A stretch of 64,000 bases of DNA from Camelus dromedarius (taxonomy: Eukaryota), in assembly GCF_036321535.1 (NCBI RefSeq), contig NC_087444.1, positions 73,780,001 through 73,844,000 of the forward strand. Reading direction: 5' to 3'. Positions 1 to 64,000 of the stretch are shown in pieces. The translations under genes and the position numbers were made by a program. Positions within the stretch are counted from its first letter, which is position 1. Each line of letters opens with the position of its first letter. The notes below the pieces were generated by a model that was given only the letters and a program-made list of their open reading frames with translations, had not been told where the DNA came from and did no database searches.

Positions 1-201
1 ACGGAACTGGGTCCCCTCATCTCAGTGAACCAAGCCAGCCTCGCCCAACACGAAGCCTGGGACATGCGAAGCCTCAGAAAATGGATGGATGAAGAAGGCC
101 CAGAAATGAGAAACACACAAAAAGCAAACCCAGGAGGGTAGACCCAGCAAGAGGGAAGAGAAGCAGGGAGAGACGGGGATGGAGGGCCGCCGCCACGCCA
201 C

Positions 202-3200
202 CTGCAGGGAGTAGTGGAGAGCGGAGCTAGCCGGGTGCAGCGTGAGGGTCTGGAAGGGCTGGATTCGGGGCTGGCCCCAGCCCTTCTCTCTGTTCCATTC
301 CACCATCAGCATGTGGTCGGTGAATGTCTTCCCAAACAGCAGGGGCTTGCTGGGATCGGGCTTCTTATGAGGCTTCTGTGTCATTTCCAGCTGCAGGTCC
401 ACAGCCTGAGGAGACAGGTGTGTCCTCGAATCTGACCACAACCTCCAATCTGAAAAACTAAAACTCCCATGAACCCCTGGGGGTAAGACGCAGAGAGAAG
501 AGGGACTTGCAGCCCCAGAGGCTTCTGGGACATGTAGTGTCATCTCTTCCCCAGGGCCTGATGGCAGGCAATTAGACTACTCCATTGCCACCCACCTTTA
601 CCTTTGGGCCTTGGAACTTTTGGAGATGCCCAAATCCAGCCCCTAGCCCTCTCCTCCCTCAGACCTAGTGGTCCAGGCCCCCAGTTCCTCCTCCTAAGAT
701 CCAAAAGTATAGCCCTTCGTTTCACCTTGAAGCTGGACGAGGCATATCTTCTGGGACCACACAGAAGCCAAGGGACAGGGAGAAATTCTCGGGCCCAAAT
801 CTGGGGGTGGAAACAGAAGTAAGAAAGGTGAGGAGGCCGGGAGAGAGAGGGAGCAGGGGGTCCAGACACCACCTTTGTCACCTCCTGCACTTGGGAGGTC
901 CCTCTGGCCTGCTCTGTCCCAGGCCCAGTGCATTCTAGGCAGGGCATGTGGCCCTGACCAAGAGGAGATCCTGAAGGAGGCCAAGCCCCATCTCTGCCTC
1001 CACGAGGCCATCCCTACAAAGAACTGAATCAGCTCGCATCCCTTCCTCCATGCTGGAGCAAAGTCAAACACAGGCACCTCCCACCCCAGGGAACTTTGGC
1101 CCCAGCCCTGAGGCCAGTTCAGACTGAAGACGACAAGGGAAGGTGTGCAGGTAAGTGAAGGCTTCCCTGGGGGACCCAAAACCAGAAGATTTAGAAAAGT
1201 GAGGGACCTATAGGTCACACTCCGCCGGCCCCTCCTCCCTCAGAACCCGAAATCTGGGCAGTCAGCCCCATCTTCCCTCAGACCCAGGATTCCAGGCCCT
1301 AGCCCCCTCCTCCCTCAGACCCAGAAGTCCAAGTCCTTATCCTTTCTGATCAACTGGGCTCAGCTTATCTGAAGCCACAATCCCACACCAGTGATCCCAG
1401 TTCCTTTCAGATCCCAGAACTGAGGGGCAGCCACATGGACCTGGGACCACCCCAGTCACCAAAGGACACTGCTCAGATGAACACTTCCCTTGTGGTCCTG
1501 CCCGAGGCCAGCAGGGGAGAGTAGGTTTGACTGTGTCCAGCATGGTAAACTTTCATCAGTGGTCTTTGACTTCACAATGCCTCTTTCCTCAGCCCAGGGT
1601 GAAGGCAGCTGTGTCATGAGGTTGGGAGAGGCGGAAGAGCCTAGCCCGCTCCTGCCCTATGGGTGAACTGACACCAATCACTGAGAACGGATGTGAGTGG
1701 CCGAAGTCACTGGTCAGTAGGTGAGTCATGGGCAGAGGCGGGCTGCAGGGTTGTAATGTCCTAAAGTCTAGGCCATGACATCCAAGCCGAGGGCTTCTGG
1801 GATGCGGGTGTGGGAGCAGAGGGCTTCTGGGATGATCAGCATGTGGGTCCCAGGCATGGCCTCTAGGTGGCAATGTGTAGCCTGCTCAAGCCTTAAGCCA
1901 CGTTTCTGTATAGGAGGGGACAGGACACCCAGAGTATAGAGAAAATGTGGACACCCAGGAGAAAGCCAGCATGTAGTGCAGGAAAGCAGCCCTCAGAAGG
2001 AGCCAGAATGGGCAGGGGGTGGGGTGGGGGGGGGAGTGTAAGAGAGGGAAGACCAAGAGTGTGAAAAAGATAGAGACACGGAAATAGAAAACAAACTTTC
2101 AAGAACGGAAATCAAGGCCAAGAGATACCTAAATAGAAACGATCAGAAAGAGAGCAAGAGAAACAAGGACCTACTGTATGGCACAGGGAACTAGATTCAA
2201 TATCTTGTAAGAATTTGCATCAGAAAAGAATATATACATATCTGAATCTCTTTGCTGGACACCTGAAACTAACACAACATTGTAAACAACTATACTTCAA
2301 TTCAAAAAAAAATTTTTTTTTTCAAGGGAGAGAGAGAGAGACAAGAGACAAGAGGGAGAGAAATTCAGGCAAGGTAAAGCCTGGAGAAATCAAGAAAATG
2401 CTGAAGGCAGGATAAAGAGAAGCCATGAGAGAGAATGAACAGGGAAAAGGAGAGAAATAGACAAAGACCAGATGTCAGGTGATAGCACAAAGTAAAAGAG
2501 AGACCTAGAGAAATGAGTAAAGACTGGGAGAGACAGACCATTACAAACACCTGGAGAGAAACTGTCTCAGCGATGCTGAGAGACAGAGATGTCCAGGAGA
2601 GACAGACAGGAGAGGCAGAAAAACACACCCACAAGGAAGAGAGAAAGTGCCGGGCACCATTTCCAGGAGATACTGAATCTGCATTGTCCATAGAGACCCT
2701 GTCACACTAAGAGAAGATGCTTTCATTCTCCCAGGACATTGTTCTAGGGGCAGGAGTCTCAGCTCTGCTCAGGGAAAGTGCCCCTCCATCTGATACCCCA
2801 AGCCAAAGGAGATCTCAGGTGGCAGATGGGCTTTGGGGACAAAGGGTATAAAAGGAGTGGGGCTGAATTAAGAAATGAGAAATGGTTGGGGTTGGTGGTA
2901 TACACAAGGCAGGGCTCTGTGACAGGATGGAGCCTCCACTGTATCCCATTACAGCCCAGGACTGTCCCCACATTACAGCCTGGGAAAAGTCCCCATCATT
3001 GTGCAGTGCTGTCCTTGTCTCAGCCAGGAACTATCTCTATCATAGCCTCAAAGTGTCCCTGTCACAGCTCAGCACTGATTCCATGACATGTAGAACTGTC
3101 CCATCACAGCCCAGGTCCAATAACAGTCCGGGACTGTCCTATGACACCCCAAGACTCTCCACATCATAACCCCATACTGTCCCTATCACTGCCCAGGACT

Positions 3201-4070
3201 GTCCCACCATAGCCCGGGAGGGTCACCATCAAAGCCTAGACTGCCCCAGGCCTGTCTCAGTCACTAAGATGCTAAGAAAGTGAAAATCTTTCCTGCTATC
3301 TATCAAGCTGGAATAAGAGCCCCAGATAAAGTCAGGTGAACAATTAACAGGAAACACTTCTCCCAATGTTATGCTGCAGCTGTCAAGGGTTGTAAAGACC
3401 TCCTTCTTTGAGTTGTTACTGTTTCCTTCCTCACTGAGAAACCCTGTTCTCTAAATTCACAGACTCTCCGAAGCTCTACCTGTTGACATCCTCTCAGTAA
3501 GAATGGACGGTCCTACTTTCACCTGGAGGATCTGTCACTGACAATGAGATGCTGCCTCAACTTCCAATGCAGGTGCAGGGTTTCAGATAAGAGATTTTAG
3601 GGACACAACATTCTACATTTGTCGTTAAAGAATCGGGCCTTGGGTCCAATTCCCAGTCCAGATTTGAGACTGAACTCTGTGCCTTCATCATACTCCCATT
3701 CCTAGAGGTGCTGGATGTCTTATCCTGGTGCCCCCACCAACTAGGAGGCTGACTCTTCCCTCCTAATCCATCCTCCCACCCCAGTCCCAACCCTCCCCAT
3801 TACTGTCTCCTCCGTGCTTCCTTCCTCATACCTCCCATCCAGGTGCCCTTCCCACTGATTACCTCTCCCCCGCACCCCCTTTCGTGCTCTTTTCTAAGGG
3901 GCCCCCGTTTCCTCGGCGCCCCGCAGCGGAACCCGAGCGCGGGAGAAGCGGGGCGACGCCGGACCGGCCGCGGGCGAGTGGTCCTCCCGGAAGTGCGCCT
4001 CGCCTCAGGGTCCCCCAGCACCCCCAGCACTGGGCCGAGAACCCACCTGCCTCACTGCGGCCGCGGCCAT
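202..4070 (-). CDS. BCAT2: Branched-chain amino acid aminotransferase 2, mitochondrial; 5' part (exons 1-3), gene continues off the left edge
   Basis: Coding exons 4047-4070 (MAAAAVRQ), 726-800 ([25 protein letters not shown]) and 202-405 ([37 protein letters not shown]...HYSLQ). All GT-AG, phase 0. Recognisable BCAT2 transit peptide and N-terminus. Confidence 0.97.
2160..2320 (+). mobile_element. L1 3'-terminal fragment (artiodactyl type)
   Basis: AACAAGGACCTACTGTATGGCACAGGGAAC...AACTATACTTCAAT followed by poly(A). Confidence 0.75.
2938..3250 (+). repeat. Degenerate ~20-bp tandem repeat (ACTGTCCCCATCACAGCCCAGG-like) in BCAT2 intron 2-proximal part of intron 1
   Basis: Recurring ACTGTCCC / ACAGCCC(A/G)GG words over about 300 bp. 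Confidence 0.55.
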
Positions 4071-4330
4071 AGTCGGTGTGGCGGGTAACTGCCCGCCCAG
4101 AGCGCAGCCTGAGAAAAAGCCGTTCCAGCCCCGCCCCACTGACGCCCTTTCGTGGGATGGCCACCAGCCGGCACCCCAGATGGACCAGGCCTTCCCAGAT
4201 GTGGGGCGCCTGCGGGGAGCTAGGCCCTGCTGCAGAGCGCATGCGCTAGAACCGGCAGGGCAAGGCGGCCGAAACACACCCTCCTCCTAGGCCCTCCCCA
4301 GCCCCCACGCCATGCAACGTCTTTGAAAAA
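3890..4330 (-). promoter_or_regulatory. BCAT2 CpG-island promoter with a perfect NRF1-type palindrome GCGCATGCGC (4237-4246)
   Basis: High CpG density around the ATG exon; exact NRF1 consensus about 170 bp upstream of the ATG of a mitochondrial enzyme. Confidence 0.7.
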
Positions 4331-5517
4331 ATGCCTTTTAATAGGTTCAGCACTATTGTGGAGCGCTATCAAGGATAAGCAGCCCGAGCAAGAGAAGGGA
4401 AAGGCAGGGAGCAGAAATCTTTACATATCACAATTCTTGCTATAAATGTCGGTGGGCACAGGTATTATGTAAAAATGCACAGGAACAGGGAAAGGACTCT
4501 GAAGAGGGTGGCAGGTAGGGATGAAGGGGGAGGTTCACTGTTTGGATACTTCTCTGTTTGAATATAGGTTTTCTTTCCAACGAGAAGATACATGTGCATT
4601 CTTTGTAACTTTTTAAGAGTTAAACACACACACGGTTCACCATGCCTCCTTCCAGCCCCTTTCACCAGTGAGGCCCGAAAATTTCCAATCCAGCAATTCA
4701 TCAATGAGTTTCTATAAACAGCCTGTTTCCCTTCAAGAGTGTCTCCCCAACTTCATGATCCCCAGAGGCAAAATTAGCCGATCACAGCCCCACAGGATCC
4801 CTCTTCTCTGTAGCAATTCAAACCTGCATCAGTGTCCCCTATATCGTGCTCGGTAACTGTGCCCCTCAACTCCACCATCCGGGTGACTGTGACACCAAAA
4901 TATCGTTCCTGCTGTATCCTTAAACTCTGGGTCCTAGGTCACTGTGCTACCCTGGGACATTTTGTCCTCAAATTCTGTTCCCCAGCCCTAAGGGCCACAG
5001 GCAGGCAGGCAGATTCACAACCCTCCCCCGCAGGATGTCTCCCTGTTTTTCTTCCCTTCTCCCCAGTCCTCCTCCCCCACCGCCTTGGCTGGAGTCGTTA
5101 GGGTGCGGCGCCCAGACCGCTCCAGCCTCCGCAGCGGCCAATCAGAGATTGCCGCACACCCCCGCCGCGGCCAATCCGCAGCAGCAATGCAGCTCCGCCT
5201 CCTCACCTGGGGGACTTACCCAAGACTGGGCCTGTCGCCCCGCCTCGTGGAGTCTAGGTTCCAATCCTTCCCAGCCAGGGAATCTACACCCCTTGGTTTT
5301 CCCTCCTTCCCCAAACCCAGGTTTTTCCGGACCCCAGCCCCTCCTCCCTCCTACGCAGGAGTTTCAACCCCCAGCTTTCTCTTCCCTCAAGACTTTTGGC
5401 GATGGCCACTCTCCAACTCCGCAAGTAGCAAGGTCAACAATCCTCTCTCCTAGGGGCCAAAAATAAAGAGGAGGTCTTTTGCTTTACCTCCTCCATCATC
5501 TTCTAATTAGAGTCTAA

Positions 5518-5796
5518 TTTATTCTCCCCTGCGGACCTTTTCATTAGCGCGCAGGTGAAGCCGACCAGCACTGCCTTTCCCAGGAGCCCCTGCCTACATA
5601 CAGGCTCTTTCTGCAAGGCCTGCCAGGAGTTGTAGTCCCTCGGGTCCAGGGCACGCGTGGGAATGCGTGGGGCTGAGGGGGAGGCGGGGGATGGGGTCCT
5701 GGTGTGGTAGGACTCATAAAGGGCTGAAAATAAATGTAATGATGCCCTCCTCCTCCACTGCAAAGTGCTTTTTGGGAACCTGTGAGGTGGTTTAAT
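5518..5796 (-). terminator. Candidate HSD17B14 polyadenylation signals: ATTAAA (5791-5796) and AATAAA (5518-5523)
   Basis: Hexamers on the minus strand about 115 and 390 nt past the stop codon; which one is used cannot be told from sequence. Confidence 0.45.
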
Positions 5797-5909
5797 GTCT
5801 CCAATTGGGGGCGGTACCTGAGAGGCAGAATGTAGAAGCTGGAATTTGGGACACTGTGTTTGGGGTGGGAGAGCCCTAGTCAGGGAGGCCCAAGTGGAAA
5901 TGTGGGAGA

Positions 5910-8900
5910 TCAGGAAGGTATGGTGGGGGTCTCCACTGGGGTGCCCGGACCTGCCTTGCACCCATACCCCAGCTCAGCACCCCCAGTCACCAGCAGCTCA
6001 ATCCCTGTGCAAAAGGTGGCTTCAGAGGCCAGGAACACAGCGGCAGCCCCCACCTCAGCTGGCTGGCCCATGCGGCCCAGGGGCTGGGGAGAGACAAGCG
6101 AAAATCGAGATCAAGAGGAGCCCCCACCTGACCACAACCCCCATACCACCTGGGTGGCCCCCATTCCTACCTGGGCCAGTGTGCCCTCTCGGATTGTGGC
6201 AGTGGGATCAGGTGTTGAGGCTGCCAGATCTTCCCACAGTGGGGTCCAGATGTTTCCCGGGGAGATGCTGGAGTGAAAGAAGAGAGGATCAGTAAAGTCT
6301 GCTGCAAACACTGCCTCTTGGGCTCACTCATAGCCTTCCCAGTTCCCCCAGGAGGCTCTCAGCCCATGTGGAGCTGCTCACCAGTTGACACGGACGCCAT
6401 ATTGACTCTCATCCAGGGCCAAAGCTTTGGTCATGGCTGTTACTGCCCCCTGCAAAGACAGGGTGAGAAGAAAGTTCAGACCAGGAAAGATGAGGGTCCT
6501 CCCATCCTCTCCTCCCAACTAAGAGGCACCAAGTAGGGGCATCAGCATCGGGAAGTCAAGCCCTCCTCGCAGGCTTCCTTGGGAGGTATCAGGCTGTTTC
6601 TTAGGAGACACTTGCATAACATAACCTGTCATAGCTGGCTGTGCCTCAGGGCTGAGGCTCCTATAGGAAGGACCAGGGTACCTTAGTGGCCACATAGGGA
6701 ACTGCCTGGGACTGGCCAATTGCCCCGACCAGACTGGAGATGTTGATGACATTCCCCCGGCTCTTCCGCAGGTGAGGGAGGGCAAGCTGGGGAGACAGAA
6801 GGCAGAGTACAGTGCCCCAAACCCTGCTGAAATTCATCCAGATGGCCAGGACAATGGCCATCTCCCTGGTGTATTCACTAGTTGATCTGGGTGTCTAATA
6901 GGGACAGCATGAAGGACCGGCCTTCTCTGGTTTGCCCAGGATCTCTGAGTCTCAGCCCCTAAGGAGTGTCTCCTTGTCTGGAAGGGATTTTTCTCTATGT
7001 CTCTTCTACTGCCTCTCTCTGTCTCTGTCCCCCACTTTCTGTGCCCCTGTCCCCCTCTCTCAGGGTCTCTGTGCCTCTCTCTCTAGGTCTTTGTATGTTA
7101 CTCAAACTCCCATCCATAACCAGATAGGAAAATGCAAGAGAGACCAAGATGGCTGCATATTTTACAAAAATGGGAGGAATCCCTTTTATGCATGGAGGGG
7201 AAGATGGTTTCTCCGAGTTTCAGTGAGAGCTCTGTGGTGAGAACATGACATGGGAGGCCATGAAATACACCCCATATTCTGCCACCATCTCCCCCACAAT
7301 CCCCTGGCCACCCAGAGGTCCCTAAATTCTCTCTCAACTCTCTCCCCTTCCCTTTCCTTCTCTCTCCCTCCCACTCTGACTGTTCTTTCGTTACACATGA
7401 CCTTGAATAAGCTCAAATTCTATCCTTTCCCTTCCTTGTCTTGAGCAGCTGAGCTGACTCTGCAGGGCCTGTCCCTGCCACTAAAGATTAACGGGCACAA
7501 GCTGGCTTCCTCAAGAAGTAGTCAAGGAGGGAACCTAAATTATCTCCCTCTCCAGTTCACCTGAGAAGCTCTTTCAAACCTTCTCCACTCACCCCAAAAC
7601 GGCCTCCACCCTGTCCTCAGTGCTTCAAACATACCCTGAGTGTTCCAACCTCAGGACCTTTGCACGTGCTATTCTCTCTACCTGGAATATATTGCCTGAC
7701 CTAGCATGTGACTCACTCCTAGGGTGACCAAGTTTCCCAGTTTTCCCAGGAGCTGAAGGGTTTCTGGGGGCATGGGACATTCAGTCCACAGTTTCAGGGC
7801 TAAAGCTGGACAATCCTAGCCCCTCAGCAATTTCAAATCCTGTTCAAATGTCACCTCGGTGAGGTTTTCCCTGACCATCCTATTTAAAACTTGCAAACTG
7901 CCTCTCCCTGGGCCCCCATGCCACTTCCTGATTCCTTGTCTCTGTCATGCACCCCTTCTGAATTTTATGTATATATATATAAAATATATATATATATATA
8001 TTATTTATATATATTTTTTATTTCCTCATTTGCTCATTCTCTCTCTCCCACCAGAATGCAAAAACCCACGAGGGACGGTGGAAATTTCTTATTCTGATTC
8101 ATCCCCAATACTAAGGTATCTGGCACATAATAGAGGCTCAATAAATATCACTGGACTCAATGAATGAATTTGTTGAGGATCAGTTATGTGCCTGCCCCTA
8201 TTCTCAGCTCTTTACCCCCATTTGCTCATTTAATCCTCACAACAGTACCAGAAAGGGGTCCAGTCAGCAACCCCTTCCTCCAGGTGAGGAGACTGAAGAA
8301 CAGAAGGGTGACTACTAGCCAGAGGGTCATGTGACACCTGACAGAGCCAGTATTTGTGGCCTGGCAGTCCGAGACCAAAACCCACAACCGTAAACTCTGC
8401 CAACTCTAAGTACTAAGAACTTTAAGATAATATCAGCATGACTGATGTGAATATGGGGACCTTGGGGGGTGGGGGCGGGGAGAGGACCCTAATCCTCTAG
8501 CCTCCTCCTCAGGGACCACCCCTCCCTTCACCCTCTCCTTCTCCCCTCACTCCCACCCACCTTGAAACCCTTCCTCCCCAAGCCCCCACCCCAGGCCCTG
8601 CCCCTGCCATATTTCTCTCCTTCATCCTTATCTCTCCCCGCGGGGCTGTTTAACTCCCTCCCCTCCCCAACCCCTCAAAGGTGTGGTCCATGGGGGCTGA
8701 GACACATGTATTCGCCACCCTCATGCCAGCCCTGGGCACTCAGCTGATGCTCAATAAATATTTGTCCTACACTCCCTTGGCCCCTTTCCAGCCCTCCCAC
8801 ATATTCCTTGGCTCCCATACACCCCCACTCCCCACCAAGCTCACCCATTGCACCTCCGCGGATACATCAAGGACCCCCTGGTCTTTTATTGGCCTGACTC

Positions 8901-11900
8901 TCCCCCTCTTCTCCCTCCCTCTCTTCCGACACCAAATCTGAAAGATCCTGGCTCTCCTGCATGTCCTGCAGCTTCTCTGGGGCCTGACTGCATTTCCCCT
9001 AAGGGTTAGGGTTCCAGGGTCTGCTTCTCACTCTCTGAGTTCTGCTGGGGGAGCCCCCACTTGGCTGGTTTTTCCACCAGCATCTCCTGCAATCTCCCTT
9101 GGAGCCACCTTCTGAAGCTCCTGACCTGCTACCCTTGGCCATTTCCATTTCTGTGTCTTGCCTGCAAAACTTATTCCATTGTCTCCCCAGAAAATCTGCC
9201 CCACCCCCTGGTTCCCAGCCTCCAGCATGGGGTCTAGTCCCTCCCAGAGTCTCAGGCTGGAGACCTGGGGCATCAGGGAGTCTTCTGGAGCCTCCACCTC
9301 CTTCAGTTCCTCATGAGACCCATCACCAAGCCCCGGCCATTGTGCCTTCTAAGGATCTCTTGACTCTATACAATTCCCTCCACCTCATTAATTCATTTAA
9401 CGAACAGTTGTTGAGGACCTATTATGTGCCAGGTACTGTAGTCAACACTGGGGACACTGCAGGAAACAAGACAGGGAAAGATTTCTGCCCTTGTGGAGCC
9501 TAAGTTCTGTGGGGGAGGCAGCAAGAAACAAAAAAAAGTACACTACTGAATGTTCTAGAGTGTGATTAGGGATATGAAATCAGAAGTAGAGCAGGATGAA
9601 GGGGAATGGGACCATTGGGCTGGGGACAGCTGCAAACAGGGCACCAGGGGAGGGCTTCGGGAAGGTGAGATTTGTGGGGATTTCTTTGAGATCATCGTGC
9701 CAGGCAGAGGGAATAGTGAGTGCAAAGGCCCTGAGGCAGGAACAGGCTGGGTGCATTTGACAGCAAAGGGGCCACTGTGGTGGGAGGTGGGATCAGAGAA
9801 GCAACAGATTGGGTGAGGCCCTGAAGGCCACCTCTTCTCACTTGCACATGAGCAATCCTCTCCTGATACTAATTCCCACCTGACTTTGCCCTCTGATTTG
9901 TTCCTCATACAAGAGCCAGGGAGATCTGTTATAACTAAAGATCTGTTAGTATTAATGGGCTCACATCACTTCCTTGCTCAAATGTCTTCTGTGGCTCCCT
10001 ATTTCTCTTGAGATCAAGACCAGATGTCTCAGCCTGGCCCCTCAAGATCCCCCCATGTATTTGCCCCCCAACTCCTTCCTGAACCACCCCCTTCACTCAC
10101 TCCATTAAGCACCTCAAGGACTCCAAACCCTCACTGCCAGGCCTGTGAATAGGCTGCTCTCTCTGCCAGGGACAGCTGCACCTCCCTGTAGCTCCATCAA
10201 GAACCCACTGGACTCTTAATGGCCTGACTCACCAGTCTCCCCCACCTTCTCTCCTAATTAATTGTTGTTCATCTTTCACTTCCTACAAGAAGCCTTCCTT
10301 GGCTCCCAGAACAAACCAGAACCAGAATACTCTCACCCGTGGAAACTCATCTCGTTTATAGAACACCTAGCTGTCCCGTGACTATAAACTCCACAAGAGC
10401 GAAGACCACGTGGTGTATTACCAGCACCAAGAATGCTCCCTGACATCTATGAAAGCTCAGTCTTTGATGAATAAATAGATGAACAAACAGATAGGTCTCT
10501 AAGAACCAATCCAGCTCTGAGAGTGTACACCAGACACTTCTCTGTTCAAACATCTTCTGTGGATGCCTGTTGCCCACAAGATAACTATATAAATATTCCT
10601 GATTGCTCTATTGTTTTCTCTAGCCTAGGGAATCACTAAAGTTGGCTTGAGTCAGAATCCACCAGGGAGACCAAAACCCCAGAGGTTCTGATTCAGGAGG
10701 CCAGGGCTGGGGTCTCAGAACTGACATTTAGACAGCTTCCAAGGGATGTTAGTGGTGGTGGTGATGATGAAGGTAATGAGGATGATGATGTGGGGATGCT
10801 GGCAACTGATGAAGATTGTAATGATGACGGTGATGATGGCAATGATGGTGAGGATGGTAATGATGTAAAAATGATGACGATGATGGTAATGGCAGTGATG
10901 GTGGTGATGGCAGTGTGGATGGTTATAATCATGATGGTGATAATGGCAGCAACTTAACGCATGTCCACAAATTTCTTTGCAACGGCCACTGTTTTAGCTG
11001 CTGGGCTGGAGGCATGAATAAGGAGACTAAAGTCTTTGTCCTCTGAGAAATCAAATGTAATGGGCAGGCTTTGCCTGGAGCTTAGTGTGAACAAACCAAC
11101 TGTAATAAGACATTTGAGAACCACTGGGTGAACTGAAATAGGGCTTGGGTATTAAATGGTAGGAAGAAATTACTGTTAATTTTCTTAGGAAATCTAACAG
11201 TAATTTGGTCATGTTAAAAAGGCTTAATTTTAATTTTTAACAATATTTTGTCAAAACGAAAATAAATGAGCATTCTAATCCATTGGTAGTATTTATAAAG
11301 TTCTTACTAATGGAATTATATGTCTGAGTAGGGGATGGCAGGAGGCAATGGATAGAATAAGCTTAACATTATGCTTCTAATTGTTCAGGGGAGATGGAGA
11401 TGGGAGTTCTCTTGTTCTTAAAACACACCCAAGTGGTTTCTGCCCCAGGGCCTTTGCACACTCTTTTGGTGAGTGAATTACCCTATGCCTTACTTCTCTC
11501 CTTCCTCCCCTCCCACTCAAGGTTCAGCTCAGCCTTCACCTTTTCCCTTCTCTTTCTCCCAGGCTTCATTTTCCCAGAGTACATATCCCAGAGACCTCAA
11601 ACTGAGTGAGGTAGATGGGCTGCAAGGAACAGAATGGGACAAGGTTCATGTTAAACAATAATAACTGGCAGATGGTAAACTCTGTGCCTGGCATGTTCTA
11701 AGGGCTTTGTGGGTATTTATTTTAATCTCATTCAATTCTCAGAACAACCCTGTGAATTAGCTACCATTATTAGCCTCATTCTGCACATGAAAAAACTTAG
11801 GTGCAGGGAGATGGAGTAACTTGCCTGATGTCACAAGGAGGAAGTGGCAGAGAATCTGGACAGATGGGCTCCATATCTAGACCTCTACTCCCACACAAGG

Positions 11901-14900
11901 CTTCTGTACCAGCCCCTCACAGGTAACAAAGTAAGGAGGCCCATGGTGGGGGGAGACTGGGGTACAGTGGAGGACGAGGCCACATTTAGCAGACTGTCAC
12001 CCTCCCCATGGGTCCAGGTAGCTAACTTTTCAAGAGAAATCAGAAATCCAGTTGTTTATGAAACATTTGTATATTATTTTAAAATTTTAATTAATTGATT
12101 AATTTTTTGGTTAATGGAGGTAGTAGGGATTGAGCCCAGGACCTTGTGCGTGCTGAGCACGTGCTCCACCACTGAGCTATACCTTCCCACTGCCCCCCTT
12201 CTTTTTAAATGCTGACAGCTAATGAGAGAGGGAGGGAGAGAAAGAGAAATACACACACATGCAGTTTACAGGCTGCAGTGGACGTGTGCCTTACTGTATG
12301 GAGGTGCCAATTTAGATGGCAAACAGAAACTGGGGACAGGAGCCAGGGCTCGCTGGTTGAGCGAGGGACTATCCAGCTGCTGGGGGACATCTCACCTGGC
12401 TGTCACATGAGGTATTGAGGTTGGCATCCGAGGTTCCCCACGTGGCTGACCGCTGACCCACTCCTGGGGCCTCCCCTCTCCTCTGTCTGCATTTGCTTTT
12501 CTGAGCTCCAGCCTCAAGCTGGTGTGCTCCAAACCCATGTCTCCAGACCTCAGCCCTTGCCCTAGACCCATGGCCCCCACGTGGACATCTGGTGACTATC
12601 CCACACTGGACAGCTCCCTGCCACCACCTGCTCCTCCCCAGGCTTCCCCGGGGTGGCAAGGTGGTGGTTGGCAACACTGCCCTGTTGGCTGCTGGGGGGA
12701 GGGGTGGGGCAAATAAATCCAAACCAAACCAAACACCCATTCCTTTCTTTCTCAAGTCCACCCCCACATCGAGTCTATAAGGAAATCCTAACAAGTCTAC
12801 CTTTAAAATGGATGCAGGGGGAGGAGGGTGTAGCTCAGTGGTTGAGCAGGTGCCTTAAGATGCAGAGAAGTCCTGGGTTCAATCCCCAGTACTTACATTC
12901 GATAAATACATAGTAAAGTAATAAATCAACCTAATTACCCAATTATGGGAAGATTCAGAGGAAAGACGTTGAGGAAGAGGGAGATGCTCTTTGCTCCTAA
13001 TAACTATTCAGTAGGTGGCAAAACTGGAACTCTCTCTGACTGACTCTGGTCCCAACCCTTCCCTCCATATTGTCAACATCCCACACCAGTACCCTCACAC
13101 CACTCTGGAAGGTTCCTAAGAAGAGGGGGTTCTGTTCCTACAACAGCTAGTCTTTGAGGAATGCAGGGATTTGCACGCATTCATTTGCATTCATTGACAA
13201 AAAAAAAAAGGGAGTCCTTTGGGAATAAGATCAAAGCAAGTCACAAAAAAACATTTGGCTTTGCGACAAAGTGGGTCTGACAACCTGGGCCTGACTGTTG
13301 TGGCCCCAGCCCTCACCTTGGTCAGGGTGTATGTGCCCAGCAGGTTCAGCTCCAGCAGCTGCCGGAAGCCCTGGGCGGAGGTCTCCTCGGGCCACTGCGG
13401 AGGTGGATCTAAGGGTGAGGGTGGGAGAGAGCAGAGATGAGGATGAGGGAGCCTTGAAGACAAGAAAACAGGGAAGGGAAATAGGCATGGGGTTGGGGGT
13501 GGGCATAGGATGGTGGGTGACAAACAAGAGGGTCAGTGATCCTGAAAAGATCAGGAGGTTGTATGGTGGTCTCTCAAACAGGAGTCTCACAATTGGATTA
13601 AGACGATGTGGTTTGCTGAGGGAAGATAATAAATAGCTCAGGCATAGAGCGCATGCTTAGCATGCACGAGGCTCTAGGTTCAATCCCCAATACCTCCATC
13701 AAACAAATAAACAAACAAACCTAATTACCCCACCACCACCAAAAAATACAGAATGAGAGTAACACTTTGTTCTTGGGCTTAGAAATTTCACAAGTCAATA
13801 TTCGTGCCAGACGCTTTGCACTATAATGTTCTGGTTATCTAATAAACAGTAGGAGGTGGGAGGATGGCAGGACAGAAAAATCCACATTCAGAAGGAAAAA
13901 AGCTGGAAAGGTAGGAGTGAGAACAGGAGAAAAGACAGACTATGGAAAAAATGGACTCTGAACCTTCCAAAGGCTTTAGGAGTTAAGTGGATAAGGGGAC
14001 AGAGAGGTCGGAAACAAGATGATGGAAAGTTAAAGAAATATTGGGTTATTTCTCCCCTAGACACCCAGAGTTTGTGGCCTTGCTTCCTTCAGGGAACAAA
14101 ATAGACCAAACACCTTCATTGAATCCGCCTGGGATCCTCGTCCAAAACAGCCCCTGTCATTCTCTGAGCCCTCAGTCAGCTTAATTTTTCATCATAGCCT
14201 TTATCACTACTGGACATGCCAATGTATTCAATTGACTTTCGTCATTTAAGGCAGCCATAGTCTATAAAGTTGCAGTGGACACTGAATTGGTGAATACTGA
14301 CCCATTGCTCCTAGGGAAAATATGTGCATACAATATACATAATAATATATACATGTGGACTGAATGTTTTTGTCCCTCACCAAGACTCCTATGTTGAAAT
14401 CCTAACCTCTAATGTGATGGTGTTCCAAAGCAGGGGGTCTGTGGGAGCTGATTAGGGCACGAGGATGGAGCCCTCTTGAATGGGATTCGTGCCCTCATAA
14501 AAGAGACCCCAGAGAGGTCCCTTGCCCCTTCCACCACCATGTGAGGCCCCAGCAAGAAGCAGGCCTACAGCAGACACTGCATCTGCCTCCACCTTGATCT
14601 GAGACCTCCCAGCTTCCATTACTGTGAGAAATAAATGTCCTTGGTCTAAGCCACCACAGTCTTTGGTATTTCTGTTAAAGCAGCGTCAACAGATAAGACA
14701 GGACATATGTGTGTCAGTCCATATGTACATATGTTTATGTATATAGCTGTGTGGCAATCTAACATGGATTATAATCTTTAATCCTAAAAACAACCCATAC
14801 TGGTAAACTCTATTTTATTTATTTTGCAAAGGACGTTCAGGAGTTTGAAGTGACTTGCCTGAGGCAGTCCTACTCACGGCTGCCAGAGCTAGGATTCAAA

Positions 14901-17622
14901 CCCACCCAGCTGGACAGAGAGCAAGCTCCTTACCTGCCCTATCCGGTCTCCCTCCTCTGGGCATCTCTTTGTTTGAGAACTGAACCCAGAGGGCAGAACA
15001 TCACCGTGTTTGGACTTAGCTGGAAAAATTGCTGTGGGCATCTCACATGTTTGCCTCTCCGCGTATGTCCGAGAATACCAGGAAAGCACAGTGAGGACTG
15101 ATTCGGAGGTTACAAGACACCCCCTCCCCCACGCCCCACACAGCAGGTGAATTTGCAAATATGGAATCTGCAAATAATGAGGATTAGCCCTATCTGTCTT
15201 GGGGGTAAAGAGGGTGGGAAAGGATAAATTGGGAATTCAAAAATTGTACCTCTTGGGGTGTGATGGAAATGTTAGCTCTCTTAATTGTGGTAGTGGTTTC
15301 ACTGATGTGTACATCTATCAAAATCCATCAAATTGTACATTTGAAATAAGTGTAGTTTACTGTACAACAACCATATGACAATAAATGTGTTTTAAAAAGG
15401 CACTGCTACAAACTATTTGAATACTTGAGTATTTATACATAAATTATTTAAATAATTGAATAATCATAAATAAATCTAGATATTCAATCCAAAAAAAAAT
15501 AAAAATTAAAAAATTAAAATCAAGATTAAAAAAAGCATTCATCTTTTCTTGTCTATTTCCCTACTCTAGAATGTGAATCCTATGTGGACAGGAATATTTG
15601 GTCTATTTTGTTCACTGTTAAATCCGCAGTCCTTAGGACAGAATATGGGGCATAGTACATGCTCAATAAATATCTTTTGAATGGCTAAAGGACACAGAGA
15701 GAAAGGCTGAGCTAGTATCTGTCACCTCTTTAAATTCTTACAAGAGAAGGAAAGTGCAGCTCAGAGAGGGTAAGTCAATTGCTCGAAGTTGCACAGCCAG
15801 TAAGAGAGGCTTCTTTCTACCATGGCCTTGCTGCGTGACCTTAGTCCAATCAGTTCACCTCTCTGAGCCTCGGTTTACCAAAGTGAGGCATTCTTATGAA
15901 GGGCAGTCATCACGCTGATGGCAAGTTCCCTTCAAAGCCTCTACACCAAGCCCAATAAACCATGAGCTGAGAGTATGTCTTCTCAGGGAAAAAAATGAGA
16001 AGGGCCATCAGCCTCACTTTGTAGATAAGACACTGAGGCTACAGGGATTGAACAGAGCCAGAAATGGGGTGGGAAGCCACGAGGTCGGTCGACACCAGTG
16101 GAGAACGGCCCTTGGGCCTCACAACTTACGGTAGCCGGCGTTGTTGACTACACAATCCAGGTGGCCAAAACGGCGGACAGTCTCAGAAATGAGCGTCTGA
16201 GGAGAAAGACTGTGAGTGAGCGGTGTTTGCAACCGGCCTCCCAAAAATAAAGCAAGGATGGGAGGCTAGATTCACAGCTGAGGGGACAGGAACCAGATGT
16301 GGGGGACCCCTCCCAGAATCACCAGGCATGGCAGGAGAAGAGGAGACTGGAAGTCAGGGGTGCCAGGGACCAAAGATCTGGTGACATTCACATGGCAGTC
16401 ATTACTCCAGAAACCCAGGGACCGGGTGAGAGTGAAGGGCAGATGTCAGAGATTCCACTAAAGGGAAGGGATAGAAACACTAAAGAAAGAGAAAATCTCT
16501 CAGAGGAGAACTTCAGTGAAGAATTTATTGGTTCCACTCCATGCGACAAGTGTGACAAGCCTTGAAGGAGTGGGAGATAAAGGAGACTCTTCCCAGGAGA
16601 CACAGAACCTGGCCAGCAGAGTTGGGGAAATTCTTGGGGAATTAGGGAAATGATATTGAGCTGAAACCTTTGGGATCAGTACAATGTAGCCAGGAGAAGA
16701 GGACAAGGTAGAGGGAACAGCATGTGCAAAAGCCTGGAAGAGCACAAAGCTAAAGAGAGAGAGAGAAATTGAAGATGGGGTAGGGGGACGGTAGGGACAG
16801 AAAATACGCTCACCTTCACATCTTCCTCCTGAGTCACATCACAGAGGAGAAAGACAGTTCCAGGAAGCTCTTGCTCCAGAGCCTGACCCCTGGACTCTGC
16901 AGAAAGAGAAGGGCTGGGGTCTGAGGTAGGAGGGGCCTGGCGGCCTGGATTCCTTCTGGATCTAAAGGAGGAGGGGTTGGGGTAAGGAATGAGGGACCCT
17001 CACTCACCATCTTTGTCACAGATAACCACTTGGGCGCCGCTTTCCGCTGAGAATAGGAAGGGAACAGTTTATATACCAAAGCAGAATTTGGCAAAGGCTT
17101 CTGCTGTCCTCTTGTGGCCACCTGGAGTGGGGACTGTCTCCCCCTTGCTCTCCTAGTGACCCCAAAGTCTCATGATGATCCCCCTAGGACAAAGGCAGAA
17201 GCCTGGACACCTATTCTCCTTGGCTACTCCAGGTGCCTGCTGGGGTTCCCGAGCCCCCCAACCCTGGTTTCAGAGTAAACCCTAAACCTGCAAGACCCGC
17301 TTTGTAGCTATAATTGAGACCCAGAGAAAGAGATGCAATGGAGATTGGAAATGCGCCAAAATCTCAGGCCCCAGGCTACCACTCCCTAAGTCTTCGTTAA
17401 CTTTGCAAATTAGATTTCGTAAGGTAAGAATCTACATTCCAGTACAGAAAATACTCCTTCCCACACCCACTAACCCCCCAGGGGTCCCTCTTCTCCCAGA
17501 CTTCAATATTTAGAGCCAGCCAGACCCCACTCACCGAAGGCTCTAACTATCCCTGCTCCGATGCCGCGCCCGCCCCCTGTCACGACGACCACCTTCCCGG
17601 CATAGCGCGTTCCCGATGCCAT
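5910..17622 (-). CDS. HSD17B14: 17-beta-hydroxysteroid dehydrogenase 14 (SDR family), complete, 270 aa, 9 exons
   Basis: Exons 17535-17622, 17008-17046, 16814-16896, 16130-16196, 13317-13408, 6682-6786, 6382-6449, 6171-6267, 5910-6083; total 813 nt. Motifs TGGGRGIG (NAD binding), NNAG, YVATK (catalytic YxxxK). All GT-AG. Confidence 0.98.
10752..10950 (+). repeat. Low-complexity (GAT/GGT)n trinucleotide tract
   Basis: GATGATGGT-type triplets over about 200 bp in HSD17B14 intron 5. Confidence 0.85.
12088..12190 (-). mobile_element. tRNA-derived SINE, camelid Vic-1-like
   Basis: Reverse complement of GGGAAGGTATAGCTCAGTGGTGGAGC...CCTGGGCTCAATCCC with A box, B box and A-rich tail. Confidence 0.8.
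12818..12940 (+). mobile_element. tRNA-derived SINE, Vic-1-like
   Basis: TAGCTCAGTGG A box, GGTTCAATCCC B box, AACCTAATTACC tail. Confidence 0.8.
13632..13750 (+). mobile_element. tRNA-derived SINE, Vic-1-like
   Basis: ATAGCTCAG...GCATGCTTAGCATGC...GGTTCAATCCCC...AACCTAATTACC. Confidence 0.8.
14354..14700 (+). mobile_element. MaLR solo LTR (MLT1A/MST-like)
   Basis: TG...CA ends, TGTTGAAATCCTAACC, AATAAA, CTAAGCCAC...GGTATTTCTGTTA...GACA. Confidence 0.75.
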
Positions 17623-17769
17623 TCCGCAGCAGACCGTCTCTCCCTCTGTCACTCACTCCGGGCTTCTATCCACCTCCGAAGTCAGGTGAGGTAGTGTGAT
17701 TGAACCGTAAATAGGGGCTGGACCCTGGAAGCCCGACCCTGAAGGGGCGTTGCCAGGAAAGCTAGCAGC

Positions 17770-18050
17770 TTGGAAGCTTGGCCAGGGCCCCTTCCTCTTT
17801 CAGACCCGGGAATCCAGGCCCCCAAATCCCTCCCCTCTCAAACTCTGGATTCCTGGCGTCTGGCCCCCTCTACCCTTGGACTCAAATGTCCAGGTCCCTA
17901 ATCCTCCCTTCCCTCAGACCCAGGAATCCGGGTCCCCAGCCCCCTCCTTCCTCAGACCCAGTAATCCAGATCCCGAGCTCCCTCCTTCCTCAGACTTACA
18001 AGCCTGGGGCCCCTGTCCCCTCTTCCTTGGGGACCCAGAACTCCACGACT
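17770..18050 (+). repeat. MSR1-like ~36-38 bp minisatellite array (CCCAGCCCCTCCTCCCTCAGACCCAGGAGTCCAGG consensus), about 7 degenerate units
   Basis: Repeated CCTCAGACCCAG...TCCAGG units; related clusters at about 630-690, 1225-1335, 18620-18830, 39450-39800(-), 48200-48400(-), 49500-49620, 50060-50200, 51420-51770(-). Confidence 0.7.
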
Positions 18051-18124
18051 CCAGCTCAACCTCTCAGAGACATCAGTGTCACAATCCCAAACAGACACAA
18101 AGTTATTGACTAAAGTTTCTAAGT

Positions 18125-18130
18125 TTTAAT
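18125..18130 (-). terminator. PLEKHA4 polyadenylation signal (ATTAAA variant)
   Basis: ATTAAA hexamer about 170 nt past the stop codon and before the HSD17B14 5' end. Confidence 0.55.
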
Positions 18131-18300
18131 TCAAATTTGGACAAGTGTTGGGAAAACCAAACTTTGGCCTCAGAAAACTACTCCCCTTCTAGGTCATGGG
18201 ACCAGATCACGCCCGGAGGTGCGGGGAGGCGGTCCAGATCTCGGGGCGGTACCGTCAGGCCACGCCCTCACGCTCTGATTGGCTGTCGCGTTTGGGTGGG

Positions 18301-21300
18301 TCAGAAGCTGGACTGCAGCAGAGTGACTCGCAGAGGCCACGCCCCCTCGTCTTGGATTAGGGCGGGAGGGGCGGCCCCGGAATCCCAGTTGGCCTCCCAG
18401 GAGGTGGGGCCTGCATCGCGCCCACCACCACCTCCCCGGGAGAACCTCGTGGAGCGGAAATCGGTCACTGGAGGAGATCTTGGGGGCGAGGACACCTGGA
18501 GCGTGGGGTCTGACGGAGGCGGCGGCGCAGGGGGAAGAGGGTCACCTCGAGAGTCCACATTTCCACCTGGAAAGGACGAATGGGGAATGATAATGGCAAA
18601 CTTTGGTACCCAGATGGCCGGACCCCCAGACCTTTCCTCTCAGACTTAGGAGTCCGGGCTCCCAGTCCTCTCCTCCCCTAGACCCAGCAGTCCTGGACCC
18701 CGGTCTCCTCCTACTGGAATGTAGAACTCCCAAGTCCTGTCCAACTTTCTTCATCAAGACAAAGGAATCCCAGCAGTCTTCAGATCCCTCCCCACGAGAA
18801 CCTAGGATCCCAGGCCTCCGACTCCCTGTTTCCTAGAAACCAAGAGCCCAACCTTCCAGCCCATTCTCACTTGTCATCATTCTGTGCCACTGTGACGCCT
18901 CAGTGGCCAGGGCTTGAGAGAGACTGAGAACTCGCTCGCGGTGACCTTCGGATGTCGGCAAATAAGGGATGGTGTTCCTCGGGCTAGAAAAAAGAAGATT
19001 TGAGGGGCTTGTATAATTAGCCTGTACAGTAAGGACCACAGTGCCGCGCGTGTCCTTCTGGGAGCTGTAGTCCCTAACACGTGGCTATAAAGGATTTTAA
19101 ATATTGCAAGACCCTCTTTTTAAAAGCCCGCGTGCATTATGGGATTTGTAGTCCAGTTGCCAGAAAACTACCCCCTATTTCCTAAAATAGGGGTAAAGTT
19201 TGACATTCACCTAGGAACTGCAGTTCTCTCAGCGAACTACGGCTTTCTGATTCCCCAGGAACTCAAGCGTCTCTAAAAGGTTCTGTGATCTATTCTTTAG
19301 TACTGGGGAGTACTCAGGAGACAATAGTAATGCTAGTCTTCTTCCCTTTGTTGATTTCCCTGCTCTTTGCCCCGCTCTCCAGTTCCTTACCTGCTCCAGG
19401 ACCCGGAGCTTCTGAGCCATTTCTGGGCGACTGAGTGTCCCAGGACAGGCTACAAAGGAATTGGGGCATTAGAATTCCTCGCGGAAGTCCTCATGTTCTC
19501 ATTTTGAGGGTGAAGTGAAGGGGGCTCAGAGAGGGGATAGAATTGCCCCAAACACACTGCCAATTTTTAACTTTACCTGAGTTCCTGGAAAACAGGGAGA
19601 GTTAGGAAAATCAGCCCCCTGCCCCAAACACACACACACACATTCTTGTGTTCTGGGAAGCATGCTTACTGCAAAGAACCCTTCTTCTCCGTATGACTTA
19701 AGATAAGATTGATGAAATTTCTATTTTAAGACAGGACAAGAAAAATTAAACATAGAATTCCCTCTGTGTGTTTGTTTGGGCCTCCTCCCTCCTTCCATAA
19801 TAAGCAGTGTGCATCTGTGTTACACATCAACCAGAGCTCCTCAGAGATGAGAGTGATTGGTTCATAGTAAAGAGCAATCCCCCCTCCCTCCCCATCTTCC
19901 GGTGCTTAGCAATGTAACTTCTTAAATGAATAACATCCGTTCCCATCTCCATAGGGGATCACAGAGACTTGCAGCTGGCTTTGTGCATGCTTACTTGGAC
20001 TATGCATCCCTGGTGAGTTTTACGTAAAATATGAATACATCATATTGATGTACTATCCTTTGTCTCGAAAATGTATATGAGCGTGCCTTTGACTTCTAAC
20101 AGGCAGAACAGTTCTCAGAGCTTTCTGAGTCAGTCACCTGGTTTACAATCCTCCATTTGAAAATTCTTTTTTCTTCCTGATTTTAATTGAATTTTCATTG
20201 ACAAGACTTACAGATGACACCCCACCGTTGTTTACCTATGACAAGGGAGAATCAGATCTTCCGAATTCACATCCCTTTGCCATAAATGATTAGCTGAACT
20301 CCTTGTCCTGTCAAAACTAGCTAGACATAGAGATAAACATTTGGTGTTCCCCTGACTGAGATGCCTCCTGCTTACAAAAACAATCCCAACTGTAAAATCA
20401 CCCCACCTATGACTGATCTAATTCCTCCCTAGAAAAGTCCAAGGTGAAACCATCCTGCTCAGACATTCTGACCTTTGGATCTGGTGTGTGTTCCTTATTG
20501 CAACAGTGTGAATAAAATTGATTTCTTTACTTGCTCAATTTTTTTTTTCTTTTTTTGCCTTTGACAACAGATAGTAACTGAAAAAGAAAACTGGGCTTCC
20601 AACCCAGACCCATGACCCTCCCCCCTAGGAGGGAGAATGCTGGTGAGATGGCGATGTAGTCTCTGGCCCACCCCACCCCATCCCACCCTGTCCTCCCCCC
20701 ATTAAGGGAGCCAGGATGCTGACTTCAGCACAGGTACAGGGCAGGTAAATCTGGAAATCTATTCTGGGTAAGGAGGTAGGAAACAGCTCCACTTTACAGA
20801 GAGACAAACTGAGGCTCCAAGGGGGAACAGAGGACCCACTGCCACCTCACTGCCTCCCCACTGTGCCCCTCACTTTTGGTTCTGCATCAGGCTGGCGTCG
20901 GGCTGGGGATAGTGTCCTCCCCAGGGTGAGGAGCCGGGGGGAGGCCGGGCGGGGGAGAGGCCGTCCACATTCCTGGTTTCTGCGGATTCTCTCCAGCTGC
21001 TCCTGAGCGCTCATCCGGGGCCGGGCCAGGGGGACCTGGGGAGATGAGAAACATCTGGAGACTCCAACCTTGGCCTCCGTTTTCTCTCTTCCCCAAACCT
21101 TTCAGTCTCCTGTCTTGCCCTTTCCAGTAAGTTCACCGCTGAATCTTGCTACACTTGTCCCTCTGCCATGAAAACAGGGACTGGCAGGAGGGGATAGCTC
21201 AGGTGGTAGGGTACTGGGTTCAATCCCCTGTACCTCCTCTAAAAATAAATAAACCTAATTACCTCCACCCTAAAAAATAGTTTTAAAAAAAGGACTGGGC

Positions 21301-23539
21301 TGAGGACCTTGCCTTGTAGAGTCTGGCACTCAAGAAGGGTCTGAGATGTTCCTTGACCTGAACTGAACAACCTTTCAGTTGATGGATGGCATTCTGGAGG
21401 CCAGTGCTCTGTGCTCCCCAGAGACCATGTGCAGTTGTACCAGTTGCACACTGCCCAAGGACGGTGCCCTCCATTTGAGACAGGAAGGGGGCAGGGCACA
21501 GCCATTCAAGGAATGATACAGCAATTAACAGTGGAAGATTCAACCCCCAGTAGGCTCTGAGGCTCAAGATGGCAGGAGATTTGACTTCTAGTAGAACTTC
21601 AGCTTCATTATATGCTCATTGTAAAATATTAACATGGTGAATAACATGCCCACAGGCGCCATGACAGTCCCAAGGCTAGCCACAAAAGGTCAAAGAGTGG
21701 GAAATGGCCAAGTTCCTGGGAATCCCAGCCCCTTCCCCAGGCTAGTTAGATTGGTCCTTCCACTTATTAGCAATATGAAGCCACCAAGCCCATAGAAACT
21801 GGCAACAGGGTGCCTCGCAGCCGCTGCCCTCTCTCCCTCTTCGGAGATGGCCCACACTCTGTCTAAGGAGGGTGTACCTACTTTTAATCTGAGCACCCAA
21901 CCCCCACACCTTGTGGCCTTTCTCTTGCCTTTTAATGTATCTCTCTGAATAAATCTACCTTAACTCAACTGGGACTCGCTCTTGAATTCTTTCCTGTGCG
22001 AAGCCAAGGACCCACACTTGGCAGGGCATGTCCCAGGGGCTCAACCAAAGCCTGGGACACAGCCCTCCTCACGCCACACATCTGTTTTTCCTGCATCACA
22101 TTGACCAAGCCAGCCCCTGCAGAAGGGGCATCTGTCTCTAATTCACAAAAAAGGCAGCCTGTAGGCTAGCAGAGGCTTCCTAAATCCCCACCTCAGTCTG
22201 GACATTGGCACCAGCTCTTTCCCTGCTTCCCCACTAATAAATTCTAACTCACTCTTCAAGGTCTCTCTGCCTCCAGGAAACCATCCCCAACATGCCCAGG
22301 CTGCCCAGGAGCTGCTCTGTAATGGCGCCAATGCTTTGTGCTTTCCCCATATTAGCACATGCCTCCCTCTCTTCTGGCAGTGTTTATGTCTGAAGCTCTT
22401 CAGTGCCTGAGATCTGGTCTGATTCAGCTCAGGAACCACAGTGCCCAGACAAAACCCAATCCACAAGAGGCCAGGGGCCACCCCAGCGCCAATGGGAACA
22501 ATGCCAAATAGGCAGCTTGAAGTTAATTAACATATTCAAACCTGAACTCCCCACCTTCCATCCACCCAAATCCCTCCCCATCTCCTGCCTGCTAACTCCC
22601 TCCTTCCGGATGCTCAGTAACTCCCTCCTTCCAGATGCTCAGGCCAAGAACCTTCTAGTCATTCTTGAGTCCTCACACCCCACCTCTCATTGGCCAGGAA
22701 ATCTTGTTGGCGCCACCTTCAGAATCAGTTCCCCAAATCTCTTATTTGCCACTCCAAAAATAAACAGCAATCTTACAGCCGATGTTTGTTTTTCTAAGTC
22801 GGTGCTGTTATCCACCTGGTGGTCGTGATGGATGGCATCCCCCAAGTCTCCGCACACCCTCCATCATCCGAGCCTCTGATGTCAATTGCTATTTTCTTGC
22901 TTTTTGTTTTGATTTTCTAGTTTGATTGCTCTCTGAAGATGTCATAAAATGCCAAAAATAGCCACAAGGAGAGTGAAATGAAATGAACAGAAACATCTTG
23001 TCACTTCCAAGAGCTCAGAAAGTAAAATCACATCAGGAAGAGGATCGAGGAGCGTCTGCTGGGACATCTCACTGAATAAGACCCTCGAGATGTGATGCGA
23101 TGTAAACAGAAAGAGTGGTTGTGAAAGTTGTACTCTGACAGTGATACCAGGAACTGATGACAGGAAACTCTGCCCTGAGCAAAACATGAAGATCTGAAGG
23201 TAACCGGATGGTCTTGCAGGCTTTTGGTCATGAAACAAGCTAGAATATTCCATGAAGACTGGAAAATTGATCATGAACCTATGACTGGCAACATATGACT
23301 TAAAATACCTGAAGATCTGGGGTGGCAAAGCAGCAGCCGGTCATCAATTATACTGATGGGTTTGCTAAGATATCAGAAGGAAACTCAGTGCTGCAAAAAA
23401 ATGTATACAGTGGATAAAATGGCTTCTGAGTGATGTTGTCTGCCTACTAAAATGTTACCACAGCAATGAGAGAGGATAATGACAGGCTTGAAGGATGCCA
23501 GGCTTGGGGGGGTCTGTTCTTGGGCACACTGGAACCACA

Positions 23540-23583
<44 letters not shown>

Positions 23584-26500
23584 ACAATTGGTAGTGCCTG
23601 GAAAAAGCTGACATCTAAGGTGTTAGGAACATGTCTATGATTTTCCTGACGATTATTATGCAAACAAGAAATCATGACATCTCTACATACGGCTTGTAAC
23701 GATGCGGGTTGACACTCCATGAAGAGCAAGAATGACCACCAATACCACCCTTAAAAAAAACCCAGAAAAACTCCATACTGGCTTCAGGTCTTGGGAACCC
23801 GGGACCCAAGACTTTTTAGGGATGCCACCTTTGTAGCTTCGAATACTTGGGATGAGGTTGATACACCATCACAAACAAAGGCAAACACAGACTTAGGGCT
23901 CCGATGAAGCTTGAAAACAATGCTGCAGCCGAAAACAAAAGGACTGCCTTTACCCTAAGTCCGCAAGCAACCAGATTTGGTGTCGCTGATGAGAAGAGGA
24001 TGAAGCTGAACTTTGTTCTTCTTGCCCAAGGTGATCAGGTACAAGCGGAACCTCCTACCGGACCCAGCAATGACTCACCCGGTGGGCACTGGTTCGGGGA
24101 CCGAGAAACTGCTGACATGGTGTGAGATTCGGGAACGTGAGAGGGTGACAGCGATGCTGACGAGGCTGAGACACAGGGGGAAAACTCCCCACGGACGAAA
24201 TGGTGAAACGGGCGGCCAGTTCATTGCTGCCCTCCAACAGTAGGTATTTATCAGCAACCTAGAGAATCTAACCCGTTTACTCAATTAAAAGGGCACTGCC
24301 CAGACAACACCCTTGGTTAAAGAGCAAATGACACAGCCAGAAACTCTACCAAGGCCATCTGCCTCATCCTCGGGGATCCCACCCCTGGCCCTGCTCCAAA
24401 TGTCCCACTCCAGCTTTATGATGTCATTGCTGCCCCAACCAATGACCCCAGTCTCCAGAGTCCTCAAGCCACCAGATGCCATGAGCATTCACTGCAGGTG
24501 AATATTTAGGTACTTTGGTTTCCTTGGTACTTGGATGTGTGACATGATGTTTTACTAAACCTTTTCCTTAGAAACAAAAAACGCCTGATACTTACCATCT
24601 ATTTTTAGTGCACTGACTCCTTCATGAAAGTAATTCATTGCTTTATTTTTAAAATAAACTTGACTTTTAAATGGAGATATTATTTACAGCCTTTATCCAA
24701 TTTAGTATGCATATTCATACATTTTATTGGGGAAACATTCATGTGTTTGATGAATGGTGCTGCATCAGACACCACGGCTGCTTTTATTCGGTGTAGAGCA
24801 TAGGCACCAAAGTACCAGTCTAGAATCTGCAAAATTTTGCATTTTGAATGACATCTGGTTCCAAGGGTTTTGGATAAGGTTTGCAAACCAAGATATCTAG
24901 AACCTGACTCCCTCTAGACATCTCCTCTTCTTGGAACCTGGTGCAAACAACTGTTATCTCGCGCCTGGACTCTCCCAGCGGCCCTTTCACTGCTTCCCGG
25001 CCTCCGCCCTCATCCACACACACTGCTCTCCATGTGGCCACCAGAGGCCACCAGTTCCCACTTACAGCAACGTCCCTGTGCTCAGAACCCTCCACGGTTC
25101 CTGTTCAAGCAGTGTCAAAGCTAAGTCCTCATCTTGGACCACAGCCCCAGCACTATCTGCCCCCATTTCCCCTCTGCCCTCATCAGCACCGGTCTCCTCC
25201 TCTCTCGGTTACTCTGTTCCAGCCGCACTAGCTTTCTAGTTACTTTCTCCAACACGCCAGACTCACTTCTGCCTCGGAATCTTTGCAAACGTTGTTCCCT
25301 TTGCCTCTAACACTCTTCCACCAGATATCCCCAAGGCTCCCTCCCTCACCTCCTCTGTGGTGGTCAAGATGGACCTGAGGAAGCGGGATGGACTGCCTAC
25401 CTTGGTTCCTGGCTGTGGGGAAGGGGGGCGGCGACCCTCAGGGCTGGAAGCCCGGGAGACCCTTGGAGATCCAAGACCTGGAAGAGCAGAACAGGACCAG
25501 TGAGGACAGAGAACGCCGAGAAAATCCCGCCCGACCCCATATACTCACCTGAGCGAGGACTGGCGAGCTCTCTGTCGCCTCCTGGGGGCCGCCCCCAGTC
25601 AGCCTCGGGGGATCGAGGTGAGCTCAGTTCTAAGGACTCAGGCAGGCTCTGGAGGAGTCAGGAAAGGAAAATCATCATGATGATTACCATTTCTCAAACA
25701 TAAAGCAGCTGAGACACAGCATAAGTAGGATTAAGATTGAAAACCAGAAGCTAGACCTAGTTTTCAACCCTCAGCTCTGCTTTTTTTTTTTTTTTTTTTT
25801 GGCTGTGTGACCTTGGGCAATTTACTTTACCTCTCTGGACTGTATGTCACCTTTTGATATGAGGATTAATTCATGCATATAAGGCATTTAGAACAGTGCC
25901 TAGCACATGGCAAGGCATTATAAGTGTGAGGTTCCGCAATGATTAAGCATCTGGCATGGTAGGTACTAAGTACTTTATCAGCATTATCTCATTGAATCCC
26001 CTCAGTAAATCTACAAGGCAGCTATTATTATCCCTTTTTTATATGTAGGGAAACTAAGGCTCAGAGAATGAGGACAAAGACTAATGTCACAAAGATAGCA
26101 GAGCTGAGATCTAAACTGAAGTCTCCCGGATACATGATCTGATGGTCAGGACCAGCAGCAGCTCTACCTGGCTATGGTCATAGTGGCTCCCGCTTCCTGA
26201 TGGCTTACTCTATATTAGGCATTTTCTAGTTACAATTTGTCCTTCTTACAGAGCCTTGCAAGATAGGGGTTAAGATTAGCAATGTCTGGTAAATGTTTAA
26301 CAATGGCCTCTCTGGTAGGAAAGAGCCCTAGTTTGCAGTGTTTGCCAATTTCTGCAGTTTAAATACCCTCACTGTGATCTGTTTCAAGCTACCAACTGAA
26401 TGTGACATTGAGAAAAGATGCAGGCGATTGGATCTTGGGAGGTCTTGGGATCTGGCTCCAGCACACCAGTAGACCACACCATAGTATAAGAAATAAGAAA

Positions 26501-29500
26501 ACAAAGGCTTCCAGAGCTTAGGATACTTGCCTGAGGTTGGTTAGCTGATCCAGGGAGAGAGAAACAGGTGAATGGGTGATAAGCTGGGTCAGGGGCAGAT
26601 AGGACAGGAAGCTGGGGATGGGGAAAGGGGTGTGTGAGTCTCACCTCCCTCTCTGAGGACTCCTCGCCTTGGAGTGCAGGGGATGGGGAGTCAGGCTCAG
26701 TGTGGGGGGGTGGTTTCTGGGGGCCTCCCAGACCTGCCAGTGTGTCTTCCACCATCCACAGCTGCTGCTGAGCAGATACTCTGTCCTGGGGAAAGGAAAG
26801 GAATTTGTTGCTCAAAGGTGGGAAGATGTAAGGAGGGTTCAAGTTGATAAGCCATGGAAAGGGTCTGAAATCAGTTGGGCTTTACTTATGGAGTCATAAA
26901 CGGACTGTGTGCATATGGGGGCTATATTTGTGGATATCCATTTCCATATGGATATCCCACTAACTGCACCATTTATCATGAACACTGTTTTTCCTATACT
27001 GCTCTGCAGTGTTACCTCTACTATAAATGGGTGACCATATAAATGTATGTGAGTCTGTTTCTGAATACCCTAGTCTATTCCTTTGGTCCATTTGTCTAAG
27101 CTTAATACTACACTGTCTTCTTATTAACTGTAGCCTTATACTCAGACTTGACATCTAGTTTGTGTTACTCCTGCAGCTTGGTTCTTGGAGGCTCCCTTGG
27201 CTACTCTTGGCCTTTTGCACTTCCAGATAGAATTTTGAGTCAGCTTGTCAATTTCTACCAAAAAAAAAAACAAACCTTCTGAATTTATACTGGGATTGAA
27301 GAGCTCCACTGGAGAAATCAATTTGGGGAGACCATATCTTTACATTAGTGTATCTTTCCTATCCACGAACATGGTATATCTCTCCATTTATGTAGGTCTT
27401 CCTTAATTTCTCTCAATGTGGCTTGCAGCATTGATGTCTTTCATATCTTTCATTAGATTTCTTCCTAGATATTTAGTTTGTTTATGTTAATTATAAACAC
27501 TAGTGTTTATAAATATATATTTTTCTAATTGTTTGGTACTATCATTCAGGAAGACAATTGATTTTTGCATATTATCCTTGCATTCAGTTACCTTGCTGGA
27601 TTTGCTTATTCTAACAGTTTATCTGGACATTATTTTGGATTTTCTACACACATATCTTTCTGTCATCTGTAAATAAAAACAGCTTTACTTCTTCCTTTTT
27701 GGTCCTTATACCTTTGATTTATTTCTCATACTGACTTGTACTATCTAGGATCCCTGGTACAATGTTGACTGGAACTGGCAATAGCGGACATCCTTGTCTT
27801 ATTCCAAATGTTGGGGGAAAGTTTTCAATATTTCACTGCCAATAATAATGTTTGCAGTAGATTTGTTATAGATGCCTTATCAGATTAAGGAAGTTTCTTT
27901 TTATTCCTACTTTGCTGAGAGCATTTATCATGAATGGATGTTAAATTTGTTTAATGTTTTTCTTGCATTTATTGAGATGATCATGTGGTTTTTCTCCTTT
28001 ATTTTATTAAATGTGGTGAAGTACATGGACCTATTTTCAAGTGTTAAATTAATCTTGCAGTCCTGTAATAAACATAATTTGGTTTGTGATGCATTGTTCT
28101 TTTCATATATTGCTGGCACTGAGTAATATTTAACATCAATAGGTGGGGGATTAGAGTTGAGGGGTGGATTTTAGGAAGAAGTGGGAGATGTTTGGCATGA
28201 AGAAGGTGGGATTTAAATCTTGAGTATGCATTTAATAATAGAAGCCAGAGTTTTTAACTAAAGATACATGATTTAGAAATTCTACTGGTAGGCTTAGAAT
28301 GAAGAAGGGGGTCTGAGGCTAAGCAATGGGGCTTATACCTTAGGAGTGAGGCTTGAAGTAAGAGATTGGATTTAGAACTGGAGACTCCAGAAGATAAATT
28401 TAACAGCAAAAGTCAGGATGCAGAATGCAAGAGATGAACTGGCAGGATGGGACAGGGATGAGGGGTGGAGTTTTGACACTGAGGGCACGGCTTCGAAATA
28501 AGAGGAGAGATTTAGAACCAGAGGGTAGAGTGATTCTGAATCTGAAGATAGGTCTTGAAGGGCATGGTCTTAACTACAATAAAAGGTTTAAAGTGAAAGG
28601 AAAAGACAGAGGGGGAGGCGCTTAAATAAAATGGGTGGGGCTTGGTGCTGTGGGCAGGGCTTACATGCCAAAAGGTTTCCAAGTGAACTTAGAGAGGAGG
28701 GTGGAGATTGGGAGCTTGGGGCAGGGATGTACCTGGGGGGACCCAAGGTGCAGCAGGTACTCAAGGGTCTCTCTTAAGGTGCCCAGCTCCTGTTCCAGGC
28801 CGCTGTATGTGTCCCAAACCCGCTCTCTCTCCTCAGGTCCCAGAAAGAGGGAGACAAAAGGTTAGCATGCCCACCCCCCAGATCTTTCCCCATTTCATCC
28901 TACCACCTGAGCAAGAGGAAGGGTGGCCTGGCCCCTGGTGCCTTGGGGCCAGGGGACTACAATTCCTAATGGAATTGAATGGACTACAATTCCCAAGGGC
29001 CTCTTTGCTCAGACTACTGGGAAACCCAGAGTTTGTATAGACCCTGTCATTCCAATGAACTTCTAGTATAGACAAATAACAGCTTTCCCTGAGTCCTCTG
29101 GATTACCTCTGCACTTACCATGTACCAGGTACTGTTCTTAGCTCTCTAATTTTTCTGAAGTAGGTACTATTAATGTCTCCATTTTACAGATAATAATTAC
29201 AGCTAACACCTAAGTATGCTTACCATATACTAGGCACATAAGTGTTAAATATTTATTCATTTATTGACATATATTTATGAAATTTCACAATGACTCTATG
29301 AAGTCAATATTATTTTTATCATCTCAAGTTTACATAAGTGTCATCTAAGGCCCAGAGGGGTTAAGTAACTTTTCCAAGGTCACACAGCAACTATAAGTGG
29401 GAGCTGAGATTAAAAGCCAGGCTATATTAAATATTGTTGTTTCTTGTCTGCTTGCCCCTCACCCTCTAGGACAAGATCATTGGTTTAAAATTTGGGAGGG

Positions 29501-32500
29501 AGGGATTCTCAAGAACTACCTTCCCATGAGCCTTTGAGAGCAGGTTCACTTTAGTAACAACTTGTAGAGTCCTGGAGTCCCTTGGGAGGCATGGCCCTTC
29601 CTAGATGCTCACCTGGGTCAGGTGACAAAGAGTGGCCCTCACACTGACTAATCGGTCCTGCAGGAGGCGCTGGCGCCCCCAGGCCCTTCCAGGAGCTGCA
29701 GCTTCCCTGGTTGTTTGGCCCATCTGCTGTCGGGTCAATTCCAGGGCTGCTTCTAGTTGCTCCTGCATGGAGAAGGAAGGTGGTTAGACTTCTGAAACCA
29801 CACCAAGCCACAGGAAGAGAAGGTATCCTTCTGTATCCGGGCATGCTGGGGATCAGGATGGGCTAAGGGTAGGTGGAGAGGCCAGGTGTCCCTCCCCTGT
29901 CCTAGAGCCCTGTACCTTCTCCTCCTGCCTCCGGTCTATCTCCTCCTGCAGCCTCCTCAGGAGCCGGTCCTGCCCACACAACTTGGTCAACAAAGTCTGG
30001 AGAAAGGGGAATAGGAGCTATTTATGGACCAGATCTGGCTCTTCCCCTTGTCCACTCCCCCATCTCAAACTTTCCCTTCTCAACTCTGAGAACTTAGCAA
30101 AGGTTTGATCAAGGAGAACTTACATCTGTCTCCAAGCTTTGGTGGAAGGTTGAGTCCAGTGGGGGACCCGGCTGAGGAGAAAGAGAAAATTGGGGGTCAT
30201 ATGCCCAAACAGGTCCTTATTGTAGCTCAGTGCTAAGATGAGCCCTGTTTCCACTGAGAGACACCCCTGTCCCTGTTAGCTTTGTTCCAAGCTTTAGCAA
30301 ACCTCAGTAGACCAATTGCCAGATTCTTGGCTTTAGGAAGACCCAATGGGCTCTGCTACCAAATAGCTATAGCAAATACTATAATTCATAGAGAAAACTT
30401 AGACATTTCCTTTTTGACTGAGAATAAAACAAGGACACTCACTACCACTGTTACAGTATTAGAGATCTTGACCAGTGCTATAAGATAAGACAAAGGAAAC
30501 AAAAACTGTAAAGATAGGAAGGGGAATGACAAAACCACCATTGTTTACAGATGAGGTGCTCATCTACCCAGAAAAACCAACAGAATCAAAGAGTATTTAG
30601 AACAAATAAGAGAATTGAGGTGCAAAATGAAGCTACAAACTTCATTAATGGCATATATCTACATCATCAATAACTAGAAAATAAACAAATGTATTTTTAA
30701 ATATAAAAAAGAAGAAAAAATGTATCATTCAAATAACTATAAAAATGATCAGGAATTTAGGAGTTACCTTAACTAACAGCACACAAAATCTCTATGGAAA
30801 AACTTTAAAACTCAAAGACCTAGAAGATTATATGAACGAATGGAGAGATATTCTATATATATGCCACCCAGGTTTCAACAGCCCTAGAAAACTTAATATA
30901 AGCACCTATCCAGGCACCTTGACATACCCTGTCTCCTCTAGGCACACTAGTCCAGGAGATGACATTCACCATAGCAAAGAAAGCAAGGGAGGGGGCTATC
31001 GCAGATTCAAGGTGCCCCAGGATACCTACCAGTAAAACCATGGAAGCCCCGGTCCCAGGAGGTCTCGGGGGGAGCTGGAGATATGTGGAGGAACTAGAGG
31101 GGGCCTGGAAGGAATATTGATATAGAGATGTTGAGAAATTAGAATGTGTGTGACCAGAATTTAAGTGCCTTAGGAGATTCTTTGAGGTTCAGAACTGGGA
31201 CCCCAAAACTGCCTCAACTGCCTGCTCTCCAGCTGTGTGACACTGTAGGGATACAGAGGATGATAATAAATGGACAAGCCTGGCAAAACTGTCCCAGGAA
31301 CTGATGAAAGTTGCACTTTACTCTCACTCTCATGTTTGTGGTTAGTTATGGATTTTCTGGGCTACAATCCCGTGATGCTGAGAGAAAACAGCAGATGACC
31401 AACTTGGAAAGATAAAACTGAAGACACAGGCAGATGCAATCCACACTAGCTTTCTCAGTATTGTCTTAGAGAAGAATATTCTGGACTACAATCTCCATAA
31501 TGCTTAAGGGGTCATGGCCAAAGACCAGCCTGAAAACAGCCCTGAGAACTGAAGGAAGATAAAGTTCACTCTCCCTTTCACACCTGAACCCAGCTGTGAT
31601 TATGCTGAACTACAATCCCCAAGATGCTCAAGGAGTAATGGCCTAGAGACCAGCCTGGAAAGACAGCCCCATGGCCATAAGGGAGATGTGGTCTCCTACC
31701 CTGTTGCCTCAGCTCACCGGTATTCTGGTCTCCTGACTCCAGTGCTGGGGACTTCTGGGGGGCTTTCCTCCTCCAGCTTCGGAGGAGAGTCCTCGGCGGG
31801 GAGTAGGGGGCCTGGAAAGGGTCTGGCGCTGGGGACCCCAATCCAGGGGAGGCCGGACATCGATGCGACTCAGTGGGGTATGCGGTATGGCAGAAGGTGC
31901 TGTATCTCCAGAGGAGGGAGGGGGTCTCCGTGCAGGAGCAGAACGGGGCCGGGGGAGGCTCAGAGGGGAGGGAGGGCGAGAGAGGGGTGTAAACAGACTG
32001 TAGGGAGGAGAAAATAGGTGAACTGGGTCAACTAGAGCCCCCTCACCCCGCTAGCCATCAAGCTAGTCTCCAAGATGTATCTCCCTTCAGTGTGTCTCAC
32101 TGTTCCTCTGGAGTAGAACCCTCCTCTATTAGCCAGATTCTAAAAAACTTCCGCCTTCGTGGCGTCCCCTTCTTAGGCCTTCTCCCGGACAGGCTCTGGC
32201 CCCACAAGAACCCCAGCAAGTCACCTACACATCCACATACCCGCGAGAAAGCACTTGCCTCCAATCAGTCACAGACCCGCCCTTCTCTTAGGCCACGCCT
32301 CCAACTTTTTCCTCTGGAGCTCAGCCCTATAGAACTTTTTGGTCCCAGACTCCCTCATCCAACTCACTCTGGGCTCCTCGTCCTCCGAATCCGGGGTCCA
32401 AACTGCAGGTCGGCCGTGGGGCTAGGTGCGAGCAGCCCGGGTCGGCCACGACCCCTGGAGAGCCGAGCCACTTCTGGAGATTCTGAGCCACGGCCCTCTT

Positions 32501-35500
32501 CCCCTCTGCTCACCTCTGGGGGACCACCAGGGCCGCCAGGGCCCTCCCCAGGCTGGGGACGTGCAGGTGACCTGGGTTGCCCACTAACGAATGGGCATGG
32601 AAAAAGACATCACTCCTTTGACCCTTATAACAGCCCTTATTCCCATTTCACAGATAAGGACCCAGGGACCTACAAAGAAAACAAAGGAGGTGGTGTACTA
32701 TAAATCATTGTCCCTATTTTGTAGATGGGGAAACTAAACCCCGAGTGCGGAAGTGACTTGCGCAGGGCCACAAGGCCCATCCAGGTCGCTGGGCCGAATG
32801 CCCCTGACTACGCGTCGAAAACTGGGGCAGGCAGAGACAGCCTGGAGGCTTTCTCTTTTTTTGAATCTGATATTGTTCAGAAGGCAGCTGCAGAGGGTGG
32901 AGACTTCTGAGCAAGTCAGAGAGTGAGCAATATTGATGGACAAAATGGTGGGCGGAGCTTACAAGAGAAAGCCTTTTTGCTGATTGGAAGAGTTGGAGTT
33001 CCCTGGAGCTGCGGCCTGAAGGGCGGGGTCTCCTTAGCCAGAAGACTTGTGATTGGACATTGAGGGGGCAGGTCCTCAGGGGGAGGAGTTTGGGATGATG
33101 AGCCAGACCCAGATTGGAGGTACAGGGTCAGGGCGTGGCCTTTACGTATACTCACCAATCGTCGCCCTCCGCGCGGGAGGCCCGGCCCAGCGCCCGTAGC
33201 CAGCCCCGCAGGTCCTCTAGTGTGTCGGCCGCCAGAACGTAGGTCCTCATGCCCGGGTGCTCCGCCTGAGGGAGGAGAGAGCTGGAGGACCTGGACGCTT
33301 GGGCCCTTTAAAAAGGAGGTTGCCATGCACCTTAGTCAAGGTCTCTTATCTCCAATAATGGATGCTCTATGTCTGCTCCTAGGCCTAATTCCTTAGTACC
33401 CTTGGGGGATGGACGGACTCACTGTGAAAGTGAAGCGCCGTCCTCGGGGGGCTCCTGGCCCATCTGGCCTGATACTGTAGCTAGGGAGCAGGACGCTTCC
33501 TAGGACACTCTCCTCGCGGCTGTCTGCAAAAGAAGAGCTGGGGTCAGGGATCACAAGGATCTGGAGGCTGAGAAGCTAAAGAAAAGGGAGGGTGACGGGG
33601 TGGGGGGGCTGCCCACCCCATGCCAGCTGGGGCACTGACCCTTGTAATAGAAGAGGCAATGGCCAGAGAGGACAAACCAGCGGCGTTTCCAGAGCCGGAG
33701 CCCGGAGCTGTCCTGGGGGGAGAGAGTGGGAGCAGAGGGCTGAGTAGAGCCAGCAGGTAAAAAAGAGATGGAGACAGTGACACTTGGGGGCAAAGATCCA
33801 GAGAAAGGAGAGAAGCAGAGATACATGTTTGATGCAACAGATTCAGATGGAGAGTGGGAAACATGTGGGTTACAGTTGACGGGACACAGAATCTGGACAC
33901 AGTCAGACCTGAGTTTGACTCCTGGCTCCACCATTTTCAAACTCTGCACTTAAGCAAGTCATTTCCCCACTAGGAACCTCATGTTTTCTCATCTATCATT
34001 GAGGATTGAGAAGTTACAGGAAGGTTGGGACAGATACTATACCACTCATGGCAGGGGCTTTATATAGGAAGACTTGGTCCAATTATTATGGTGTGTGAGA
34101 CCCAGAGAGGCTGGGAAGGTGATGCTGAGCCACAACCTGAATCCTGCATCTCTCCATCTCCTCTGCCAGAACTACTCAATCGCCAGCCTTGTGCCCCTCT
34201 TCTCCTCTTCCATCCATTCCCACAAAAGCAGCATGATCTTTTAAAATTATAAATCAGATCATGTGAGTATAGAAGGTAATTAGGTTTGTTTATTTATTAA
34301 TTTTTAATTCTTATTTTTAATTGAAGTGTAGTCGATTTACAATGTTAGTTTCATGTGTACATCAAAGTGATTCAGTTATACTACACATATAAATTTTTTC
34401 AGATTCTTTTCCATTACAGCTCATTACAAGAAATTGAGTATAGTTCCTTGTGCTATACAGTAGATCCTTGTTGTTTATCTATTTTCTACATAGAAATGTG
34501 TATCTATTAATCCCGAACTCCTAATCTATCCCTCCTCCTCTCTTTACACCCCCGACAACCACAGTTTGTTTTCTATGTTTGTGAGTCTATTTCTGCATTG
34601 TAAATTTTATTTTTTATTTTTAATGGAGGTACTGGGAATTGAAGCCAGGATCGCATGCATGCTAAGCACATGCTCTACCACTGAGCTATACCCTCTCCCC
34701 ACAATGGGCTCCTTCTTGACCTAGAGTTTTCAGCTCAAATGTCATCTCCTCAGAGATGACTTCCCTGACCAACAGTCAAATGTAGCTCTCATCTCTCAAC
34801 CACTTTCCAGCACATCTCTCTGTATTATTTCTTCGCAGAGCTTCATTTGCTACCATGTGAAATCGAGTCCACTTGATATATACGAATTTATTATTCATCC
34901 CTGCCCTGCCCCCATCTTGCATGTACTATAGATACTTGATTGTCTTATTTGCATGACGTGCTCCAGGGCTTGGCATATTGTAAATATTCAAGAAGTGATC
35001 ATTGAATGAATGAATGAATGAATGAATGAAACAACGACAGAATAAGGGAGGAAGCAGTGATAGAAAAAGAGACTTGGAAGGAGAAAAACAGCAGAGAGCC
35101 AGGGGCACAGCCTCCAGCATCACTTGGAATGTCCTTTCCCTTCTTCCACTTGCTCTACCTGTTTATGAAGCCAGCCTCGGATGTGCACAGGGAGGTTGGG
35201 ATCCCTTCTGAGTGCATTGCTTCTCTTCCCAAAGGCATGCACCTTGCTTACTGCCCGGGTGGGCTTCTGAGGAGAGAAGGAGGAAGGAAGTGAACAGGGC
35301 CTTGGGATGGGCTTGGAAAGGTGGTGCAGTTGGACCCAGGCAACCCGAGGCTCAGCTGCCTTTAGAAATCAGGTCAAGGAGGAAGCTGAGTTTGGGGATC
35401 AGAAGGACCTGTGAGTACTGCAGAGTGGAGAGATACTTTTCATGGGTGGAGGGAGCTGTTTGGAGGCAAGGAAGAGGCTACTGGCCAATCAGGAAGGAAT

Positions 35501-36488
35501 CTGGGAATCAAGGATCCACTGCCAAGGAAAGGATGCCCTTGGCCACCAGAGCCAGAGATGTAGTAGAACTTTCGGGATCTGAACTGGCAATACTGCCGGG
35601 GAGGTCCCCATAATCAGGAGGGACCTCCATGCTGAGTCCTTGGTGATGGGCCAGCTGGAATCAAAGGACACCCCAGCACCAGGGAATGACATCCCTTAGT
35701 GACCATGTCGAGGGTGCTGGGGGGAGCTCCAAATCCCTCCATCCCAATAGATGGAGCCCCCTCCCTGGTCCACACAGATATATCAGCCTGATTCTCACAG
35801 GATGCCTTTCCTTGGCAATGGCGCTGCCCCAGGTTGGGATCAAATCTATGGATTCTGAACTTGGGAAGCTAGACATGAGTGAAGGGAATGGCCAGAGGAC
35901 AAGGAAATGAGTGTCATCACTGAACTTTGGACGAGGGTGATGATTTGGGACCCAAGTATCTCTGGCTTCATGGGGCCTGATTGTTGGAGAAGGAGCTTTC
36001 CTGGTCAGATTTCAGAACTGGGTAGATTGGAGGGCTAGAAATAGGACACGAATTCTCAGTCCTAAGAAGAATAGCCACTGCTTCTGAGTTCCTGTATGGG
36101 GAGAGGGGAGGGCTTGGCTTGGGAGCGGCCTTATGTTAGCAACCAGAGTCAAGTGGGGTTGTTACTCCGGCTTCAAATTAGGAAAATACGAGGGGTGGAG
36201 ACAGCTGGGAGTGCCTTGGAATTCCTAGCGGTGGCTGGTGGGCAATTTGGGACCTCTCTAGGGCTGACAGACCCAGTTTGCTAAAGATCTTTGCTCTTAA
36301 CAACCGGAGTCCCTAGGAAGGCACCTAAACCACGGCTTGGATACAGGAGATAGAGGAGCCCAGAGTCCCCCACCTCCTCCCCAGCCCCACCAAGAAGCTC
36401 GAACCTTGGTACTCAGGCTGCCGAGTGAGGAGATGGTGGAAGCACTGCTGGCCAGGCTGAGGCTGCTCCGAGGTCTGCCCTCCTCCAT
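18301..36488 (-). CDS. PLEKHA4: Pleckstrin homology domain-containing A4 (PEPP1), complete, 780 aa, 19 coding exons
   Basis: Exons 36405-36488, 35159-35266, 33640-33712, 33423-33523, 33156-33265, 32368-32583, 31718-31997, 31030-31104, 30124-30171, 29916-29996, 29613-29762, 28733-28831, 26645-26785, 25549-25648, 25401-25477, 20874-21035, 19391-19449, 18871-18983, 18301-18566; total 2343 nt. PH domain ([24 protein letters not shown]...), Pro-rich region, coiled coil, C-terminal VTLLQSSF. Confidence 0.97.
19600..20560 (+). mobile_element. Probable ERV LTR-derived segment
   Basis: LTR-like text with AATAAA about 20511 and ...TTGACAACA end; boundaries uncertain. Confidence 0.35.
21188..21290 (+). 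mobile_element. Internally deleted tRNA-derived SINE
   Basis: A box and B box juxtaposed, same AACCTAATTACC tail. Confidence 0.7.
21530..22098 (+). mobile_element. Probable ERV solo LTR
   Basis: TG start, AATAAA about 21948, U5-like end TTTTCCTGCATCA; family not identified. Confidence 0.45.
23541..23584 (+). repeat. (CA)n microsatellite
   Basis: About 20 CA units. Confidence 0.95.
26850..28110 (-). mobile_element. Old L1 (L1M-type) fragment
   Basis: AT-rich, with typical antisense L1 ORF2-region text (GGACATCCTTGTCTT...GCCTTATCAGATTAAGGAAG...GATCATGTGGTTTTTCTCC). Confidence 0.7.
30290..30870 (+). mobile_element. Degraded L1 ORF2 fragment
   Basis: A-rich L1-like text (TTACAGATGA...CTACCCAGAAAAACCAACAGAATC; ACAAAATCTCTATGG). 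Confidence 0.55.
31357..31680 (+). repeat. Three degenerate copies of a unit with 124-bp period, each starting with an ACTACAATC-type motif
   Basis: Motif positions 31361, 31485 and 31609; copies 2 and 3 share about 60 nt of alignable sequence. Confidence 0.75.
34271..34700 (-). mobile_element. Vic-1-like SINE interrupted by a ~290-bp L1 3'-end fragment (about 34310-34600)
   Basis: SINE head 34612-34700, SINE tail 34271-34305, with an L1 3' UTR (AACAAGGATCTACTGTATAGCAC on the minus strand) between them. Confidence 0.7.
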
Positions 36489-36943
36489 CAAGGGCTTGGG
36501 GAGAGAAAGAAAGGGGCTGTGTGCGTCTCTCTGCAGATGACCCGGCTGGGGACAGAGACAGGGTCAGGGGCTTGCAGGTCAGAGGAGGCAGAGGAGAAAG
36601 AGCCTGTTGTTTGGGGCTTGGGGGGCTGGGGGAGGCCCTGGCCCCGGATCGCATACCAAGAGTGATGCCAAGAGAGGTGGGCGGCACTGGCAGCTGCGGG
36701 GAGGGGGCAGCTGTCTGCAGCCTGGGACCGAGAATAGGGGCTTCTTTATTCTTGCCCCCTACACTCTGGTCAGGAATTTGACCTTCTCTGTGCTCGGGAC
36801 CCCCTTAACCCCTGCCTCTTTCTGGCTGCCCCCAGCTACCTGTCTCCTGCTGTCCCACAGACACCCCCAAACCATCCCTGCCAAGCCCTGGGACACCAGG
36901 AATGTGCACCCAAGCGGCCCCTCCCCCCAGCCAGGGAACTTAC

Positions 36944-37371
36944 CAGCTCCGGGGTCCCAAGGACAGAGGGCAAAAGAGGGCAGGGTGGGTGCTGGGACAC
37001 CCAGCCACAGTCTCCCTCCTCCTCTGTCTCTTAGGTGCTGCCTCTCCTCGTCCCCAGTTCTCACCTGCTCATTCACACCCTTTTTGTCTCTTTGTCTCTG
37101 ATGATGTCTTCTTCCTCTCACACTTTCTCTTTTATATTGTCTCTCTCCACTCTCTCCTGTCTCTCTCTCTTTCTCTCTAATCTCTGTCTCTTCCAGTCTC
37201 TCCCTTACTTGTTCTCATCCCCACCCCCATATCACTTTCTCTTCCAATCTTTCTGTTTGCATCCAAATCCTTCTCTGACACAGAGTCTCTTCTTTTAAGT
37301 CTCCGTCCCGTTCTCTCTCTCTCTCTCCCCTCGTCTCTGTCTTGCTGTGTCTCTCTCTCCCTCACATTCAA

Positions 37372-37433
<62 letters not shown>

Positions 37434-37620
37434 GGCCCTCTACATCTGCTGTTTCCTCCTCTCTCTGATTCTCCCTCTCATTTTCTCTCTTCCTCCCTCT
37501 CCCAGTTTCTCTTTCCTCTCTGCTGGACTTTCCCTCCCTCTGCCAGCCGCCCACGCGCCGCTGTCTCCCCTCCCAATCCCGGCTGACCCCGCCCCTCTTG
37601 GCCTCCCCACCGCAGCCTGA
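36944..37620 (-). other. PLEKHA4: Probable non-coding exon 1 / 5' UTR of PLEKHA4
   Basis: Strong donor CTG/gtaagt at 36944; exon 2 acceptor 6 nt before the ATG; GC box near 37585. The 5' end is approximate. Confidence 0.55.
37100..37520 (+). repeat. Polypyrimidine/polypurine tract containing a perfect (TC)n run at about 37373-37428
   Basis: Read directly; about 27 TC units. Confidence 0.9.
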
Positions 37621-38279
37621 CCTCTTGCTCAGTTGCCCCCACAGTTGATGGGAGGGGCTGGGTCCACAGCACTGCTCCCCTCACCCAGATCCCTGCTGGG
37701 CTGGGACCTGGGGAGCTGGGGTCCCATAAATGGCTGAAGCTGTGATTCCTAAATGTTTGGAAATTAGGAGCTGGGGCCTGGACTCCAGGGCTTCAGTAGG
37801 CTGGGTCATTGGTAGCCCCTAATGGAGATAGCTGGGATCTTGGAAGGCGTGGGAGCTCAGAATCCTGGGTGCCTGGGAAGGCGTGAGCTATGAGTCAGGA
37901 CTTCCAGCGTTGTGAATGAAGCCAGGGGTCTGGAAGTGTGGCTTTAAGTGGATGAGTCCAAGTCCTCCAGCAAGGAAGGAGTGGCACCAGATTCCCCAGT
38001 TCTGCAAAAGCAGTGTCCAGTGGCCAGTGTCAACCTCCACCTCAGACCCAGGTGAGAATTCTGTTCTAGACTAAGGATGAGAGGGAGACATTGTTCCTGG
38101 GAGTATTTTGAGGAAAAAGGTTATGGACCAGGTCAGGCGTGGGAGGCGTCAGAGAACTGGGTCTGTGTCCCTGGACCTGGAATTTGTGGCAGGAGACCCT
38201 CCACTGCCATGAGGTTCAGTTGATGCTACCCAGCCAGAATTTCAGTTTGTGTAGCAGAAGTTTTGTATAAATTTGAAGC

Positions 38280-38490
38280 AGGTGATATATAAAATAGATA
38301 AACAACAAGGACCTACTGTATAGCACAGGGAGCTATATTCAATATTTCATTATAACCTATAATGGAAAAGAATCTGAAAGAAAATATTTGTATATACATG
38401 TATAACTGAATCACTTCGCTGTACACCTGAAACTAACACAACATAGTAAACGAACTATACTTCCATTTTAAAAATGGTTTAAAAAATTGA
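38280..38490 (+). mobile_element. L1 3'-terminal fragment (same family as 2160-2320)
   Basis: ATAAACAACAAGGACCTACTGTATAGCACAGGG...AACTATACTTCCAT plus A-rich end. Confidence 0.75.
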
Positions 38491-38889
38491 AGCAGGTGAA
38501 ACCCAGGAGTGGAGCCTTGTGACTCAGACAGGGCAGGGGTCTGAGTATTTGGTTTAGTATCTTCACATCTCATATTTGTTGAGCACCTACTATGTGCCAG
38601 GCACTGAGAAGAAAGCAGTGAGCAAAGTAACGTGCCTACCTACAGGGGGCTTTCACGTTCTCGTTCTCTTTTGCAATGAACCTAGACTCTTCTTGTGACC
38701 ATCTTGAGCAAGTGATTTCATTCTCAAGCCTCAGTTTCTCCGTCTGTGAAGTGGAAACATTAATGCTCTCCCACACTGGATAGAAGACGGCCGGGATGGG
38801 AAGGTGGGAGACCCTAAACTGGGTCCTGCTGGTTAGATTAAGGGGAAAGGACATTTGCCTGGAGCAGGGGTTGAGCCAGCTCCCTCACT

Positions 38890-39100
38890 GTTCAATTGGT
38901 TCACGAGTTTGATTGACAGCTCGCTTGCTTCGGGGCGTGGCCACATTCGGAAACGCCGTCGTGACATCACAAAGCCCGGAATCTCCGCGAGAAGTCCAAC
39001 CTTATTTTCTGTTCCGTCTCTCACGTCTACGTTTCCAAACCCCACCTCCCGCGTCACGTCAGCACGTCCGGCTGCGCTGGCCTATAAAAGCCGTGCAGGC
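38890..39100 (+). promoter_or_regulatory. PPP1R15A (GADD34) promoter: TATAAAA 39083-39089, ATF/CRE-type sites TGACATCA 38962-38969 and TCACGTCA 39054-39061
   Basis: Motifs read directly, in a CpG-rich segment. ATF-site control of GADD34 in the integrated stress response is established. Confidence 0.8.
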
Positions 39101-39240
39101 GGTGTCAGCGTTAACTTGATCCGGTTCTTACAGGTTTGTTTGTATACGTCTCCCTGCAGGACTCTGCGCCTGTTTGTCGCGACAGCGCTTGCAGCAGCCG
39201 GTAACAACTTGAGTCCCCGAGCCAGGCGCCGGAGGGCGAG

Positions 39241-39321
39241 ATGAACACCCTGGCCTCCCGAACCTTCTGGACCTGCGATCGCTTGTGGCAGCCCCAGCCG
39301 GTACTCCTGCCCCCAGGGTGA
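39241..39321 (+). CDS. Inhibitory 26-codon uORF of GADD34, MNTLASRTFWTCDRLWQPQPVLLPPG*
   Basis: ATG at 39241, TGA ending at 39321, inside exon 1 (donor at 39338). Ends in the Pro-Pro-Gly-stop typical of mammalian GADD34 uORF2. Confidence 0.9.
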   Translation: MNTLASRTFWTCDRLWQPQPVLLPPG

Positions 39322-40080
39322 CGCATAGTACCCAGCCGGTGAGTGGCGGCGTTGGAACGCCTAAGTCCCCAGGGGTTTGGGAGCTGGAGATCAGACTCTT
39401 GGTCACTAATGAGAAAGGAGCTCAAACCTTTGGGTTCCGAGATAGAAGGGCTCGGGGCCTGGACTCCTGGGTCCTACGGAGGGCCTGGGAACCTGAACGC
39501 CTGTGTTTGGAGGGGTGGGACGGGGACGGACCTCAGGGATCGGATTTAGGAAGGAGAGGGAATTAGGAGATTGGAGTCCTGAGCCGGACAGAGGAGTAGT
39601 CTGGGAGCCAGACTCTCGGGTCCCAAATGAAGGAGCAATCTAGGAATCGTAATTTTTGTGTCTCCGAGGGAGGTGGGTGATGGGGGCCTGATTTGTCAAT
39701 CCTCAGGAGGATGAGAAGCAGGGACTAAGGACTGTCCCCAAGGAAAGCAAGTAGAAGACTTGTCTTTTTGCTTCTTGGGACTAGAAGTCTGAGAGGAGAT
39801 GGGGCTGGGGGCTTTGGGGCTAAGCAAGGAGAGAAGGGGGACCCATATTCCTGGGTATTCAGAGATGAGGCAGGAAACAAAGGACCGAGATGGGAGTGGC
39901 TGGGATCAGAAAGGAATTTGGGGCAGGGACGCCCTCTCTCGTGTTGCTGTTTGTGTTACTATTTCCGTTGCTATGACTCAGAGTCATTCATCCTCAGAGT
40001 CATTCATCCTCTGATGTGATCCCCTAAATGGCTTCTAATCTTTATTCCTTTTGTTTCTCACTTTCTCCCAGCCCAGACAG

Positions 40081-42307
40081 ATGGCCCCAGGCCAAGTGCC
40101 CCATCAGTCTGCCCCCTGGAAGGATACCCACCCCTTCTTCCTCCTGTCCCCACTGATGGGCCTCCTCAGCTGGGCCTGGAGCCGCCTGAGAAGCCCAGGA
40201 CCTCCAGAGCCCTGGCTGGCGGCACCAGTAACAGGAGCAGATCAGGGAGAGGCTAAGGCTTCTCTGACCACCCACCATGCTCCCTGGAGCAGGCGCCCTC
40301 CAGAGGAGACTGGAGACAATGGAGCAGCTGAGAGCGATGGAGCAGCATCGTCGGGGGCCTGCCCTGACCTGAAAGCCAAGTGTTCTCTTCTCGAAGCCTG
40401 GAGACTTTCAGGTGATGATGATGAAGAGAATGGCAGAGAAGAAGCAACCAGAGTCCCTAGCAAGCTGGGAAGTGAATTTATAGAGGGCCAGCCTGCTCCC
40501 CTGGCCTCCAGCCTTCGGATAAGATCCCTGCAGGACCCTCCTGGGGAGGAGAAATCTGAGGAAGGAGGAGTTGCTAAAGATAAAGAGATCATGTTCCCTT
40601 TTCTCCTATCAGGCTGGGAGTACTGTCCAGGCTCGGAGTTAGAGGAGGAGGGGGTTGGAGCTGTAAATAAAGAAGCTCCGAGAACATCTACGTCCCCCTT
40701 AGCTCCAGGATCCACGCCCAGAGCTTGGGTGTGCTGCCTTCCAGTGGAGGAAGGGGATGAAGCCACAGTGGAAGAAAGAACAGAGGATAAAGCAGCCACG
40801 AAGACCTCTACTGCCCCCTCATCTGTAGGCTCCCACCCCAGGGCCTGGGAAGGTTGTTCAGGGGAGGAGCGTGAGGAGGAGGCGGACAACAAGGCTGAGA
40901 CCAGAGCAGCTGACCCAGAGCCACACTCAGTTCTAGCCCAGAGGCCCCTGCTCAGGACTTGGCAGCATCAATCCAGTGAGATCACAGAGGAGGATGAAGA
41001 GGAGGATGAGGACAGTGCTTTGTGGGCAGCTGAGGGTCTCTCTTGTGTCCCACGCACCAGTGCCTTCCTGAGGGCCTGGGTCTATCGACCAGGAGAGGAC
41101 ACGGAGGACGAGGATGACAAAGAGGACAACAAGGACAACAAGGAGGAGGACAGTGATTCAGGAGCAGCTGAAGAGGAGGGAGAAGCTGAGGGTCCTTCTT
41201 CCATCCCCCCTACCAGTACCTTCCTAAGGGCCTGGGTGTATCGACCAGGAGAGGACTCAGAGGAGGAGGAAGATGATGAGGATGAGAATGAGGATGAAGA
41301 TAATGAGTCAGAAGCAGCTGAGTCGGGAGCAAGTCCCTCCCTTCAAGCCCAGAATGCCCTCCTCAGGGGCCGGATCTATCGGCCTGGAGAGGAAACTGAG
41401 GGAGAGGAAACTGCTGAGGAGTGGAAAGAGGCTGAGTCCTGCCCCTTCCGCGTGGCCATCTATTTACCTGGAGAGAGAGCGCCACCTCCCTGGGCTCCTC
41501 CTCGGTTGCCCCTCCGACTGCAGAGGCGGCTCAAGTTTGAAGAAACCCCCGTCAGGCATCAGGACCCTGAGCCTCTCCTAAAGACCAGAAAGGTGGGTGC
41601 CGAGAGCTTAGATTCTTGAGTGTTAGGGAGGAGAGGGCTGGAAGCCGAAACTCCTGGGCTTGGGGCCAGAAGGGCTGGAGGCCCTGACTTCTGGGTCCCC
41701 TGTGTTGCAGAGGGTTGCGCTGGGAGGGCTGTGTTCACTGTAATGCAATCCTTTGCAAGAGGCTGGGCCCCTGTGGGAGGAGGAAGCAGTTGTGGCTCAG
41801 GTCAACCCCGGGGAACCACCTCCACCTTCAGGGGGCTTGGCTAATGACTAGCCAGATAACAATCATTGTTATGCAACTAATTTTTGTTTGGTTCTCTCTC
41901 TCTACCCACCTCCCATCTGTGGCTGTTTGTATCTTGTGTCTATCTCTGTGCTGGTCCATCTCCAGGTGCGCTTCTCTGAGAAGGTCTCTGTCCATCTCCT
42001 GGCTGTCTGGGCAGGACCAGCCCGGGCCGCCCGCAGAGGCCCTTGGGAGCAGTTCGCCCGGGATCGCAGTCGCTTCGCCAGACGCATTGCCAGGGCCCAA
42101 GAGGAGCTGGGCCCCTACCTCACCCCTGATGCCCGAGCCAGGGCCTGGGCACGCCTCAAGAACCTTTCCACTTCTGTGGCCACCATACCTGCCCCTACCC
42201 AGACCTTACCAATGTCCCCCATCCAGGCCACGCCCTTGAGCCATGCTACAGCCTCTCCCCTCCTTCATATGTCTCCTTGCCTGGACCTCAGTGGGAGGCG
42301 TGGCTAA
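40081..42307 (+). CDS. PPP1R15A: Protein phosphatase 1 regulatory subunit 15A (GADD34), complete, 617 aa
   Basis: Coding exons 40081-41592 and 41966-42307. N-terminus [24 protein letters not shown], acidic WVYRPGED repeats, KVRF PP1-binding motif split by the intron, [15 protein letters not shown] eIF2-alpha-binding region. Exon 2 acceptor at 40072. Confidence 0.98.
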
Positions 42308-42326
42308 GATGATGTAGTTTTCATGT

Positions 42327-42371
42327 TATTAACTATTTATTTTTTTAAGTGTTGGTTTATGTAGGAATAAA
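42327..42371 (+). terminator. PPP1R15A short AU-rich 3' UTR element and AATAAA (42366-42371)
   Basis: TTATTAACTATTTATTTTTT followed by canonical AATAAA about 60 nt after the stop codon. Confidence 0.75.
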
Positions 42372-43486
42372 GTCTTTTGTAGTGAGCAGTGTCTCTGTGT
42401 CTGAACTGACAGCATCCACTATTCCTGGGTCCCCAAGACAGTTGGGAAGAACAGCAAAAGGCGAGTGCCTCAATAGAGGATAAACTACATTCCCCATCAT
42501 CTCTTGGATTTGCCTTTTTTTCATTGTGAAGCTTCTATTGAACTAAGGGCTGGTGGGTTTGGCAGTTTTTCTTTTGCTTCTGCCTAAATTTTTGTTAAAC
42601 TTGGGATGGTTATCTCCCCAAGGGGGCTGGCAGCTGGACTCACTAATCCCTCAGAAAGTGTTAAGCTCCAGATTTCCGTGCCTCCTGGAATGTAAAGACA
42701 TCCTACTGGCAGGTGTGGTGAGTTCCTCAAGGCTTTCAGCTGCCCCGTTTCACATTTATAAGCCCTTTTTCCTTACCTACAGCACATGGCTAACAATCGC
42801 ACATACCTTATGAGACTGTACAGCCCAAAGGAGTTCATGTTTAAAACAATGCTTCAAATAACAAATGTTACGTAAGTGTTAGCTAGCATTGTAATTATTC
42901 TCTCACCTGCATGCATGTCCTTTAATTACTCACCCTATTTACGTCTCCAGCTTGGAACTATTCTCAGCAGTTCAAACAAGAGTGGCCCAAATGTCCTGCA
43001 CCGTCCAGCCTCATACCCTCCCCCTCTGCACTGGTTTCCCCAAGTTCCTCTACACTATCATTTCATTCCCAAACCGACCAAGCCCCCTTCCACCTTAAGA
43101 TCTTTGTAGGAGCTGTAGCTACTGCCTGATGTTCCTATCCTTGAACCTTCTGGTTCAGCTAGTTCCTTGAGATTCTTCAGATGTAGTCTGAAAATCATTT
43201 TTTTAGAGATGTTCTGACCGAGCCAGTTTGTGCCTCCATGTGCTTTCCTCCTTTATAGCAGACGAGCATTTTGATTTTTTGTTGTTTAAGACCCATCTCC
43301 CATGATCGGCCTGTGATTTCAGGAAAGCAAGTGCTGCTGAACAGCCCACTCCCTAGAGCATAGTACTAGGCACCCAGGCGGTGGCTAATAAGTATGGGTT
43401 ATTAGTAAACTGGGGCAAAAGAAGGCATGTTGGGGCCCTTTGTCCAAATGAGCAGGCACAGAAGCTGATGGGAGTATTTCATTGAA

Positions 43487-46400
43487 TTACTCACACGCCA
43501 GCTTCCCATTGAAAATGGACAAGCAGATGGCGAAGGCTTGGAGAGGGCAAAGTGGGAAGCAGAAGTCCATGGTGAACGCGTCTGGGGCTACGCGGCCGAA
43601 TTGGAGCACCACGTAGTTCGCTGAGGAGGAAGTCAGGAACTAAGCCTCGCGTATCTCATTTCCCTGCTGCGGGCCTCTGAGCCGGGAGAACTACGACTCC
43701 CGAGAGGCTGTGCGGTGCCCTTTTCTATGCCCAGAATCCCTCTGAGGGCCATGCAAACTACACTTCCCAATAGGCTTTGCAATAGCGTGGCGTCCGCCCT
43801 GCCTAGAAAAACGCTCAGGTGCTCATGGGAGAAGTAGTTCTCGTCCGCTTATGCCCCCCTTTCCCAGGTAAACCGGTTCCTAGAAGCTCACGGTCATCCG
43901 GATGCACGATCTGGAAGTTCTTGACTGAGGCCCGGGTGACGCGACCATGAAAATCGAGCACATAGGTGCCGCTGTCGTCGCTCCACGATGGGGCTTTATT
44001 TTGCAGCAGGGCCAGCCCCTGGGTGGCACCCCGTTGGAGGCGACTCAGTAGCGACTCCTGTTCCTAGAGGGTAAAGTAGGTGGCATGGTTAACCTCCCAC
44101 CAGCCAGCTTCCTACCTCCGGACGGCAGATTTTGAGTCCCTAGTCTGTCCTCACGTAAGTCTGACGAAGTCCTCCCAGCTTTACACGTGACCTTATGCAA
44201 CCTATCGGCCCTCTCCCTCGTAGGAATTATGGCCTGTCCCCCAGCCCCTCCTCTCCCATTGACCCAGAAATTCTCAGCCTTGCGGGACTCACATTTTGTG
44301 GCTGGACGCTAATTCTCTGGTTTTGGGCGTCAATTCCTGGAATGATTACAGTCATTTTCCGAGGCCCTCGGAATCCCAAGACGTTGGTCTCCTGGGGGTA
44401 GCAAGCTCCATTTGGCCTGTGTCTTTCTCCCTCCCCACCGTCCTGTTCTATTCTCTTTCGTCTCCCGGGCACTCACATAACACACAGCCCCCAGCTCCTT
44501 CCTGATCCGAGTAGTCTCTGGGAAGAAATTCTTCTTTTCAGGATTCACCCCATTGTCGAAGATGGAGAACTTCGTGCCCAAGACATTAGATCTACTCCAA
44601 GAGGGGAGTGATCAGCATAAAAATAATAATTATTACTGTTTTGCTGTTAACATTAACTGCTTTCCCATCTCATCTCATCAAATCTTCCCATCAATCCTCT
44701 ACATAAGATTCATGTTCTGTGTCCCATGTATTCAGTCCCTGCCCTCTCCCATTCTTTGGTAAGCCATGAGTTTAGCCTCCTACTTCGGCTCTAAGGAATG
44801 CTCTTCCCTCTAAAACTAAAGAACTCATATATCCCAACCCTCTTCTCCCCCAGTGCTTAGGAGTCCCAGCCCCTTGCCTCTCAAGAAGTCAAATGCCTTA
44901 AATGTCAGCCTTTGCTCCAAAGCCTTCAGTTCTTCTGTTGCCAACCACCCTGGGCTTACAACTTGAAGAACTACAAAACCCATCAGCCCTAAGAGAAAAG
45001 GTCCTAGAGCAGATGGAACTTCTACCTGATGGCCTGATGGGAAATGTAGTTCAATTGTCCCTTTCTTCCCCCAGGCCCCCTGCTACCTGTTTCTCGCACA
45101 TCAGTACTCTGCCCACCTGACTTTACCCACAAAGTTGTCTCCCTCCCGAGATAGGTCTGTGGGGTCCAGGGAGATGAGATAATTAGAGGTTTTGCTTCTT
45201 TTTCTCTTGCGCGCAGCCAAAAGGAAGTACTGTGGATGTAAGAAATAGCCTATTAGAATCGATTTTTGGTATCTGGCTAGGGCTAGGGGCCCAAAGACAA
45301 GGAAACACCCTGTCCCCAAGACAGAGGAAAGGGTAACGGAGTAATGTGTCCCAAGGCTTGCTGGGAGATGTGGTTCTCACTGAAGGAAGTCATCAGCTGG
45401 GTCCTGAATAGGGAGCTTCATTTCACATCTTAATATCTCCCCTTCATTCCTTACACCATTGGGTCCAGGGTTGGGGCTGAGCCCAGGCAGGGATGAGCCT
45501 GACTGGCAGGCAGGGCCAGGCTTTGAAGAATAGGGAAGAGCCTCTCTTGGAACTTTGCAGCAGGACTTTGGTAGGCGTTTCAACAGGGAAAAGCAGGTCT
45601 GGCACTGAGTAGGGAAAAAGCCTCTTCTGGGAGAGAGGAGTACCTTGAGGAGAGACTGCCACACCCGGGAAGGGAGTGGCCAGACTAAGAGGAGCTAAGC
45701 TTGGCTCCGGAAGGGAAATCCACGAGGGGAGAGGCTTGGTTCCTGAGAGGCAGGGTTTATCCTAGGATTGGATGGGGCCTGATTAGCACAGAAGGCTCGG
45801 TGAGGGACCAGACTTTGCCCAACAAAGATGGGGCCAATACCTCAAGAGGCCTGTAATGGGTGGGGTTTGGGACCCTGTGGCCTGGCTTTGAGAAAGACTG
45901 GCCCACCTGAAGGGTGGACAGGGCTTGATTATGGGATGGGGAGGGCCATAGGAAAGGAGAGGAGACTAGTTCTCTGAAGGTCAGGGCTTGGTATTGGAGC
46001 TGACTGGTCCTAGTTCAATGGCGACCAAGTCCGGGAATTGCGAAAGTCTTGACCTCGCTCAGAAAGGGGCTGGACTTGCCCCTGGGAATTGAGGCTTGCT
46101 CGCAAGGCTGCCAGACCGTACCTTCTGGCCGTCGGGCACCTCCAGGTAGAGATAGTAGCAAGGGAACATGCCCTTGTCTACGCCGCGCTTGTCACGTCTG
46201 ATGCAACACTGCACCGTGCAACCGCACCGCGCAGGCCTCAGCACATACGCTTCCATGTTCCTGCCCGGCCAAGGGCCTGGGGCGCGGGGAGGCCAGCGGG
46301 GCGAGCTCCCTGCATCGCTGCTGCCCGTGCTACCCGTGCCTTCCGAGGCCTCGGACACCTCCTCGCCGGCCGCCCCTGGGGAGTTCCTCACGGTAGACTC

Positions 46401-49400
46401 CGATTCCTCTTTCTGCTCTTCCAGGTCTTCGCCCTAGCCCACGTGCCAAATTCAAGTTGAGGGACAGCCGAGACCTGCCCTTCACCCAACTTGCCAACTA
46501 GTGATTGGCCATCCCAGCTCAAGAGTTACACCCTCTCTCAGACAAGTTTTCTACCTATTGGTCAAATATCTCGGCCACCTGCTGATTGGCCACTACGTTC
46601 AAGGGGCCCACCCAGCCAAGTTCTCATCATGTTTACTGGCCAGTACCTTTAGCCTCCCTCTGCAACCACACCCACTCCACCTACCTATTGGAGAATCCCG
46701 TTGAAAGTACTGCCCATTCCGCTAATGCCAGTGTTCATTGGGCTAGATAACTCATAATACCGCCCAGATCTACTCAACTGAAACTATCGCACCTTCGTCC
46801 ATACGAAGGTGAGTGCCAACTGGCCCTTTCTATCACTGTTTCACCCTCTCCAAAGCTCACTGCCTTTCAGTGGGCTGGGTTTTAATGTCTATGCTCACAT
46901 CAATTCAGATCCTCTAGATTGACTTACTAAATGGTGCATCACAGAGCCTCTGCTAGCTCAAACATAACAGGTTCCACCCACCAGTAAAAAAGGACCTTGA
47001 CTGGACTTCAGAATTTTAGCCATCCCTCACCCCGCCAGAGTCCGAGACTAGCCGTCCTCCACCTATATTCTTACTGGCTGTGCCACCTCCCACCTTGTTG
47101 GAGGCCAAGTCTCCATGGCCCCCATCACCATCCATTCCAGGGTTTGGTCTCGGACTAGGCACCTCGTATTCATCTCCAACATCCTGGGATTCACTCTCAT
47201 CCTCAGCACTGCCCCCTAAGAGGTGGAAGAAGCCCTAAGAAGACTGAGCTCAGGACACCTGGGTCCCAGGAGTTTGGGACAAGGTCACCAATACTAGTTG
47301 GAAAAGGCCAGAACTCCTGGGTTTCTGACCCTTATTTATTTCTCATCAGCCTCACTTGCCAGATGCTCCTCCCTCTCCTTGTGCTCAGGGGTCTATACAA
47401 GCTGAAAAGTCTCTGTTCTGGATCTAAGGACAAGGAGAGGTTAGAATCCTCCCTTTCCCTTGTCCTAGAGAGAGCATTGGAGAGACTGGGGAACTAAAAT
47501 GGGATGGTGAGCAGAGTTTGGGGTGATAACCCAGAGTCCTGTTATTGAAATCATTGGTCATGTCATGAGAATAAAAGGAAATGTCACTACAATGGAATAT
47601 TATTATGAAATAAAAAGGAATGAAGTACTGATAGTGCTACAACATAGATGAACCTTGAAAACATGCTAGGCAAAAGAAACCAATCACAAAAGGTCATATA
47701 CTGTATTAACCTATGCATGAAATGTCCAGAATAGGCAAATCAAAAGAGACTGAAATTAGATTACTGGTTACTTAGGTCTGGGAGAAATGGGGAGGCAGGT
47801 ACTGATAAAAGGTTCAGGGTTTTCTTTGGGGGGTGATGATAATGTTCTAAAATTCATTGTGATGGCTGCACACCTTGGTAAATACACTAAAAACCACAGA
47901 ATTGTTAACTTTAAATGAGTGCATTGTATAGTATGTGAAATATATCTCAGCAAAGCTATTACAAAAGTGAGGAGGGGAGGATTTGCCACGTGGACCAGAG
48001 GGCCAGATTTCACCCGAGGTCCCCAAAATTACCAGGTCGTTGGCGGGCTGGCCAACCCCTGCGTCGAGTCCCCGGAGGCTCTTCATAAGGAGGTGAAGAG
48101 GTGAGAACATCCTCCACAGAGACTTCCTCCAACTCCGGATTGGAACTGTCTGGTAGTCAGGATAGGGAGGGGGACTAGAGATTGGGATTTCTGAGGACTG
48201 GGGAGGGAAAAAGCTGGAGATTCAGATTCTTGGGTGTTGGAGAAGGAGAAAGTTTAGGACCTGGACTCTGTGGTGGGAGGGATAACGGGGTTCGCGGGGA
48301 TCCTTTGGAGAACAAAGATTGAGGTCCAGACTCCTGGGTACTAGTGGGAGTGGAATTCTAGGGTATAGGCTGCCCAAGGATTTGAGATTACCTGCCTCTG
48401 TCAGCGATACCAGTGGGCCACACTCGCCACTGCCATCTCCACAGCAGCTCACAGTGCCCAGGACACTGTGGATAACAGGGCGCAGATGTGCCTCTGGCAC
48501 GTTCTCCTGAAGAAAAGGGTTCCTGGGGCCTGGGAGAAGGTGCCCATTATCAGGATGTACAAATTCTGGTCCTCTGAGAAGATCCGTCTCCTCACTGGGC
48601 TCCCAGACATTGCCCCTGATTGACGACCCAAATCCCCGAGACCCACTGAGAACCCAAATTCCATCCTAAGGTTCAAACAAGCACAAGCCTACCGCTAAAC
48701 AGTCGGCGGTTCCGTGTGCAAATAGCCCCACGCCGCGCTCTCAGTCTCTCCAGTACCTCGGCTCTAAATCACCCAGGCCCAGCCCCCAGCACTTCACCAA
48801 CTTCAGCCGTCAGGGACTTCCAAACTGCATCCGGGCTTTCCCAGGCCACGCCCCCAGTCCTACCAGGCCCGCCCCAGGACTCCTTAGACCTCCCCCACCA
48901 ACCCCGCCCTCTCTGGGCGATCCCCGGCTCTCCCAGGCTCCGCCCCAGAGCTCTAACAAAGCTAATTACAGGATTCTTTCGGGCCCCACCTCTAGTTGCA
49001 CCATAACCTGCACCTGCGCTCTTCAAGGCCCTGCCCCAAAGTCTCACAGGTCCTGTCCCTGGGCCCCAACAAGCTCTGCACTCAGGCTCTCCTGAGCCCC
49101 GCCCAAGGGTTGTCAAGCCCCGCCCCCGTGCTCTACCAAGTCCCCGCCCCAGGGCTCCGCCAGGCCCCGCCCATTCAAGTCCTTTAGACCCCGCCCCCAC
49201 ACTCCCACAGACCCTGCCCCCTCCACAGGCCTATGCTCCTTCTGGACTATTCCTCACCCCTGTCTCCCGAGAGGCGTTTCTCCCGCCACCATGGTCGCCG
49301 GGGCCGCAGGAAAGCATCCAGATTGGCCCGAACCATGAGGGCCTCTTGGCGCTTCCGTCGCTGCTTCTTCTCAAACAGCCGCCGCTGTGGGAGCGGCAAA

Positions 49401-50319
49401 AGGGTGTGTGGCGGCCAGGAACCCGACAGGAAGACAGGGATGGGTGAAAGGGGGCCTGGGCCAAGGGGAGGCCTGCATCGGTGGGAGAGTTCCAAGAGTC
49501 GAGGCCTTCAATCCCTCAGCAACTCCTTCCTTAGATCCAGGAGTCCTGGCACCCTGTCCCCTCCTCCCCCAGGACCTAGGAGTCGTGCTCTCCAGAATCC
49601 TTGTTCCTTAGAAATTTTGGAGTCTCAGCACCAAGGGTTGCTTATTAAGATCCTGAATTCCTATTTTCTCATTTCCCAGTTGCAAAACGTGAGGCTCTGG
49701 AGAGCAAATGAGGGCCAGGAGTTCAGAACAAGACCTGGGGATGGGACTTTCGGGGAGGTATGGAAGATGGAAGAGGGGGTGGGGTTGGCAGGATTCCTGG
49801 GCATAGTACCTGCTGTTCCAGCTTCTGTAGCCTCATGGTGGCAAGCTCATCCCCCAGGGCCCTGAGAGAGGTGCAGGCTCATAGTGACAGCAAGCAGGTC
49901 ACCCTAGTTGCCCAAGAGCCCCTCCCTCTCCTCATTCCCTCTGCTCAACTTAGGGTTCTGAGCACTTGTGAGGTCACAGAAGGGGCAGAACTTGAGCCTG
50001 CTCCACCAGTTCTGAAGCTTTTTCTCCCAGCACTTTGTCTGTCTAGAATCCAGAAGTCAGAGATCCCAAGGCCCCTCCTGTCTCAGGACTCAAAGCCCCC
50101 AGCCTCTCCTCTTTCAGACCCAAGGGTCTCCATCTACAGCTCCTTCTCTTTAGGTAGGACCCAGAAGTCCAGGCCCCCAGCCCCTTCCTGCAAGGACCAG
50201 AGCTGAATGGGTGTGGGCATAATGAAACTTTGAGAATTCCCCCCTGCACCTGATTTCCACTCCTGCCCACCTTATTTCCCCACTCACTCTTTCTTCCATA
50301 TGTCATTCTCCTGAGACAT
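43487..50319 (-). CDS. TULP2: Tubby-like protein 2. All 12 coding exons present, but the human-equivalent exon 6 (48033-48197) has two in-frame stops; intact 510 aa if the AG at 48150-48151 is used
   Basis: Exons 50288-50319, 49810-49861, 49258-49384, 48392-48529, 48033-48197 (or 48033-48149), 47094-47215, 46122-46433, 45117-45229, 44477-44591, 44293-44391, 43892-44063, 43487-43620. Tubby domain ([42 protein letters not shown]). Gene identity is secure; functional status is not. Confidence 0.9.
47570..47965 (+). mobile_element. L1M 3' end
   Basis: ACAATGGAATATTATT...ACATAGATGAACCTTGAAAACATGCTAG...TGTGAAATATATCTC. Confidence 0.75.
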
Positions 50320-50704
50320 TCTAGAGAAGCAAAAAGAGGAGTCAAGACCCAGACCCAACATCCCAATGGACTCTGCCCTCCAACACCTGATCTTAAACTT
50401 TAAGATTTTCTCCTGGACCTATACAGCCCAAATTCCAGTACCTACACTTGTTACGGACCCAGCAGTCTGTTTCTAGCTTTTATCACTATGAGGAGTTCTC
50501 TTCTCCCCAAATACCTAACTCTCCTAAACCCAGGCATGGGAACACAGGACTTTTGACCCCAAACACCCCACCTCCAGAGACCTGAGACCCCAAGCACCCA
50601 CCTGCCTGGGATCCTGGAGACTCCCTCTCCTCCTTTGGTGCCTGGAGAGGCTTTTCACATTCACACCTCAGTGTCTTGCCTCTCTGGCCAATTTCTAAAC
50701 ATAC

Positions 50705-51412
50705 CTGACCCTCTCTTTGGGAGCTGGGGACCTAATTTCTGAGTTTCTGGGAAATAAGCAGGGGAAAATAAGAATGCTCAAAGGGAGGGGGGATTCCCCC
50801 TGGGACCTGCCTCCTGGCCTCCCATGCTCCACTTCCAACAAAGCAATGACCCCTGGCCTCTGCTGCAGCCAGGTAACCCTGCTCCAGGGGTTCTGAATTG
50901 GAAGAGGATGTGGGTGTTCCTTAAAGGGACCTAAGAGAGGCTGCATCTCAGGCTCTGTCTCATATGAGAGACTTAAAAGGTGACCTGTGCCCACTGCTAC
51001 CGATCTGTAATTCACAGTCACCTCTTGGGGAGAAAATAAATGGGAAAACTACAACTCCCATGAGGCGAAGGGGCCAATATGCCCGCGGAAGTTGACTCAT
51101 TTTCCCCCGTTCCGGAGGGAGTTGTAGTTCTCTTTGAAAGCCCCTTTTCTCCTTTCGCCTAAAAAGCAGGAAATGTGGCGTCACAAGATAGAGCTTCCAA
51201 GAAAGTAAGCCAGGCTTTCGAGAAAAGGCCAGCGACTTCGATGAGGGGCGGGGCCGCTAGGCAGAGGCCGGAGGGACTTGGAGCCAGCGTAGACCAATCT
51301 GGCTGCCGAAGGCGGGTCCTCTGCTGGAAGGTGGGCGTGGCTTAGGGGGGAAATCACCGAGAACGCAGCGGAGGTCCTAGCTCAGGAAAACGCCCTCTGC
51401 GGTGAAGGAGAG
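50705..51412. promoter_or_regulatory. Bidirectional TULP2/NUCB1 promoter
   Basis: TULP2 non-coding exon 1 donor at 50705 (-), NUCB1 non-coding exon 1 donor at 51412 (+). Between them: CpG-rich DNA, ZNF143-type pair 51048-51128, CCAAT boxes (about 51074, 51294), GC box and ETS-like CGGAAGT. Confidence 0.75.
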
Positions 51413-51807
51413 GTGAGGGGCTGGGGGGACCCAGATTCTTGGGTTCCGGGAAGAAGGGAGACAGGGGACCAGAGGCTGGAAAACTGAGTCTCGGAGGAAG
51501 ACACCAGTACCTCTAGATCCTGAGAAAAAAGGAGGCTGGTGCCCTGGACCTTTGGGTCAGGGGAAAGAGAGGGTCGAAATCCCGGATTCCTGAGTCTAAG
51601 CGAAGCGGGTGCTGGAAACCAGGATTCCTGGGTCTGAGTTAGGGAAGGTCAGAGGCACTGTATCCTGGGTCCCGGGAAACGAAACGCTTTGAGTCATGAC
51701 TCTTGGAACAGGGCAGGGTGGGGAGGGTCCAGACTCCAGAGTCCAGGGGAGGAGGAGGCTTGGGACAGACGTATTCCACTTCTCTGCCTCCCACAGACCA
51801 CCCCGCC

Positions 51808-54800
51808 ATGCCTCCCTCTGGGCCCTGGGCCGCCCTCCTCATCCTGCCACCTCTGCTGTTGCTGCGCGTTATTCTGGCCGTGCCTCTGGAGCGGGGGGCT
51901 ACCCAGAAGGAGAATCCCGCGACCGAGAGCCCCGTGAGTGGCCCTGCCCTGCTCGCCAGCCAGGTGTTTGCAGTGGTACTACAATTCCTGCGTCCTCGGT
52001 GGCCCCTGGGTGGCTACTCCAACCCACGGATGCGGCTTGTAGTTTGCCTGCCATTCTTTGCTATCCCAGGGCTTTGAGGTGGTGAAAAACTTGGGGTGTG
52101 GGGGAGGGGGTCAGATTTCTAAGCCCCTGACTTTGAGGTATGGGAAACCAGGTCAGATTTTAGATTAAAAAAAAATCTGCATCACATCCCCATCTAAACC
52201 TCTCTGCTCTTTTACGACGCCCTCCTCTTAAGAAGGCATCTGGAAAAAAAGAACTACATTTCCCAGTAGCACCTTGAGCAGGTGGTGTTAGCTAACTGGG
52301 GTGTCCTCGCATCATGGCGCTCATGGGAGTTGTAGTTTAAATTATGACTGGGGCGTGTAAACTGCTTATTACAACGAGCGTTTATGGAACCCTATGAAAC
52401 CTTTAGTTTTAGGGAATTTGGAACTTTAAAGATCCTCAAGGCCAATACCCTGATTTGTGGCCGGAATCCTGCAGCTCCCAGTAGGGATGAGCACTTCACT
52501 ATCTGTGGAACAGATCTTTCCACGTGTGGTAGGTCCCCACCTAGCAAGTTAAGTCTCTGTTCCATGAAATCTTTGCAGTCACAGAAGGGCTGCTTGAGTC
52601 CCCTTTCCTTTCATTCTTTTGACACATTTCTTGAGCATCTACGAGCCAGGCACAGTGCTGGAACAAGCCCCATGCCTGATTCACTGGGAAGACAAACAGC
52701 AAGGCTCTCTGAGAACAGACATCAGGTGACATGGTCAGGGAGGAAGGAAGGGTCACTTAAGCTGAGATCCAAAGTGTGGGAAGGAATGTTCCAGACGGAA
52801 GGAACAGCCCGGCAAAGGCTGTCTGGTAGGAGAAAGCAGAGTGGTAGAGGGACTTGGAGGATGCCAGTGAGGCAAGTGATGGGGAGCTGAGGTCAGAGAG
52901 GGGACAGGGCAGATCACACTGGGCCTTGTGGGCCATGGTGGAGAATTTCTTTATTCTGGGGCTAATGGAAACCACACAGGGTTATAAACATCAATCATAG
53001 CAATCATGACAACATTGACAGCTCCCACTAAGTAGCGAGTTAAATATTTAAAGATATTAACTCCTCTGATCCTCACAACAGCCCCTATGAGGTGGGTACT
53101 CATTACCCTTACTTTACAGGTGAGGAAGCTGAGGCACAGAGAGATTAAATAACTTGCCCAAGGACTAAGATTGCCAGATTGGGCCAATAAAGACACAGGA
53201 CACCCAGTTAAACTTGAATTTCAGATAAACAAAGAAAAATTATTAGTATAAGTGCACTCCACACAGTATACTTATACTGAAAGTTATTTGTTGTTTTATC
53301 TGAAATTTAAATTTAGCTAGGCATCCCAGCAGTCCTTAACAAGGTCATATAGCCAGTAACTGGCAGATTTAGGATTTCAGCCATTGTGTTTGGAATAATG
53401 GCCCCCCAAAATGTCCATGCCCTCATCCCCAGAACCTGTGAGTATATCACCTTACGTGGCAAAGCAGTGTTTGCAGGTGTGATTGAGTTAAGATCTTCAG
53501 GTGGAGAAATTAGCCTGTATTATCCAGGTGGGCCCAGGGTAACCACAAGGGTTCCCTATAAGAGGGAAGCCAGAAGGTTGGCGTCAGAGGCGATGTGATG
53601 ATGTAAGCAGAGGTCAGAGTGATGCAGGGCATGACCCAGGGAAGGCAGGCAGCCTCTAGAAGCCAGAAAGGTGAGGAAACAGATTCTCCCCTAGAGTCTC
53701 CCGAATAACCTCAGCCCGGCTGACACATTTTGGACTTCTGACCTCCTAAGAGAATAAATTTTTGTTGCTCTAAGCCACTTAGCTTGTGGTACTCTGTTAC
53801 AGCAGCAGTGGGAAGTTGGTATACCCACAGCGGCATGGCTGGTGATCTGTTATCATTTGTTACCTATGATGTGTTCCACAACATATCTAATGATAGCACT
53901 AGCAGATGGGGACTATCTTCCACAGCCTTATCATAGTGCCAGGCTTTTTATCTCATTTAATTTTCACCGCAGCTCTGCGAGGTAGGGAATTTATTGCCTA
54001 TTTTACAAACAGAAGAGGAAAAGGCCAGCCATCTACGCATGGCAGGGCTACGACCAGGAGTCCAGGAATTTCTATCTTGTTCACTTGGCTGTGTACCCTG
54101 GAACCGTGCCTGCTACATGGTAGGAGCTCAGTGAATGCTTTTTGAGTGAATGAACGAATGGATGTATATGTCATTTCTTGGAAACAAGTACCAGTGTGTT
54201 CCCTCTGTGGGCAGCATTGGACTGGGTGTTTACCCATGTGAATTCCATTTCATCTTCAGTACAGACAGACCTGGGAAGAGGTGAGAACTGTGGCCCAGAG
54301 GATCAGGCAGTTAACCGAGGGTTACAGAGCAGCTGGGGTCTGCTGGCTCCAGAGTCTTTGTCCCACAGAGTAGGCCTCCTGCTGAGGGGTGGGGTGGGTG
54401 GTCTCTGGGTCCCTCAGCAGGTGCCCAGGGAAGCAGAACCTGGATCCTACCTGCAGGGGAGACCCAGAAAAGGTTGGGGCTACTATATTCATCCTTGTCG
54501 CCTCAGGATACAGGCCTGTACTATCACCGGTACCTCCAAGAGGTCATCAACGTGCTGGAGACCGACGGGCACTTCCGGGAAAAGCTGCAGGCTGCCAACG
54601 CCGAGGACATCAAGGTGCGGCTGTGTGCCAGCGCTATGGGAGAGGATGCGCATTCAGAGGGCAGAGCTCAGGAAAGGACTGAGTTCCCTAAAGGGAAATC
54701 TTCCAGCTATTACAAAACTGAGCCTTGGAGGGGGGATTCGCTTCTCTGGGTCACACAGCTGGGAAGGGATCTGGGAAAGACCAGATGTGTGGTTCAGTGT

Positions 54801-57800
54801 GGCTACACATGACACAGGTTCCCAGTCTCAGTTCTACCATTTACCAGCTGGGTGACCGCCCCTCACTGTGCCTCAGTTTCCCCATCTGTGAAATAGGGTA
54901 ATAATAGAACCTGCCTCACAGGACTCTCCGAGGTAAGATGTGTAAAAGGCTTCGAGGTGCACAGTGGTCATCCTCAGTAAGCACAGAGTGAGGGCTGGGT
55001 CCGGGGGTACTGGGCACTCTCTACCCAGGAAGAATTCAAAATAGGGGAGATGCTGTCATCACTCATGTCACCCCTAACTCTCACATTAGGCCCCCAAAGG
55101 AGCCATGATTCTCCCCATTTTACAGAGGCAGATGCTGATAGCAGTATCTGTCCTTCTTGTAGGCCCCTTGAGCTGGCTGCACCCGGAGATCATACCCCCG
55201 CCATTCCCCGGGGCAGCATCCCTTAGAAAGGATGGTGTCACCCTCTGTGAGGAGAGAGGGCTGTCTGCCCCCACTCCTCCATCCCACCCTGAACCCCCTC
55301 CCCATTTGGGTGCAGGTTGGAATGTCCCACCTAGGGAATCCACCCTGAGTTCTCCAAACACTTCGGCCCAGGGAAGTCCCCAAGACTTGGGACTGATGGG
55401 GAGGCAGCCCTGCTCCCCCCAAGACCTCCCAGCCTTCCTGGGACTCTTGTCTGTCCCCATCTGCCTGGCCCCGGGCAGTGGACGGCAGACCTAGAGACTG
55501 CTGAGCCCAGACTGTCCCACTGCCCAGCCAGGGAAACAGAGATCCTAGAGGCCATCTGGCTTGCCCAAGGTCATACAGCTGGGAAGTGACATCAGAAACA
55601 GAGTGGCCATATAGACAGGCAGGTTCTGCAGTGGGATGGTGCCGCATTCCAGTCTCATCTCCACCTCATGCTCTCCTGGGCAAGTGGCCACACCCCTCTG
55701 TGCCTTGGTTTCCTTCTCAAGAAACCAGGAGGCTCGTGTAGCAATTTCTCTGTTGAGAGGGGTGAGGGGGGGATTGTGCAAATCAGCGATAATCCCCACT
55801 TCAAGGGCTTGGCAGAGAAGAGATGTGCTGGGGTCACGCAGTGCAGTGGTGCCAGGGCTGGGATTTGAACCAAAAACTCCCACTCTGGGGAGCCATGACA
55901 CTGCCTTGGTCACCAGGCTGGAAACTGGCTGCCCATCCTCACTGAGGGACTATGGGCCAGCAGCTTCTCCTCCTGGGCCTCCGTTTGCTCATCTGTAAAA
56001 TGGGGTGGAGGGCAGGATTAGAGGACTGACTCAGTGAGTTCAGCACAGGACTTGGCTCATAGTAGGTGTTTGACTAGTTGAGGTTAATATGACTGTCACT
56101 GGGATCCCTTGTCCTGCTGCCTCTGCAAAGGCCACACCCCTTCACAGGCTGGAGAGACCAGATGTGAGTCAGGAGTAGCTGAGAAAGCCCTCTGAACAAT
56201 AATGGAGGTAGTGGGGGTGCTGGGGAAGCCCCAAGAGGGACCCAGTCTGTCTGACAAGTGAGGAAAAGGATACTCCGAGTGAGGTTTGAAATTCTGAGTG
56301 GGAGTGTCTGGTATAGAAGTTGAAATGTGTATATGTGGGAGGGGGAAAGGATGACATTTCAGACAGTAGGAACCATGTGTGCTGACGAAGCATTCTGGTG
56401 CCTTCAGCTGGTGGCTGGCAGTGCCTTAAAACTGACTTAAAGACAAGGGGGATGGGGCATGGGCAGGGTGGGGGGTGGGCATGGGCAGATGGAAGCTCCT
56501 GCAGGGTCTTGAGTGCTCGGCCCAGGGATTCTGTCCTGCTGATACTGGGGAGCCATGGGGAGCTGTGAGCAGGAAAGGAATGAGGTCAGCTCTGACTGAG
56601 AAACAGACATAAGCCAAAGCAATGATACAGGTCGCTCAGAGAAGGCACTTGACTCAGTTTGTGTGTGTGTATGTGTGTTTGTGTGTAGTGGGGCCAAGGG
56701 GTTTGTCAGAGGATTCTTCCCAAAGGAGATGCCATCTGCTTAGAGTTTTGAAGGACAGTCAGGATGATTTGGTTAGGCCTGAAAAGCATTGGCAAGAGAG
56801 AATCCCAGGCAGAGGGACCAGCATGTGCAAAGGCCGGGAGGTGGGAAAGAGCTATGATCATGGGGCCCCCATGTAAGTATTGCTGGAACCAAGAGTGTGA
56901 TTTGATGAGTGACAGGAGATGAGAAGGGCCTTGACTGCCAGGCTGAGGGGTTGGAATCTTGTCTCAGGGGCTCTGGGGAGCCCCAGGGTGGGGCATGAGA
57001 AAACTTGTAGAAGGTTCCAGAGAGGGCAGCCTGACCAGTGTCCCTCCTTCTCCGGGCAGAGCGGGAAGCTGAGCCGGGAGCTGGACTTTGTCAGCCACCA
57101 CGTCCGCACCAAGCTGGACGAGCTCAAGCGGCAGGAGGTGTCGAGGCTGCGGATGCTGCTTAAGGCCAAGATGGATGCGGAGCAGGAGCCCAGTAAGCAG
57201 AGGCCGGTGGGTGGGCGTGGCCAGCGGGTGGGCGGGGTGGCCTCATTCTCTCCACCCCCGTAAAATCTGCGTGGAAGACTGATCAAGTTTCCTTCCTAGC
57301 ACAATCTACTATTAACATTAGTCTGTTGTTAGTTGCTCGGTTGGTTTTTTTTGTTTCAGGTTTTTAATTTTTATTTTAACAAATCAGGGTCATTTAAAAT
57401 TTTGATGTAACTTCAAACTTAACAGAAAAGTTGCAAGAATACCACCAAAAACTCCCCAATACCCTGATTCTCCAGTTGTTAACATTTGCACCATTTAACT
57501 GCCCTTGACATTTGTGAGTTCCTTGCAGACACCGTATTCCTTTATGCCTAAGTATTTCGGCGTGATTTTCCTCAGAATGACAATGTTCTACAAAACTATA
57601 GTACAGTGATCAGAGTCAGGAAGTTCAACAGGTTACACTGTATTTTTCCTTGGCTTATTCTCTCTCTCCCTCACTGAAATGATTCTAATTTCCTGGCATT
57701 TATATGTAAAGCTGTAATTTATAGTCTAATTTTTTGGCTAAAAAAGAAAAAGAAAAAAAAAGTGCCTGGAAGAGAGAGGTTTGAGTGGATTCACATTCCA

Positions 57801-60800
57801 AGATCCCATCCTATTTCTAACATTCCTAGAGATATAGTTTGTTATAATCTGTGTCTGACCATGCTCTTTCTTTTAAATGAGTTTATTGAGATAAGATTCA
57901 TATACTAAACAATTTACCCATTTAGAGTGTACAGTTCAGTGGTTTTTTAGTATGTTCACAGGTATGTGCAACCATTATCAAAGTCAACTTTAGAGCATTT
58001 TTATCATCCCCAAAAGAATCACTGGACCCTGTAGCTTCTACCCCACTATTCCCCCAACCCCTGGGAACCTACTTTCTGTCTCTAGATTTGCCTGTTGTGG
58101 ACATTTAGTACAAATGGATTCATACGATATGTAATCTTTTGTGTCTGGCTTCTTCTAGTGTAATCCTGCAGCTTATATCACTAGTTCATTCCTTTTCAGG
58201 GCCAAGTAATATTCCCTTGTCTGGCTCTACCACCATTGGTTTGTCCATTCATCTATTGATGGACATGGGTTATTTGCACCCATTGTCTGTGACGGACCGG
58301 GCTGTTTCACTCATGGTAGCTTTGTGGGGTATTCTGGTACTGTGGGGAAAGTTTTGGCCCATCACTAAGTGTAAGAACAAGCCCACTTTCTTGAGATTTG
58401 CCTTCTGCCTCTCCCTTCATTTCCTGATACCTCGTAAGACTCATGTTACAGATGGGGACCCTGAGCAGATGGTGTTGAGGGTCAGAGAGCTGAGCTTTGT
58501 TTTCCTTCCTATCTGATGTCTTTTATCCATTGACCCAATATGACTTGAGTCCTGCTTTGTGCCAGGTGCTGAGCTGAGTGCTGGGGCTCTAAGGTGACCA
58601 GATAGGCATGGTTTCCTTCGACATAAGCATCCACGCCTTCTCTGTCCTGCTGTTTTAATTACTATAGTTTCAGATTCTGACTTGATCTCTGGTGAATTAA
58701 GTGTTCCCTTGTCACGAATGAGAAAAATCTCTCCTGTCAATTGACTGCTTATTATGTTCCATGTGCTAAGCTGCATACTTCCACTTTTGTCCCTTGGACA
58801 ACTCAGAATATCTCTAGATTCTGACCACTTCCCTCCACAGCTGTTGCTGCCACTTAGGTCCCACGTGGATCAGAGCCGTTGCCTCCTCCCTGGGCTCCCT
58901 GCCACCACCCCTGCTTTTCCCAGTGTTTTCTATTTCCCAGAGAGCAGCCAGTGTTAGCAAATCCCGTAAACACCTCGGTTGGTTTCCTGTGGCCGATAGA
59001 ACAAGTCACCAAACAGTGGCTTAAAACAACAAGCATTCATTCTCTTAACAGTTCAGAGATCAGAAATCAGCGATCAGTTTCACTGGGCAGAAATCAAGGT
59101 GTCAACTGGGCTTCGTTGATTCTGGAGGCTGGGGGGCAGGGAATCTGTGTCCTTAACTTTTCCAGCTTCGAGAGCTGCATTCCATGGCTGAGAGCCTCTT
59201 CAAAGCCAGCAGCATAGCGTTTTCCTTTGGTCATCACCTTGCCTCCTACTGGAGTCAGGTCTCCTGCTGCCTCCCTCTTAGAAGGATTACATTTAACCCC
59301 TCTCCCCCAGATAATCCAGGATCATCTCCCCATCTCAAGATCCTTCATATAATCACAGCTGCAAATTCCCTTTTGCTCCGTGAAGTCGCATATTCACAGA
59401 TTCCAGGGATCTGGATGTGGATGTCAGGGGGAGAGGGGGAGCTGCATGCAACCTATCACAGCACCCAGTTCAAGTCCTGTCCCTCTGCTCAGAATCCACT
59501 ATGAGGGGGAAGGGTATAGCTCAGTGGAAGAGTGCAGGTTTAGCATGCATGAGGTCCTGGGTTCAACCCCCAGGACCACCATTAACTAACTAAATAAATA
59601 AAACCTAGCTACCCTCCCCCCCAAAAAATTTAAAAAAAAATACCCATTATGGCTCCCCAGTGTCCTCAGGATTAAGTCCACCCTTACTGCTACACCCGTC
59701 CCAGCTCCTCCCTTCGCATGTGTGCCCTGTCGCCTGCCCCTCTGGCATTAGCATTTTTAGGGTTGTTACGGAGTACCACACACCAGGTGGCTTAAATAAC
59801 AGACGTTGGTTGGCTCCCAGCTCTGGAGGCCAGAAGTTCAAAATCAAGGTGTTGCCAGGGTTGGTTCCTTCTGAGGACTGTGAGGGAGGCTCTGTTCTGG
59901 GTCTCTGATGAGCAGATGGNNNNNNNNNNNNNNNNNNNNNNNNNNNNNNNNNNNNNNNNNNNNNNNNNNNNNNNNNNNNNNNNNNNNNNNNNNNNNNNNN
60001 NNNNNNNNNNNNNNNNNNNNNNNNNNNNNNNNNNNNNNNNNNNNNNNNNNNNNNNNNNNNNNNNNNNNNNNNNNNNNNNNNNNNNNNNNNNNNNNNNNNN
60101 NNNNNNNNNNNNNNNNNNNNNNNNNNNNNCAGGGCATGAGATTCAACCCAGAACAGAGGTTGAGGGTCACATGCTCTGGAGCCCAATGACTGTGCTAATC
60201 CTCACCCTGCCACTTCCCAGATGGTGACCTGGACACATCACTTCTCTCTGGGCCTCAGTTTTCGCTTCCATAAAATGGGATAATCACAGAACCTATGTTT
60301 AAGATTTCTGTGAAAAGTAAATGCCTTAACATGTTTAATGTGTTTAGATCAGGGCCTGGCATTTAGTAAGTGTTTGATATATGTTGGTTATTATCATGGT
60401 CATTATTATTTTAAGCATCAGACTCAGTTGTGGTATTGCCTCCTCCAAGAAGCCCTTCCTGATTGCCCCAGGCTCATTCAAGCCATTCTCTGGGCCTCCC
60501 CAGTGCCCTCTGTGACCTCCTTTAGAGCATATCCGGCCCAGGATAGGGATTTTGAAAGAAAGAATGTTGCATGAGTTCTTCATTTTTCCCCCCCATCTTC
60601 TCTCTCATCTAGATGTACAGTTGGATCACCTGAGCCTCCTGAAGCAGTTTGAACACCTGGACCCTCAGAATCAGCACACGTTCGAGGCCCGGGACCTGGA
60701 GCTGCTCATCCAGACGGTAGTGTGTCGGGGACCTAGAGGCAGAGGACTGGGGGGAGCTTTGGAGAGGGGGAGAAGAGAGCAGAGCCTGGGGCACGAGCCC

Positions 60801-62838
60801 ACTTACCCTTGCCCAGTGTTCTCCGCGGCCAGCGGCTGCAGAGGGCCAGTATTTTCTAAAAATCCTCCCCAGAGTCTGAGGCCTGAACCTCAGCCAGCTG
60901 TTTTCTGTCCTGCTGGAGCTCCATCTGGTGGCCATGAAGATAATAGCAACCATTTGATTTAATCCTTGCCTGGCCTGGACCTTGATCCCTGTGGGATATT
61001 TTTGCTGCTTATTTCCAGAACACTCCAGAAACTGTCCACTTTCTTCCAGCCCCACTGTCATTCTCCTGGTCTTAACCATTATGTTGAGAGCCGGGCTCCT
61101 TGGTTGTGGGGGCTGTTTGTGCTGTGTGATGTTTAACAGCTTCCCTGGCCTCCACCCGCCTGATGCCAGTAGACTCCCCCAGTTGCGACAACCAACACTG
61201 TCTTCAGATGTCGACAGCTGTCCCCTGGGGGTGGAAGTTACCCCAGGTTTAGAACCCCTGCTGTTCCATCTGTTCCCCATACAACAGCTGTATTGGTTTT
61301 CTGTTGTTGCTGTATAACAAATAAGCACAGACTTAGTAGCTTTAAACAACATGAATGTGTTGCCTTGCAGTGTAGGTCACAAGTCAAGAAGGGTCTTCCT
61401 GGGTGTATTAGTTTCATGCAGCTGCTGTAACAAACTACCACAGACTCAGTGGCTTAAAACAACAAAAAGGTATCCTCTCACCGTTCTGGAGGCCAGAAAT
61501 CCACAACTGGTATCACCAGGCCAAAACCAGGGTTTCCCTAGAGGCATCTGCTTCTTGCCTCTTCCAGCTTCTAGTGGCTGCCAGCATTCCTTGGCTTGTA
61601 GATGCATCACTCCAGTCTCTGCTTCCATCATCACTTGGTATTCTCCCTGTGTCCCTCTGCATCTTCTCTGTAGCCTTTTATAAAGATACCAGTCATTAAA
61701 ATTGGGGCCCACCCTAATCTAGTAGGACCTCATCTTAGCTGATTACATCTGCAAAGGTCCTACTTCCAAGGAAAATCACAATCTGAGGTTCAGGTGCACG
61801 TGAATTCTGGGGGGACACTGTACAACCCAGTATAGTATTATTATCTCCATTTTCCAGAGATGGAAACTGAGGCACAGAGAGACTGAGTAACTTGCGTAGG
61901 GTCACACAGCTAGTGGGATTTGTTTACACGACAAGGCCTGGATTTGAACGCTGGGCAGAATAGTTAGAGGCCTCATGTTCTTTACTACCTAGCTGCACTG
62001 CTTTCTGTATTAAGTCCACCTTGTGTGCTGTTTATTATTTATTCCTCCATGATCTTGAGATGGTGGAGGACTTGAAAGAGGTGAGTTAAAGTTGTCATTG
62101 TTTAACTATCCTAATCTTTTTTGAGCAGAGAGAGAAGGTTATGTGTGATGGGGCAAAAAGTGACATCAGGACATGAGACCCAGCACAGGTGGAAGTTGGG
62201 CCAGATTCAGAGCCAAAGGCCTGGCATTTGGAGGTTGGAATTAGGGGCTGGGCATAGAGGTGAGACAAGAGTGACCGTGTGCCTTTCCCCAGGCCACCCG
62301 GGACCTTGCCCAGTATGACGCAGCCCATCACGAAGAGTTTAAACGCTACGAGATGCTCAAGGAACATGAGAGACGCCGTTATCTAGAGTCACTGGGAGAG
62401 GAGCAGCGAAAGGAGGCAGAGAGGAAGCTGGAAGAGCAACAGCGCCGGCACCGAGAACACCCCAAAGTCAACGTGCCTGTAAGGACCCGCATTCGTGCCC
62501 ACCTCCCACTATGTCCAACTCACCAAGCTCCGGAAGAAAGTAGCTGAAAAACTACAACTCCCAGCAGACTTTGAGGCAAAAGCCTCTTCTGAGGTGTCCA
62601 GCTACCCCCAGGGGCTGCTGGGAGTTGTAGTTTTCTTAGATTGCTTGAAGGGCATGACACTTGAGGGATGGGGGTACAGGGTTCTCTAGCTTTATCCTGT
62701 GGGACCCAGACTTCTTGCTCATGAGCCCCTGGCTCTCCCTTCCACAGGGCAGCCAAGCCCAGTTGAAGGAGGTATGGGAGGAGCTGGATGGATTGGACCC
62801 CAACAGGTTTAACCCCAAGACCTTCTTCATACTGCATG
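51808..62838 (+). CDS. NUCB1: Nucleobindin-1 (calnuc), 5' part (coding exons 2-7), continues beyond the window
   Basis: Exons 51808-51933 (signal peptide, VPLERG), 54507-54614 ([14 protein letters not shown]), 57060-57192, 60613-60716, 62293-62478, 62748-62838 ([30 protein letters not shown]). GT-AG and phases consistent. Confidence 0.97.
53166..53335. mobile_element. MER53-like palindromic hAT MITE
   Basis: TTGCCAGAT...CCCAGTTAAACTTGAATTTCAGATAAAC with mirrored arm TTTATCTGAAATTTAAATTTA. Confidence 0.7.
53385..53824 (+). mobile_element. MaLR solo LTR (MLT1D-like)
   Basis: AATAATGGCCCCCCAAAATGTCCATGCCCTCATCCCCAGAACCTGTGAGTAT...TAAGCCACT...GTGGTAC. Confidence 0.75.
57870..58290 (-). mobile_element. 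L1M 3' end, antisense
   Basis: TTTATTGAGATAAGATTCATATAC...CAACCATTATC...GTCTGGCTTCTT. Confidence 0.7.
58975..59461 (-). mobile_element. MaLR LTR fragment (MLT1)
   Basis: CAGTGGCTTAAAACAACAAGCATT...ATAATCCAGGATCATCTCCCCATCTCAAGATCCTT. Confidence 0.65.
59505..59640 (+). mobile_element. tRNA-derived SINE, Vic-1-like
   Basis: GGGTATAGCTCAGTGG...GGTCCTGGGTTCAACCCCC plus tail. Confidence 0.8.
59920..60129. other. Assembly gap (210 N) inside an MLT-like element in NUCB1 intron 4
   Basis: Run of N. Confidence 1.
61404..61833 (-). mobile_element. MaLR solo LTR (MLT1C-like)
   Basis: TGTATTAGTTTC...GGCTTAAAACAACA...TTCTGGAGGCCAGAAATCC...CATCTGCAAAG. Confidence 0.75.
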
Positions 62839-63626
62839 GTAAGGTGGGGAGGGAGTCCCAAGACCCAGGCTAACTCTGGGGCTCTGACCTTTCTGGGGCC
62901 TGAACGCTAAGAAGGGGCCTCCCTATCTCATGGGGCTTAGGCAGGCCAGAGAGTCTAAGCCCATCTCCTCTGGTGATCTAGAAGGCCCTGTCCCTCCCTG
63001 TTGCTAAGGCTGGGGTCTTCTATGGAAGAGCTGGGCCTTTTTCTGGCATACACTCCACCTCTGGGTTTTAAGGACTGGCTGGTATCCTCTAACTGGGCAA
63101 ACCAGGCTTGGCTAGGCCTAGGCCCCCCTCCCATGGCAGCCTAGAAGCCCTGGTTCCCTCTGGGAGCCCTGTCACTCAGGGCAGGCTGCTCCCTGATAAA
63201 TAGGCCTCCAGGGACCCAGGAAGCCCCTTCTCCAGGGTGGTTCAGAGACACATTTCCCTTCATTCTCTTCCTGTCTGGAAACCTAGCCTGGGCTTGCCAG
63301 ACACCTTCAGGGGTGCCCAGGACCCTGACCCAGAAGCTACAGCCTGTCACCAGAGCTCAGCAGAGCCTGATTCATTCATTCAGCAAATGTTTACTAAGCG
63401 ACCTCTAAGGACCCAGCTTCACAGAGACCCCATGGAAACAGCTGTGGACAAAACAAAGTCCCCCTGCCATTACAGAGCCAGTGATCAGGCAAACAGATAA
63501 TTCTGTATTTCAGTGACTCTCAGTGGCCGTGGAGTGTAAAATACACTTGAATGTTACATAAGCTGTCCATTGAAGTGACACACTATCATGATAAGATGCC
63601 CCCCAATTTCATGGATGATAAAATAC

Positions 63627-63790
63627 AGGGGGTGGGGTATAGCTTAAGTGGTAGAGTGCATGCTTAGCATGCATGAGATCCTGGCTTCAATCCCCGGTAC
63701 CTGCTCTAAAAATTAAAAAAAAAAAAAAAAAAAACCAAAAACTAGTTACCTCCCTACCCCAGAAAATAAGTTAATAAATAATAAAATAAT
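63627..63790 (+). mobile_element. tRNA-derived SINE, Vic-1-like
   Basis: Head plus long poly(A) linker and tail. Confidence 0.8.
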
Positions 63791-63825
63791 AAAATACGGG
63801 GTGGGGGAAGCACATCTTATTTGGA

Positions 63826-64000
63826 AAGGGAGGTAATTAGGTTTATTTATTAATATTTGTTTTGAGGGGGTTTTGGGGGTGGTAATTAGGTTTATTTACT
63901 TATTTAATTTTTTTTCTTTTTAATGGAGGTGCTGGGGATTGACCCCAGGACCTCATGCATGCTAAGCACCCACTCTACCACTGAACTATACCCACCCCCA
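63826..64000 (-). mobile_element. tRNA-derived SINE with duplicated tail motif
   Basis: Two GGTAATTAGGTTTATTT tail copies, then the head at the window edge. Confidence 0.75.

What the first reader, a model, noticed from the sequence alone, without database searches (positions are those of the whole stretch)
48033..48197. TULP2 exon 6 carries two in-frame stop codons in an otherwise intact gene
Seen: the acceptor at 48198-48199 gives a 165-nt phase 1-1 exon reading [27 protein letters not shown], with TAG at 48175-48177 and TGA at 48157-48159. As I recall, human reads VFRNLGLQSPFLSWLPD here with the same 165-nt size, so CAG>TAG and TGG>TGA. The other 11 coding exons are open with canonical splice sites. 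A pyrimidine-preceded AG at 48150-48151 lies exactly 48 nt downstream, keeps phase and removes both stops (510 aa). Skipping the whole symmetric exon also keeps frame. Inference: two stops confined to the skippable 48 nt fit a lineage-specific acceptor shift better than pseudogenisation, but gene loss or an NMD-regulated isoform are possible.
Basis: partly seen in the sequence, partly recalled or inferred. Interest (0 to 1): 0.7.

Follow-up and report, generated by a model that had tools for sequence, protein, structure and literature searches.

The report
Camel TULP2 stops lie in intron
The two stop codons are real letters, but they sit in the last 48 bases of an intron, upstream of the splice acceptor that nearly all mammals use, so the dromedary TULP2 gene is intact and ordinary.

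Summary
On the minus strand there is TAG at 48177-48175, TGA at 48159-48157, and an AG at both 48199-48198 and 48151-48150. The 165-nt "exon", however, is the primate exon boundary projected onto a camel.

- With the downstream acceptor (exon 48149-48033, 117 nt), the 12 coding exons give an open 510-aa protein. It has no substitution against NCBI's Camelus dromedarius TULP2 over 491 aligned residues.
- All ten NCBI camelid models (dromedary, Bactrian, wild camel, alpaca) use this acceptor.
- 88 of 129 mammalian TULP2 representatives use it too, including marsupials, xenarthrans, afrotherians, carnivores, bats and all other cetartiodactyls.
- In genomic alignments of ten mammals the downstream acceptor is invariant. 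The upstream AG is missing in goat, rhino, seal, squirrel and a marsupial.
- The TGA is shared by camelids, porpoise, goat and rhino, so it is tens of millions of years old. The TAG is shared by all three camelids examined.
- The coding sequence stays open in every species, with dN/dS about 0.3 (0.12 in the tubby domain between dromedary and alpaca).

The gene is not a pseudogene, and there was no camelid acceptor shift. The 16-residue extension is the lineage-restricted state, seen in primates, muroids and a few others. This is ordinary and already annotated.

The parts
50288..50319 (-). TULP2 coding exon 1 (ATG at 50319-50317; [11 protein letters not shown])
   Evidence: matches the N-terminus of C. 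bactrianus XP_045366632.1 (P0275)
49810..49861 (-). coding exon 2
   Evidence: AG/GT borders, same length in 9 mammals
49258..49384 (-). coding exon 3
48392..48529 (-). coding exon 4 (ends ...PLVSLTEA; donor GT 48391-48390)
48150..48197 (-). The 48 nt under question. They are the 3' end of the intron and form the pyrimidine tract of the conserved acceptor. They hold TAG 48177-48175 and TGA 48159-48157. An upstream AG at 48199-48198 precedes them, and they end in the used AG at 48151-48150.
   Evidence: excluded from all NCBI camelid models
48033..48149 (-). coding exon 5 as used (117 nt, phase 1-1; [39 protein letters not shown])
47094..47215 (-). coding exon 6
46122..46433 (-). coding exon 7 (312 nt). 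The acceptor is at 46435-46434, 21 nt upstream of a second AG, and the exon begins [10 protein letters not shown].
45117..45229 (-). coding exon 8 (tubby domain)
44477..44591 (-). coding exon 9 (tubby domain)
44293..44391 (-). coding exon 10 (tubby domain)
43892..44063 (-). coding exon 11 (tubby domain)
43487..43620 (-). coding exon 12, ending ...FNGKLACE, with stop TAA at 43489-43487

Best explanation
The window carries the single, intact TULP2 orthologue of Camelus dromedarius on the minus strand, between NUCB1 and PPP1R15A. Its fifth coding exon is 117 nt (48149-48033) and is spliced at the AG at 48151-48150. This is the acceptor that nearly all mammals use, and it yields a 510-aa protein with Tub_N and Tub domains. 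The 48 nt upstream (48197-48150) are intron: they form the pyrimidine-rich tract in front of that acceptor. Their TAG and TGA are therefore never translated in the main mRNA. Reading them as exon comes from applying the primate boundary, where an upstream AG is used and adds 16 residues. Shown here: the letters, the open frame, the agreement with database models, conservation of the acceptor, the age of the stops, and purifying selection. Inferred: that the camel spliceosome mainly uses the downstream AG.
For: 1. The spliced model with acceptor 48151-48150 gives 510 aa with no stop. It has 0 substitutions against XP_064346090.1 (C. dromedarius) over 491 residues, 4 against C. bactrianus and 11 against alpaca.
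2. All ten NCBI camelid TULP2 proteins read SLTEA|DSS[ND]PELEEV.
3. Of 129 mammalian TULP2 cluster representatives, 88 have no residue between the two exons and 19 have the 15-17 residue extension.
4. In the genomic alignment of 10 mammals (A2), YAG|RCAGTTC is invariant, marsupial included. The upstream AG is present only in camelids, porpoise and sloth. It is TGG in goat and rhino and absent in seal, squirrel and Dromiciops. The segment's length varies by 4, 3 and 6 nt.
5. The TGA is shared in frame by camelids, porpoise, goat and rhino, and the TAG by dromedary, Bactrian camel and alpaca. Even so, all 12 exons stay open with AG/GT borders in 9 species.
6. dN/dS between dromedary and alpaca is 0.30 (tubby domain 0.12), like other mammal pairs at 0.26-0.39. 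There are 11 synonymous and 11 non-synonymous codon differences, binomial p = 0.0135 against 74% non-synonymous.
7. Tub scores E = 1e-90 and Tub_N E = 3e-48.
8. The genome has a single TULP2 locus.
9. Tulp2 knockout male mice are infertile (PMC7982829; PMC9126596), so retention is expected.
Against: The database models are gene predictions that favour open frames, so they are not independent proof of acceptor choice. In camelids the upstream AG is intact and has a very good pyrimidine tract (TTTTTCCCTCCCCAG). By position it could compete with the downstream site. The within-camelid selection test rests on only 22 codon differences.
Confidence: 0.87

Rival explanations
1. Both acceptors are used in camelids. 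The upstream AG at 48199-48198 gives a transcript with premature stops that is degraded by NMD or yields a 124-residue fragment. It would be an unproductive isoform that lowers TULP2 output, alongside the productive 510-aa form.
For: The upstream AG and its strong pyrimidine tract are intact in all three camelids and in porpoise. Primates do use the homologous site. RNA runs labelled reproductive system hold 62-74% of the words of the 7-kb gene, far more than the exons (about 22%) can account for, so unspliced or variably spliced RNA is present.
Against: No junction data. Goat, rhino, seal and squirrel have lost the upstream AG without apparent consequence, so nothing suggests the site is maintained for regulation. 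None of the ten camelid models includes it.
Confidence: 0.1
2. TULP2 is a unitary pseudogene, or is being lost, in camelids. The 165-nt exon is constitutive and the two stops truncate the protein before the tubby domain.
For: Two in-frame stops if the primate boundary is applied.
Against: The stops predate the camel-alpaca split, and the TGA predates the camelid-ruminant-cetacean-rhino splits. Yet no other lesion exists in any of 9 species, and dN/dS is 0.3 overall and 0.12-0.3 in the tubby domain. The upstream acceptor does not even exist in goat or rhino, which carry the same TGA. There is no second copy that could compensate.
Confidence: 0.02
3. The stops are assembly or sequencing errors, or a private polymorphism of the sequenced animal.
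For: None found.
Against: Identical TAG and TGA stand in two other camelid assemblies. Six DNA runs from two studies hold all sampled 31-letter words of the stretch.
Confidence: 0.01

Closest known systems
NCBI RefSeq model of Camelus dromedarius TULP2 (XP_064346090.1) and the other camelid models (C. bactrianus XP_045366632.1/.2, C. ferus XP_032343283.1, Vicugna pacos XP_072822778-782, XP_031537973.1)
   Same: Same locus and same exon 5 boundary (TEA|[10 protein letters not shown]). The sequence is identical over 491 residues.
   Different: The dromedary RefSeq model starts at the Met of MRLQKLEQ and reads 29 residues of intron in front of coding exon 3. The window also holds the conventional first coding exon ([11 protein letters not shown]), as in the 510-aa C. 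bactrianus model.
Human and other primate TULP2 (Pan troglodytes isoform X2, P0257; Homo sapiens partial, P0281)
   Same: Orthologous gene, same 12 coding-exon plan, same neighbours. The 48-nt segment is homologous: VFRNLGLQSPFLSWLP in primates versus VLRNPNL*SPSLS*LP in camel.
   Different: Primates splice at the upstream AG and translate the 48 nt (CAG and TGG where camel has TAG and TGA). Camel and most mammals splice 48 nt further downstream.
Tandem alternative 3' splice sites, with exonisation of an intron end
   Same: Two AGs 48 nt apart, in phase, each behind its own pyrimidine tract. Different lineages are annotated with different sites.
   Different: Use of both sites within a single species was not shown here. 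In camel one of the two choices is non-coding.

Membership tests
Tubby-like protein family, TULP2 orthologue | C-terminal Tub domain (PF01167) | tested here: met
   E = 1e-90, 304 bits, profile positions 3-255 of 256, on P0226. P0226 is identical to the window's spliced translation over 491 residues.
Tubby-like protein family, TULP2 orthologue | Tubby N-terminal region (PF16322) | tested here: met
   E = 3.1e-48.
Tubby-like protein family, TULP2 orthologue | Closest relatives are proteins named TULP2, and the gene lies between NUCB1 and PPP1R15A | tested here: met
   All named hits are tubby-related protein 2. The seal locus has a PP1c_bdg-bearing neighbour downstream and the rhino locus has NUCB1 upstream. 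The window has a 522-aa acidic-repeat ORF at 40051-41619 on the + strand in the PPP1R15A position. There is a single locus in the genome.
Tubby-like protein family, TULP2 orthologue | Uninterrupted reading frame with canonical splice sites | tested here: met
   510 codons and AG/GT at all borders when the acceptor at 48151-48150 is used.
Tubby-like protein family, TULP2 orthologue | Testis expression | tested here: inconclusive
   RNA-seq runs labelled reproductive system hold 47-74% of the gene's words. Tissue, species and splice form could not be read because read laying was lost.
Unitary pseudogene | Disabling lesion inside a constitutive coding exon | tested here: not met
   Both stops lie upstream of the acceptor that is invariant in 10 mammals and used in 88 of 129 orthologue representatives.
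Unitary pseudogene | Relaxed constraint (dN/dS near 1) and further lesions accumulating after the first | tested here: not met
   dN/dS is 0.24-0.30 among camelids and 0.12-0.30 in the tubby domain. There is no other stop or frameshift in three camelids.
Alternative 3' splice site coupled to NMD | Both acceptors used in the same species, with the stop-containing form stabilised when NMD is blocked | not testable with these tools
   Needs junction reads.

The most novel reading that the evidence does not exclude
The two acceptors may be an old boreoeutherian alternative pair. On this reading a TGG>TGA change in the common ancestor of odd- and even-toed ungulates ended the coding capacity of the long form. 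Camelids and porpoises kept a strong upstream acceptor, so they still make a stop-containing, NMD-targeted isoform that tunes TULP2 dosage in spermatids.
Probability: 0.1. Interest if true: 0.3.

Novelty: already known. Interest (0 to 1): 0.07.

Why it matters
It matters mainly as a correction. A fertility gene (Tulp2-null male mice are infertile) would have been flagged as damaged or oddly rescued in camels, when it is intact and already annotated that way.

The general lesson for the scan is that human exon boundaries are not safe templates. Here the human and primate boundary is the derived or minority state. The stops are intronic letters, one of them shared with goat, porpoise and rhino.

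A small by-product is a clean example of a 48-nt intron end that is translated in primates and muroids but not in most other mammals.

Tried and rejected
They were only part of a local BLAST subject inside a sandbox script.
2. Transcript-derived protein fragments. I searched for fragments from Logan RNA assemblies spanning the junction with P0226:38-215. There were only six hits, none from camel transcripts. The one Logan hit (P0283) is a carnivore-like unspliced contig, and the Logan member of the camel cluster (P0277) is an unspliced exon-7 read-through.
3. Genomic loci that could not be fetched: alpaca isoform X2 and pig isoform X2 are not on record, golden mole has no DNA, and the C. ferus look-up was not sent.
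4. Literature. No paper links TULP2 and camels in a relevant way.
5. My first gene model used the AG 21 nt downstream for exon 7 and gave 502 aa. I corrected it to 510 aa after comparison with P0226.
6. Phocoena sinus, Otolemur, Neovison and some other UniRef-only models show a long form. The porpoise genomic locus fetched here has a 52-nt segment and an in-frame TGA. Such models therefore look like projections of the human structure, and I did not count them as evidence of use.
7. I considered CTGAC, which contains the TGA, as the branch point of the downstream acceptor. I rejected it as too close: the A lies 8 nt before the exon.

Full report
**What is in the sequence.**
- After the donor at 48392 (GT 48391-48390) there is an AG at 48199-48198.
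- The 165 nt from 48197 to 48033 read, in phase 1, [28 protein letters not shown]..., with TAG at 48177-48175 and TGA at 48159-48157.
- A second AG at 48151-48150 lies 48 nt downstream, in phase.
- The segment between the two AGs is 69% pyrimidine. From its own composition 0.36 stops would be expected in 16 codons, and 0.75 from uniform composition. Two stops are unremarkable if the segment is not coding.

**The gene.** I rebuilt the gene from the sequence and corrected one acceptor after comparison with database proteins (exon 7 starts at 46433, not 46412).
- With the downstream AG for exon 5, the twelve coding exons are 50319-50288, 49861-49810, 49384-49258, 48529-48392, 48149-48033, 47215-47094, 46433-46122, 45229-45117, 44591-44477, 44391-44293, 44063-43892 and 43620-43490, followed by TAA.
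- They give 510 codons with AG/GT at every border.
- The product has no substitution against NCBI's Camelus dromedarius TULP2 (XP_064346090.1, P0226) over 491 aligned residues. It has 4 against C. bactrianus and 11 against alpaca, so the window is dromedary.
- P0226 scores Tub at E = 1e-90 and Tub_N at E = 3e-48.
- The genome has only this one TULP2 locus.
- The neighbours fit the usual NUCB1-TULP2-PPP1R15A arrangement (and the scan's note s1-188290).

**How other annotations treat the 48 nt.**
- All ten NCBI camelid proteins join ...PLVSLTEA directly to DSS[ND]PELEEV, that is, they use the downstream AG.
- I located the end of exon 4 and the start of the short exon 5 in 129 mammalian TULP2 cluster representatives. 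Of these, 88 have nothing in between, 19 have a 15-17 residue insert, 12 lack one of the exons (skipped isoforms and fragments) and 10 are odd models.
- The short form covers marsupials, xenarthrans, afrotherians, carnivores, bats, perissodactyls, squirrels and other non-muroid rodents, pikas, a loris and all cetartiodactyl NCBI models.
- The insert (VFRNLGLQSPFLSWLP in chimpanzee and in a partial human protein) is found in primates, muroid rodents, two eulipotyphlans, one otter model and several UniRef-only models that look like projections of the human structure.

**Genomic comparison.** I fetched the TULP2 loci of C. bactrianus, alpaca, a porpoise, goat, sloth, the marsupial Dromiciops, elephant seal, white rhinoceros and grey squirrel. 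I then aligned the region (A1, A2).
- The downstream acceptor and the first exon bases (YAG|RCAGTTC) are the same in all ten species, the marsupial included.
- The upstream AG exists only in the camelids, the porpoise and the sloth. It is TGG in goat and rhino and is absent in seal, squirrel and Dromiciops.
- The segment differs in length by amounts that are not multiples of three (52 nt in the porpoise). It cannot be aligned at all in the marsupial.
- The TGA, in the frame of the downstream exon, is shared by camelids, porpoise, goat and rhino. Seal and sloth have TGG. The change is therefore old, most simply placed in the common ancestor of even- and odd-toed ungulates.
- The TAG is shared by dromedary, Bactrian camel and alpaca.

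**Is the gene decaying?** No.
- In all nine species with alignable exons, the twelve exons (with the short exon 5) are open, of nearly identical lengths and flanked by AG/GT.
- Pairwise dN/dS (Nei-Gojobori) between dromedary and alpaca is 0.30 overall and 0.12 in the tubby domain. That is within the range of other mammal pairs (0.26-0.39 overall).
- Dromedary and alpaca differ at 11 synonymous and 11 non-synonymous codons, against about 74% non-synonymous expected without constraint (binomial p = 0.0135). The sample is small but points the same way.
- Mouse knockouts of Tulp2 are male-infertile (PMC7982829; PMC9126596), so retention is expected.

**Conclusion and mechanism.** The 48 nt are the end of the intron and form the pyrimidine tract in front of the conserved acceptor. 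The real exon is 117 nt, and the stops are not translated in the main mRNA. It is shown that this reading gives the intact, conserved, constrained gene, and that it matches all existing camelid annotations. It is inferred, not shown, that the camel spliceosome mainly picks the downstream AG. The upstream AG in camelids has a good tract (TTTTTCCCTCCCCAG) and might be used in some transcripts. Those transcripts would carry premature stops. This is the only open point.

**What failed.**
The cap then blocked a second try. I worked beside those places and sent none of their letters to any database search afterwards. They were only inside a local subject sequence in one sandbox script.
- No camel transcript fragments spanning the junction are in the protein collection.
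- The run search does show that RNA-seq runs labelled reproductive system hold 47-74% of the words of the 7-kb gene. That is more than the exons alone (about 22%), so unspliced RNA or DNA is in those libraries. This is weak evidence of expression and no evidence on acceptor choice.

**Verdict.** It is wrong that this is a camelid-specific shift rescuing a damaged exon. This is an ordinary, already annotated gene and deserves a low interest score.

Noticed in passing
window 49247-49495 (-) and P0226: NCBI's dromedary model XP_064346090.1, like the C. ferus and one alpaca model, starts at the Met of MRLQKLEQ. It translates 29 residues of intron in front of coding exon 3 ([29 protein letters not shown]). 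The window also has the conventional first coding exon ([11 protein letters not shown], 50319-50288), as used in the 510-aa C. bactrianus model. The RefSeq 5' end for dromedary may be a minor isoform or a suboptimal model.
   Followed up: partly
window 46412-46435 (-): Exon 7 has two in-phase AGs 21 nt apart. The upstream one adds GEDLEEQ, and the camelid and most other models use it. Alpaca isoforms X1 and X2 also differ by one residue near this exon (511 versus 510 aa), which suggests a NAGNAG-type choice.
   Followed up: partly
window 40051-41619 (+): A 522-aa open frame rich in acidic repeats ([10 protein letters not shown].. units) lies convergent with TULP2, in the position of PPP1R15A (GADD34). 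It has no Pfam hit at E <= 0.001. The homologous neighbour in the seal locus carries a weak PP1c_bdg hit.
   Followed up: partly
window 59920-60129: A run of 210 N (assembly gap or masked stretch).
   Followed up: no
They lie in the intron between coding exons 5 and 6. They were not examined further and not sent to any search.
   Followed up: no
window 43400-50400: RNA-seq runs labelled 'reproductive system metagenome' hold 62-74% of the sampled words of the whole gene, introns included. Runs of a second organism label hold 47-69%, which would also fit DNA of a sister species at about 1% divergence.
   Followed up: no
P0241, and isoforms of cat, dog, meerkat, panda, narwhal and tamandua: Models that skip the whole exon 5 (TEA|GGSAEDE) exist in several species. 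They include an early C. ferus model (EPY89142.1), which also reads through the intron after exon 6.
   Followed up: partly
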